A program made the translations under genes and the position numbers. This document shows positions 1 through 64,000 of a stretch of 64,000 bases of DNA, piece after piece. The DNA comes from Chiloscyllium plagiosum (Eukaryota). The stretch lies in contig NC_057719.1 of assembly GCF_004010195.1 (NCBI RefSeq), forward strand, positions 18,745,159-18,809,158, written 5' to 3'. The notes under the pieces were generated by a model. The model was given only the letters and a program-made list of their open reading frames with translations, did no database searches and was not told the DNA's origin. Numbering within the stretch: the first letter of the stretch is position 1; each line of letters begins with the position of its first letter.

Positions 1-165
1 TAAACCTCTGGAATTGGTAGGACTTGAACTCAGGCCACAAAAGCACCTCCATATATTATTTGAAACACCCATTTCCACTATGCAGAGACAAAAAATAGAA
101 ATTGCTGGAAAAGCTCAGCAGGTCTGGCAGCATCTAGAGGGAAATCAAAGTTAATGTTTCGTGTT

Positions 166-205
166 GAGTTCTAAGGAAGGGTCACGTGACTCGAAACGTT
201 AATTC
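166..205 (+). ncRNA. Degenerate minimal hammerhead ribozyme-like motif
   Basis: GAGTT-CTAAGGA(A)-GGGTCA cg TGACTC-GAA-ACGT-T-AATTC. Stem I GAGTT/AATTC, stem II and an ACGT palindrome are present, but core G5 is mutated to A. Confidence 0.4.
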
Positions 206-233
206 TGATTTCTCTCCACAGATGCTGCTAGAC

Positions 234-566
234 GTTTTTAGATTAGATTCGATTCGATTACTTACAGTGTGGAAACAGGCACTTCGGCCCAACAAGTCCA
301 CACCGACCCTCCGAAGAGCAACCCAGCCAGAACCATTCCCCTGCATTTACCCCTTTACCTAACACTATGGAGAAATTTAGCATGGCCAATTCACCCAACC
401 TGCACATTTTTGGACTGTGAGAGGAAACCGGAGCACCTGGAGGAAACCCACGCGGACACGGGGAGAATATACAAACTCCACACAGACAGTTGCCTGAGGT
501 GGGAATTGAACCTGGATCTCTGGCGCTGTGAGGCAGCAGTGCTAACCACTGTGCCACCGTGCTGTC
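234..566 (-). mobile_element. HE1 (V-SINE superfamily) tRNA-derived SINE, full length
   Basis: Minus strand shows A box GGTGGCACAGTGG, B box GGTTCAATTCC, central GCGTGGGTTTCCTCCAGGTGCTCCGGTTTCCTC domain, and a CR1-like tail ending in (AATCT)n-like repeats. Confidence 0.92.
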
Positions 567-794
567 CTGCTGAGCTTTTCCAGCAATTTCTATTTTCGTC
601 CCTGATTTACAGGATCTGCAGTTCTTTCGGTTTTTTACCCATTATGTGAGATCCTGGGAATGGCAAAAAAAAACCCTTCAATCGATTTGGGAAAAACTCC
701 AGAAAACACTCTCAAGCTTTGTAAAAGTGGGTTATTCAAGATTGTCATGCAAACTGACAGACATATTCTCAAATACCCAACTATTTTCTATAAA

Positions 795-915
795 CATATG
801 CATTCTCTTATTTTTGTATTTTTTTTATTGGGCATCACTGGCAAAGGCAGCAAACATTGTGACCCTGAATGTTCTTTTGAAGGTGTGGAGAACCGCTGTC
901 TTGAACCACTGTAGC
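795..915 (-). mobile_element. Old CR1-like LINE 3' end fragment (subfamily B)
   Basis: Resembles the 3' termini at 3612-3720, 7160-7250 and 42700-42830. Confidence 0.5.
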
Positions 916-2363
916 TGTTGTATGTTAATGGCTTCCAATTTCAATTTTTGTAACATTGATAAAATAAAATAAGTCTTCAAAATGAAGTTTATTCACGTTT
1001 AGCTCCTCTCTTGGCTCGCAGTTATTTCGAAAAAATTCTGCTTACACTAGCTTTTATATGCTAGAAAGATTCTCAGCAAATTCCATCAACGATGCTGACA
1101 CAAAAACATGTATAAATTTCAAGGGTAAGCGTGGTCCTGGATTTTCTGGCCCATGGTACGCAGGAGCTTTCAACAATCTTGTTAGTTCAACTGTGCATGT
1201 TGATCCAGCACTTTTGCAGTACAGGGCTCAATGCATCCTGTTCATCATCATCATTCATTGTTTGAACAAAATATTCAAATTAATTCAGATGAAATGGAGA
1301 AGAAATCAAAAGGGTGTCAATTACAATTCTTTGTAACTGATTGATTTTTAAAGAGGTACTAATAGCAAAACTCGCTCTCTAACAGGTGAACAACTGAACT
1401 GTTGGTGAATGGGCTTCTGATTGGGTTTATGAATTTCTCCTTGCAAGCATTAACATTTGAAGAACCCTCTCATCTGGGGCTGAGCAAAAATAAATCAATT
1501 AACCTTCAGAGTGCCTTTCGGTAAGCTGCCTTGTTTCAGTGAAACTATCTACTCTACTGAGACAGCCAGTGACAGATCTTGTCCTTTTCCACTTCGCTCA
1601 CAGACAATAAGCTGAAGGACTTGACTTGTGGATGAACCTCTGCAGCCCAGTCAACATTCAATAATTACGAAGCGAGAAGTATGAAGAGACCAGTTATAGA
1701 AACCACCATTCAACACGGGTCAGGAAAAGATAAAGAAAAAAAGAGATGGGACAATTAATTGGTTTGCCTTGCAATTGTTCTGTATTAATTGGAGAGTTAG
1801 TAGTTTCCACATTTTATCAAAAACCTAACAACATTACCTTTATGTTCTATGATGATTTTATGCCAAACTTTAGGATTCTGTAGAAACAGCAACGCAGAAA
1901 TAGCCAATTGTGCTGGTGTTTCACCTTGACATTGTTAATGTCATTTTGGTACATCGCTATTTAAATATCAACTGTAGTAATTTCCATGTTAACAAACCCG
2001 GCTCTCAGTGTTGGGTTATGCAACAGGCGTTGGGTTCTGCAATAGGCATTGGAACACCAATGTTGGGACCACATTCAGATCGTAAACTTACACTTGGTGG
2101 GAGCAAGACTGCAGGAGTTATCTTCCTCTGGTGCTTGAAATGGCCCCTTCCAAACTCACCAACAGCAAGGCGGGCTCAAAATGCCACTGGTTCAATCAGA
2201 GAGAGTTGTGTCAATGGGAGTGCTTGGGGCTGCTGAGAAAGATCGGACACCATGAGGATCCCGCAAAATGGAGTCACCCACACTGGCATCAGGGAATTTA
2301 AAATTAGGATCTGTGCGAATGTGTCAGGTAGGTTGTGGCATTGGGGGATTTGCTGGATTGGTC

Positions 2364-2748
2364 TTAGAATAGAATCCTGAAGGTGTAGAAACAGGCCCTT
2401 CAGCTCAACAAGTCCACATCGACCCTCCAAAGAGTAACTCACTCAGACTCATTCCCCTACCCTATTACTCTACATTTACCCCAGACTCATGCACCTAACT
2501 TGAATGCACCTAACTTTGAATGCACCTAACCGACACATCCCTGAACACTGTGGACAATTTAGCATGGCCAAATCACCTAACTTGAACATCTTTGGACTGT
2601 GGGAGGAAAGTGGAGCACCCGGAAGAAATCCACGCATACACGGGGAGAATTTGAAAACTCCATACAGACAGTCACCCGAGGCTGGAATCAAACCAGGGTC
2701 CCTCGCGCTGTGAGGCAGCAGTGCTAACCACTGAGCAACCGAACTGTC
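2364..2748 (-). mobile_element. HE1 SINE with internal triplication of ATGCACCTAAC
   Basis: Homologous along its length to 234-566; three ATGCACCTAAC units at ~2489-2530. Confidence 0.9.
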
Positions 2749-3154
2749 CATCTTGGTCTTTTGAAATATAGCTACCTTCTTGAGAGGTGGAGGCTTCTCC
2801 TTCAATGGTTTACCCTATTATGCGGCCGTGCTAATCAGAAGGAGGTGGCTGGCTCTGCACACAGATAGGTGGTGAGGGTGGGGGTGGAGGAGTACTTCCA
2901 CAGGTAATGCTGCAAAATCATCTCCCAATTCAGGCCTTGACATTGCAAATTGGTATTGCCTCTATGGAGTCACAGCTGATCTGCTTCCTTGCTTGCACAG
3001 GGGCACAAGTGTCCTTACTTTCCACAACTCTCCTGTCTCCAAACTAACCAACCTGGGACCAGAATTTCAGCCTTTTGACTCTACATACATTTGATTTAGA
3101 GGTAAGTGTACTACCGACAGAACTAATCTGAGAAATACACAAATAGTTAAATGC

Positions 3155-3610
3155 ACAGACATATAAATTTGGAGCAAAAAAAGGCCATTCCACCTCTCAA
3201 GCCCCCTCCCCCATCCAATAGGATTGTGGCTAATCTGCTTATGATTTCAATTCTGCATTTGTGTCTGAGCTCATTAACCTTTGACACCCTTGCCTTGCAA
3301 GAATCTAGCTACCTCAATCTTAAAATCTGTCAATGATCCCATCTTCACCACCTCATGAGGTGCAGAGTTCCAAAGTCACACAATATTCTGAGAGAAAAAT
3401 TTCCACTCAACTTTGTCCTAAAAGGGTGACCCTATCTTTTTTTCCCTTTGGCCCCAAGTTGTATTTTCACCCCCAAGAGGAAACAGATTTCCCATATCCA
3501 CCTTGTCAAGAACATTCAGGATCTTGCATAACAAGACCGTAACCCGAACAAATACGAACAGGGGTTGGCTGTTTGGCCCCTCAGGCTTGCTCCACCATTC
3601 AACAGAATTT
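3155..3610 (-). mobile_element. Old, degraded CR1 3' end fragments
   Basis: GGAGCAAAAAAAGGCCATTCCACCTCTCAAGCC-type 3' UTR, shared with the elements at 10324 and 38838. Confidence 0.55.
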
Positions 3611-3611
3611 T

Positions 3612-4858
3612 TTTTATTCAGTCATGTGAAATGGTCATTGCTGGCTAGACAACATTTTATTGCCCGTCCCCAGTTGGTAATGAGCTGCCTTCTTGACTGC
3701 TGTAGTCTACAGGCTGTAAGTTGACCCACAATGCCTTTAGGGAGACATTTCCAGGATATTGAAGTAGCGACAGTGAAGGAACGGTGATATATTTCGAAGT
3801 CAGGATGGTGGGTGGCTTGGAGGCAAATTTGCAAATGGAGGTGTTCCCATGTATTTGCTGCCCTTGTCCTTCTAGTTGGATGCGGTCATGGATTTGCAAG
3901 GTGCTGCCGAAGGATCTTTAGTGAACCTCTGCAGTGCATCTTGTAGATAGCAAATACTGCTGCTACTGAGCATCAGTGGTGGAGGGAGTGGATGCCTGTG
4001 GATGTGGTGCTAATCAACCAGACTGCTTTGTCCTGGACGGTGTGAAGCTTCTTGATTGTTGTTGAAGCAGCACTCATCCAGGCAAGTAGGAAGTATCTCA
4101 CTCCTGACTTGCACCTTGTAGGTGGTGGGCAGGCTTTGGGGAGTCAGGAGGTGAGTTACTCATTGCAGTATTCCCAGCCTCTGACCTGCTGTTATGGCTA
4201 TTGTGATTATGTGGTGAGTCCAGTGGATTTTTTGGTCAATGGTAACCCTCAAGATGTTGATTGTGAGCGATTCAGTGATGGTAACACCATTGAATGGCAA
4301 AGTATAGTGATTAGCCTGTCTCTTAGCGGAGATTTGAGAAGGTCATTGCCTGACTTTTGTGTGGCACGAATGTTGCTTGCCACTTGACAGCCCAAGCCTG
4401 GCTATTGACTATATCTTGTTGCATTTAGACTTGGACTGCTTCAATATCTGAGGAGTTGTGAATTATTCTGAACACTGTGCAATCATCGGCAAACATCCCC
4501 ACTACTAACTTTATGACAGAGGGAAGGTCATTGATGAAGCAGCTGAAGATCGTTGGACTTAGGTGACTACCCTGAGGAACTCCTGCAGAGATGTCCTGGA
4601 CCTGAGATAATTGACCTCTAACAACCACAACCATTTTCCTATGTGTCAGGTACAACTCCAACCTATGGCTCCAAACATTTGCCCCTGAAACCTCTTGATT
4701 TCAATATTACCAGGGCTCCGTGAGGCCACACTGGTCAAATGCAGGCTTGATGTCAAGGGCTGTCGCTCTAACCTGACCTCTGATTTCAGCTGTTGTCCAT
4801 GTTTGAAACAAGGCTGTAATGAGATTGGAGTTGAGTGGTCCTAGCAGAACCCAAACTC
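3612..4858 (-). mobile_element. CR1-like LINE (subfamily B), 5'-truncated, RT remnant
   Basis: ORF 4425-4661 contains SAGVPQGSHLSPTIFSCFINDLP...MFADDCTVF, i.e. the RT PQG and FADD motifs; a 3' UTR follows. Confidence 0.88.
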
Positions 4859-5819
4859 TGCAGAGTTAATGTTTTGAGTCCAGTGATCCTTCACCAGATC
4901 AGAGTCATAGCTTAGAAAAGATAACTAGATTGAATCAGACATTATGGTCCATTTAATCTCATGCTTCTAACTTGACAATTTTACTTCCTTTCTGAAATGG
5001 GAAATGTGTGGGTGGTTGTTTTGATCCTGTGGAGATATTCTAAAAAGAATAATAATGATACCATCACCCCTCATAAACTTCTCTCCATTTGTGATTTGAA
5101 ATGTTCCTCCATGTATCAAATGTTAGGGAAATATTGCATGCTGTTCCAAAGTTTTGGTTCCATTGAAATAAGAAGGATATTTCTTTTGCTTTTTGTCTTT
5201 TGATAAATACGCTCATGTATAATCATAATGCTGCATGCAAAGACAAAGATTTGATTTACTGGTCATCGAGAGGGGCACATGTCAGTCTATAGTATGATAC
5301 ATGAATGAATCAAACAATGGAGCTAGTAACCAGCTGCTTCTTGACAAATAGCACTTATATCATAGCAGTGTCGTCCTGTCATCATCTGCATTCACCCTAA
5401 TTAACAAACATCTGTTTCCCATTTTCATTTACACAAAGAACAAGCTTGTCTAATCTATTACCTCTAATTCCCGATTCTCCCTGGGAAGATATTCCCGATC
5501 TCAAAGCTTTATTTCTGACATGAGTAAGCCTTTAAATAAATGACCATGCAGCATTAACACTAAACCAAATTTTTATACACTTTTTATCCCTGATAATCGC
5601 ACAGATTGTCTCCCACCCACTGAGTGTTACAATGGCTCTGTAGTTTTTGGAATATTCGTAACATTACTGCTGTAAATCAAGCATATTTCAAATTGTTTAA
5701 CATTTAAATGGTGGTAGCAATCAAAAAAATTAAACTGACTCAGAATCCTCATGGTCCTTAGGCTCAAGAATCTCCCAGCGCTATCAGGCTGGCACCTTCT
5801 ATTATTCCTGCCCTGATCT

Positions 5820-6060
5820 CCCTCTCAGATCCAGATCAGCAATATCAAAATACATGGAACTTCACATTAACACTGCGCATAAAGTTGTGTAGGTTTTCCA
5901 TCCTTGAATGCGAGCACAAGCCTCATATTGTGCATCAAGAGCTTCAACACAGGAGGACATGGCCTCACCACACATTACATCCCACTGCTTCATATTTCTC
6001 AATCCCGAAGTAACACATGGAATTACAGATACATGGACATGGAACCAGCACATCTAAGGA
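5820..6060 (-). mobile_element. Possible ancient RTE-clade LINE 3' fragment
   Basis: Minus strand ...GCTCGCATTCAAGGATGGAAA... resembles the RTE C-terminal RxRFKD motif; very degraded. Confidence 0.3.
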
Positions 6061-6639
6061 TCTGAGACGATTTCCTAAATTATAAGAATGATGAATGAGC
6101 AGATATGCATCACTGACAGCTTTAGCTATTAGAGTATTTAGCTCTTTCCCAGTCACAGTACAAAAAGTAAGCATATTCGAATCTTTGAAGAATTCTCATT
6201 ATGAATAAAAGCAAGTCAAGAACAACAACTTGGAGCCTGTCAACTAAATACTGGCTGATAATGCATCCAAGTAAAAGTGGTGAGATGTAATCAAATGAAG
6301 CTGGTGTATTACAGGGTTTGCAATTTTTTTTAAAACCAAGTATTGCTGTAGAAACAAGTAAATGGTGCGAGAGGAGGGAGTTGACAGATGGGCTGAATCA
6401 TTTGAAGGAAGGGAATAAAAGATTCGCCAAAGAGTGCCTCGAGCAAGGCAATGAAAGTAAGGCAATATTAAACTGCTCAGTGTGTTTAACAGGGCCTTAA
6501 GCTCATTTACCCCGTTTGGAGGTTAATTTTAGATCCATCACAGGGAACACAAAACCTTGAAAGAAGGGATTCCTCTGTGGTTCACTCTCCTTAAACTGGA
6601 GCACAGCCAAACCTCTGCTGCTAAAATCAAATTCAAATT

Positions 6640-6960
6640 AAGTTCCATTCACCTATCCCCTTCTCTCATGTTCAGCCACCTGGTCAGCATGGACGGGATG
6701 GACCGAAGGGTCTGTTTCCATGCTGTACATCTCTATGACTCTATGACCTAAATGGCTGTCAGCAATGATTCAGTTTGTACATTCTCTTGCTGGTGTTCAT
6801 ATTCTTCCACAGGTTCTCTGTCTCTCTATGTCTGTAACCCGCTCAAACATTAGATTCTTCTGAGATCACTGCACTATTCTACTTCTGGTACTATCCTAAT
6901 TTTAATTGCTCCACCATGGATAGCTATGCCACCAGGTGCCAATTTGTAGGAATGGAATTT
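6640..6960 (+). mobile_element. Old L2 LINE 3' fragment carrying a nested 70-bp CR1 3' tail (~6680-6749)
   Basis: Flanks resemble the L2 at 38715-39700. The nested GGTCAGCATGGACGGGATGGACCGAAGGGTCTGTTTCCATGCTGTACATCTCTATGACTCTATGAC matches the young CR1 tails. Confidence 0.6.
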
Positions 6961-7159
6961 CTCATGATAAATGTATCTGTCTCTCAATGTCTGGAGAAAT
7001 TTTCACTTAAGACTCCATACAAAATGTTGCAGGTGAAAAGTTTTCAAAATCTAATAGTAAGCCATGTTTCACACTGATCCAATCAGAGATTCTAAAAATC
7101 ACCTTGGTTTGAACACCGGTGACATGGTAACAACAGCATGAGAGAATATACCATTGGGG

Positions 7160-7590
7160 AGAAGAACACCCACATTGCTGGCAAGATCAGGATTTATTGC
7201 CCTTCTCTTCTTGTTCTTAAGACATTGTTTGAAAATCACCACCTTGAACCTCTGTGATATGGGTGCAGTTAGTGAGGGAACTCCAGGAACTTTACCCAGC
7301 GACAATGAAGCCATGATGAAATATTTTCAAATTAGGATAGTATGTGACTTTAAAGGATACTGCAGGCATGCACCTGCTGCCCTTGTCCTCCCAGATGGAT
7401 GAGGTTGTTGGTTTGGGAGGTGATGTTGAAGGAGTTTTGATGAATTGCTGCGTTGCATCTTGTAGGTACTACATACAACTGCCGCTGTACATTCATGATG
7501 GAAGGAGTCAATACTTAATATAGTGGATGAGGTGCAATTGTCTTATTATGGATGGTATTGACCTTCTTCAATTTGTTGGAGCTGCTTGCA
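7160..7590 (-). mobile_element. CR1-like LINE subfamily B 3' fragment, old
   Basis: Colinear similarity to 3620-4080. Confidence 0.7.
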
Positions 7591-7674
7591 TGTAATGACT
7601 AGATGCAGTGGGTTAAGTGATCCCCAACAAACTTCCAGTTGAATCTCAATAAGTGTACAAAAACAAAAGGTTAA

Positions 7675-8046
7675 AAAGTAAAGTCCCCACAGTTCCAGAG
7701 AACTGGAGAGCTGCTTTCTCTTGAGTGAGAGACAACTGGTAGTGAGTTTAATGTAAGGGTCACACTGCCTCAGGAAAGGGGTGAGGTTGAGAAGTTGGGA
7801 CCTTCACGGTGACCTTGGAGGTAATAAGTTCAGTTGATTGGCCAGCTGTTTTGCAATGCAGTGACACCAGTAGCTTCAATTCCTGATAGGAAAAAATGAG
7901 GACTGCAGATGCTGGAGATCAGAACTGAAAAATGTGTTGCTGGAAAAGTGCAGCAGGTCAGGCAGCATCTCCTGCTCCTGGGATGCTGCCTGAGCTGCTG
8001 CGCTTTTCCAGCAACACATTTTTCGGTTCAATTCTTGCACCAGCTG
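7675..8046. mobile_element. tRNA-derived SINE with inverted 5' half (3' half on minus strand 7675-7816; 5' half on plus strand 7817-8046)
   Basis: Both halves match the colinear copy at 54893-55050. Confidence 0.6.
7886..8024 (-). mobile_element. Fold-back Penelope-tail insertion (family A), no ribozyme segment
   Basis: Arms GAAAAATGTGTTGCTGGAAAAGTGCAGCAGGTCAGGCAGCATC / GATGCTGCCTGAGCTGCTGCGCTTTTCCAGCAACACATTTTTC. TSD GCTTCAATTCCTG (7873-7885) / GGTTCAATTCTTG (8025-8037). Confidence 0.75.
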
Positions 8047-8559
8047 TACAAAAATGGTAGCATTTAGGATACCAAGAATCTCCCTTAACTCATGTATACT
8101 GCTAAGATTTAGCCCTGCAAGTGCTACTTTAAGAGAATGAAGACTATGTTGAAGATATAATGGGTAGAGAATTACACTAGAGAATGCTGAGTATATTACT
8201 TTGACATCTTGTGAAAGCTAAATCAGGCTATATTGTGTAAATATAAGGGGATTGAAAGTGGCCCTTAGCAGCATAAGATCTCCTTTCTGAGTGCAACAAA
8301 TTGACTGATTACATCAGGAGTTGTTGGCATTCTTCCAGCATTGAGAGATGATGGACATGAAGCAAGTGATCCATTCAGAGAGGGGATGTCTTCATTTGGA
8401 GCATCTTTTACTGATGGCTGTGAAGGTCAATCCTTGGGAGGCAGGTTCAGCTAAAAGTGCCATACATGAAGCTGCCAAGAGATGATGTGTGTTGTTGCTT
8501 TCAGTGTTGACAACCTTTGTCAAGCTCCTGCAGTCATTAGTCATTGTGATATTGCACTC

Positions 8560-8900
8560 CAGACCACAGGAAGTGCTGCAATTTCCCCCCTTCACCAGCT
8601 ATTGACACTCAAGTGATAAACAATGTTTAGGATCTTCATGTCATGCTTGCAAATGTCCTTGAAGCTGAGTCCTAGGGTGTCATAAATATATGACAATTTC
8701 TCAGTCAGTGGAGGTATCCGATCAAGCCATCCAATTCATACTAACACATTAGGAGCTCAGTCTTACTGCTGCATTTGTGATTTCGTCAAGTACAATTTAT
8801 TGGAGAAAAGAAGCTTCCTTTTCTGCTTGCTGAAAGGCATTCATTTTTCATAGACCTGCCACATATAGTGAACCATCAACATGGTCCTTGGTGCTGTGCC
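8560..8900 (-). mobile_element. Ancient RTE-clade LINE 3' fragment
   Basis: Minus strand CTCAGCTTCAAGGACATTTGCAAGCATGACATGAAG encodes LSFKDICKHDMK, similar to the RTE C-terminal LRFKDxCKRDMK motif. Confidence 0.45.
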
Positions 8901-9114
8901 ATTTTCATTTCACAAGTTAGTCAAAGGTTATTGTTTTCCGTATGTGCACATGAAGCTTTCCATCAGGCAACAGATTGTCAATAAGATGTAATAACATGGG
9001 ACTGAGGTTCAGGATTAGGCCTTTCAGCCTTTGAGCATCATTTGATATTATCAAGACTGATCTGACTGCAATCTCAACTCCAATTTCCTGTCTGTCCCCA
9101 TAACTGTCATTTGT

Positions 9115-9450
9115 ACCACAAATGTGCCATGCAGTAATTATCTCCAACAAGAGATCATTTAACCAGCGTCCTTTGACGTTCAATGGCATTACCTCTATTT
9201 TCCACAATCAACATGGTGGGGGTTACTGTTGACCAGAAATTGAACTGGACTAGCCAAATAAATACGGTGACTACAAGAGCAAATAAGAATCTTATGGCCA
9301 GTGATTTATCTTCTGTCTCTGCAATGCTTGTTCACCATTAGCAAGACACAATCAGGAGTGTGACGGAAAGCTCCGCTTTTGCCTGCATAATTGTAGCTCC
9401 AACAACATTTAAATAGCTCAATATTATCCAGGACAATACAACTCACTTAA
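9115..9450 (+). mobile_element. CR1-like LINE subfamily B internal fragment (post-RT)
   Basis: ATCAACATGGTGGGGGTTACTGTTGACCAGAAATTGAACTGGACTAGCC is antisense-homologous to ~4205-4265. Confidence 0.65.
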
Positions 9451-10346
9451 GGCTATCAAACAATTCCTTAGATACCTGCCACTGCATCTGTATTATCCTA
9501 CATTTTCAAATAGACTCTTAGTTTTTTTTGGCCAACATTGCCTTCAAATCCTCAGTCTAAAAGACTGGTTTCTCACCTTCATAACAAGCTTGTAATTCTA
9601 TCATGTTATCATATCTGTTGCTTAGAGGCTTCTTTACTTTAGGTTATTGATTGTACTTTATGAGGTCTGGAATTATCTGTATTGCTCTAAGAAATTGTCC
9701 CAAATATACTTTATGAACTCACTCTGAACTTAGGGGGAAGCAGAATTTGTTAAACACTTCCAGTGTGGTGATATTTCTTATGACCAGGGTGGAAATGAAA
9801 AAGTGCGTTTCGTGGCTATTTTCTTTATTGATTTGGTTAGGTTGAACAGGTTACAAGCGTGGGAGAGAAAGTTCATGATCCATTGTATCTGAGTAGCCAT
9901 GTGGGTGACTTATGAAACACCTTCAATGTAGAGGAGTGATTAAAGAATGTGGCTTTTGAGGTCTAGTCTATTAGTGGGGAATGTAGGGAAGGAGAAATTT
10001 GTGATTTGGATGTACAGAAGTTACGATTTTGGTGAATGTGATAAATGCATCCTTTTGCAAAGTTGGGAAGAATGCTCTGGATCTACCTGTGCTCATAAGG
10101 AAAGGTGGAGGACAGTAAAAGAAGCACATAAGCAAACCTTTTGGGCATCTAATGACCCTGATACACTTCCTCACTTGGTTAATCTGGCTGGAAGCTCACT
10201 CTTACTTCCTAGTCATCATCAAAATCGATCATGCAAATATAATATAGGCCCTTCACTACTGAGCTTGTTCCATTAAAAATATGTACTTGGTCACAACTTT
10301 AGCAGGATCGTGAGATCTGAAGATCATAAGAGATAGAAGCAAGAGT

Positions 10347-10584
10347 AGATTAGAGTGGTGCTGGAAAAGTACAGCAGTTCAGGCAGCATCCGAGAAGCAG
10401 GAAAATCGACATTTTGGGCAAAAACCCTTCATCAGGAATATGATCAGAATCTATTCCTGATGAAGGGATTTTGCCTGAAATGTCGATTTTCCTGCTCCTT
10501 GGATGCTGCCTGAACTGCTGTGCTTTTCCAGCACCACTCTGATCTAGAATCTGGTTTCCAGCATCTGCAGTCCTTGTTTTTACC
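10347..10584 (+). mobile_element. Fold-back Penelope-tail mini-insertion (family A) with hammerhead-like motifs on both strands
   Basis: Arms 10347-10440 and 10452-10545 are near-perfect inverted repeats. 13-bp TSD TAGAAGCAAGAGT at 10334-10346 and 10585-10597. The right arm plus tail matches the Penelope 3' end at 12137-12268. Confidence 0.88.
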
Positions 10585-11297
10585 TAGAAGCAAGAGTGGG
10601 CCAATTGGCCCCATAAACCTGCTCTATCGTTCAACAGGATCATGGTTGATCAAACACTCCTCATGGCAATACTCCTGCCTTTTCTCTGTAACCCTTGATT
10701 CCTCTACTGATCAAGAGTTTATCTATTTCAGCCTTAAATATATCCTGGTACTATGCCCCATTTCTCTCTGTGGCAAGGAGTTACAAAGGCCCACGATTTT
10801 CTGAGTTTCTCCTCATCTCAGTCTTAAATTAGAAACCTTCTATTTTAAGACTGTACCCTCTGATCCTAGATTCTCCTTTGAGGGGAAACATCCTCCAACT
10901 ATTTGCCCAATCAAGCCCCTTCAGGATGTGGTATGTTTCAATGAGACCACCCCTCATTCTTCTAAACTCCAATGTGAGCCTCCACAGTATCTGCTCCCAG
11001 GAGGACCAGTTCCACCACAAAACACACCAGATGGCCTCCTTCTTTAGAGACCGCAATTTCCCTTCCCATGTGGTTAAGGATGCACTCTAACGCATCTCGT
11101 CCACATCCCGCACCTCCGCCCTCAGACCCCACCCCTCCAACCGTAACAAGGACAGAACGCCCCTGGTGCTCACCTTCCACCCTACCAACCTTCGCATAAA
11201 CCAAATCATCCGCCGACATTTCCGCCACCTCCAAACAGACCCCACCACCAGGGATATATTTCCCTCCCCACCCCTTTCCGCCTTCCGCAAAGACCGT

Positions 11298-11899
11298 NNN
11301 NNNNNNNNNNNNNNNNNNNNNNNNNNNNNNNNNNNNNNNNNNNNNNNNNNNNNNNNNNNNNNNNNNNNNNNNNNNNNNNNNNNNNNNNNNNNNNNNNNNN
11401 NNNNNNNNNNNNNNNNNNNNNNNNNNNNNNNNNNNNNNNNNNNNNNNNNNNNNNNNNNNNNNNNNNNNNNNNNNNNNNNNNNNNNNNNNNNNNNNNNNNN
11501 NNNNNNNNNNNNNNNNNNNNNNNNNNNNNNNNNNNNNNNNNNNNNNNNNNNNNNNNNNNNNNNNNNNNNNNNNNNNNNNNNNNNNNNNNNNNNNNNNNNN
11601 NNNNNNNNNNNNNNNNNNNNNNNNNNNNNNNNNNNNNNNNNNNNNNNNNNNNNNNNNNNNNNNNNNNNNNNNNNNNNNNNNNNNNNNNNNNNNNNNNNNN
11701 NNNNNNNNNNNNNNNNNNNNNNNNNNNNNNNNNNNNNNNNNNNNNNNNNNNNNNNNNNNNNNNNNNNNNNNNNNNNNNNNNNNNNNNNNNNNNNNNNNNN
11801 NNNNNNNNNNNNNNNNNNNNNNNNNNNNNNNNNNNNNNNNNNNNNNNNNNNNNNNNNNNNNNNNNNNNNNNNNNNNNNNNNNNNNNNNNNNNNNNNNNN
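11298..11899. other. Assembly gap (602 N) inside Penelope element
   Basis: Run of N. Confidence 1.
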
Positions 11900-12136
11900 C
11901 ATGACTTGTCCTACCTGCCTATCTTTTTTTCCACCTATCCACTCCACCTTCCTCTCTGACCTATCACTTTCATCCCACCCCCAACCATCCATTGTACTCT
12001 TTGCTACCTTCCCCATCTTCCTCCCTGACCTATCACCTTCATCTCCACCCCCACTCACCTATTGTACTCTATGCTACTTTCTCCCCATCCCCACCCTCCT
12101 CTCATTTATCTCTCCACCCTGCATGCACTCTGCCTG

Positions 12137-12174
12137 TATTCCTGATGAAGGGCTTTTGCCCGAAACATTGATTT
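12137..12174 (+). ncRNA. Minimal type I hammerhead ribozyme-like motif in Penelope 3' terminal region
   Basis: TATTC-CTGATGA-A-GGGC TTTT GCCC-GAAA-CATTG-ATTT. The core boxes and 4-bp stem II are intact. CATTG is consistent with CpG decay of CGTCG (TGTCG at 10481). Confidence 0.6.
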
Positions 12175-13340
12175 TCCTGCTCCTTGGATGCTGCCTGAAC
12201 TGCTGTGCGTTTCCAGCACCACTCTACTCCAGAATCTGGTTCCCAGCATCTGCAGTCATTGTTTTTACCTAAACTCCAATGAGTCGAGCATCAACCTGTT
12301 TTGCTTTTGCTCATAAGACAATCCCTCCAAGCCGGGGATCATCCAACTGATCTTTCTCTGAACCGCCTCCAATGAAATAATATCTTTCCTCAGGTAAGGG
12401 GACCAAAACTGCTCATAATGTTCCAGATATTGTCTTGCCTTCTACAATTGCAGTATGCTTTCTCTACCCTAATATTCCAATTCACTTGGAATAAGAACAA
12501 ACATTCTATTAGCCTTCATGATTGCCAGCTTTCTATATCTCATGCACAAATATGCCCAAATCCCTTTGTGTTGCAGTTTATCTCCATTCAAATAATGTTC
12601 AGTCCTTTTGTTCTCCCTTCCAAACTGAACAACTTCACATATTCCCACATTATACTCCATTTCAATTTTTTGCCCACTTACATAACCTTTCTTTAAATTA
12701 CTTGTGTCCCTCTCCAGCTATTTCTGTGTCATCTGTAAATTTGACAACTGTACATTGCTTGCATCCTCCAAGTCATTGGTATATTTTGTAAACAGCTGTG
12801 ATCCCAAGACAGATCCCTGAGGAACCCCATGAAGTTACAGGTTGCCAACCTGAAAAAAAAAACTTATCTACATTGTCTATGGCCTGTCCATGAGTAGATT
12901 CTCTATCCATGCCAATATACTGCCCACATGGGTTCTTATAACTTAACCTTTTGTCAGATAACTTATCGAACATCTTTTGAAAGTCCAAATACAAGATATC
13001 TATTTTTTCCCCTCTATTCATTCTGCTTGAGACTTAGTCAGTCATGACATCCCTTTGCCTGATTAGATTATGAATTTCCAAACATGCTGCTAACATTCCT
13101 TAATAATTGATTCCAACATTTTTGCAAAAATAAACATTCAGCTAATTGATCTATAGTTACCCACCTTTTGCCTCCCTTTTTTTTGGAAAAGGGTCATCAC
13201 ATTTGTGATTTTCAATCCTCTGGTATCTCTCCTGAATCCACCACCACTGTAACTACTCGTCTTAGGATCCTAGCTCTGCAATTTGTCACCCTGAAATTCT
13301 TCAAAGTTATATGATTTCTTATTGTTGCAAATTTGTGTGC

Positions 13341-14155
13341 ATAGAATCATAGAGTCATAGAGATGGACAGCACGGAAACAGACCCTTCAGTCCAACTCGT
13401 CCATGCTGACCAGATATCCCAACCCAATCTAGTCACACCTGACCAGCACCTGGCCCATATCTCACCAAACCCTTCCTATTTATGTCCCCATCCAGATGCA
13501 TTTTAAATGTTGCAATTGTACTAGCCTCCACCACTTCTTCTGGCAGCCCATTCCACACACGCACCAGCTCTGTATGAAACAGTTGCCCCTTAGTATACAT
13601 ATACCTTTCTCCTCTCACCCTAAACCTATGCCCTCTAGTTCTGGACTCTCCCACCCGAGGAAAAAGACCTTGTCTATTTACCCTATCCATGGCCCTCATG
13701 ATTTTATAAAGATCTATGAGGTTACCCCTCAGCCTCTAACGCTCCAGGGAAAATAGCCCCAGCCTATTCAGCCTCTCTCTAGAGCTCAAATCCTCCAAAC
13801 CTGGCAACATCCTTGTAAATCCTTTCTGAACCCTTTCAAAGTTTCACAACATCCTTCTGATAGGATGGAGACCAGAATTGCACACAATATACCAAATGTG
13901 GTGTAACCGATGTCCTGTTCAGCCACAACATGACCTCCCAACTCCTATACTCAATACTCTGACCAATAAAGGAAAGCATACCAAACGCCTTCTTCAGTAT
14001 CCTAGCTACCTGTGACTCCACTTTCAAGGAGCTATGAACCTGCACTCCAAGGTCTCTTTGTTCAGTAACACTCCCTAGGACCTTACCATTAAGTGTATAA
14101 GTCCTGCTAAGATTTGCTTTCCCAAAATGCAGCACCTTGCATTTATCTGAATTGA
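13341..14155 (-). mobile_element. HER1-like CR1 LINE, 5'-truncated
   Basis: Peptides DKCKVLHFGKAN and HLVYCVQFWSPSYQKDVVKL; tail (CTATGACT)n. Confidence 0.92.
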
Positions 14156-14792
14156 GTGAATATATTCTCTGATACATTAGTCTTGTAAGAGATTTGTCAA
14201 CAATTACTATAACATCATAAATCCCATATACCACTCAAATAATATTCTTGATATTTATTTATCATATATGAATGATCATCATAAATAATATTAAATGGAT
14301 TGATCACTTATAAAACATAACTAAATGTGAAGTTATACACTTCAGTGATAAAAACAGAAAGCAGGAGTATTATTTAAAAGGTGATATATTGGGAAGCATG
14401 GCTGTACAAATGGATCTGACTGTCCTTGTACACCAGTAAATGAAGTTTCACAGGCAGGTGCAGCAAACAATGAGGAAGGCAAATACTCTATTGGCCTTCA
14501 TTGCAATAAGATTTGAGTTCAGAAGTAGGGATAATCTCAATGTGGTTATACAAGGGCTTGGTGAAACCACATCTGGAGTATTGCATGCAGTTTTAATGGT
14601 CACCTTACTTGAAAAAAAACATATGCTTGCCAGAGTGGAGGTTTGCTAGGTTGATAGTGGAAATGGCAGTACCGTCCTCCAAAGAGAGATTGGTTCTGCT
14701 GAGCCTGTATTCACTCGGGTTTAGATGGATGAGAGGGCATCTGATTGAATTATGTCAAGTTCTAACAGGGCTAGACAACAGAATTCAGGGAG

Positions 14793-15008
14793 TTAAAAAT
14801 CACACAACAGCAGGTTATAGTCCAAAAGGTTTAATTGGAAGCACACTAGCTTTCGGAGCGTCGGTCCTTCATCAGGTGATACCACCTGATGGAGAGGCGA
14901 CGCTCCGAAAGGTAGTGTGCGTCCAGTAAAACATGTTGGACTATAACCTGATGTTGTGTGATTTTTAGCTTTGTACACCCCAGTCCAACACCGGCATCTC
15001 CAAATCAT
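14793..15008 (+). mobile_element. Fold-back mini-insertion (family B, probably Penelope-derived) with hammerhead-like motifs on both strands
   Basis: Arms 14793-14878 and 14883-14967 are inverted around ATAC, followed by an unpaired ~40-nt tail. Perfect 12-bp TSD GAATTCAGGGAG at 14781-14792 and 15009-15020. Confidence 0.85.
14844..14878 (-). ncRNA. Minimal type I hammerhead ribozyme-like motif (best preserved in window)
   Basis: Minus strand CAC-CTGATGA-A-GGACC GAC GCTCC-GAA-AGCT-A-GTG: stem I CAC/GTG, stem II with one mismatch, palindromic AGCT, predicted CUA cleavage triplet. Confidence 0.6.
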
Positions 15009-15753
15009 GAATTCAGGGAGGATGTTTTCCCTGCTTTAGAGTCTTGAACATTGTGACACAGTGAAAATCAGAGGTGAGGAAAGATTTCTTCATTCAAAGG
15101 GCAGTGAACCTATAGAATTCACCACCACAGAATGTCATAGAGGCCAAATCTCTGAATATGTTGAAGAAAGAGATAGATACATTTTAGATTTTAAAGGCAT
15201 CAATGGGTATGGGGAGAAAGTTGGAATATAACATTGAGATATAGGATCAGCCATGATCAGATTGAATGACAGAGCAGGTTCAAATGGCCCACCCCTGCTC
15301 CTCGTTTCTCTTTGTCTGTGTTGGTCATCCAATATGTCTGTCCCCCACTTTATAAAACACATTGCTTCAAGATTTGTTTCTTTTTCATTCAATGAATAGG
15401 TTAATTTAGCTGGTGGCTGACTGATGCTGCTCAAAATGGCTCAGTGCTAACATTTTTGCCTCTCGTCAGAATGTTCAACCTTCAAGTCTCTATCCAAAGA
15501 TGCTTCATTGTATTACTGACCGACAACTGTATGAGATCCTGGCCTTTTTAGATGTTCATTCAAGACCTTCTCTAACATCTTACTGCACAGTTTCCCAGAG
15601 GGTTTATTGAGGAAGAGCATGGGAGTTCTCTCAAGTGTCCTGACCAGTATTTATCCTTTAACCAACAGCACCAAAAAACAAATTATCCAGCCATTTGTCT
15701 CATGTTATTCTGGGCTTTATACATATTATGGCTGTCCCATGTCTGACATTACA

Positions 15754-16672
15754 ATGGACTAAGGAGTGGCAGATGGAGTTTAATTTGGATAAATGCGAGG
15801 TATAGCATTTTGATAAAACAAACAAAAGTGGGAATCGTACAATTATAAATAAGGTCTTAGGTAGAGTTGTAGAACAGAGAGACCGAATTGTAGATAGGGT
15901 GGTTAAGGCATTTAGCATGCTTGTCTTCATTGCTCAGAACTTTGAGTCAAGGAGTTGGGACGTCATGTTGACTTTGTACAGGACATTGGTTAGGCCTCTT
16001 CTGGAGTATAGTGTCCAGCTCTGGTCACCCTGTTATAGGAAGGATATGATCAAGCTGGAGATGGTTCAGAAAAAAAATTACCAGGACGTTGCTGGGAATG
16101 GAGGATTTGAGTTATAAAGAGAGGCTGGCTAGGCTGGGACTTTTCTCCCTGGAGTGTAGGAGATTGACGGGTGACCTTATAGAGGTTTTTTAAATTATGA
16201 GGGGGCATAGATAAGATGATTGGCAAGTATCTTTCCCCTAGGTTAGGGGATTTCAAGACTAGGAGGCATATTATTGAGGTGAGAAGAGAAAGATTTAAAA
16301 AGGGCATGAGGAGCAACTTTTTTGTATAGAGAGTGGTTTGTATGTGAAATGAACTTTCAGAGGAAGTAGCGGATGGTTGTACAGTTATAAAGTTTAAAAG
16401 ACATTTGGATAATACATGAATAAGAAAGGTTTGGAGGGATATGGGCCACGTGCAGACAGGAATTAAGGGCTACGGGGAGAACGCTGGTAAGTGGAGCTGA
16501 AATGCGCATCAGCCATGATTGAATGGCGGAGTGGACTCGATGGGCCGAATGGCCTTACTTCCACTCCTATGTCTTATGGTCTTATGGTCTTATAGGTTGG
16601 ACTAGTTTAGTTGGGGAGTATGGCCAGCATGGACTGGTTGGACCAAAAGGTCTGACTCTATGAATCTATGAC
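15754..16672 (+). mobile_element. CR1 LINE, 5'-truncated
   Basis: ORF 15899 LYRTLVRPLLEYSVQLWSPCYRKD; tail GACTCTATGAATCTATG. Confidence 0.9.
16461..16593 (+). mobile_element. Short 3' end of a different CR1 subfamily nested in a CR1 3' region
   Basis: Distinct 3' UTR ending in (TCTTATGG)n; flanked by AGG on both sides; the host resumes at 16594. Confidence 0.75.
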
Positions 16673-18756
16673 AACTATGACTACACCTCAAAAATTCTGT
16701 AAAGTTCTTTGGCTACACAAGTACATTTTCTTTATAACCCACCCTTGAGGTCAGTTCCCAATGGAAATATTCTACAACTGTAAGTATTACAAGTTGGCAG
16801 TTTGACTGATGAGTATCACTAACGTTAGTTTCACTTTATCACCCCTCGATATTTGTTTGTGGCACATGGTCCTTCTATGTGTTACTAAAGTACACACTTT
16901 TGTCATGTTACATTCCAGAGCTACTGTGCCATCTATTATGGAATTTGTCTGCATTAATCTGTCTGGCATACCCCTAAATAAGCATTCAGAAAAGAAGTCG
17001 AATAGATATACGAAGTGTACAGTAAAACACAAGGCCAATAGTGGGTTTAAATTGGTAATTTAATCTCACAGTTTTAAAGATGTTCATAAACCACATGAAC
17101 TTTGTATTTGTGATTTATGATGTCAAGAAAACTGCTAGATTGAAGCATTTCCTTGTAACTCACTGACAGCCATTTATTATCCTTGGAGCTATAATTTGTG
17201 TATACACCTTAGTGCATCCAATATGCATTAAATGGTACCGGTTTGGCAAGAAGGCATTCTGCTTACAATGGGCACTAACATATTAGGACTATCTTGGTTG
17301 GATAGAAGCAATGCTGTCAAGCTTAGGAACTGGCTAATAAACACATCACTTTGAGTTCATTACTGTGCATTGCGCAGACTCTGACCCTGTGATCTTATCC
17401 TGCTGAAAAGCTTATTTTCACACAGTACTTTTTCTGCCGCTGACTGTGATTATGTGACTTTGCAGCTACGCTGACACTGAGCAACTACAAAAGTGTGAAA
17501 CCACATGCATCTACCATTTACAAAAATTCTCAATCAGTGCTTTGGACCAGCCCACGTCGCTTCTTCTTAATGAGGATTCAATTTCACCTGAGAAATTTGG
17601 CACTTTTACATAAGTAATTTGAACTCCTATCAATTTTGAAGGATGTCATGATAAATTATTTGCAGTACATTTTTATTCAGGCTGCACTGTGGCTTCTTTT
17701 TGGGTTTTTCTCTATACCTGTCGTATTTAAGTACTGAAGGGATGTCTGTGGGCTGTTACATTACTTGCTTGAGTGTTGCACAGAACCAGCTAAGTATGAT
17801 ATGAACACAATATGCTGTGGCCTTAAAATGTACACATGAAATAAGCTTTATAAAAATTATGAGTCCACTAATTGTTCCCCACTTTGTAAAACAAGATAAA
17901 ATGTCTGCATTTAACCACAATTAACAAAGGAATACATGTCCTATATTTCAATTGAGAAATACATTATTTCACATAAATGATTATGCTGAGTTGGTTGTGG
18001 TGAAAAAAAATGTTAATTTAGAAATGCTTTTAACTAATTTGTTTAATTCATTTCAAAGCTCAAATAAAAAGAGTTGGGAAAAACATGATTCATTAAGACT
18101 TCATTAATATGCATCATTATGCAAATTAGGCTGCAATTAATGAGTTCCTGAGAGAAGCTTCTATAATTAATACAAGTTTAATGACATCATTACTTACCAA
18201 TAGTTTTGTAAAAATTAAAGAAGATACTTTGAATAATCCATGGAACAAGCCATTTTGAAAGGAAATCAGCCAGTCGATAATCAGATTTAATTTATTTAAT
18301 TAAAATGCATTTAGCCCAATAAAAAAATGAATAGTGTGTTGTTGTGCATTAGAAGGCTACTCTACTGATTTTACATTCAGCTTAAAGAAGAATGTTATGC
18401 TCACATAAATCAGGATAAGCACCAAAAGAGTTAGCCGAACTCCACAGGCATCTTGACATGTCTGGATGGATTTTAATGCACTCTGATTGGCATGAAGAGG
18501 GCAGCAGTTTGGAGCAGATAAAGATGTTTTTCTCCCATGGTCTCAATGTAACACCTTTGGGTTCAGAGATTAATTTGTCTTCCACAAGGATTAACTAGTA
18601 TACAATGAAAATAGTGGTGCATCGTTCACTACAGTGTCCAGTCTACATCAAGGTCAAAATTATTTTGGTAGAGACCTTGAAGTAGGTGACCCAGTTGCTG
18701 ATTAAAGTCCTATCACATCAGTAGGACTCCAGTATATGCTGCATCCATTGCTGTTA

Positions 18757-19400
18757 TTGGTATGCTTTCCTTTATTGGTCAGAGTATTGAGTACAGGAGT
18801 TGGGAGGTCATGTGTGGCTGTACAGAACATTGGTTAGGCCACTGTTGGAATATTGCATGCAATTCTGGTCTCCTTCCTATTGGAAAGATGTTGTGAAACT
18901 TGGTAGAGTTCAGAAAAAATTTACAAGGATGTTGCCAGGGTTGGAGGATCTGAGCTACAGGGAGAGGCTGAACAGGCTGGGGCTGTTTTCCCTGGAGCAT
19001 CGGAGGCTGAGGAGTGACCTTATAGAGGTTTATAAAATTATGAGGGGCATGGATAGGATAAATCGACAAAGTCTTTTCCCTGGGATTGGGGAGTCCAGAA
19101 CTAGAGGGCATAGGTTTAGGGTGAGAGGGGAAAGATATAAAAGAGACCTAAGGGGCAACTTTTTCACGCAGAGGGTGGTACGTATATGGAATGAGCTTCC
19201 AGAGGATGTGGTGGAGGCTGGTACAATTGCAACATTTAAGAGGCATTTGGATGGGTATATGAATAGGAAGGGTTTGGAGGGATATGGGCCGGGTGCTGGC
19301 AGGTGGGGCTAGATTGGGTTGGGATATCTGGTCGGCATGGACGGGTTGGACTGAAGGGTCTGTTTCTATGCTGTACATCTCTATGACTCTATGACTCTAT
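18757..19400 (+). mobile_element. Young HER1-like CR1 LINE 3' end
   Basis: Open 170-aa ORF2 C-terminus (LYRTLVRPLLEYCMQFWSP...NFFTQRVVRIWNELP); (CTATGACT)n tail; highly similar to copies at 26120, 32562 and 60589. Confidence 0.95.
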
Positions 19401-19809
19401 AACTATCAGCATTAATGTCTCCTGGGATTGCTTCCCTTTTCTCAAACCCATGTACATATTGGGCTTGACTGTTCAGCAGCTTGACATTATCCACACTCCG
19501 GCATACTGCTCCAGAAACATTAATCTGCCTCCAGCCTGTTGGATGTGGTCCTCTTACAAATGATCCCAATATGTTGTAACTGATCCTAACAAACTTTCAA
19601 TAAAGCAATTTGTGGATCATTTATTGTGTTCTTATTGAATGTTGTATCTCTAATTGTATTCCAGTCCACTTCCCTTTTTACTGTATCGTTTCCCAACTGT
19701 ACTAAAATGCTTGATGACCTTTAATCCTTTGCTCTGAAATTTCACATCTCAGTGGTCAAAAGATGTCAGCATGGATTGGGCTTGTTGCGAATAGGCAGCC
19801 GATTTTTCA

Positions 19810-19838
19810 CCCACCACCACCACCACCACCACCACCAC
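19810..19838 (+). repeat. (CAC)n microsatellite
   Basis: About 9 CCA/CAC units. Confidence 0.9.
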
Positions 19839-21454
19839 CTCCTGCCAACCATTCCCCCCCCAACACCACCCCCCACCCTCCCATTCTTATTTTCCTTTGA
19901 CCTGGAAAATATAGACAAGATTCTTAAGTGAAGTAAAATCAATTAATCTAGGCATGTTTTGTTTGGGGAACGCACTCTTGGCTACGATATATCCGGAATT
20001 GGGCATTTAATGGTCAGAGGATGAGCTTATTAACCACATCAGGATATTTTGAGTGGCTGTCAAAGCTGGAGGGATAAGCAAAGTGCACAATAGTGACAAA
20101 GTTGCAGTCTGCCGTGAACGAGACTTCGGTGCATCCCTGGTGGAGGCAATGTCTCTCCAGGTCTTTTGACTTTGTTGAAACATGGCCTCATCAGCTAAGC
20201 CACCATTGTGCAGAAGGCTCCCGGCCACTGTCTGCAAGCGGAGGCCATCTCCAGGCAGCTACACTATTCCCTAATTCCCTAATGCCTCTGCAGACTTAGA
20301 ACCCCAGTTTAATACCCTAGGTGGCCTTTCACAATAGAACTTAGGCATTTAGGGAGGACAGTTGACTACTTAGTACTTGAAGGGGACCAAGACAAAGGCT
20401 GGCAGATGGAATTTACATACCTTTGGATGCACCATCCAGAAAGCCTCAGTCCTAGGACTCCAAAAAGAGTTTGAGGTATCATTTGGTGAACTGTTGGAAA
20501 AAAGATTGGTTGATCAAAAATCAATTGCTGATTCGTTACCAGCCTATTCTAGCATAGACCCAAATATTTATTTTTCGTTCCCTAAAATGTAAATGTTTCA
20601 ATGTTTCTCTTTCGATTTCAGTTTTGCAACACTTACAATTCTTTTCCTTATATTGCTATGAACCAGCCTTTTTAATAAGAATTCAATTATGCATTCAATG
20701 ATATTAGTTAAGTATGTTATTTCAACAGTGTCCATATAAAGTCGCTTGTATGAATTCCGTGGGCTTGTAATGTCATCACATCTCCCCTCCCCACCTCCAC
20801 TGTCCTTACACCAAACCCTCAGTTCTACCTCTCAAATGCAAGGTGCTCTGCTTCCTTTAGAAAAAAATCATACCATCTCATTATTCTGTGGTATTACTGT
20901 GATGATCAAAGTTCATGTTCAAGTACAGATATTCATTATTTTTCTGGAGACAAATACATTTCAAGTGGCAGGTTTATTAATATTTGTGTATGCAAATGGA
21001 AAAAGACTAATTTTAGAAGCTACCTTCTGTGGAAGTACTTGTTATGCAGGTGGCATTCAGTAAATTTTATTAAAAAAAGGCATGTAACTGCATTTTTTGC
21101 TTAACAATAAAATAACTTTATTTCTTTATTATGAATTGACATTTTCTGAGATTACAGACTGCTAAATTTAATCTTGCGTCTGAAGGGCCAGATTCTACCA
21201 TGAAAGCTTAAGTAAAGAAAATTTGATCATTAAAAAATGTGTACTATATACTCTATATAATCTCACTAGATATGATTTCCACTCATCATTTTCTTTGACA
21301 AGTACGTAGCTTGCTCCAAACCAAGTCAATTATCATTTCCTCCTCCAATCAATTTTTATTATGTAAAATTCCTGTTAAGAGCATATTGACATCATTTTTC
21401 AGTGTATTTGTCAATTGCTGTAATTTAAATGATCCTGTAGTAAGCATGAACAAA

Positions 21455-21630
21455 AAACAACAACGCAATGCATTTGTTTTGGATTTTCTCAGATCATAAA
21501 AACGCCCCCAAGTCACTTCAAAGGATAAAATCTCATACTGAACCACAGAAAGTGATATTCAGTCAGATGACCAAGAGCTTGGTCAAAGAAGTCATCTTCA
21601 AGGAGAGTCTTGAAAGAGGTAAATGAGGCC
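21455..21630 (-). mobile_element. Old L2 3' end fragment
   Basis: GATGACCAAGAGCTTGGTCAAAGAAG is antisense-similar to 39575-39605. Confidence 0.5.
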
Positions 21631-22008
21631 TGCCCATTTTGAAAGAGCAAAGTTTATTCAGGAATGACAGCAAACGGTCTTGAAAAGAGCTATGTCTTAT
21701 GTTTTTTTGTTAGCTCAGTGAGTCGTATTGAGTTTTTTGAAGGGATTTGGGCTGCGAAACCAAGCAGGTTTTCTCAAGGTATTTTACCAAACCCGTCTCA
21801 TTAACTACCTACACTGCTATCGCCATCATAGCATCCATCATATCAGTTTCCAAACTCATCTTATCACAAGCTGTTCCCAGAGCAACTCATCACTCACTGG
21901 ATATCTGGTGAAAGATCTTGCAACATCTTTTGCGACAGCATCACCTTCAAAATGCAGCCAAGCCCACAAACATGCACTGGCATTCCAAAGCTGCCCTGCT
22001 CAGTCATG

Positions 22009-22660
22009 TGTTATGGGCGAGGCCAGACCCCTAAAAACATTTTTAAGCAGGTAGCCCAGACTGTAACTTTGCTATTTGTTTTAGGTTAGTGTATAGTGGA
22101 TATTCCCAGAGTGAATTAGCTGGTCCGAATGCCAAGTTTTAAACAAACAGAATTTAATTACAAAATTGCAGAATGAAACACAAAGAACACAAAATAGAAT
22201 ACCGGATAGCTTATCCTATCCAAAAACCCGACAGACTATCCCAACTTAATGATGCTGTTCTGAAAATACTTGCAACAGTCTCAATAAACACACCCCTCAG
22301 CACAATTAGTAAAAACGAAATAAACCAGGTCTTACAAGCTTGAGGTTAGAGAGAGAGAGAGAGAGTACCCCGCTGGACTTGCCCCAGAAGCCTTTCTTCA
22401 CACACACTGCTGCTGAACTGAATCAAAAACTCTAAACTGAACAAAGGCTAGCTAGACAGTTTACTGGCCACTCCCCTTTGATTATACCTTTTTTTAAAGA
22501 CATGAAGCCTTAGGCCGGAGGGATTATCGGTTAGGGGTAAACAAAAAGGGCCCCAAGAAACCTTACAAACCCAGCCTAGTCGGAACGTGGCCAATTAACC
22601 CCTCTCTGGAAAAAAAACTCAAGGGCATAGTAACCTTGTAAACAGACCAGCATTGAGACA
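22009..22660 (-). mobile_element. Solo LTR (652 bp), Gypsy-like
   Basis: TG...CA termini (TGTTATG...TGAGACA) with perfect 4-bp TSD CATG (22005-22008, 22661-22664). Orientation inferred from minus-strand TATAAT (~22480) upstream of ATTAAA (~22155). Confidence 0.75.
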
Positions 22661-22664
22661 CATG

Positions 22665-24300
22665 GACAGAACTGACACATGTTGGAAAACTGGGAAATAG
22701 TATTGCAATTCTCCAATGGTTCTGGATGGTGCAGAAGAGGGGCATTCTGTTCCCTGAGGACTAGCAGACCAGGACCAGACCCTGGCAGCCTTGTCCAAGG
22801 TGACCACCCGAGTGCTCTCCAAAAGATGGGAGAATGACGAGTAGTGCTGAAACTCAATGACCTTTTGGACAATTTTTTCTGCTTCCTTACACTCACTCTA
22901 CCTCTGCTACTGCACCCACCTCCCACCTAGGCTTATGCTTTGCCACTCTCACTGTTGCCCACAAAATCTTCCCTCACCTACTCTCATGCATGGTCTTTGA
23001 GCTTCCTTCTCACTTGTTCTGAAGATCTCACTGCCTTTTTCCCAACTCTATTGGAATTAAAAGCTGTGCTACCCACTTTAACTCAATCAATACCTTTGTG
23101 GAGGAGGTCCAGCCATAACAAGATAGACTGAGCTTGGATGGCGAAGGTGTTGGTGGATATTAGGCTACTCACCGACCCTGGAAGGAGAGAAACCTGATCT
23201 ACATAGATTACTGCAATTAATCCTACTGAGATGCTGAGACATCCACATCCCACCAACAGAGTGCGTAAAACTGATAGATTCCACCATAAGTCTAACTGAT
23301 CGAACATCACTGGCCCATATCTTTCTTATGTCTGGCTGGTACTGTCACATATTGATCACCCCACAGTGAAACGTCTGTCTCCCCCAGAAGCCACTTCCAT
23401 GACCTCTGAACATCACAGCACTCTGGCCTCTGAAGGATCAGTTGCACCCCTCACCAGCTTCAATTCAGACATCTTGGGGCAGTGTTAGGCTGAGAAGGAG
23501 CACATTCTGGTGAGCATCTCAATGCAACAGCGTCGCTGTTAGACAAGGAAGAAATGGACCAGAGTGCTGGCACTCAGAGTCCTTCCAGAGACCAGGTACC
23601 TGCTCGGCCCCAGACGGGAGCACACCCTGTAATATTGGCAATCAGAGACTTTGTCCGCATTCACAGGGAAGCACAGAAGAAGCAGATAGGTTTGTGGGCT
23701 GCAATGGCCCTCATTAACCAGAAGCGGCAGATGTGCAGTTAGTCATGTGGTTGTCTGACTGTCTCCATGACAGATTGGCAGCTCCATCAAGTGCTAGACC
23801 CGGTACGTTCAGGTTGTGCTGCAGAGGCGCGCAAATCTGTACTCCATCGCCATGACAGCTGGTCTTCAGGCTTAAAAACCTGGTGACCATAGGGCAGGAA
23901 GCCTAGCAAGTATTCCAGGTGCCTCCTTTCCCATAGGGAGACAGGGCAGTGCCAGGAGGCACCCAAACAGAGTAAGAACCACACACATCCCCCTCAGAAG
24001 TCTCCTCTCAGAACACTACAGAGGTATTCTGGCTCTCCATCTCCAAATTGCTTACCCTACCCTCCTATTCCAACACTTGGAAGATCATGACAGGGAGGTT
24101 GAATGTGCATCTGACAAGAAGACCATTGACATATCATCCAGATACAAGAACCCTCAATGTCTCCCAATCAAAGATCCAGGGCCAACGGGCTCTTCTGCCA
24201 GGCAGGATCCTGTGGGGAGATCACAACAGGCAATGCAATGAGATGTAGTGGGAGAGAAAAAGAGGAAAAAATATTGAGGGCACTTTGGTGGCAGTTCATG
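22665..24300 (+). mobile_element. Degraded PIF/Harbinger DNA transposon relic (Myb/SANT-like accessory ORF)
   Basis: Frameshifted pieces LDG..ILFPED, DQTLAALSKVTTRV, C.(K)LNDL (22720-22865) and SHNKID..DIRLLT (23105-23175) resemble the trihelix Myb/SANT protein of vertebrate Harbingers. Boundaries uncertain. Confidence 0.5.
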
Positions 24301-24369
24301 GCAATGCATTGGATGTTAATTTGAGCTTTTTTTTGTCTTTGCTTTCACCTTACACCCAGTGATTTACTT

Positions 24370-24396
<27 letters not shown>
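24370..24396 (+). repeat. (TC)n microsatellite
   Basis: About 13 TC units. Confidence 0.9.
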
Positions 24397-24400
<4 letters not shown>

Positions 24401-25221
24401 TTCTCTGTGTCGCCCGAAATGTCATTGTGGCAGCATGAGGCATAACTTCATTGCCACAGATGATGTTCCATGGATAAAGGCCTGTGCTGAGAGCCTGCTG
24501 AAATATCTGGAACCAGGAGGAATCAGACGTGTAGATGCCGATGGTTGCTGTTGACAACGTTTGCCCCCTATGTAAAACATCCCTTTCCTTTTGCTGTGTT
24601 TGTGTCCAAAAGTGCTCGTGTGAATGTGTTGATGAGCCATGTCTGGGGCAGGAAGGTGGAACCCAATTGGGGTAGGGGAACATTATGGGGATCCCCACGG
24701 GTGAGAGACCTGTCCAGTGCATGGGGGTCCATTAACAATGTTCTTTCTCTTTAAAATCTCTAACATTGGTGGCTCCTGCATCTCCCTCCCTCACAGGTTG
24801 AGTCAGTTACACTGCTCACTCTCAGTTTGGTTGCAGTTGCCATTCTCTTTCCCAGTGTGATGGAGGGCAAAGTGAGCGTCCCCCAGCCAACAGGATTCAG
24901 CCTCAGCCTAGACAAATCAGTAAACCTCCTAGCATCCAAGTCTCATTTGTGGTAGCACTTCCTGTCAACTTCAAAGGCTTCGCACCTCCCCAGATCTTCA
25001 CCCAAATGATCCGCATGATCCTGCACCTACCCACATTTTCCATCCAGCTCCTGGCATATGAGGTGACTATGCCAAGTATGATGGTATGTTAACCTAGATG
25101 CACTGAAAAATACCATTGGTCTTGAAAAAAGATTACAAGTGCATATAATGAGTGTGAATTAAAAGAACTATACAAGTTCCTGAAGAACGTAAGATAGTCA
25201 AGGGATGCTTTACCAAGCTCA

Positions 25222-25345
25222 AGTTAAGAATCACACAACACCAAGTTATGGTCCACCAGGTTTATTGGAAGCAATAGCATTCAGAGCACTGCTCCTTTAG
25301 CAGGATTGTCCACCCCAGTCTAACATCGGTTCCTCCACATCATGG
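25222..25345 (+). mobile_element. Degraded/deleted family B mini-insertion
   Basis: Starts like 14793 (AGTTAAGAATCACACAACACC) and ends like 15008 (CACCCCAGTCTAACATCGGTTCCTCCACATCAT). TSD TTACCAAGCTCA/TTACCAAGATCA at 25210-25221 and 25346-25357. Confidence 0.7.
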
Positions 25346-26119
25346 TTACCAAGATCAGAAATAGCTCTGAGCAGTTCAGGTTCAGTGGACCCACAAATCC
25401 TCCTTTTTGTATACTTGAATGAACCTGGTCAGATGTGTTATGACACACCTCTGGTACAAGTGGATCTTGAACCTAGGTTTCCTAACTCAAAGATAGGGAT
25501 AGTATCACAGTGCCACAAAAGTCCTTATACTCCTCTTTGTGCTGAGTCTACAGGCCTGTATAATCACCAATGGTTAAAAAAAGACGACTGATGAATCTTA
25601 ACAAGATGAGGCACTTGTTCAACATATCGAGAGGCAGGTTATTGCATGATACTAATCAGTACAGGTTACATTGACCAGTTAGACATAATTACTTAAGACT
25701 ATCAGGAGCCGGAAATGACATGTCTGACCCAAAGACTCTGTGATATCATCAGATTGGGTGGAGTTTTTTTTGTTAACTCTTTCAGAATCATTATCCGATA
25801 CAACATTCCGAAAGTATAAAGACATTTGCTTCACTTTAAGTTTAAACAGAACGCTATTTAATTCAAGGAAAATATTGGTAAAGTAATGCTTTGCCTTGTA
25901 AACATAATGTCTCTTGTAAATATGCTATAATAGTTAATGAATGTTTTCATGCTAGCATGTCTAATTTGATCACAATTAATATGATCAATTCCATTCAGTT
26001 ATAGGTTCAATCGATTTTCAGTAGGATACATAGCTAAATCCACCCGTCCTAACTCTTGATAGTCTGATGATTTAAACTGAGAAAACGAGCAGGGAAATGT
26101 TCCCCAAATAGTTCAGTTA

Positions 26120-27278
26120 CAGAGTCATAGAGTCATAGGAATGTACAGCATGGAAACAGACCCTTCGGTCCAACCCGTCCATGCCGACCAGATACCCCAA
26201 CCCAATCTAGTCCCACCTGCCAGCACCCGGTCCATATCCCTCCAAACCCTTCCTATTCATATACCCATCCAGATGCTTTTTAAATGTTGCAATTGTACCG
26301 GCCTCCACCACATCCTCTGGCAGCTCATTCCATACACGTACCACTCTCTGCATGAAAAGGTTGCCCCTTAGGTCTCTTTTATATCTTTCCCCTCTCATCC
26401 TAAACCTATGCCCTCTAGTTCTGGACTCCCCCATCCCAGGGAAAAGACGTTGTTTATTTATCTTATCCATGCCCCTCATGATTTTATAAACTTCTATAAA
26501 GTCACCCCTCAGCCTCTGACACTCCAGGGACAACAGCTCCATCTTACTCCAGCTCTCCCTATAGCTCAAATCCTCCAACCCTGGCAACATCCTTGTAAAT
26601 CTTTTCTGAACCCTTTCAAGTTTCACAACATCTTTCAGAATGGAAGGAGACTAGAATTGCATGCAATATTCCAACAGTGGCCTAACCAATGTCCAGTACA
26701 GCTGCAATATGACCTCCCAACTCCTGTACTCAATACTCTGACCAATAAAGGAAAGCATACCAAACGCTTTCTTCACTATCCTATCTACCTGTCACTCCAC
26801 TTTCAAGGATCTATGAACCTGCACTCCAAGGTCTCTTTGTTCAGCAACACTCCCTTGGACCTTACTATTAAGTGTATAAATCCTGCTAAGATTTGCTTTC
26901 CCAAAATGCAGCACCTCGCACTTATGTGAATTAAACTCCATCTGCCACTTCTCAGCCTATTTGCCCATTTAATCAAGATCCCGTTGTAATCTGAGGTAAC
27001 CTTCTTGGCTGTCCACTAACACCTCCAATTTTGGTGTCATCAGCAAACTTACTAACTGTACTTCTTATGCTCACATCCAAATCATTTGCATAAATGATGA
27101 AAAGTAGTGGACCCAACATCAATCCTTGTGGCACTCCACTGGTCACAGGCCTCTAGTCTGAAAAACAACCCTCCACCAACACCCTCTGTCTTCTACCTTT
27201 GTGCAAATTATGTATACAAATGGTGAATTCTCCCTGTATTCCATGCGATCTAACTTGCTCATCAGTCTCCCATGGGGG
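26120..27278 (-). mobile_element. HER1-like CR1 LINE, 5'-truncated, includes RT FADD region
   Basis: ORF 26207-26626; minus strand AAGTTTGCTGATGACACC = KFADDT at ~27035-27052. Confidence 0.95.
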
Positions 27279-27559
27279 GAAATAAAGCATTGAGAAGGTG
27301 AGCCAATTACACAAGGAAAGTCTCTAATCTCCCCTGCTGATCTCAGCTAAACTGCTATTAGATGGGCAGCAACCATATGAAAAGCATTCCTTCTTTTGAG
27401 TGCACTCCCATTGCCATAGCTGGAACTTCTATGTGGATGTCAAGAAAACAGGTTTAACTTAGTTTTGACATTCGCCATGCTGACTTCTCTTTCAAGTTGC
27501 ACATGATACGAAAGGTTTCTATGCAGATTGTTGAGATAGCGCATGCAAAAAGAATGGAA

Positions 27560-27800
27560 CACTCACATTTCTAGAATGTTTTCACAACCTCAGAAGCTCC
27601 TAAATCTCTGAAGAGGTAATGAAGGGCTATTGCAATGCATTGTAGGAAATTTGACAACAATTTGCACCCAGTAAGGTCCCACAAACAGGAATAAGATCAT
27701 GATCAAATAATCTATTTTGGTGGCATTAACTGATGTTTAAATACTGGCCAGAATAAAAGGGGTAAAAGTCTTGCACTTTCTGAAAATAAGGCCGAGGGAA
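27560..27800 (-). mobile_element. Deu-domain SINE fragment, old
   Basis: Antisense similarity to 15600-15755 and to the Deu core (TTTGCACCCAGTAAGGTCCCACAAACAG). Confidence 0.55.
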
Positions 27801-30768
27801 TTGTTTTTTGATGTAAGAGAGAGAGCAGGGGTTGGAATAGGATGCCCTCCCCATGATGATTTTGTGGTGGTGGGATATTTAATCAAATAGCAAGGAGGCA
27901 GATACGGAAACTACCACCTTCCCACTTCTGGCTGATTAAGTTCATGACAGCTTTCCTATCCTGATGCCAGTTGACACCTATACATGAATAATTATACCCA
28001 AGTAAGGGCCTTGTCCCACCACTGCTGGTTTCAGGTAGCAGTGTGGGTAAGGGACAGGCCATATGGAGTGTACCTCATGCAAAGATACTCAGTACCTGAA
28101 TTACCTGGTATCAGGAAGAAGATGAGGGCTGTGAGCCCTATTCCCATCCACGGCCCTCCTCCTGTCATCATCTTCCCTGTACCTGAATCCATCAGTAATC
28201 CTGGATCTTGAGTGGGTCTATTACGAGAGTAGATATGGCTTTCCCCGTGGCACTGCTGATCAATGGGTTGACAGCATCTGATTGGCCAACAGATCTTGGC
28301 AGGATGCCACGTGCACTCTCTCCACCCACTGTTAAAGTCTTGGTTAATATTTAATTTGATGAGCTTCCTTGAAAAGAGGCAATTTAGAGCTGTCAATGCC
28401 TCTCTAGCCGACACGCGACACCCACATTGTCTCCACTAAACATCACGTGAGGTCTCGCTTTTGCATCTTATTCTGAAGACAACATCTCTGGCTGTATAGC
28501 CTTCCCTTCGTAGAGCACTGAGATTATCAGCCCAGATGGTGTTCAAATCACTGAAGGGAATCCTAATCAATCCTGTGACCTCCTCATTCATAAAGAGTGT
28601 AGCCTCTGAATCAGTTCCAGCTTTGGAACTGACACTTGAAAGCAAGGAGGAAAAACATGAGAGTAGGCAGAGATGGAAAGCAGCAAATTAATGATGAGAC
28701 TGATTCCTGGAATGAGTAGAGGTTGAGTTGTCCATCGCTAGGTTTCCTCAGGTTTAGAGGGGTGAGAGTTGATCACCTTGAAACATAAAATTCTTGAGGA
28801 GCTTAGCTGTAGGATCCTCACTTGGACAGCATTGAGTGGACACCACCTGATTCTAGTGCACCTCCTTTCTTCCCATCTTTCTGCTGATTATTTGTAATTT
28901 TTTTTGAAAATGAAAAACCTAAGAAGAGGTGTGCGGACACATTTTAATATTATTTAGCCCCTTTAAATCTCTCATTGTATATGAATAAAATCTCACCACA
29001 CTGCCTACACTATCCCACTACTCTAATTAGTGGGATAACTGCCATACAGATGGGGTACAGGTGGGACAAAGAGATTACCTTTTAAAGTATTGTGTACAAT
29101 CTAGTATGTGTATGTAAAACAAGATGTACTGACAAAGTCTAAACATGCAGTTCCTTAATTCACAGACAGCAATGTTTAATGAGAAACTAGGATCATCTTT
29201 CGTGTAAGTGATTTGTCGTAGGGATCTTACTTGAAAATTCTTATCAATCTTAAATTGTAAACATTTTGTCATCAAAGTTTAGATAGTTGTTAAAAAGCAA
29301 TGCCAGTTTTTTTTTTGTATTTGACCTACTTACATAATATTCATAGTGAAACCTTCCTATAAAAATGACAAGGTATCATTAAAAATAGTTACAGATAAAT
29401 AACTGACTTCAGAAAGCTTTATCAGAAGCAAGTGATTCAAAAGTATTGAGAGTGATTAGATCCCAAAAACATCAAGATAGCAAACTGTCAAAATGACTTG
29501 TACCACTATTTTTACATTCTGTTTGCTCTGGGGAATGTTATTATAATCATAGATGATCCAATTTGGGAATGGTTACAAATTAATTCTTATAATGAATGGC
29601 TGAAAGAAATGAATAGAGTTTTATTGAACAGTGCCAAATGTACATGAATGAGTCAGTAAAGAGGAGGAAGCCGTTAACAGTTGACCTTGGACTTTAATGA
29701 GCTCACTGTGCTCCTGGGTGCAGTAACCTGCTCAATCATACTCAACTTTCTCCATTCAAGCCATCAGGACGGGAAGCTACAATTGCCTATGTGGGTCAAA
29801 GGTAACAAAGTATTGCAGATGTCAAGAATAGAGTGGTTTCATTCACAATGCTCCTTCACATTTGACCCAGAGAGATCAAAACAGCTTGGCATTGAGGTAC
29901 TGTGACTCGGGTAAATCACAGGACTGGGACAGAGTTCCACTACTTCGAACAGTTGAAAGCAGCCAGGTGTGATCAGCACTTAGTGCAATTGTTCAGTTAC
30001 TGTAATCATTTGCAGAATTACTGACTTTTTTTCACTCACCCTGCTTAAAACAGTTGGATTGCATGATCAATCTCCCATGACAAATCAATTAGTGCAATCA
30101 ATTTTAGACCAATTAAATGGCAAGAGTGCAGAACCAAAATTTATCTTCATGATACTTGTCTATAATAAAAAATGTTAAATGCTAGATTTCAGTAATGTTA
30201 AACTGTGCATTTGATTTAAGGAAACTGCCTATTTGACCACATCATATTAGAAACTGGTAATATTATTTGCTGTCTGGAACTACATTTAATAGCCAGAAAA
30301 ATTAACATGATAGAAACTGAAGCAAGGAAAGTAGTTGAACTGCGGTTATTGAAGCTATCCCTCACAGTACATAATAATGGTGGAAATCATGGAATATACT
30401 TGTCAAAATGCCACACTAATTCTCTTTCCTGCTCCATTCTAGGGCCAGGCAACAAATGTTGGTCTAGCCAGTGATGGCCACATCCCATAAAGAACAAAGT
30501 TAAGCCTCCTATCACCTCAAAAAATTGTATGATCATTTTCAAAATTCCATCGGGGCCTGAGAGCTCTTAAATGAGCTTCTGGATGTGAATTGTTTTGAAA
30601 AGGGTTGGAAACATTTGCATTAAAAAGATGGAGGGTGAACTTGAAATAGTATATAAATAAATGTGAAAGATTGTGAGAGAACAAACTATTCAAGCTGGTA
30701 ATATTAAAAGAAAACCAAAAACAGGGTTTTGAATCAGAGCCCTTTAGTGTAGCAGTTCACAAAGATAT

Positions 30769-31072
30769 GGGCAGCATGGTGGCTCAGCGGTTAGTACTGC
30801 TGCCTTACAGGACCTGGGTTTGATCCCAGTCTTGGGAGACTCACTGGAAATTTACATGTCTTTCCCGTGTCTGCATGGACTTGCTCTGGTTTCCTCCCAC
30901 AATTTCAGGATACGCAGGTCAGGTAAATTAGCTATGCTAAATTGCCTGTAGTGTTAGGTACATTAGTCAGGGGCAATGATAGAGAATAGGTCAGGGTGGA
31001 TTATTCTTCGGAGGGTCAGTATGGACTTGTTGAGCCGAAGGGCCTGTTTTCATACTGTAGGGAATCTAACCT
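30769..31072 (+). mobile_element. HE1 SINE
   Basis: GGGCAGCATGGTGGCTCAGCGG head through GGCCTGTTTTCATACTGTAGGGAATCTAA tail. Confidence 0.9.
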
Positions 31073-31539
31073 ACTGTCAGTGATTCTTGTCTTATATAGC
31101 GAGCAAATCTTATTTGTAACAACTTGTTATGTGGCAAAAAAGTTGTTGTTATCAGTGCAGCCAGATCAGTGATACCAAACATGACAAGTGACTCTGCTGT
31201 AATTTATAGATTCATTTTGGATAGTCCCAGAAGTTGCCTTCTATTACAAATAGGTTTTATGATGATCTAGCTCTTGATTCTGCCAAAAGTATACCAACTA
31301 AATTCTGAGCATGTTGTCTTGATCTATCCCTCATGACCTTCAATATTACTGGACTGGCTGCATCCATCTGTAGCCCACTGCAATTATTTAGGAAACGATT
31401 CCAAACAGAAATTTTTAATGACCAAGTCAGAAACTCAGTTGATAACCAACATCAACATTCACTGTAGGCTTTACATCCCAGACTTGATTGCATCTAGTGA
31501 TAACTTAGCTAGATTTTCTTCAGACTTCAGTTAATAAAA

Positions 31540-32460
31540 ATGCACATGACATGAATGCAACAGAATTAGGAAAATCAATCCCAAGAATTCGGACAAGCAT
31601 CTCAATAGATTTCAAAGAGCCATACTGTACCAGCAAAGCGTGGGATTGCACACCCATTTGTACTGTGGTCCTTGGACCTGTCACAATGAACCCTATGGGC
31701 CATGCCACTCACTTCAATGGACATACATTGCTTCATTAAGATGTGTTACATGTAAAAAACAAATAAAACCAATGCCCATATTTGTTCAGCTCTGGCAACT
31801 GATGATGAAAGAAGGGCGATGGAGATAGTACCATACATTGTGAGACTTGGACAATTTATACCAGGCAGGCAAAAAAGGCGAAAGGTTTTCATGAAGAGTC
31901 ATTTTGGACTTGAAACTATAACTCGGTTTCACTCTTCACAGGCCAACTGCCTTTTGCCAGCTCTTTCCATGGCTTTCATTACAGATAGCCAATGTCTATA
32001 TAATTCTGCTTTTGTTGAACAGCTTCCATCTTTGCTGTCTCAGATCTATTTTGGCAGCTCTTGCCAAGACAAAGTCACCATCTCAGGGGTTCTGGATTGT
32101 GCGAATTCCATCAGTCTTACATCCAAAGACCTTCTGTAGAGTCACATAGCCACTGGTCATGACCTTGTAGGCATCCATAACTGCCACAAGGATACCTGTC
32201 AGCAAAACATGAAGATGCCGAACATTGACAATGGGAGACAGTCACTGACTGCCATGATCTCTGAAGGCTGACTGCTTGAAGGGGCATCGGAAGAGATGAG
32301 CAGAAATGGAAAGATCAACTGGCCAATAAGTGCACCCAGAGAACGCAGCAACCAGTGAATAATGCACACGCTCAGACCATCATCTTGTTCTGTAGAGAAT
32401 ATATTCGCAACCCCAATGTCACAGTAATAATCAACACGAAAGCACAAGCCATTATCTTCC
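31540..32460 (-). mobile_element. Possible ancient non-LTR retrotransposon RT relic
   Basis: Minus strand ...TTTGCTGAC (FAD-like) at ~32200-32210, with weak upstream and downstream LINE-like motifs; very degraded. Confidence 0.3.
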
Positions 32461-32561
32461 AAGATGTAAGGATACCATGATAATTGTATAGAAGATAGTA
32501 TTAGTCATATGACTTTGTTAATCTACGTATGCATTCGATGTTTTAAAGCCAAACATGTTTC

Positions 32562-33226
32562 GCAGGTAGATAGGATAGTGAAGAAGATGTTTGGTATGCT
32601 TTCCTTTGTTGGTCAGAGTATTGAGTACAAGAGTTGAGAAGTCATGTTGCGTCTGTACAGGACGTTGGTTAGGCCACTGTTGGAATATTGCATGCAATTC
32701 TGGGATCCTTCCTATCGGAAAGATGTTGTGAAACTTGAAAGGGTTCAGAAAAGATTTACAAGGATGTTGCCAGGGTTGGAGGATCTGAACTACAGGGAGA
32801 GGCTGAACAGGCTGGGGCTGTTTTCGCTGGAGCGTCGGAGGCTGAGGGGTGACCTTATAGAGGTTTACAAAATTATGAGGGGCATGGATAGGATAAATAG
32901 GCAAAGTCTTTCCCTGGGGTTGGGGAGTCCAGAACTAGAGGGCATAGGTTTAGGGTGAGAGGGGAAAGATATAAAAGAGACCTAAGGGACAACGTTTTCA
33001 CGCAGAGGGTGGTATGTGTATGGAATGAGCTGCCAGAGGATGTGGTGGAGGCTGGTACAATTACAACATTTAAGGGGCATTTGGATAGGTATATGAATAG
33101 GAAGGGTTTGGAGGGATATGGGCCGGGTGCTGGCAGGTGGGACTAGATTGGGTTGGGATATCTGGTTGGCATGGACGGGTTGGACCGAAGGGTATGTTAC
33201 CATGCTGTACATCTCTATGACTCTAT
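32562..33226 (+). mobile_element. Young HER1-like CR1 LINE 3' end
   Basis: ORFs 32644 and 32955 are separated by one frameshift; CTCTATGACTCTATG tail. Confidence 0.95.
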
Positions 33227-33519
33227 GTTAAAAGTATACAAATATGAAACTGCCTCCAATAGTTATTCCAGACTGTGCTATTTGTAAATCATGATATTGT
33301 AATGTTTACTCCCTGTCTGTTTGACATTTGCCAGGCATTGTGTAATGCAATGTCATAGTCCTGAATTTCATTGAACACTGTTATGATAATCTCAGGCTGA
33401 TAACACATAGCACATCATGATAGTCCAATGTTATTCAAGGATCATAGAGGGATTTTGAGTTATAGTGGTAACATTCTTATTTCTGGGCCAGAAGGCGTTT
33501 ATTTGTCCTATCTGCTCTA

Positions 33520-36500
33520 TAGAGCATAGTACTGTGCAGCACAGGAACAGGTCCTTCAGCGCACAATGTTATGTCAAACATGACACCAAATGAAATTAAT
33601 CCCTTCTGCCTGCCCTTGGTCCATATCCCTCCATTTCTTTCATATTCATGTGCTTATCTAAAAGCCCTAAAATGCCCTTATTGTATCTGCCTCAACCACC
33701 AACCCCTTGGCAGTGTGTTCCAGACTTCTGCCACTCTGCGTAAAACCTTTGCCCCTCATGTCTCCTTTCAACTTTCCCCTCTCACCCTAAATGTATGCAT
33801 CCTAGTATTATACATTTCAACTCTGGGAAAAAGATTCAGACTGTCAACCCTATCTATGCACCTCATAACTTTTTAGCCTATTAAGTCTCCCCTCTGCCTC
33901 CACTGCTCCAGTGAAAACAATATGAGTTATTCTAGCTTCTCCTTATAGCTCATATCCTCTAATCCAGACAGCATCCTGGTAAACCTCTTCTGCACTCTCT
34001 CCAAAGCCTCCACATCCTTCCTATAATGTGGCAACCAGAATTGACCACAATACTCTCCATGGCCTAACCAAAATCTCAAAAAGCTGCAATATAACAATTT
34101 GACTCTTGTACTCAATTCTCTTGCCAATAAAGTCGAGCATGCCATATGCCTTTTTCACTACCATATTTACTTGCTTGGCCACTTTCAGGGAGCTATGGAT
34201 TTGAATCCTAAGATCAATACTGTTCAGGATCCTTCCATTAACTGTATACTATTCCTTAACATTTGATGTCCCAAACTGCAGCACCTCACACTTATCCAGA
34301 TTAAACTGCATCTACCATTTCACCACCCATATCTACAACTGCTCTATTAGGTCATGCTTTTCCAAATGTGCATAAATCCCATCCTGAAGAATTCTCTCCA
34401 ATAGCTTCCCAACCACCATCAGTCTATAGTTTCCTGGATTATCCCTATTTCCATTCTTGAACAAAGGAACAACACTTTTTACTAGCTAGTCCTCTGGGAC
34501 CTCTCCAGGGGCTACTGAGGATACAAAGATCTTGCAGTCTCCATCAATCTCCTCTCTTGTCTCCTTCAATAACCCGGGGTAGATACCATCAGGCCCTAGG
34601 GACTTATCCATCTTAATGCTCTTCAAGAGACCCAACACCATTCCTTTCTTGATTTCAAAATGTCCTAGCATAGTAGCATGCTCCACACAAATCTCACTAT
34701 CCTCCATATCCTTCTCCTGGGTCAATTCCAATGCAAAGTACTCATTTAGAATCTCACCCACATCCTCTGCCTCCTTGCACAAGTTCCCTTCTTTATCCTT
34801 GAGTGATTCTAATGTCTCCCTAATTATCCTCTTGTTTTTAATGTTTGTATAGAATGCCTTGGGATTCTCTTTAACCCTACTTGCTAAGGTAATTCCACGT
34901 CCCCTTCTGGTTGTCCTAATTCCCTGCTTGAGTACTTTCCTATTGTCCTTGTATTCCTTATGAGCCATGTCCAATTTTAACTTCCTAAACCTTACATATG
35001 CTTCTTTTTTTCCTTTTAATTAAATAATTTCTCATTACCCAAGAGTCCCTTACCTTGCCATCCTTATCCATCCTCCTTATTGGAACATGCCAGTCTTGAA
35101 CTCTCATCAGCATGTCAAATGTGGATTTGCTTGGTAATAGCCCCTCCCAATTAACACTCCCTAGCTCCTGCCCAGTACTGATGTAATTTGCATTCCCCAG
35201 TTTAGTACCTTCCTACAAGATCCTGACTTATCCTTGCTCATTAAAAAGTCAATCACCTGGCTAGACTCATTAGCCAATACAAGGTCCAATATGGCTCCTC
35301 ATCTAGCTGGACTGTCTGGAAACCCTCTTGGTTGCACTTAACAAATTCTGCACTCTCTAAGCCTCTTGCTCTAAGGGAGTCCCAGTCAATTTTGGGGAAG
35401 TTAAAGTCATCCACCATCACAACTCTGTTTTTATTGCATCTTTCCATAATCTACCTTCATACTTGTTCCTCAGTTGACTGTTCAGGGGCCTATAGTATAA
35501 TCCCATCAACATGATTTCACCCATCTTATTTTTGTGTTCTACCCATATTGCCTCAGTGGAAAGCCCTTCACATAGCCTGCCTGAGTGCAGATGTAACATT
35601 CCCCTGATTAGTAAAGCAACTCCTCCATCTCTTTTACCTTCCTCTCAATCTCGTCTAAAACAATGAAACCCTGGAACGCTGAGAGCAGCCAGTCCTGTCT
35701 CTCTCGCAACCAAATCTCTGTTATGGGCAGAACATTATAGTCGCATGTACTGATCTAACCTCATCTGCCTTGTCCATAATATTCCTTGCATTGAAATAAA
35801 CACACTTCAGCCCATTAGCCTGTCTCTGCCTGCCCTTCCTTTCCAATTGACTGGTCCTAACGTCTATCTTCCCCTCATTCGCTCCACTTGCTGACCTGCT
35901 GCTCTGGCTTCCAACCTTCTACCACTCCAGTTTAAAACTTCCCGAGTAGCACTAGCGAACCTCCCTGCGAGGATATTAGCTCCCCTCCAGTTTAGGTGCA
36001 ACCTGTCCCGCTTGTACAGGTCACCCCTGCCCCAGAAGAGGTTCCAATGATCCAAGAACCTGGAAATCTGCTCCCTGTACCAGCTCCTTAGCCATGCATT
36101 CACCTGCCCTATTCTTTCTATTCTTTGTCTCACCAGCAGGTGGCACTGGTAGTAACCCAGAGATGACTACCTTTGAGGTCCTGCTTTTCAACCTCTTCTC
36201 TAACTCCCTGTACTCCTTCCGCAGGACCACATTCCTCTTTCTACGTCTTTGGTATCAATGTGCACCATGACCTCTGGCTGCTCTCCCTCCCACATGAGAA
36301 TTCGATGCACACCGCTCAGAGACATCCTTTATCCTGGCACCAGGGAGGCAACATACACCCTGGAGTCTCAAACGCAGCCATAGAAATATTTGTCTGTGCC
36401 TCTAACTAGCGAGTCTCTGACCATTATCGCTCGCTTGGATCTTGTCCAACCCTGGTCCACAGCAGAGTCAGTTATGGTAGCACAGGCTTGGCTGCTGCTG

Positions 36501-36830
36501 TTATATTCCCCTGAGAGGCTATCCCTAATAGTATCGAAAATGATATGCCTGACAGAGAGGGTAACAGCCATAGGAGACTCCTACACTTGCTGCCTGCCTC
36601 TCCTGGCGGTCACACATCTACCTGACTGGACGTGTGGTGTGACCACCTCCCCGTAACTAATGTCTATCACACCCTCTGCCTTCTGTATGCTCCTCAGTGT
36701 GTCCAACTGCTGCTCCAACCAAACAAGGCAGTCTGTGAGGAGCTGCAGCCATTCACACTTCCTGCAGACATAGTCGTCAGGGACTTAGACAATTCCCTGA
36801 TCTCTCATATCTGGAAGGAGGAGATGCCCT
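33520..36830 (-). mobile_element. Near-full-length CR1 LINE: ORF1 (zinc-binding/coiled-coil plus SGNH esterase) and ORF2 (APE endonuclease, RT core deleted)
   Basis: ORF1: RAIMVRDSLVRGTD (GDS block) and QVNAWLRSW...RFLDHW...KRDRLHLNWRG (DGLH block). ORF2: EAIWVE...MGLYYRP, MVDDFNFPKIDW, ENPKAFY...KSLGPDGIYP, QFWLPHYRKDVEALERVQKRFTR. Confidence 0.92.
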
Positions 36831-37381
36831 AAATGCCATCTCTGCCCCTTTACACTCAGAAAGATAAAGGAATCTTACATTATTTGCCTTACTCACTGAA
36901 GCCCAGCTTTCACTTCAGCCTGCGCTTATACTGCTCCAGAAGTTTAGACAGGTTAATTACCAATATCTTCAAGGGACTGGACAATGTGAACACATACCTA
37001 TTGCCCATGTCACTGGGCACATAACATTGCCTCTTGAGCACTGGCATCCACTTAAATCTCACGCCCCCTCTTGCAGCCACTATGTATATAGGAAGTGGTG
37101 GCCAAATTGGAAAATAGGAATTGTGTCGACTGCTCAGCCCAATAAACTTGTTTTGTCATTCACTTAGATTATGGTTGATCTGTCCGGTGTGTCAATTTTG
37201 ATCAAGATCCCTGAGTACCCTTACCTGATAAATATCTATCAACTTAATCTTGAGAATTTCAAGTGATGCAGTGCCAATCATCTTTTAGGGAATTGGGTTC
37301 CAGACACATTTGTTACACCAGAGGAGCAGTTAACTTTAAACCTACCACAACAAATATTCAAAATGGAGCATCTAAATAAAA

Positions 37382-38180
37382 GATGGGGTCCGTTTGTAGG
37401 TGGCGGAAATGTCCGAGGATGATGCGGTGTATATGGAGGTTGGTGGGGTGGAAGGTGAAGATCGGGGGTTTCTGTCCTTGTTGTGGTTGCAAGGGTGGGC
37501 TTCAAGGGCAGAGTTACCCGAAGTGGATGAGATGCGCTGGAGGGCATCATCAATCATGTGAGAGGGGACCCCACCACCAGAGATATATTTCCCTCCCCAC
37601 CCTTATCTGCTTTCCGTAAAGACCATTCCCTCTGTGACATACCTCGTCAGGTCCACACCCCCCCCAACAATCCACTCTCCCCTCCCAGCATCTTCACCTG
37701 CCACCGCAGGAATTGCAAAACCTGCGCCCACACCTCCCTCCTCACCTTCATCCGAGGCCCGAAAGGACCCTTGCACATCCATCAAAGTTTCACCTGCACT
37801 TCCAAACGTCATTTATTGTATCCGTTGCTCCCAATGCGGTCTCCTCTACATTGGGGTGACAGAACGCCTGCTTCAGAGAACATCTTCGGGCCACCCACAC
37901 CAACAAACCCCACTGCCCCATGGCCAAACACTTCAACTCCCCCTTCCACTCCGCCGAGGACATGCAGGTCCTGGGACTCCTCCATCGCCACTCCTTACCA
38001 CCCAAAGCCTGGAGGAAGAACGCCTCATCCTCTGCCTTGGGACCCTCCAACCCCATGGCATCAATGTGGATTTCACCAGTTTCCTCAATTCCCCTCCCCC
38101 ACCTTACCCCTGTTCCAACCTTCCAGCTCAGCACTGTCCTCATGACCTGTCCCATCTGTCCAGCTTCCTTCCCACCTTTC
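37382..38180 (+). mobile_element. Penelope-like retroelement with GIY-YIG endonuclease remnant and inverted 5' segment (37382-37563 on minus strand)
   Basis: Peptides NVIYCIRCSQCGLLYIGVTER, AKHFNSPFHSAEDMQVLGL and LEEERLILCLGTLQPHGINVDF; homologous to 10975-12268. Confidence 0.92.
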
Positions 38181-38714
38181 TGCAATCTTGCACTATAGAA
38201 AATCACAGTATGGAAAACTGCTATAGAAGATCACGCAGGAGAAGATCGCTAATAGAAAATCATTATACCCGTTGAGTAGAAAGTTCACATTATCCAAACA
38301 ACGTTCTCAATTTGTCTTTTGTGTTGTAGCCAATTCGTGCTGATGGAACACGTGTTACAGCAGAACTCCCTGTAATTATTGTTAAGCTCAAATCTCTAGT
38401 CCATAACTTCTTTCTAAAAGGCAGGTCAACTGAGAAATTTTTCAGATGATTAAAAAATCGCTAACTTTTGTAATGCCTCTATAAATAATGGAACTTGATT
38501 ACTGATGAGTACCCCAGTGAGTCATTATACTACACTGTAAAAAGTACCTCATTGGCTGTGAAGCAAAGCATTATAGAGTTGCAGGTCTTTCTTTCTTCCA
38601 AGTACATAGCCAACAATCCTGGTTTCCTCTCATACAGTAATCTTAAAAAATGCCTTCCATCTAGGTGAGTGTGTGCTGTGTGCTGAGTCTCAGTTTTACT
38701 GCATTTGCATGAGG

Positions 38715-39700
38715 TTATTCAAAACTCTGTCTCCTTATATACACCATGTCCCATTCACCCATCCTCCTGTGTTTATTTACTTACAATGGCTCCCAGTTAA
38801 GCAACATGTACATTTTCAAATTTTCATTCTTGTATTCATAAGAAAGTACTAGGAGTAGGAGTAGGCAATTCTAAATTCGAGCCACCTCCACCAATTGATA
38901 CGATCATGATTGATTTCATCTCAGCCTCGACTCTAACAACTTGGCTGTTCTCCATTACCCTTCAACCCCTTATGAACTAAAAACCTGTCAACCTTCTCTT
39001 TAAAATTTATTCAATAACCCAGCATCTACCAAACTCGGAGAAAGTGAATTCCACAGATTCATGACTCTTCTAGAGAAGTAATTTCTCCTCATTTCTGTTT
39101 TAAATCTGCTATTCCTTATCCTAAAACTATGGCCTCTCATTCTAGATTTCCCCACATGAGGAAAACACTCTTTTTGCATTTATTCTGTTCAACACCTTCA
39201 GCATCGTATATGCATCAATTAGATCTTCTCACAGTCTTCTAAACTCCAGCAAGTATTGGCCTAAACTTCTCAATCTCTCTTCATAAGACAATTGCCTCAT
39301 CTCTGGAATTAACACTGTGGATATTTACTTGAGTGCCTTCAGATTTGTGTGTGGCTTCACTCCTCCCTATCTCTGTAATCTTGTCTGGCCCTACAAACCC
39401 CCGAGATCCCCGTGCTTCTCCAACATTGGCCTCTGGAGAATTCCTGCATTTAATCACTTCATCGTTGACCAGTCATGCCTTTGGATGCCCAGACATTGAG
39501 CTTTGGAATTCACCCCAAAACCTCAAAACCTCTCCAGGTGACATTCCACCTTAAAGTGCCTCCTTAAAATCTCTATCTCTTTGGATCAAGCACTTGGTTA
39601 TCAGCGCTAGTCTCTCCTTATTTGCGGCAGTATTAAATTGTAGTTCATATTAGTCCAGTGAAGCATCTTGGAACATTCCACTGTTTTAAAGGTGTATAGT
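38715..39700 (+). mobile_element. Old L2 LINE 3' part interrupted by an antisense old CR1 3' end (~38838-39315)
   Basis: LQWLPVKQHVHFQIFILVF (L2 LHWLPV..RI.FKIL motif), then GFTPPYLCNLVWPYKPPR after the insertion. Confidence 0.7.
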
Positions 39701-39759
39701 TATAATGTAGGACACATTCTTCGTACTAAACATTGTAACTTGGAACCTGTGATATTTGA

Positions 39760-40250
39760 GAAGTTGAAACTAAAGAGTGCATTACAACATTCACTGACAA
39801 CCTTCCGACAACTGTACTGAAGACTTGTGCTCCAAAACTTGCTGCTCCCCTGGCCAAGCTGTTCCAGTACAGTTACAACACCGGCATCTACCCGAATAAT
39901 GTGAAAAATTGCCCATGTATGTACTGTACTTAAAACGCAGGATAATACAAATCCAGCTAATTACCACCCCAACAGTCTATTCTCAAGCACCAGTGATGGA
40001 AGTGCCATCAACAGTGCTATCTAGCAGCACCTACTCAGCGATAACCTGCTCAGTGACGTCTAGTTTGGGTTTTGCCAGGGCCACTCAGCTCCTGACCTCA
40101 TTACAGCCTTGGTTCAAACATGGACAAAACAGCTGAATTCCAGAGGGGAGGTGGAGACTGACAGCCCTTGACATCAAGACTGTATTCGAATGAGTGCGGC
40201 ATCAAGGAGCCCTAACAAAACTGGGATGCAAACTGTTTGCTCATTGGAGT
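39760..40250 (+). mobile_element. CR1-like subfamily B ORF2 fragment (pre-RT and RT N-terminus)
   Basis: VLKTCAPKLAAPLAKLFQYSYNTGIYP...FGFCQGHSAPDLITALVQTW...ALDIK. Confidence 0.8.
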
Positions 40251-40254
40251 CGAG

Positions 40255-42416
40255 AGAGAAGGATGGTCAATACAGGACTGAAGGTGTTGTGTCTGAATGC
40301 ATGCAGTATGACCGAAATTGGAGGTAGACATCACAGAAACAAGGCTGCAAGGGGATTAGGACTGAGAGCTAAATGTCCAAGAGTATACATCCTATCGAAA
40401 AGACAGCAAGTGAGCAAAGGGAGTGGGGTTACCTTTTTAGTAAGAAGCGAAATTAAATCCATAGCAAGAAATGATGTGGTGCTCAGATAATGTAGACTCT
40501 ACGTGGGTAGAGTTGAGGAACTGCAAAGGTTAAAAAAACATTTTGGGAGTTATGTACAGGCCTTCAAATAGTAGTCAGGATTTGAGGCACAAGATAAACC
40601 AGGAGATACAGGAGGCGCATAAGAAAGGAAAGATTACAATGATCATGGAGGATTTCAATACAGAGGGGAACTAATGAGTGGCATGGTGACTCAGTGGTTA
40701 GCACCGCTGCCTCACAGCACCAGGGACCTGGGTTTGATTCCAGCCTCGGGCAACTGTCTATATGTAGTTTGCACATTCTCCCCGTGTCTGCGTGGGTTTC
40801 CTCCGGGTGCTCCGGTTTCCTCCCACAGTCCAAAGATGTGCAAGACAGATGAATTGGCCATGCTAAATTGCCCCATAGTGTTAGTGCATTAGTCAGGGGT
40901 TAATATTGGGAAGGGGAATTGGTCTGGGTGGGTTGCTCTTCGGAGGGTCGGTGTAGACCTGCTGGGCCAAAGAGCCTGTTTCCATACTGTAGAGTATCTA
41001 TCTACCTAAAGGAATGGTGAGGCAACCATGGCTTACAAGGGAATTCAGGGACTACATAAAAGCAAAAGAGAAAGCATATAATGCAGCGAAGGGCAGTGGG
41101 AAGCCTACAAAGACCGACAGAGGACAATGAAGAAAGAAATGAAGAGGGAGAAGATTAAATATGAGAGTAAGATAGCCAGTAATATAAAAGAAAGTTGCAA
41201 GAGTTTCTTTAAATATATAAAGGGCAGAAGGGGATGTTGGACAGCGGGAAAATAATGCTGAAGAAGTAGTAATGGGGAACAAAGAAATAGCTGACGAACT
41301 GAACAAGTACTTCGCATCAGACTTCTTGGTGGAAGACACAAGTCCCAAAAGTTCAAGACAGTCATTGGGTGGGGGGATGAGTATGGTGGCCATCACCAAG
41401 GAGAAGGTGCTAAAAAAACTGAAAGGTCTAAAGTTGAATAACTTACCTGGACCAGATGGACTACACTCCGAAGTTCTAAGGGAGATAGCTGAAGACACAG
41501 TGAAGGCGTTTAGTGGTGATCTTTCAGGAACCATGGAAGTCAGGCAGAGTCCCAGAGGACTGGAAAATCACTAATGTAACCCCCTCTGTTTAAGAAAGGA
41601 GGAAGTCAAAAGAAGGGAAATTACAGGCCGATTAGACTGACCCAAGACATTAGCAAGATTTTGAAGTCCATTATGAAGGATGAGATTTCTGAATACTTGA
41701 AAGTGTATGATAAAACAGAGAAAAGTAAGCATGGTTTCATCAAGGGGAGCTCATGTCTGACAAATATGCTAGAATTCTTTAAGGAGATGACAAGCAGGTT
41801 AGAAAAAGGAGAAACAATGGACGTTATCTACCTGGACTTCAAGAAGGCCTTTGACAAGGTGCCACACAGGAGGCTGCTGAGTAAGATAAGAACCCATGGT
41901 GTCAGAGGCAAGGTGCTAGCATGGAGATGAGCTTGAATGTCTGGCAGAAGGCAAAGAGTGGGGAAAAAAGGGTCCTTCTCAGGATGGAAGCCGGTAACAA
42001 GAAGTGTTCTGCAAAGCTCAGTATTGGGACCACAACTTTTCACTTTATACATGAATGATCTAGATGAAGGAACTGAGGGCATTCTGGCTAAGCTTGCAGA
42101 TGCTGCAAAGATAAGTGGAGATACAGGTAGTATTGAGGAGGTGGGAGTCTGCAGAAGGAATTAGTCAGGTTAGGAGAGTGGGAAAAGAAATAGCAGATGG
42201 AGTACAGCATGGGAATGTGTGAGGTCATGCACTTTGCTGGAAGAATAGAGGCATGGACTATTTTCTAAATGGGTAAAAAATTCAGAAATCTGAAGTGCAA
42301 AGGGACTTAGGAGTCTCCTAAGGTAAACTTGCAGGTTGAGTCTGTAGTTAGTAATGATGGCATTTATTCCAAGGGCTAGAATATAAAAGCAAGGATGCAC
42401 TTCTGAGGATTTATAA
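40255..42416 (+). mobile_element. CR1 LINE ORF2 remnant (endonuclease start through RT)
   Basis: GLKVLCLNACS, IMEDFN, IADELNKYFAS, LPGPDGLHSEVLRE, DVIYLDFKKAFDKVPH, SVLGPQLFTLYMNDL. Confidence 0.9.
40676..41007 (+). mobile_element. HE1 SINE nested in CR1 ORF2
   Basis: A/B boxes, central domain and tail as in the other HE1 copies. Confidence 0.92.
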
Positions 42417-42417
42417 G

Positions 42418-42832
42418 CAACCTGCTTGATTGGCATCATGTCTACAGGATTCACTCCCTCCACCACCAATGCTCAGTCGCACCATTGTGCACTATCTACA
42501 AGATGCACTGCAGAAATTCACCAAGGATCCTCAGACAGCACTTTCCAAACACACAACCATTTCCATCGAGAAAAGGACAGCATATTCATGGGAACACCAC
42601 CACCTTCAAGTTCACCTCCAAGCCACTCATCATCCTGACTTGTTCCTTCACTGTAACTGGGTCAAAATCCTGGAATTCCCTCCCTAATGGCACAGTGGGT
42701 CAACTCACAACAGGTGGACTGCAGTGCTTCAAGCAGGCAGCTTGCTACCACCTTCTCAGGGGCAACTAGGGACAGCCAATAAGTGCTGGACGGTCAGCGA
42801 TGCCCATATCCCACAAATGAGTGGAAAAAAAA
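42418..42832 (+). mobile_element. CR1-like subfamily B 3' end
   Basis: Antisense-homologous to 3612-4020; ends in an A-rich tail. Confidence 0.8.
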
Positions 42833-44254
42833 ACCAGTCCTTTGGGAAATGCAAGATGTTTGAATACATTACTTAGCTCCTCATCATTTAAACCCTATGG
42901 CCAAAACTTTTTAATCTTCCTTGCAAAATATTTTTACACAGATCTTCACACCTTTCCGCTAAATTGAGCAGGCCATTGGTTTTCTCAAGGATGGCTGTGC
43001 TGAATCTGGAGTCGCTTACATACTGTTTAACAGTTATGACACTGTCAAAGAAGCAGGCACCAGCAGCTGTTTTCACTAAAAAAAATCACAGTAAGCCTTT
43101 AAAAGCTGGTAAAGATGTAGCTTTTTTCCATTTACACCACAGGGAGCCGCTCCATGGTACACAGCCCTGAGAGCAGGACTCTAAAAGCCACCCTAAGTGA
43201 GAGCAATTAGGTAATGTGTATTTATCACCCCCTGGAGACTGGTTCTACACTGTTTGTTTTGAAGATTTAAAATGGTAGATTTGAAGAACACTTCCTGCAT
43301 TTACTGAGATGCTCGAACAGTTGCGCTGTCTTGTACTGTTCTGAATGCTGGATCTTAAAGCAAATTAGGTTGAGGTCTTAAAGAACTAAACAAAGCAGTG
43401 GGACAACTCTATATAATTGTTCTGAATGTACACAATTGATATTTGACTTAAGTTGTACAAATTTCAATTCATTTGCATGGAAAACATTTCTGTCCCCAAC
43501 TCCCTTTCTTCTGAATAGTGTGCCTTCAAAGTTAAGAATTACTTGCCGGTCCACTGCCCCTTATGACTGTAGCAAACATGCCCTAAGTCAGATGCATCAG
43601 GGAGTTAGGGTGTTTCTATTTTATTAGAAAACCATGCTCCCATCATTGATTACTAACATAGACCTCCTAATGTCTGCTTCTGGCTTCATAATATACTTCA
43701 CTGTTTTGTATGTTTGGTTTTTATGTCATAATGACAAATTGTATCAGGAAGCAAGATGCAGATGCACAGCACTCACTAAATGCTGGAAACCATAACAAAA
43801 TGTGTTCTATAGAGCTGGGGAATCTGGTGAAAAAATAATATGTTTGCTTCTTTTCATTGTAGTCTTTTCTAGAGCACTTCACAGTGACTTTTCCATGTTG
43901 GTCTTCATCTTGAACTTAAGTGACCTGAAGCTGCACATTGTAATGATAATAGCACAGAAGCTCAGTACATTTAGGTTAGGGACCTCTGGGTTCACAGCAG
44001 TCTTCTACATATGCCTTCAGAGCTGGATGTTGTAAATGATGAGGAGCGGCAAATTAGAAACACAACTCAGAAACTGTACTGAGATTCAAAATCACTGTTA
44101 GAAAAAGGCTGCTGGTTTGGAGAATCCCATTAGAGTACCCCATGCCAATTTAGAAAGTAGGAAATGTCACCAAAATTTCAGAAAATGGCACAAGGTACTG
44201 AATATGAGGTGGGAATTTATTAAGGTCAATGATAGGTATGGAAACAGGCATTTA

Positions 44255-44445
44255 AAAGCAAAATACTGCAGGTGTCAGGGATCTGAAATAAAAACAGAAG
44301 GGTCTGGTCAAACTTAGCAGCTTCTGTGGAGAGAGAGATAAAGTTTTATGATTCAATTGACTCAAACCATTAACTCTAGAGCACTAAGTTTCTCTCTCCA
44401 CAGATATGCCAGACCTGTTGAGTTTCTCCAGCAGTTTCTGTTTGA
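44255..44445 (-). mobile_element. Degraded fold-back short element (family C)
   Basis: AAAGCAAAATACTGCAGGTG...TCTCTCTCCACAGATATGCCAGACCTGTTGAGTTTCTCCAGCAGTTTCTGTTT; similar to 84-640. Confidence 0.6.
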
Positions 44446-45148
44446 ATTAAACAGGCAAGCCTGATAGAATGTGTATCCCATTGAGGCTACCTGAACCTTG
44501 TTTGGGTGAATAAATGTCGCAAGAAATATTTTCACCGCTGCTTATAAGTTGTTTGGTAGCTTTCCTGTCACTGCCCTCTTTCCCATTCTGTTTGGTCAAT
44601 TGTGGTAAAATAAGTGCACTTTGAAATCTAATGGCAAGAGATTCTTGTCTTAATGCGGTATATTGCATGATAATAATGATGTAAAACCTACATGAGTATT
44701 ATAAATATTATTGAGAAGATGATGAGGAAGACACCGATGATCTTTTGAGAACCTAAACTATTTTCCCACAAGTCCACATGACATCACCTTACTGAGTGGT
44801 GCTTAAAGTACTTCACAGCATTAACCCTTTCAAACCTTACACCTATATAACCTTTCCCCAAGCTCTTTTCTCTCGTCAATATCTATACATGTTTCTTTGT
44901 AATTACTTCCACAACTACTCCATCTCCCCCAAGTTTCTGACTTCACAAATATAAATGGTTTGAAGGACTCACTATTCTTCCAGAATGCATTCTCTTCATA
45001 TTGTTAGATTGCTAAGTTTAAAATACTGTTCACTTTCTGACAGTGTGAAGTCAGAAAGACCCTTTATACTAAAAAAAAAGCTCTTAACTCTAAGATTTCT
45101 TTCATGAAGAACAGTTGCTTTGTTGAAATAGGCACTTCTTTTTTTGCA

Positions 45149-45349
45149 GTCAAAAAGTGTGGTGCTGGAAAAGCACAGCCAGTCAGGCAGCATCTGAGGA
45201 GCAGGAGAGTTGATATTTCATGCATAAGCACTTCCTGATGAACCGCTTATGCTCAAAACATCAACTCTCCCGCTGCCTGACCGCTGTACTTTTCTAGTGC
45301 CACACGTTTTGACTCTGATCTCTAGCATCTGTAGTCCTCACTTTCTCCT
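45149..45349 (+). mobile_element. Fold-back Penelope-tail mini-insertion (family A variant) with degenerate hammerhead motif
   Basis: Inverted arms GTCAAAAAGTGTGGTGCTGGAAAAG / CTTTTCTAGTGCCACACGTTTTGAC; CTGATGA at ~45236; approximate TSD ACTT(C)TTTTTTTGCA at 45134-45148 and 45350-45362. Confidence 0.78.
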
Positions 45350-45481
45350 ACTTTTTTTTGCAATCTGCTGAATCCTGCAACCAGGTAATTTTCTCTTTTT
45401 GGTAGCATCCTAGATCTTCAAACCAGACAAAATCCTCTTCAACTTATCCTGAATCTGCTCATCCCATCTCAACGAATCCTT

Positions 45482-45868
45482 AGTGTGGAAGCAGGCCATT
45501 TGGCCATTTGAGTGCACACCAGTCCTCCAAAGAGCATCCCACCCTACCCTATCCCTGTAACCCTGCAGTTTTCATGGATACCCAATACATCCATGGACAC
45601 TATGGACAATTTAACATGGCCAAACAACCTAGATTCCGCATCTTTGGACTGTGAGAGGAAATTGCAGCACACGGAGGAAACCCATGCAGACATGGGGCAA
45701 ATGTGCAAACTGCACACAGACAGTGTGTGCACACTGTAATGATGATAGCACAGAAGCTCAGTACATCTGGGTTAGGGACCTACACACACAGCCTGAAGGT
45801 GGATTCAAACCCAGGTCCCTGGTGCTGTAAGGCAGCAGTGCTAACTACTGAGCCACTATGCCACCCCA
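45482..45868 (-). mobile_element. HE1 SINE with a ~65-bp foreign insert at ~45725-45790
   Basis: HE1 homology on both sides of the insert. Confidence 0.88.
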
Positions 45869-46555
45869 CCACCATCTCAGAGGTGGCTTCCATGCATTTG
45901 TATCACCACATTTTCAAGCTATGTCAGCAGATTTTTATTCTCAATTTGCCAGTAAATCTGCAGTGTGCAGATTCTCTGCTTCAACTTGTTGCTTAACCTG
46001 AGCACTTTAATTCGCTCTCAGCGATTGTGGTATTAGTGAAACCAAAATGCTCCCTTCCCCTGTTGTACTATTTGAAGGTTGCTTCTTGTTTAGTCTGATA
46101 CTTGTCACTGATGCTGAGGATTCTTCCTGAGAGAATAAAGAAATGAAATGTTCTGCTTGAACTTATGTCTCCTCAGACTTGAATCTGTCATTAATATTTG
46201 TTCACTTAGCTGTTTGGCACTCAATTACCTCAGTTGAAGATACATTAATGAGCTCAAATGGTGCACACTGCTTATTAGCTATCTTATTTCTTGTATTCTC
46301 TCACAAACATCTTGCCACATCTTGCTCTACTGCAGTCTGAACTCTCTTCAGTGCTGATAGCAATGAAAAACATTGCCGTCAATCCAGCATAGTCAGAGGT
46401 GTATTCATTGCTGACGGTACAAAACAAGTTTCTTGTGTTCAACATACCTCAGTGAATTCTGTCTTGTGTTTGAATCTTGGGAGCACTGTGATTTTACAGG
46501 TTGTCCTTTGACCGATAGTTCATGAACCAGTTGTTCACTGACTGAATGTTCTAAA

Positions 46556-47054
46556 CAAGAAAGATGTCATGAAACTTGAAAGGGTTCAGAAAAGATTGCC
46601 AGGGTTGGAGGGTTTGAGCTATAAGGTGAGGCTGAATAGGCTGAGGCTGTTTTCCCTGGAGCGTTGGAGGCTGAGGGGTGACCTTATAGAGGTTTATAAA
46701 ATCATTAGGGGCATGGATAAGGTAAATAGACAAGGTCATTTTTCCGGGGTGATGGAGGGCAAAACTAGAGGGTATAGGTTTAAAGTGAGAGGGGAAAAAT
46801 CTAAAAGGGACCTAAGGGTAACTTTTTCAGGCAGAGAGTAATGCGTGTATGGAATGAGCTGCTAGAGGAAGTGGTGGAGGCTAGTACAACTACAACACTT
46901 AAAAGGCATCTGGATAGGTATGTGAATAGGAATGGTTTCGATGAATATAGGCCAAATGCTGGTAAATGAGGCTAGATTAATTTAGGATATCTGGTCGGCA
47001 TGGATGCATTGGACTGAAGGGTCTGTTTCCGTGTTATAAATCGCTATGACTCTA
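46556..47054 (+). mobile_element. HER1-like CR1 3' end
   Basis: ORF 46569 KLERVQKR...RLRGDLIEVYKI; CTATGACTCTA tail. Confidence 0.92.
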
Positions 47055-47920
47055 AAACTAGATGTTTCTTGAAGAATGGCTTCTTGTCTTGAACTAATTT
47101 GAATCCATCACCAGTTTAGAGTTCAGAGTAGTTCAGGTCAAAATACACATTCATGATCAAGCATGGGAATTGTTGATTAAGAAGTATGTACAAGTTCTCT
47201 CCTAAGTGACATCCCTCTTATTCAGAGTTATTTGTTGCATCAATTTAAATCTAAGTAGTACACCTCTAGGATCCTGTGGCTGCATGATTGTAGACTGTAC
47301 AACAGTGTTTCCTCAGCCACAGTACATTATCTGATAGTATAGTAGTGCTCTTCTGTAGCTCGCTTCAAGTTGTGTCCACCGACACAAATATCTTTTTGTC
47401 TTTCTTCTAATTTATTTTTCTTCCTTGCGCGTGTTTATTTAAACAGAGGGTGACAATTTCAGATGATGGAATGTGTCCCACTTGAAATTCAAGATTAGTT
47501 CTGAGGGGATGAATAGGTCAACTGTACATTAAGTTCCAGAAATGGTGCTCCCACAATTTCATAGAATAGGAATGGATAATTTAGCCCAGAAAGACTGCAT
47601 TCTCCTCAGATCATGTCTGACCATCATCTCAATGCACATTTTCTGCAATGGACATTTTCCCTTAATGTCATCCAGAAACCTATTGATTTCTATCTTGAAG
47701 TTTATCAGTGAGATTTATGATGTAAGCTGTATGTTTTATATGTATCTTAATATTATTCATGTTAGAGTTTGGATTTTGGACTGTGAGCATTGGTCTGTGT
47801 GAAGGTAAGAGTTTAGTGATTAACTTGTCTATGGCTGATGGCCACGTAGTCATGGACAAGCAATAGATTTGAAATCTATTGGGGTTGTCCCACCCAGGTT
47901 TGTATCCTGCCAACGGTATT

Positions 47921-48243
47921 AGGGCGGCATGGTGGCCCAGTGGCTAGCATTGCTTCCTCACAGTGCCAGGGACTTGGGTTCAACTCCAGCCTTGGGTGGT
48001 TGTCTATGTGGAGTTTGCACATTCTCCCCGTGTCTGTGTGAGTTTCCTCCCACAATCTGAAGATGTGCAGATTAGGTGCATTAGACATACTAAGTTGTCC
48101 ACAGTGTTCAGGGACGTGTAGGTTGGGTACATTAGTCAGGCATTAAATGTAGGGGAATGGGTCTGGTTGGGCTTCTCTTCGGAGGGTTGGTGTGGACTTG
48201 TTGGGCTGAAGGGCCTGTTTCCACACTGTAGGGATTCTAATCC
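47921..48243 (+). mobile_element. HE1 SINE
   Basis: GGGCGGCATGGTGGCCCAGTGG head; GGGCCTGTTTCCACACTGTAGGGATTCTAA tail. Confidence 0.92.
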
Positions 48244-49729
48244 TTGTCAGGATTTCTGGAGCTTTTTTTTAGAAAGCTGTAGGAGAGAAATAATTCCTGG
48301 AGTATTAGATTTTTACATTTTATTAGATTTTATTGTCATGTGTACCTGAGTAGAAGATTAGAGGACTACAGTGGAAAGTGTACAGTGTTGCCACTCTCCA
48401 ACATCATTTTAGAGTACAGTAGTTAGAATTAAAAATAACAGCTGAAATTAGAAAAAAAAACAAAAGGAAAAGAAAATGTCTAGATCACCTTCGATGCCAC
48501 CATGAGCCTTGAAGTGGTCTCATTATCACTACCTGCACTGGATGCCAATGCTGTAGTACAATCATCGCTGCAACAATCATTTCGCCACTTACAATGCCAC
48601 CACCTCAGATCCTGCATCTTGCCGCCACCCGCGACTGACGCACCAACATCGGAGTCATCATGCTCTGGCATCATCACTCACCACTGGGCCCGCCTTGCCA
48701 ATGTCACCACCATCTTGGAATCAATTGAAATCTGACCTGAACAAATGGGAGAATGAAACCTTTTGAACCAGTGCTGACATCAGCGTGACTTTCGATGCTG
48801 ACACCACCACCTCGAGTCCTCCGCTGGGCCCCTCCAATTTTGAGTTGGCACGCTCTGGTACCATCTCTCGCCAATGGGCCCATGTTCACTGCCATCGTCG
48901 ATGCTGCCATTTCTGCCGCAGGCGAGCTCCCCAAGGGCAAAAGACAGGAGAAAACTGTAAAAGAAAAGAAAAGTAGCATGTAAAGAAAAGAGAAGTGGAT
49001 AGAAAAAAGCAGTGAACAAGCAGGGGCAGCTGCCACCTTGCAATTACGTGGCTAAAGAAGCTATGAGAGTTGGTTTGTATTGGGGGAGTTTTTATAAGCA
49101 AACAGTATTATCAGTAACGTACAACAGGTTTTGAAATTGAGGCTTGAGATTGAGATATTTGGTATATCCATAGCTTAGAAAGGCTTTTGGTATCAGCTTG
49201 CAGAGGTCCTGGTAGGTGCTATTTGTATAAAACAGCTTCTTTAAGGAAGCAAGATAGTTCATAACTGTTAGGAAATCAGTTATCTCAGTATTTAGTTTGA
49301 AAGTTCCAGACCTGCAATGTTTGGTTTGAACCCGAAAGGGGTTATTTGAATCTGAGAAAATATAAGCTCAGTTGTTCAATTACTCAAGGGAAGAGGCTAT
49401 CAAACTTTTCAGACCAGGAGTTGGGAGTTGCAGTTGTGTTATCTACAGATGCGATAGAGAAAGAATACCCCTTGAAGTTTAAATACTATAAAGGGATGTG
49501 GTTGTGATTTTGGGATATTATATATTACTGTATATTTTGAAACTTACGAAATTGTGTAATGTGTAAATAGCTTAGTTTGATCTATTTATGTTCATTTATT
49601 TTGTGTAATTTTTGTTTTGTTTTATATTTAAAACCAAATCTGCATCATTATGTGCTTGTGTTTCAATGAAAGAGCACTTCATTATATTAATAAAAAACAC
49701 GCCAGATTACTGGCTTGAAATCCACAAAG

Positions 49730-50223
49730 TTAGATTCAATTCTTAGATTACTTACAGTGTGGAAACAGACCCTTTGGCCCAACAAGTCCACACCAGCCCG
49801 CAACCCACCCAGACCCATTCCCCTACATTTACCCTGTCACCTAACACTTAAGGCAATTTAGCATGGCCAATTCACGTTCCCTAGATGCTGCCTGACCTGC
49901 TGTGCTGTTCCAGCAATAAAGTTTCAGCTTTGATCTCCAGCGTCTGCAGACCTCACTTTCTCCAACAAGTCCACACCAGCCCGCAACCCACCCAGACCCA
50001 TTCCCCTACATTTACTCCGTCACCTAACACTTAAGGCAATTTAGCATGGCCAATTCACCTAACCTGCACATTTTTGGACTGTGGGAGGAAACCAGAGCAA
50101 ACCCACGCAGACACAGGGAGAATGTGCAAACTCCACACAGAGAGTCACCTGAGGCGAGAATTGAACGTGGGTCTCTGGCGCTGTGAAGCAGCAGTGCTAA
50201 CCACTGTGCCACCATGCCGCCCA
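49730..50223 (-). mobile_element. HE1 SINE with internal 97-bp duplication flanking a Penelope-tail insert
   Basis: HE1 homology; direct repeats at 49779-49875 and 49962-50058. Confidence 0.9.
49876..49961 (+). mobile_element. 86-bp Penelope 3' tail fragment (family A-like)
   Basis: GATGCTGCCTGACCTGCTGTGCTGTTCCAGC...GATCTCCAGCGTCTGCAGACCTCACTTTCT resembles 12187-12268 and 45275-45349. Confidence 0.8.
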
Positions 50224-50224
50224 G

Positions 50225-50780
50225 CTAGATCTGACTTATTCAGTAACAACACCAGAACTTTCACAATTCTGAAGTAGAGAATTTCAAATATTCACTCCCC
50301 TCTGAGTAAAGAAATTCCTCCTCTTCTCAGTCTTACATGGCCTGCCTGTCATCTTGAGATCACGTTCCCTGGTTCTGGAGTTACCAACCAGGGAAAGCAT
50401 CCTTTCTACACCCGCCTTGTCACACCCATTAAGAATTTTCTAAGTTTCAGTGAGATCATCTCACATTTTTTGAATCTTCAGAGAATACTAATCAAGTTTC
50501 CTCTAATCTCCTGGTAAAACAATCCTGCCATCCCTGGGATTAATCTAGTGAACATCCATTTCACTCCCTCTATCCTTTCTTAGATAAGGAGACCAAAACT
50601 ACTCACTGTACTCCAGGTCACACCAAGGCTCTATGCATTAATGACATCTTACATCTATTCTCAAATGCGCTTGAAATGAAGGCCAAAGTACCACTTTCCT
50701 CTTTATTTGGCTCTTACACCTGCATGTGTGTAGTGACTCATGGGCAAGGATACACAGATGCCTTTTGACACTGTACTTCC
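50225..50780 (-). mobile_element. Old CR1 3' fragment
   Basis: Colinear with 10780-10970 and 12275-12500 (e.g. GGAGACCAAAACTACTCA). Confidence 0.65.
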
Positions 50781-51111
50781 TAACATCTCAATATGCAATA
50801 AATCATAATTGCACCTTCAAATATATTAGGTATGATTAATCATGTACAATTATAATATACTCCAGCTTGGCTCAGTTTTCAGTTCCTAAAAAGGACTAAT
50901 GACAAAATTTAAAGCTCAATAAAAATGTGTCAAAGAGACAAAGCTTCAGCAAGAACCAATAAGACTGTATTTCATGGTTCTATAATAGAATCTATAGCAT
51001 TTGTTTTACAAACTCCTATAACTCATGCTTCATTGCTTTGAAATTTGCAAAATGGACAAGAATCTTTGGTACACTATTCCTACTACAATCAGGTTAAGAC
51101 TTTTTTTCCCC

Positions 51112-51335
51112 AAAACAAAAGCTGAAAAAGCTGTGGCTGCTGGAAATCAGAAACAAAAACATAAATTGCTGGAAAAGCTCAGCAGGTCTGGCAGCACAAG
51201 TGGAGATGCATCAGAGTTAATGTTTCGGGTCTACTGACCATTCCTCTGAGTCTGGTCGCTGGACCTGAAACATTAACACTGATTTCTCTCCACAGGTCCT
51301 GCCAGACTTGCTGTTTTCCAATAATTTCTGTCTTT
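51112..51335 (-). mobile_element. Fold-back short element (family C)
   Basis: AAATTGCTGGAAAAGCTCAGCAGGTCTGGCAGCA...GTTAATGTTTCGGGTC / GACCTGAAACATTAAC...TGCCAGACTTGCTG inverted arms. Confidence 0.7.
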
Positions 51336-51761
51336 GTTTGTAAATATCATATACCATAGTCCATGACACAACTCAGAGAGCATGGAGATATTAATGGCTT
51401 GAAAAGCCCATGTGCCAACTAGTGAATAGGAAACATTTTCAGAGTTCAGGTTTGTAGAGAATGTTGATGAAATAATAGAAAAGAAATAGGGTTGGTTCCT
51501 CATGAGACAACAACAGAAACTTGAATTTGTGGGGCACTACCACCAGCTAAATGGACAGACCATCTCACAGTGTAGCAACTCACCATAGATTTTCAACAGC
51601 ACCTTCAAAACTCAAAACCTCTACGGGTTTGAAGGATAAGGCCAACAGATATGTGGGAGCACCGACCACCTGCAACTTCCCCTCTAAGCCACATCCTGTC
51701 TTGGATATATCGCTGTTCTTTCAGAGTAGCTGGCTTAAAATTGTTAAACTTTCTTCATACT

Positions 51762-52077
51762 AGGCAGCACGGTGGCTAGCACTGCTGCCTCACAGTGCCA
51801 GAGACCCGGGTTCAATTCCCGCCTCAGGCGACTGACTGTGTGAAGTTTGCACATTCTCCCCGGGTCTGCGTGGGTTTCCTCCGGATGCTCCGGTTTCCTC
51901 CCACAGTCCAAAAAAAATGTGCAGGTCAGGTGAATTGGCCATGCTAAGTTGCCTGCAGTGTTAGGTGCAGGGGTAAATGTAGGGGAATGGGTCTGGGTGG
52001 GTGCGCTGCAGCGGGTTGGTGTGGACTTGTTGGGCCGAAAGGCCTGTTTCCACACTGTAAGTAATCCAAAAAAAAAG
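51762..52077 (+). mobile_element. HE1 SINE nested in an old CR1 subfamily B 3' end (~51570-52200)
   Basis: B box GGTTCAATTCC, central domain, tail TGTAAGTAATCCAAAAAAAAA; flanks resemble 42530-42830. Confidence 0.92.
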
Positions 52078-52647
52078 TGGTACACTGTACTCAAAAGCCT
52101 GCAGCAGGTTAAGAAGGCAGCTGACCACCACCTTCTCCAGAGTAATTAGGGATTGGCCACAAAATTTGGCTCAGCCAAAATAAAAGTAATCCCAGAGTGA
52201 CAGAAGCCATGCTGCAGGCATCTACAGAGAACGTAGACCACAGGAGTGATGACATGGTGCCAAGTGAGACAGGAAGATATGAGATGTCTGTGGTCACAGA
52301 CATCAAACCTCCAGTGTCTGAACCCAAGGCTCTGACATAAGAAATTTATTGATTGCATGTGGGAGCTCAAAATCAGTGAATGTGCTATCACACTACAGTC
52401 CCTCTAAATCATCCTGCTACTAGGTAGAACTCTGTAGTTGGTGCATTGCAAAAAATTTCTGGAAATGGATATGAAAACATCCTCAATTCACAAGCAAGGA
52501 GCGACCCTCTGGGCGCATGGCCACACAGCTTAAAGGAAACTTTGCTTCAAACAACATCTACTACCTTCCACACTACATCTCATATTGTTCAACAGACAAC
52601 CCTTCACGCACTAAGCTTCATTCCCTGGTACTCCACACTTCTTCAGT

Positions 52648-53016
52648 ACCTCATAGAGGTTTATAAAATCATGAGGGGCATGAACAGAATAACTAGTCTT
52701 TTCCCTGGAGCAGGGGAGCCCAGAACTAAAGGGCATAGGTTTAAGGTGAGAGGGGAAAGATACAAAAGAGACCTAAGGGGCAACTTTTTCACGCAGAGGG
52801 TGGTGCGTGTATGGAATGAGCTGTCAGAGGAAATGGTGGAGGCCAGTACAATTGCAACTTTAAAAGGCATCTGGATGGGTGTATGAATAGGAAGGGTTTA
52901 GAGGGATATGGGCTAGGTGTTGGCAACTGGGTTTAGATTAGTTTGGGATATCTGGTCAGCATGGACGAGTTGGACCAAAGGGTCTGTTTCCATGCTATAC
53001 ATCTCTATGACTCTAT
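52648..53016 (+). mobile_element. HER1-like CR1 3' end
   Basis: LIEVYKIMRGM...NFFTQRVVRVWNEL; CTCTATGACTCTATG tail. Confidence 0.92.
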
Positions 53017-54892
53017 GAAATCAGCTTTGACAGGTACATCACCCAAGCACACTAATATACATCACTGTTTTCTTTCTGTTGATTGCCTAGATAGGGCAGC
53101 ACAGTGGAGACTGGCGAATGGGAATTTTCACTGAGATTGTAAATGTATTGGCTAGTTCCCACAGTTAGCTTCCTGTCACTATGGAGGGGCATGGAGCAGT
53201 TCCACCCCAACTTGCTGGAGGACAGAGTGTAGTGCTTGCCCTCTCTGCGGCCTCTGCTGCATTTTTGGCATCATTCAGCACACCCAGAGGCTTTGCTGCT
53301 GCAGCCTCTTTGGGGAAGGTCACTAACCTTTCTGTCTTCCCTATGACCATGGGCTCACACTCTCTGTCAAATCAAAGAATTCAGCACAAAGCCTCCCAAA
53401 ACAAGTCAGTATACCTCCAGATATTTTGAAACAGAAAAAGTTATAAAAAATTACCTCAACTGCAAGTTGCTTAGTCCCTTCTATGAGATTAAACTAGCAG
53501 TGAACGCCTGATCCACAGATGAACAATGAAGACGCTGCCGACACATGCATAGCCAAGTTTGGATGCTGTCGTCATGTATTGGTTTTGTGGCCTCAGGATG
53601 GTGCCAAATCAAGCACAGTTTGACACAGACAGTGAACTTACCTGTTTGTACCTATCTCCTATAGTACTGCCATTATAATTATATTATAATTAATGTAATA
53701 TTGAATATTACATTACATTGAAGAAAATTGGCCTAAGCCCAATCTTATTTTACACAGTGAGTATACAGTCTGGGATCCTAATCATGACATTACCCGGCTC
53801 TGGCTAACTGCTCCACATGTAAGTCTCAGTAATTTGAAGCCAAGTTTGGAAAGAAGTTTTTTTTTCACTTTCTTCTTTGTTGTACATTCTGGAATTCATT
53901 GCAATTCAATGCATTGAGATTATATGTCTATATCCCATTGTAAAGATTTGGAGGAGGGGACAACCCCGTTCTCGCGAAGCTTCATTCCCTGGCCCGCCAC
54001 ACATCTCCAGCAATTCAGGTTTAACAGGCACATCACCCAAACATATTCTTGTTTGACTTCCTCGTTCAGAATGGTACCATTCTAGGTATCACAGCATGTA
54101 CCCCAGCAAATAAAGCAAGCTGGCAGGGTTTTGACACACAACAGTTCGATCCATAACCATGTAATTATAATGGTGATATATCTCTCTGTGAGAGTCAGGC
54201 TCATTGTATAAGCCACCTAAACACAGTACTGAATCATCACTATTGAATCATAAGTTTTTACCAATATTAAGCAGCTGGGTGGAATTTAGTGCCCTCTGAC
54301 ATGACTGCTTCAGGACAGGCATTTAATTATTTGGGAGGATGGCATTCATTGTCCATTTCCATCCCAGTTGAGTGCTTGGTGAAAGCTTGTGAATGGTCTT
54401 CATTCCCCACCACCAACCGAGACCCTCAGGCTGACGATTAATGGACAAGTTAAGGACCTTGTGCTGCCACCGCTGGTATTAACCCTTTAGTGCAAGGGAA
54501 GGATTGTCTTGAAAGGAGCACAACTAGCAAATCTATGTGCTGTTGTTTATCTGCCGCAGCACCGGGGGCACAAGTGGGGAGCTGCGAGCCACAATTTGCC
54601 GCTAAGGCCCCTCCCTAACCTCTGCAACCTCAGTCTGTGAGCAATATGAGTGTTTGGGACCCAGTGACAAATCTAGCCCTCATGTGTGTGAAAGACAGAC
54701 AGCAGTCACCATCTCCATGAGCTCTCTGATACGCTGCCAGCTCTCAGCAAGTGAGACCTTCATCCATGCCTCCAACCAGAGTCCTTTATCTTAAGGTAAG
54801 TCCTGAGTGCTCTTAGCTCAACTGGTATTCCCTAAAAGTGGTAACACTGGACTCTCATGAGTTTTGTATTGGCAAGCAAGACCTGAATTTGA

Positions 54893-55050
54893 GGGTTGGT
54901 TAGCTCAGTTGGCTGGCCAATCAGTTCATGACACAGAGTGATCCCAACAGCGTGGGTTCAATTCCTTCACTGGAAATGGTTACCATGAAGGACTCTCCCT
55001 CACTTTAGGTTAAACCATCACCAGTCACTCAGAAGAGAAGTCCTATGGTA
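54893..55050 (+). mobile_element. tRNA-derived SINE, old, internally deleted
   Basis: A box TAGCTCAGTTGG, B box GGTTCAATTCC; same family as 7675-8046. Confidence 0.65.
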
Positions 55051-55270
55051 TGTTGCCTCCAATAAATATATGATCTGTTGGTTATATTGTTATTCCATGG
55101 TGTCACTCATGATTGATTACCATTAGTATAACATCATGCTGAATTACATTGTCTAAGTTTCCATTGAATTATATGCTCACAATACTTGAAATGACAAGCA
55201 AATACTCTGCTGTCAAATGGGCCCACTCTATATTTTATTAGTGCTATTCAATTGTATATGTCATTCCCCC

Positions 55271-56763
55271 TGAAATAACTGCATAGAGGTTGGTATCCTG
55301 TCACCAACTCACCCTTTATTTACAAGTGGAGAGTCCTTGACGCTGACCCAGCTCGCTCAGAGCCAGCTCTCAGAGTGAACAGGATGTCTATCACTTCTGT
55401 TTATTTTTTTTTATTTTTTTTTCCCCAGCACCCATGTTGTGTGTGTGTAGGTGTGAGACACAGTGAAAGACACAAAGTGCATGAATCTTTATTCAATTTC
55501 CACCTCCAGGAAGATAGGAAACACCCGGGTGGCCAGTGACAAGCACTGCCCTTCACATCAAAGAGCAATGCTTTGTGATCAAAACAGTGAAGGGGAGGGT
55601 AGGGACTAAATCAAAATAGAGTTGGAGGGGGAAATAATGCACTCCGCTCCCTGCGGCGCCCACCTCTCCCTGAACAACTCCAGGGTGTTGGTGGACACCA
55701 CATGCTCCTTCTCCAAGGACACCCGGGCCCGAACGTAACCACGGAAGAGGGGCAGGCAGTCGGCCCTAAAGACCCTCTCCATGGCCTGCTGCCTGGACCT
55801 GTTGATGGCCAGTTTGGCCAGGCCCAGGAGCAGACCCACGAGGATGTCTTCAGACCTGCCCTCCCTCCTCCGTACCGTCACTTCTGTTTATAGCTGTCAG
55901 GCAGGGCTGCTGATTGGACCAGATTAACAGCCCCAATCAAGGAATCCATATTGTATGAGGTTCACCTGGTTGACCTCATTGCAATCACCACATTCCTCCC
56001 TCACCGAGTCCGAGAATATAGACCTGTTGTTTTTATTGTAGCTCCTTCTGGCGCATTTTAGCACTGGGTCATGTTCCTCTGACTCTGACTCTTTTACAAG
56101 CAGCGTGTAACACACAGTAGCTTGTCTCTTGTGCCTGGAGCATCGCGGAAGAAATTTATTCTCTTCTTCAGGCAGCAAAGGCATTGAGGCAGTGACATCC
56201 GCTGTGTCTATCTCAGATTCCAAGGTATCTTTAACACTTAGTGGAAAGGGAGAACCCACATGTTTCAGAACAGTCGGAAGGGCTGTCGAGGAGCTGGGCA
56301 CATTTTGCTCCAGTGAGTTTGTAGTTTTCATATGGTCAATGTGCTTGTTCAATGTCATTTGCCCAGAAAAAATAACCCATTCTTCCCACACACTGGGCCC
56401 AATCTTCAATGGCAGGATTGAATGAGTCAAGCTTCCCAAATAACGTCATGATGCCTGAAATGCTTAGCTCAAGTCAAAGACAACTGTTGCGAGCAAATTC
56501 CTTCAGGAGTGTGCTTTTCTCTTGTTGGCACCAAAATAATTCCACAGAAGCCAGTACCTTGTCACCAAGTCACAGTTTATTTACATGTGGAGAGCTCTTG
56601 ACACTGATCCAGCTCCCTCAGAGCCAGCTGTCTGAGCGAGATGGCTGATATTCCTGTTCTTAACTGTCTGCCAGAGCTCCCTGATTGGACCAGCTTAACA
56701 GCCCCAGTTAGAGAACTCATATTTTATGAGGTCCACTTGGCTGACATCATTACAATCACTACT
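55271..56763 (-). mobile_element. Internally deleted (TRIM-like) Gypsy LTR retrotransposon
   Basis: Two ~230-bp LTRs: 56534-56763, and 55271-55992 minus the Tx1 insert. PBS-like TGGTGCCAACAAGAG follows the 5' LTR; PPT GAGGGAGGAA (56002-55993). Gag start MTLFGKLDSFNPAIEDWAQCVGRMGYFFWANDI from 56449 is joined to the pol C-terminus LNKHIDHMK...LPRCSRHKR. Confidence 0.85.
55405..55877 (-). mobile_element. Tx1-clade LINE 3' end inserted in the Gypsy 3' LTR
   Basis: ORF2 C-terminus LLLGLAKLAINRSRQ...DCLPLFRGYVRARVSLEKE...FRERWAPQG; minus-strand AATAAA and poly(A); perfect 14-bp TSD TCACTTCTGTTTAT (55391-55404, 55878-55891). Confidence 0.85.
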
Positions 56764-58214
56764 CCCACCAAGTTCATTTGACTTGTCTGAGAGTCAGTCT
56801 GTCCCAAGGGGTTAATCTTTGTGGTACTGCACTCACCTCTGAGGGTTGGTGCATTGACATTCAATCCAGCTGCCTTTCATTGTTAGCTCTGTTTGTGCAG
56901 ATTTTATTATTCCTGTTTCCTCACAAATGTGTTGCTGCCAGAACTCAAGGTCAGAATATTACAAAGGTTCATCTCAGCAAGTCATCACTGTACAGCTACA
57001 CAACAAAAAAAAGACCAAACATTTATAGTCAGTTAATCAATCAGTCCTATTTGAATAATTGTCCCCGTTTGATTTGTCTTTTCTTCTGATTCCCTGCCAT
57101 CTTCCACCATTGTTTCCCACCCACAAAGAGCCTGAGACTTCTGCTGTGCACAAAGGACCAAACTTTTTTTTTTACCATTTCTATACCTTTTTGTTACACA
57201 AGAACGATCAATTAATTGCTTAAATAGATACTTTTCATTTTTGCTAAAATAATTAGCTGTTCGGGGAGGGAAAGAAAGAAGAAAAAAAACTTCATTTCAA
57301 AATGTCAAGCTCAGCTACACAGGTTACAAGGTCAAATCTCAGAAAGGAAATGAAATGACTCCAAACTGTAAGCGCATTTTAATTATTCTGATCCTTCCCA
57401 ACTCACTTGCGATGTTATTTCGAGACCGCAATCTAGCGATTATTTAATTAATTTATTATGAGGAACCATTGGGCTATAACAAACAATTCAGCCATTTTAG
57501 CAAAGGGCAAACTTCCATCTATGCACAATTCCCAAGTTTGTCCCAAACTTGGAAAGACAACGTAAAAGATCCTCTGTCTCTGCAACTGACTGTATCCTGA
57601 ATCCCAAACTTTTAATGGGATTAATTTATTCAGCACTTTCCTAACTATTCCCATTCTTCTCTTTTGAGTTCTGTTTAGCTTTGAGCTTTATTGCATAACA
57701 ATTATTGACAGTGCATGACCACAAGCTAAGTAGATGTTTAAAAGGACCTGCCAGTCAGGCTGTTATTGTGCCCACCATCCTGGATGATACATTGAGGGGA
57801 ATGGATTAACACTGGTGTTGACTAATCAAAGTAAGGTATCAGTCCAACAGTGAACGCATTTGAATAAGCATATCACCACTGTATTGCATGGTAATGAACA
57901 TCTACAATATGGATTTCTTCCAAACATGATATATTTTGGCCTACATTATGAATTTTGCCAACTACAATCATACTTTATTACTTATTTCAATATGGTCTCA
58001 AATCTTTTATTAATTCACTGACATAGGAGCCCCAGCATTATTTTTGGAGATATGTGCGGACAATGATTAAACCTGATGCCATGACATTAGTCTGCCAGCT
58101 TCATTAATACCCAGATGCTCCTATCAAAGTGTTTTGTTAAAATAGTGGTTTGAGGAATCTCACCCAAGTGCACTTTGTGTTCAGCCACTAACTTTGTCAA
58201 TTATAATGCCCCAT

Positions 58215-58603
58215 CTACAGAATCAATCTCCCATCTATAGAATCCATCTACCAGGCCCGCTGTCAAGGAAAGGCCACCCACATTCTCAAAGATCCATCCC
58301 ACCCTGGCAATGCTTTTCTACAACCTCTACCATTGGGGAGAAGATACAGAAGCCTGAACACATGCACCAGCTGTTTTCAAAACAGTTTCTACCCTACTGT
58401 TGTTAGAGTACTGAGGACTCACAAACTCTTAGCATTCACCTGTACCTGTGTTTTTGTTTTTGCTGCTGTTTACCTATTATTTCTTATCTATGCTACTTAA
58501 CTCTGTGATCTGCCTGCATTGCTCGCAAGGCAAAGCTTTTCACTGTGTCTTGGTACACTTGACAATAAATAAATTCAATTCAATTCAAATCAATTAAATT
58601 CAA
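58215..58603 (+). mobile_element. Rex1/Babar-clade LINE 3' end
   Basis: LPSIESIYQARCQGKATHILKDPSHPGNAFLQPLPLGRRYRSLNTCTSCFQNSFYPTVVRVL; AATAAA followed by an (ATTCA)n tail. Confidence 0.85.
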
Positions 58604-59784
58604 GGCCTGGGTGTGGCTGCCCAGCAGATGCACAGTAGAAAACCAACTGATTAATGTTTTGACATTAATGAAGCGAAACAAAGTTTTGCTTTCAAATTCT
58701 TCAAGAATCACTGACATTACTTAAACCTAACTGATATTACCTGTCCACATCCATATCAAACCATACATTTGGCCAATCATGATATAGGAAACGAGCCATT
58801 GCCTTGGGCAAAATTATATATTATTTATACAAACATTTCAATAGACAGACATGTTATGATGTGGGGTGCAAAAGTGACAATGTATCACAAAAGATACCTC
58901 TTCAATTTTTTTGAAGTATAAACCAATTCATTCACTGTTATCTGTTATTCAAAGCAAGTTCGAGATCACTATTCTCAAAACACTTTCTTTGATGAAGTGC
59001 AAGCATAACTAATGCAATGCCAAAGGTCTATAATATTCACTCAATCCCCTACCATGTGATTTAGATTTTTAAAGAAAGGCTTATCAGAACTTGAATTTTG
59101 AAATGAATGATTAAAATAGAATGAGTAAAGTCGCACATTTAAATGGTTGCAATCGGAAGGTAGATGAAATGTGCTCTGAGCTTATCCTGGTATAGATTTG
59201 AGAAGGGTTTGTATTTTCTATCAGCATCACTGTGTACTTGTTATTCTACCGAAAATTGTGGGCACTCTAAGTGAGAGTTGGAAATAGTCTGCAGCAACGT
59301 TTTTGCCACCATGCACCCTAACTTAATAAGTAGGAAATGAGGTGTATGATTCTGTGAAAGATAAAGAGCCTCAAAGTTGCAGATCAACACATTTTGAGAC
59401 AACTATATTTTTCTCACTATATCAGCTGAGGGCAGTAATGGGTGGCAATGCAAGCAGTAAAATCAGCAAATGATACAGATGTTGCAGATTTCAGTAAAAT
59501 GCACATCTGATAAAAAGATGCTTATTCAATTACTTGGAACACTGAAAACCACAGTCAACAGTTGTCTGCCTTCATCCCTTCAGCCCAGCTGGCTGTATAT
59601 AGCGTAACTCTTTCCAAATATTGCCTATACCTAAACAAATATCAGCTCCTTATTTGCACTTTGTATCTCAAAGTAAACTTTCTAGCAACTAATGAATATC
59701 ATTTTGCAATACTTATGTCAAAACTGATGACATTCTATATTATTCCAAACTGGATTATATGACCCAGTGTATTGAAAGACAAAC

Positions 59785-60405
59785 AAGAACAATGCACAGG
59801 AACAAGCCCTACAACCCACTGCATTGACACATGATGCCTTTCTAAACTAAAAATATTTTGCCACTATGTAGTTCATATCCCTTTCTTCACTGTCTATTCA
59901 TATATCTGTCACGATGCCTCTGAAATGTTGTTATTGCATCTACCTTCATCATCTCCTCTGGCAGCACATTCCAGACACTTACTAGCTTTTATGTAAAAAC
60001 CTTGTCTCCCACATCTCCTTTAATCTTACCCCCTGTTACCTTACCCTACGTCCCTTCATAATTAACATTTCTACCTGGGAAAAAGACTCTGATGATTAAT
60101 TTTATCCATACGACTCATAACTTTGTAAACCTGTATCAGGTTGCCCTCATCCTTCCACATACAATTGAAAACAAACCAGGTTTGTCCATCCTCTCCTCAT
60201 AGCCAATACTGCTGCAACACGACTTGCCAATGTTTATATTCTATGCCCGATCGATGAAGGCAAACATACCATTTGCCTTCTTGACCCCTTATTCACTGGA
60301 GTAGCCACCATCAGGGAATCGTCTAGCTCCCTCTGTTTGTTGATAGTTCTGCCATTTACTGTATACTCTTGCATTAGATCTACCAAAAAGCAGCACTTCA
60401 CACCT
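59785..60405 (-). mobile_element. Old CR1 3' fragment
   Basis: Colinear with 33530-34300 (RCEVLLFGRSN). Confidence 0.75.
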
Positions 60406-60588
60406 TGCTCTGGTGATCAGATATTTTAACTGTTCTGTAGCTTTCAAGGTTACAAAGTCTACTGTTGGCAATTGGAACCCTTGGCTTATGAGGTGTTAAC
60501 AAGCAAAGAATTGTAGGTGCTTGTAAATTTCCAGCTCTAGGACATAAAAAACTAACATGACATTTTGACAAATAACATCTGAAGTTAG

Positions 60589-61999
60589 GTCATAGAGTCA
60601 TAGAGTCATAGAGATGTACAGCATGGAAACAGACCCTTCGGTCCAACCCGTCCATGCCGAACCAGATAATCCAACCCAATCTAGTCCCACCTGCCAGCAC
60701 CCGGCCCATATCCCTCCAAACCCTTCCTATTCATATACCCATCCAAATGCCTCTTTAATGTTGCAATTGTACCAGCCTCCACCACNNNNNNNNNNNNNNN
60801 NNNNNNNNNNNNNNNNNNNNNNNNNNNNNNNNNNNNNNNNNNNNNNNNNNNNNNNNNNNNNNNNNNNNNNNNNNNNNNNNNNNNNNNNNNNNNNNNNNNN
60901 NNNNNNNNNNNNNNNNNNNNNNNNNNNNNNNNNNNNNNNNNNNNNNNNNNNNNNNNNNNNNNNNNNNNNNNNNNNNNNNNNNNNNNNNNNNNNNNNNNNN
61001 NNNNNNNNNNNNNNNNNNNNNNNNNNNNNNNNNNNNNNNNNNNNNNNNNNNNNNNNNNNNNNNNNNNNNNNNNNNNNNNNNNNNNNNNNNNNNNNNNNNN
61101 NNNNNNNNNNNNNNNNNNNNNNNNNNNNNNNNNNNNNNNNNNNNNNNNNNNNNNNNNNNNNNNNNNNNNNNNNNNNNNNNNNNNNNNNNNNNNNNNNNNN
61201 NNNNNNNNNNNNNNNNNNNNNNNNNNNNNNNNNNNNNNNNNNNNNNNNNNNNNNNNNNNNNNNNNNNNNNNNNNNNNNNNNNNNNNNNNNNNNNNNNNNN
61301 NNNNNNNNNNNNNNNNNNNNNNNNNNNNNNNNNNNNNNNNNNNNNNNNNNNNNNNNNNNNNNNNNNNNNNNNNNNNNNNNNNNNNNNNNNNNNNNNNNNN
61401 NNNNNNNNNNNNNNNNNNNNNNNNNNNNNNNNNNNNNACCTTTAACCGTTTCAAGACATCCAGCACTTCCTCCTCTGTAATCTGGACATTTTGCAAGATG
61501 TCACCATCTATTGCCCTACAGTCTATATCTTCCTTATCCTATTCCACAGTGAAGACTGATGCAAAATATTCATTTAGTATCTCCTCCATTTTCTGTGGCT
61601 CCACACAAAGGCCGCCTTGCTGATCTTTGAGGGGCCTTATTCTCTTCCTAGTTACCCTTTTGTCCTTAATATATTTGTAAAAACCCTTTGGATTCTCCTT
61701 AATTCTATTTACCAAAGCTATCCCATGTCCCCGTTTTGCCCTCCTGATTTCCCTCTTAAGTATACTCCTACTGCCTTTATACTTGAAGGATTCACTCGAT
61801 CTATCCTGTCTATATCTGACATATGCTTCCTTCTTTTTCTTAACCAAACCCTCAATTTCTTTAGTCATCCAGCATTCCCTATACCTACCAGCCTTCCCTT
61901 TCACCCTGACAGGAATATATTTTCTCTGGATTCTTGTTATCTCATTTCTGAAGGCTTCCCATTTTCCAACCGTCCCTTTACCTGTGAACATCTGCCTCC
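60589..61999 (-). mobile_element. Young HER1-like CR1 LINE spanning an assembly gap
   Basis: 3' end and (CTATGACT)n tail at 60589-60785. ORF2 mid-region KWEAFRNEITRIQ...KENPKGFYKYIK...ILNEYFASVFT...ITEEEVLDVLKRLK at 61438-61999. Confidence 0.92.
60786..61437. other. Assembly gap (652 N) inside CR1
   Basis: Run of N. Confidence 1.
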
Positions 62000-62974
62000 A
62001 ATCGTGTTTGATATTATTGAATGGATACCAGATGCAAGATGTTTGGCTTTTCCAGGTGCTCTCCCATGGTTCTGTTTGGGTTGAGAGTAAGATGTGACAT
62101 GGAGAAATGTTTGTGGGACAGGGAAATACACATTTCCAGGGAAAAGATTTGTGATGGCAAGTTAATTATTTCACAATTATTTCCTTCAAAGATAATCAAG
62201 TCATACGCAGTGTCATGATCCTGCGAGAATTGAGAAGAAATTCAAACACCCAGGTGCTAACTGAAAAAAATTGCCAATAGGTTTTAAAGAAATGATCTTT
62301 ATAATGCAAGAAACAAGTAATGCAAACACAACTATTTAAATGCTGTCTTGACTGAATATTTGTGCTTAACTTTGGAAAACATAACTAATGCACTATCATG
62401 TGTACTTTAAATTAAAATATTAAACAGGACCTCATCCTTTTTCCAAATAGAAGTAAATACCACTACTAGCTCTGCTGAGAGTCAGCTAGACTCTTTTTTG
62501 CTTGCTCTCTCCACGGATGCTGCTTGACCCGCTGTGATTTCCAAATTTCTTTTGTTTTCAGCACTCATCTTTTTCCTGATGACTTAATCCAAGAAAATCT
62601 TTGGTCACTTCTCAAGCTATTGCAAATTCTTTCATTTCCAGGGATGAGAACAAAGTACCACAGCGCTCAGAAATTCTATTTCTCCTCAGCATTACCGCAA
62701 TTGCCTGAGGTACGAAATTTTATTAGTAACTTCCATTAGCTTTTGACTCAGGGATCACCCGACATTTCTTCAAAAGCTGACAACTGCACATTCAACTCAA
62801 CTGTAGGCTTCACTACCCTCGTGGCTATAGCCTCCATCACTGAAATACTCCTGGCTTCTGAAGGCCCTTTGCTTGAGGTCTACTGCTGCTTTTCAAATCT
62901 TAGCTGTCTCTTCCTTTCTCTGCCTTTCACTGACCAACTTGAGTGCTTTCAGCTCCACATCTGTTCCAAAAGGA

Positions 62975-63316
62975 ATGGCATAGCAGTAAAACCACAGAGC
63001 TAGTGATCCAGAACTCCAAGTTAATGTTCTGGCGACATGGGTTTGAATCCTATCGTGGTAAATGGTGAAATCTGAGTTTGATTTTAAAAAACCCAGAATA
63101 ATGCAGATTGGCTCATTGGCAACCATGTAACTGTCACTGATAATTGTAAAAACACATCTGGTTTACTAATGTCCTTTAGGGAAGGTAACTTGCTACCTTC
63201 ACCTGGTCTGATCTACATGTAATTTTGGACCCATAGCACCTTAACTGCCTACAGGACAATTAGGAATGAGAAATAAATAGTTAGTGACAACCACTTCCCA
63301 TGCATGATTAAAAAAG
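62975..63316 (+). mobile_element. Old tRNA-derived SINE with CR1 subfamily B-like 3' tail
   Basis: Head TGGCATAGCAGTAA...GGGTTTGAATCC. The 3' end GGACAATTAGGAATGAGAAATAAAT...CCACTTCCCATGCATGATTAAAAAA resembles 42760-42832. Confidence 0.6.
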
Positions 63317-64000
63317 ACCCAAAGACCAGCTGGAAAAAGCAATTCAGATATCCAAGCAAGGTTCCACCTGAATGTTCATCTCTATGGCAACAGTGGTTAG
63401 TTGAGATGTCCAATAGATTTTCATATTAATTAACTTTTAGCTTCAAAATCAAACCTTTTGACCTTGAGGTCTGCATGAATAATTTACATTTCTAAATTAA
63501 CTCAGGGCAATTCTCTTTGGACTTAAAGCTTGCAGATTCCCAGCTAAATGAAGGCAGCCAACCTGTTCTACAGCTTTCGCCCTCTTATCCCTGATCTCAC
63601 AAGTTCACAAGGAGGCCTTTAGAACTGGTATTACTTTAAGTGTTCTGACAATTTCTAAAGTCCAACATTTTAATTACCTAACACTCATCAATTTAATCTT
63701 CTCAAATCTAAAAATTACCTCTAAAATATTGATATAAACCATGATGTAGATGGTTATGACAACTGAAAGGAATAAAAAATTAATGCTGCGCCTTTCACAA
63801 ACTAGTTAAATATAATAGCATATTGCATTGATTGCCACCCATTAGCTAACACTTTTCATGTTTAGGTTTAAGAAATACAAAAACCTTTAATCTTTTTGTT
63901 CTTATATTTTTGATTTTTTGACTATGTATTAGTGGGATAAAATTTTCATCTTAAAATCATCTGGAATTAAATTTGGGAAGGGTATAGAAAGGCAGCTGAT

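Follow-up and report, generated by a model that had tools for sequence, protein, structure and literature searches.

The window, a 64,000-nucleotide stretch of DNA, contains a 238 bp insertion (10347-10584) flanked by a TSD whose left (10334-10346, plus strand) and right (10585-10597, plus strand) copies agree at 13 of 13 positions. Both the insertion and its 13 bp TSD had been described in the original prediction, and the duplication stands above all 300 random position pairs that served as background, none of which scored above 10 and eight of which scored at least 8. The insertion is assembled from two arms of the end of a Penelope-like element (PLE), numbered here so that hammerhead C3 is +1. 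In particular, an inverted arm (10347-10440, minus strand) carries the PLE end from position -5 to +88 without the tail, an 11 nt centre (10441-10451) follows, and a sense arm (10452-10546, plus strand), which is a pseudo-LTR (pLTR) piece that begins at -5, leads into an unpaired PLE tail of 38 nt (10547-10584, plus strand). Measured over 10346-10440 and 10452-10546, the arms are 95 nt long, 93% complementary and 11 nt apart, which confirms the expected inverted arms of about 94 bp with an unpaired tail of about 39 nt; with the centre included, 91 of 98 positions are identical. The RNA fold of the insertion has a calculated energy of -177.9 kcal/mol (z of -26), which none of 200 shuffles equalled. 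The 11 nt centre has no match to the upstream UTR of the PLE at 12137, and its reading as a spliced upstream exon was dropped, as the letters before the two arms differ. By eye, the centre looks like a slipped copy of the adjoining arm end.

At 121 of 132 positions the sense arm, together with the tail, agrees with 12137-12268, and the two thus correspond, as proposed, to the last 130 nt or so of the element at 10975-12268 (plus strand). This element is a 5′-truncated PLE whose middle reads N in the window, with a 13 bp TSD (10962-10974 and 12269-12281), and it has neither an upstream pLTR nor an inversion. A coding remnant near its 5′ end (10980-11297, plus strand) covers the RT thumb and linker, and in protein alignment it is 91% identical over 106 aa to two database proteins, P0001 and P0002. 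Matches to this coding piece were found for 11 of 27 candidate proteins, the best two of which are 93-94% identical and are named from Chiloscyllium punctatum, which makes a bamboo shark or a near relative the likely source of the window. P0001 matches RVT_1 (E of 7e-8) and P0002 matches GIY-YIG (E of 2.5e-4, slightly below the curated cut-off); both are collinear with the coding pieces of the window, which holds such pieces and no full ORF.

Further, a PLE coding fragment at 37384-38190 (plus strand) contains a Cys-rich CX4CxxC linker and a GIY-YIG remnant, together with a 5′ inversion of twin-priming geometry, where the inverted piece spans PLE positions 11059-11244 and the direct piece begins at 11238. 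A TSD was looked for around this fragment, and none was found. Its piece at 37562 gives a weak GIY-YIG match in Pfam (E of 0.015), while three of the four window frames searched have no Pfam match. The linker is in frame at 37531 and is present in P0002; it is not readable in the copy at 10975. A CX2-5CxxC linker between RT and EN marks the Neptune clade (PMC8557442, PMC3846280). Judged by their coding remnants, the parents are endonuclease-bearing PLEs with an RT followed by GIY-YIG, and the Cys-rich linker suggests that they are of Neptune type. The end match and the RT/GIY-YIG coding remnant together support the proposed PLE origin of the insertions.

The shared PLE end carries a minimal hammerhead motif, which a descriptor search locates at three places. 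The copy in the inverted arm (10403-10440, minus strand) has lost G12 (AAAA) and has an AUGU stem III; the copy in the sense arm (10452-10490, plus strand) has the full core with one stem II mismatch, AUGU and a GUC triplet; and the copy in the PLE end (12137-12174, plus strand), with C3 at 12142 and a predicted cut at 12169/12170, shows ACAU and GUU-type decay. A strict descriptor, which demands the full core and at most one stem II mismatch, gives three matches in the window versus one in 15 shuffles. A relaxed descriptor, which allows one core change and requires stem I and a palindromic stem III, gives four matches versus none in 15 shuffles. The three copies, each damaged chiefly at CpG, read AAAA-TG-TC, GAAA-TG-TC and GAAA-CA-TT, so that an intact ACGT stem III with a GUC triplet survives in none of them. 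The core that they were said to rebuild jointly is found at the family level, where the majority of raw reads in one public RNA run (X21) restores G at 12167 (1111 of 1354) and C at 12169 (1125 of 1355).

Three PLE families covary in stem III and triplet (ACGU/GUC, AGCU/CUA and ACGU/GUU), with a stem II of 4 or 5 bp, and at the family level the features of a minimal type I hammerhead are found: core, extra base, stem II, palindromic stem III and NUH. The descriptor matches and the restored family core support this identity; self-cleavage is a prediction from the sequence. An Rfam search has no hammerhead among its seven matches at E ≤ 5, and the exact hammerhead pattern has no match in metagenome and viral contigs. 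A second motif with 14 metagenome loci was dropped as chance, because its window match never extends beyond 22-27 nt. According to the folding calculations, forming the hammerhead costs 54 kcal/mol inside the hairpin versus 3-6 kcal/mol in the unfolded PLE end. The hammerhead derives from the PLE end, and once the hairpin is complete it would be without function.

The element census, which consists of the window elements and a read alignment, includes seven further short elements in the window. Family A, to which the PLE at 12137 belongs, is represented by a fold-back without a hammerhead (7886-8029, minus strand; tail arm from +46, inverted arm from +34, TSD of 11 bp with one mismatch) and by a fold-back whose arms overlap at the centre (45149-45352, plus strand; TSD 10 of 10). 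Family C includes a symmetric fold-back with an AGCU stem III and CUA triplet (14793-15008, plus strand; TSD 12 of 12) and an element in which the inverted arm is joined straight to the tail with no overlap (25222-25345, plus strand; TSD of 12 bp with one mismatch). Family B comprises a fold-back with its tail on the right that is split by a later insertion at about 235-565 (83-639, plus strand), a decayed fold-back with its tail on the left (44251-44448, minus strand; TSD 9 of 9) and another with its tail on the left (51112-51339, minus strand). In addition, a solo family A end with its tail and no inversion (49878-49963, plus strand) lies between two copies of a duplication of about 97 bp. 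The description of the fold-backs as traceable to a Penelope 3′ end in the window needs correction: three PLE families are present, and of the seven further elements 45149 and 7886 alone belong with the PLE at 12137.

The eight short elements, about 125-240 bp long and present at a density of eight in 64 kb, share one anatomy across the three families. All eight have a one-sided tail of 35-40 nt, with boundaries set from self-alignments and by eye, and in all eight the tail-less arm stops 35-40 nt before the 3′ end. The inverted arm is found in every element and a sense arm is paired with it in seven. The exception is 25222, where the second arm is absent and the inverted arm ends at the tail start; alternatively, one arm could have been deleted later. 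Accordingly, the fold-back design holds at six of the seven additional sites that had been listed, although 44255 is badly decayed, and it does not hold at 25222. TSDs of 9-13 bp exceed the random range at six of the eight elements, which bears out the statement that most sites have them; at 84 and 51112 a TSD was looked for and not found.

These short, palindromic, non-coding and abundant elements resemble DNA transposon derivatives (MITEs), or they might be chance hairpins. However, the z of -26 excludes chance, and a MITE should not have TSDs that vary from 9 to 13 bp, a one-sided tail, or a sequence that is the end of an RT/GIY-YIG element. The variable TSD, the RT/GIY-YIG origin and the arm geometry refute this reading, to which practically no weight can be given.

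The fold centres differ in all eight elements, as had been stated. The inner ends of the arms lie at -5/-5 (10347), -7/-6 (14793), -3 and -3 to +6 (45149), about -5 by eye and +19 (84), -1 (25222), +4/+10 (51112), +11/+19 (44255) and +46/+34 (7886), where the values for 45149, 51112 and 44255 may be off by several bases. In six of the eight elements an arm begins in the interval from -7 to +4, and none reaches further upstream; after a post-hoc window correction this clustering has a P of about 0.0005-0.02, which varies with the assumed span. At 7886, the arm without the tail extends 12 nt beyond the tail arm on the 5′ side. By eye, the arms also show discordant CpG decay, as if both had started as intact family sequence.

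The most probable explanation, favoured though well short of certain, is that the hairpins are dead PLE end-pieces, each from one insertion in which both nicked strands primed reverse transcription on the pLTR. In this mechanism the PLE protein would nick the target, and both strands would prime on the hammerhead-bearing pLTR, one of them from the end of the tail and the other from its start. Each cDNA would then terminate early, in most cases close to the 5′ edge of hammerhead stem I, where the candidate causes of a stop near -5 are the RNA 5′ end and an RNP block. The short cDNAs would be joined head to head through short homology or repair, and overlapping arms would require two RNA molecules or one that is re-copied. 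Two RNA start sites that bound the tail would leave one arm with the tail and one without it. In vitro, both target strands are cut and extended by an anole PLE protein, which initiates at two RNA sites that delimit the tail (PMC11167929), in data that concern a Poseidon-clade element, of another clade than the PLE of the window.

The geometry of three loci, namely the arms at 25222 and 7886 and the inverted fragment at 37384, points to two independent primings. Together with the eight differing centres, it supports the part of the original prediction in which a stereotyped truncation-plus-inversion arises afresh at each insertion, which is likely. In L1 twin priming, the second target strand primes internally and a 5′ inversion results. 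The same geometry is found at 25222 and 37384; unlike that process, most stumps in the window have overlapping cDNAs, which one RNA does not give.

A cDNA could instead run from the tail end to about -4, fold back through the 4 nt of stem I and copy itself as far as the tail start. Such self-priming at each insertion needs a single RNA for overlapping arms, and it agrees with the tail arm being equal or longer at 10347, 14793, 45149 and 84. Its geometry also fits two strand-switch joints in public contigs, 12138-12173 (6, 3, 0 and 1 contigs in four runs) and 12142-12174 (1 contig). However, the longer arm is on the tail-less side at 7886 and 25222, and since the tail-less arm at 7886 extends 12 nt further 5′, copying from the first cDNA cannot yield it. 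Moreover, the fragment at 37384 has a second priming that does not overlap the first, and self-priming leaves unexplained why copying would end at the tail start, where RT is known to initiate. Self-priming is rather unlikely as the general explanation, and it may apply to a subset of copies.

The palindrome could also form after insertion, from a copy with an inverted pLTR, a direct pLTR, the ORF, a second direct pLTR and the tail, where recombination between the direct repeats leaves the hairpin inside the original TSD. Both this complete arrangement and solo pLTRs have been described in Adineta (PMC3846280), and the end result would have the same appearance. Against such a collapse, near-complete loss is needed through repeats of only 80-130 bp, a sense pLTR is missing at 25222, and neither an upstream pLTR nor an inversion accompanies the longer PLE at 10975; we regard collapse as quite unlikely. 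Under twin priming, self-priming and collapse alike, each hairpin is a dead product.

A different outcome would follow if the hairpins were a non-autonomous, self-propagating family, retrozyme- or SINE-like, that is transcribed and that the PLE protein mobilises as entire units. pLTR sequence alone is mobilisable in trans (PMC3846280), and animal retrozymes, found in one chondrichthyan, are argued to derive from pLTRs (bioRxiv 10.64898/2026.07.22.740005). The centres, however, differ in all eight elements and across three families, and the discordant CpG decay of the arms, as seen by eye, also speaks against propagation as a unit. Each strand has one hammerhead, while retrozymes are defined by tandem hammerheads on the same strand; no tandem same-strand array is among the eight TRF rows, and the arms are head to head. 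The single hammerhead per strand, buried in the hairpin at a cost of 54 kcal/mol versus 3-6 in the unfolded end, makes a retrozyme-like family unlikely. The proposed retrozyme-like class is therefore unsupported by the head-to-head arms, the differing centres and the buried hammerhead.

Four public runs, aligned to 12051-12285 at 80% likeness, extend these observations beyond the window. The aligned records are 53,430 and 64,054 contigs from two organisms, 2,305 raw RNA reads (X21, fragmented poly(A) single-cell RNA data) and 8,047 contigs from a third organism. The first two numbers indicate that the PLE-end family is very abundant, and this very high copy number counts in favour of propagation. 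The commonest 5′ loose end in all four runs is 12138, which is position -4 (1110, 1200, 324 and 192 records); its loose-end consensus resembles other UTRs, with an agreement of only 0.32-0.45. The raw-read depth in X21 rises from 126 to 875 at 12138 and, close to where the tail begins, drops from 1585 to 468, steps that partly reflect subfamily differences. No pile-up of molecule starts or ends is listed in the read alignment, for which a fragmented library is uninformative. A separate run search listed no RNA data set with the sequence, a result that has no bearing on expression. A loose end at 12170 in 127 X21 reads was not used, as its consensus is not that of a hammerhead and it may come from one locus.

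An initiator-like motif at 12138 is a weak hint: it is absent from the window copy and arises only if the commoner pyrimidine is assumed at 12136. There is also a splice-acceptor-like site at about -17, and -4 is accordingly a candidate transcription start. In Drosophila, transcription begins within the pLTR, upstream of a short intron (PMC2377424), and the intron's 3′ end meets helix I (PMC4209133).

Strand-switch joints are scarce, with six kinds among the 15 joints listed out of 31. Three of the six are singletons, including 12142-12174; the others are 12138-12170 (10, 9, 0 and 2 contigs per run), which is the commonest among the joints listed, 12138-12173 and 12138-12187 (0, 4, 0 and 0 contigs). 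The same 15 listed joints include head-to-tail joints from 12269 to 12138 (7, 5, 0 and 1 contigs) and from 12271 to 12138 (5, 3, 0 and 0), and X21 supports none of the 15. In the rows with letters between the joined pieces, where the kind of joint is not given, 12137-12147 has varied partners. Assemblers and libraries lose hairpins, and the joint counts therefore cannot give the share of fold-backs.

The few recurring strand-switch joints and the head-to-tail joint from 12269 to 12138 (7, 5, 0 and 1 contigs) count for a propagating family. The absence of a dominant junction among the joints listed weighs against one, though the alignment is biased against hairpins and such a junction could be missed. 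The original prediction had stated that a self-propagating family would be contradicted if no two loci shared an identical fold junction; in the window none is shared among the eight elements, whereas in the public contigs a few joints recur, in at most 10 contigs per run among the joints listed. Overall, propagation as whole hairpins is very unlikely, and independent formation by two primings is retained as the preferred explanation.

The commonest strand-switch joint raises a tentative lead, with the chances standing well against it: the junctions may form a fossil map of PLE RNA ends in vivo, in which one arm would end at the RNA 5′ terminus (-4) and the partner arms would include a separate class that begins at +29. 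Its basis is that 12138-12170, seen in three runs (10, 9 and 2 contigs), links -4 to the first base past the predicted cleavage site; the deepest such case is not among the listed rows with letters between. Two confounds bear on it. The reference has two mismatches directly before 12170, and GA or stem I microhomology favours this joint regardless, where 12187 (+46, also GA) recurs as well; in family A, GA is likewise present at +3, +6, +21 and +56. For now, mismatches and microhomology could explain the joint equally well. For anole Poseidon, hammerhead cleavage is reported to be dispensable in vitro, with no RNA-seq reads that end at the cut site (PMC11167929), and an excess of arms starting at 12170 would therefore matter. 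If the lead were true, tens of thousands of shark stumps would provide the evidence, lacking so far, of template RNA cleavage by PLE hammerheads in transposition.

The minimal type I hammerheads of metazoan PLEs (PMC4209133, PMC6765202) share with the window motifs CUGANGA, an extra base before stem II, G10.1-C11.1, GAAA and a palindromic 15.2-16.2, and they too occur mostly as solo copies with opposite-strand pairs noted. Cervera and de la Pena (2014, PMC4209133) described pairs of minimal hammerheads on opposite strands, which lie 100-700 bp apart there versus 0-30 bp in the window; stem II is 4-5 bp and stem I is 2-5 bp in the window motifs. Sharks are not mentioned in the part of that account drawn on here, and its supplements may list shark motifs.

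Anolis Poseidon (Frangieh et al. 2024, PMC11167929) is alike in its two RT start sites bounding the tail, its cutting and extension of both strands and its hammerhead immediately upstream; it belongs to another clade, and the available part of the study gives no inversion model. The non-LTR retrozymes (Li, Clavereau and Pollet 2026, bioRxiv 10.64898/2026.07.22.740005) are likewise non-coding and pLTR-derived with a type I hammerhead. However, they are tandem by definition, with head-to-tail repeats and at least two same-strand hammerheads, whereas the window elements are head to head. A lizard Penelope is reported to be heavily edited (PMC5625713). The shark hairpins are predicted to form double-stranded RNA, and they may therefore be targets of RNA editing.

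No account of these shark stumps as such turned up in the literature search, whose reach excluded subscription journals as well as repeat databases, and the supplements of the retrozyme preprint may list shark motifs. The anatomy itself is established. Craig et al. (2021, PMC8557442) give an inverted 5′-truncated copy with a 30-40 bp tail as usual for PLEs, and a curation guide repeats this layout (PMC8969392). Arkhipova et al. (2013, PMC3846280) describe inverted pLTRs that are 37 bp shorter than direct ones, together with TSDs that measure 8-10 bp, palindromes at the 5′ ends of pLTRs, and solo pLTRs. The designation as an under-described system is thus not sustained, as the inverted pLTR, the 30-40 bp tail and the TSD are already in these sources (PMC8557442, PMC3846280).

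The insertions of EN+ PLEs (PMC8557442, PMC3846280) are among the closest known systems; they are likewise truncated at the 5′ end beside an inverted, truncated copy, and they share the one-sided tail, a TSD of about 9-13 bp, the pLTR hammerhead and head-to-head pLTR junctions. The difference is that inverted pLTRs are described there mainly around ORF-bearing copies, while here the unit shrinks to the pLTR alone and is dense. Because the hairpins are likely built afresh in the known PLE layout, the element kind is mostly ordinary, an additional lineage with a PLE anatomy and a ribozyme class that are both already known. With its tens of thousands of short copies, bounded by TSDs and belonging to three families, such a genome makes countable both how inverted ends arise and whether hammerheads cut in vivo.

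The 3′ UTR of the Penelope-like element (PLE) copy at 10975..12268 (+) contains a 70-bp unit that is present twice (11944-12081; 85%). Downstream, positions 12085-12125 hold a tract that is 84% pyrimidine, followed by CAG/G at 12122-12125 in nearly all reads. Together, these make a likely 3′ splice site for the intron in the pLTR, the pseudo-LTR end that bears the hammerhead, and the candidate site is about 17 nt upstream of the hammerhead core. By eye, an ATG frame at 12188-12268 stays open across the tail, which is the expectation if the ORF's first codons sit in the pLTR; in the copy at 10452, the sense arm of a hairpin insertion, the same frame is interrupted by a stop.

Other PLE remnants occur in the window. 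In a coding fragment at 37384-38190, 185 bp at the 5′ side are inverted; the outer end of this inverted stretch meets the beginning of the direct piece, the two overlapping by ~7 nt. Searches of this fragment for a pLTR and a target-site duplication found neither. In addition, a solo PLE end with its tail (49878-49963) is enclosed by two ~97-bp copies of host sequence, matching at about 94 positions, across a region of 49781-50061. For a target duplication of the PLE class, this one is unusually long. A profile search returned further decayed PLE-end fragments at 62505-62570 (E 4e-14) and 4861-4895 (E 0.002).

The fold-back at 84, a similar hairpin element, is split by a ~330-bp insertion of a different repeat (235-565), and related sequence was seen again by eye near 49740-50120. 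The window's ORFs include many LINE-like RT remnants, presumably CR1-type (13433-14234, 18791-19312, 26207-26650, 32638-32958, 41221-41930 and 61539-62165).

Finally, head-to-tail joints from 12269-12271 to 12138, present in 7+5+1 and 5+3 contigs, delimit a unit of ~132 nt. These joints may be direct-repeat dimers bearing two same-strand hammerheads, and would be the better place to search for retrozyme-like units.
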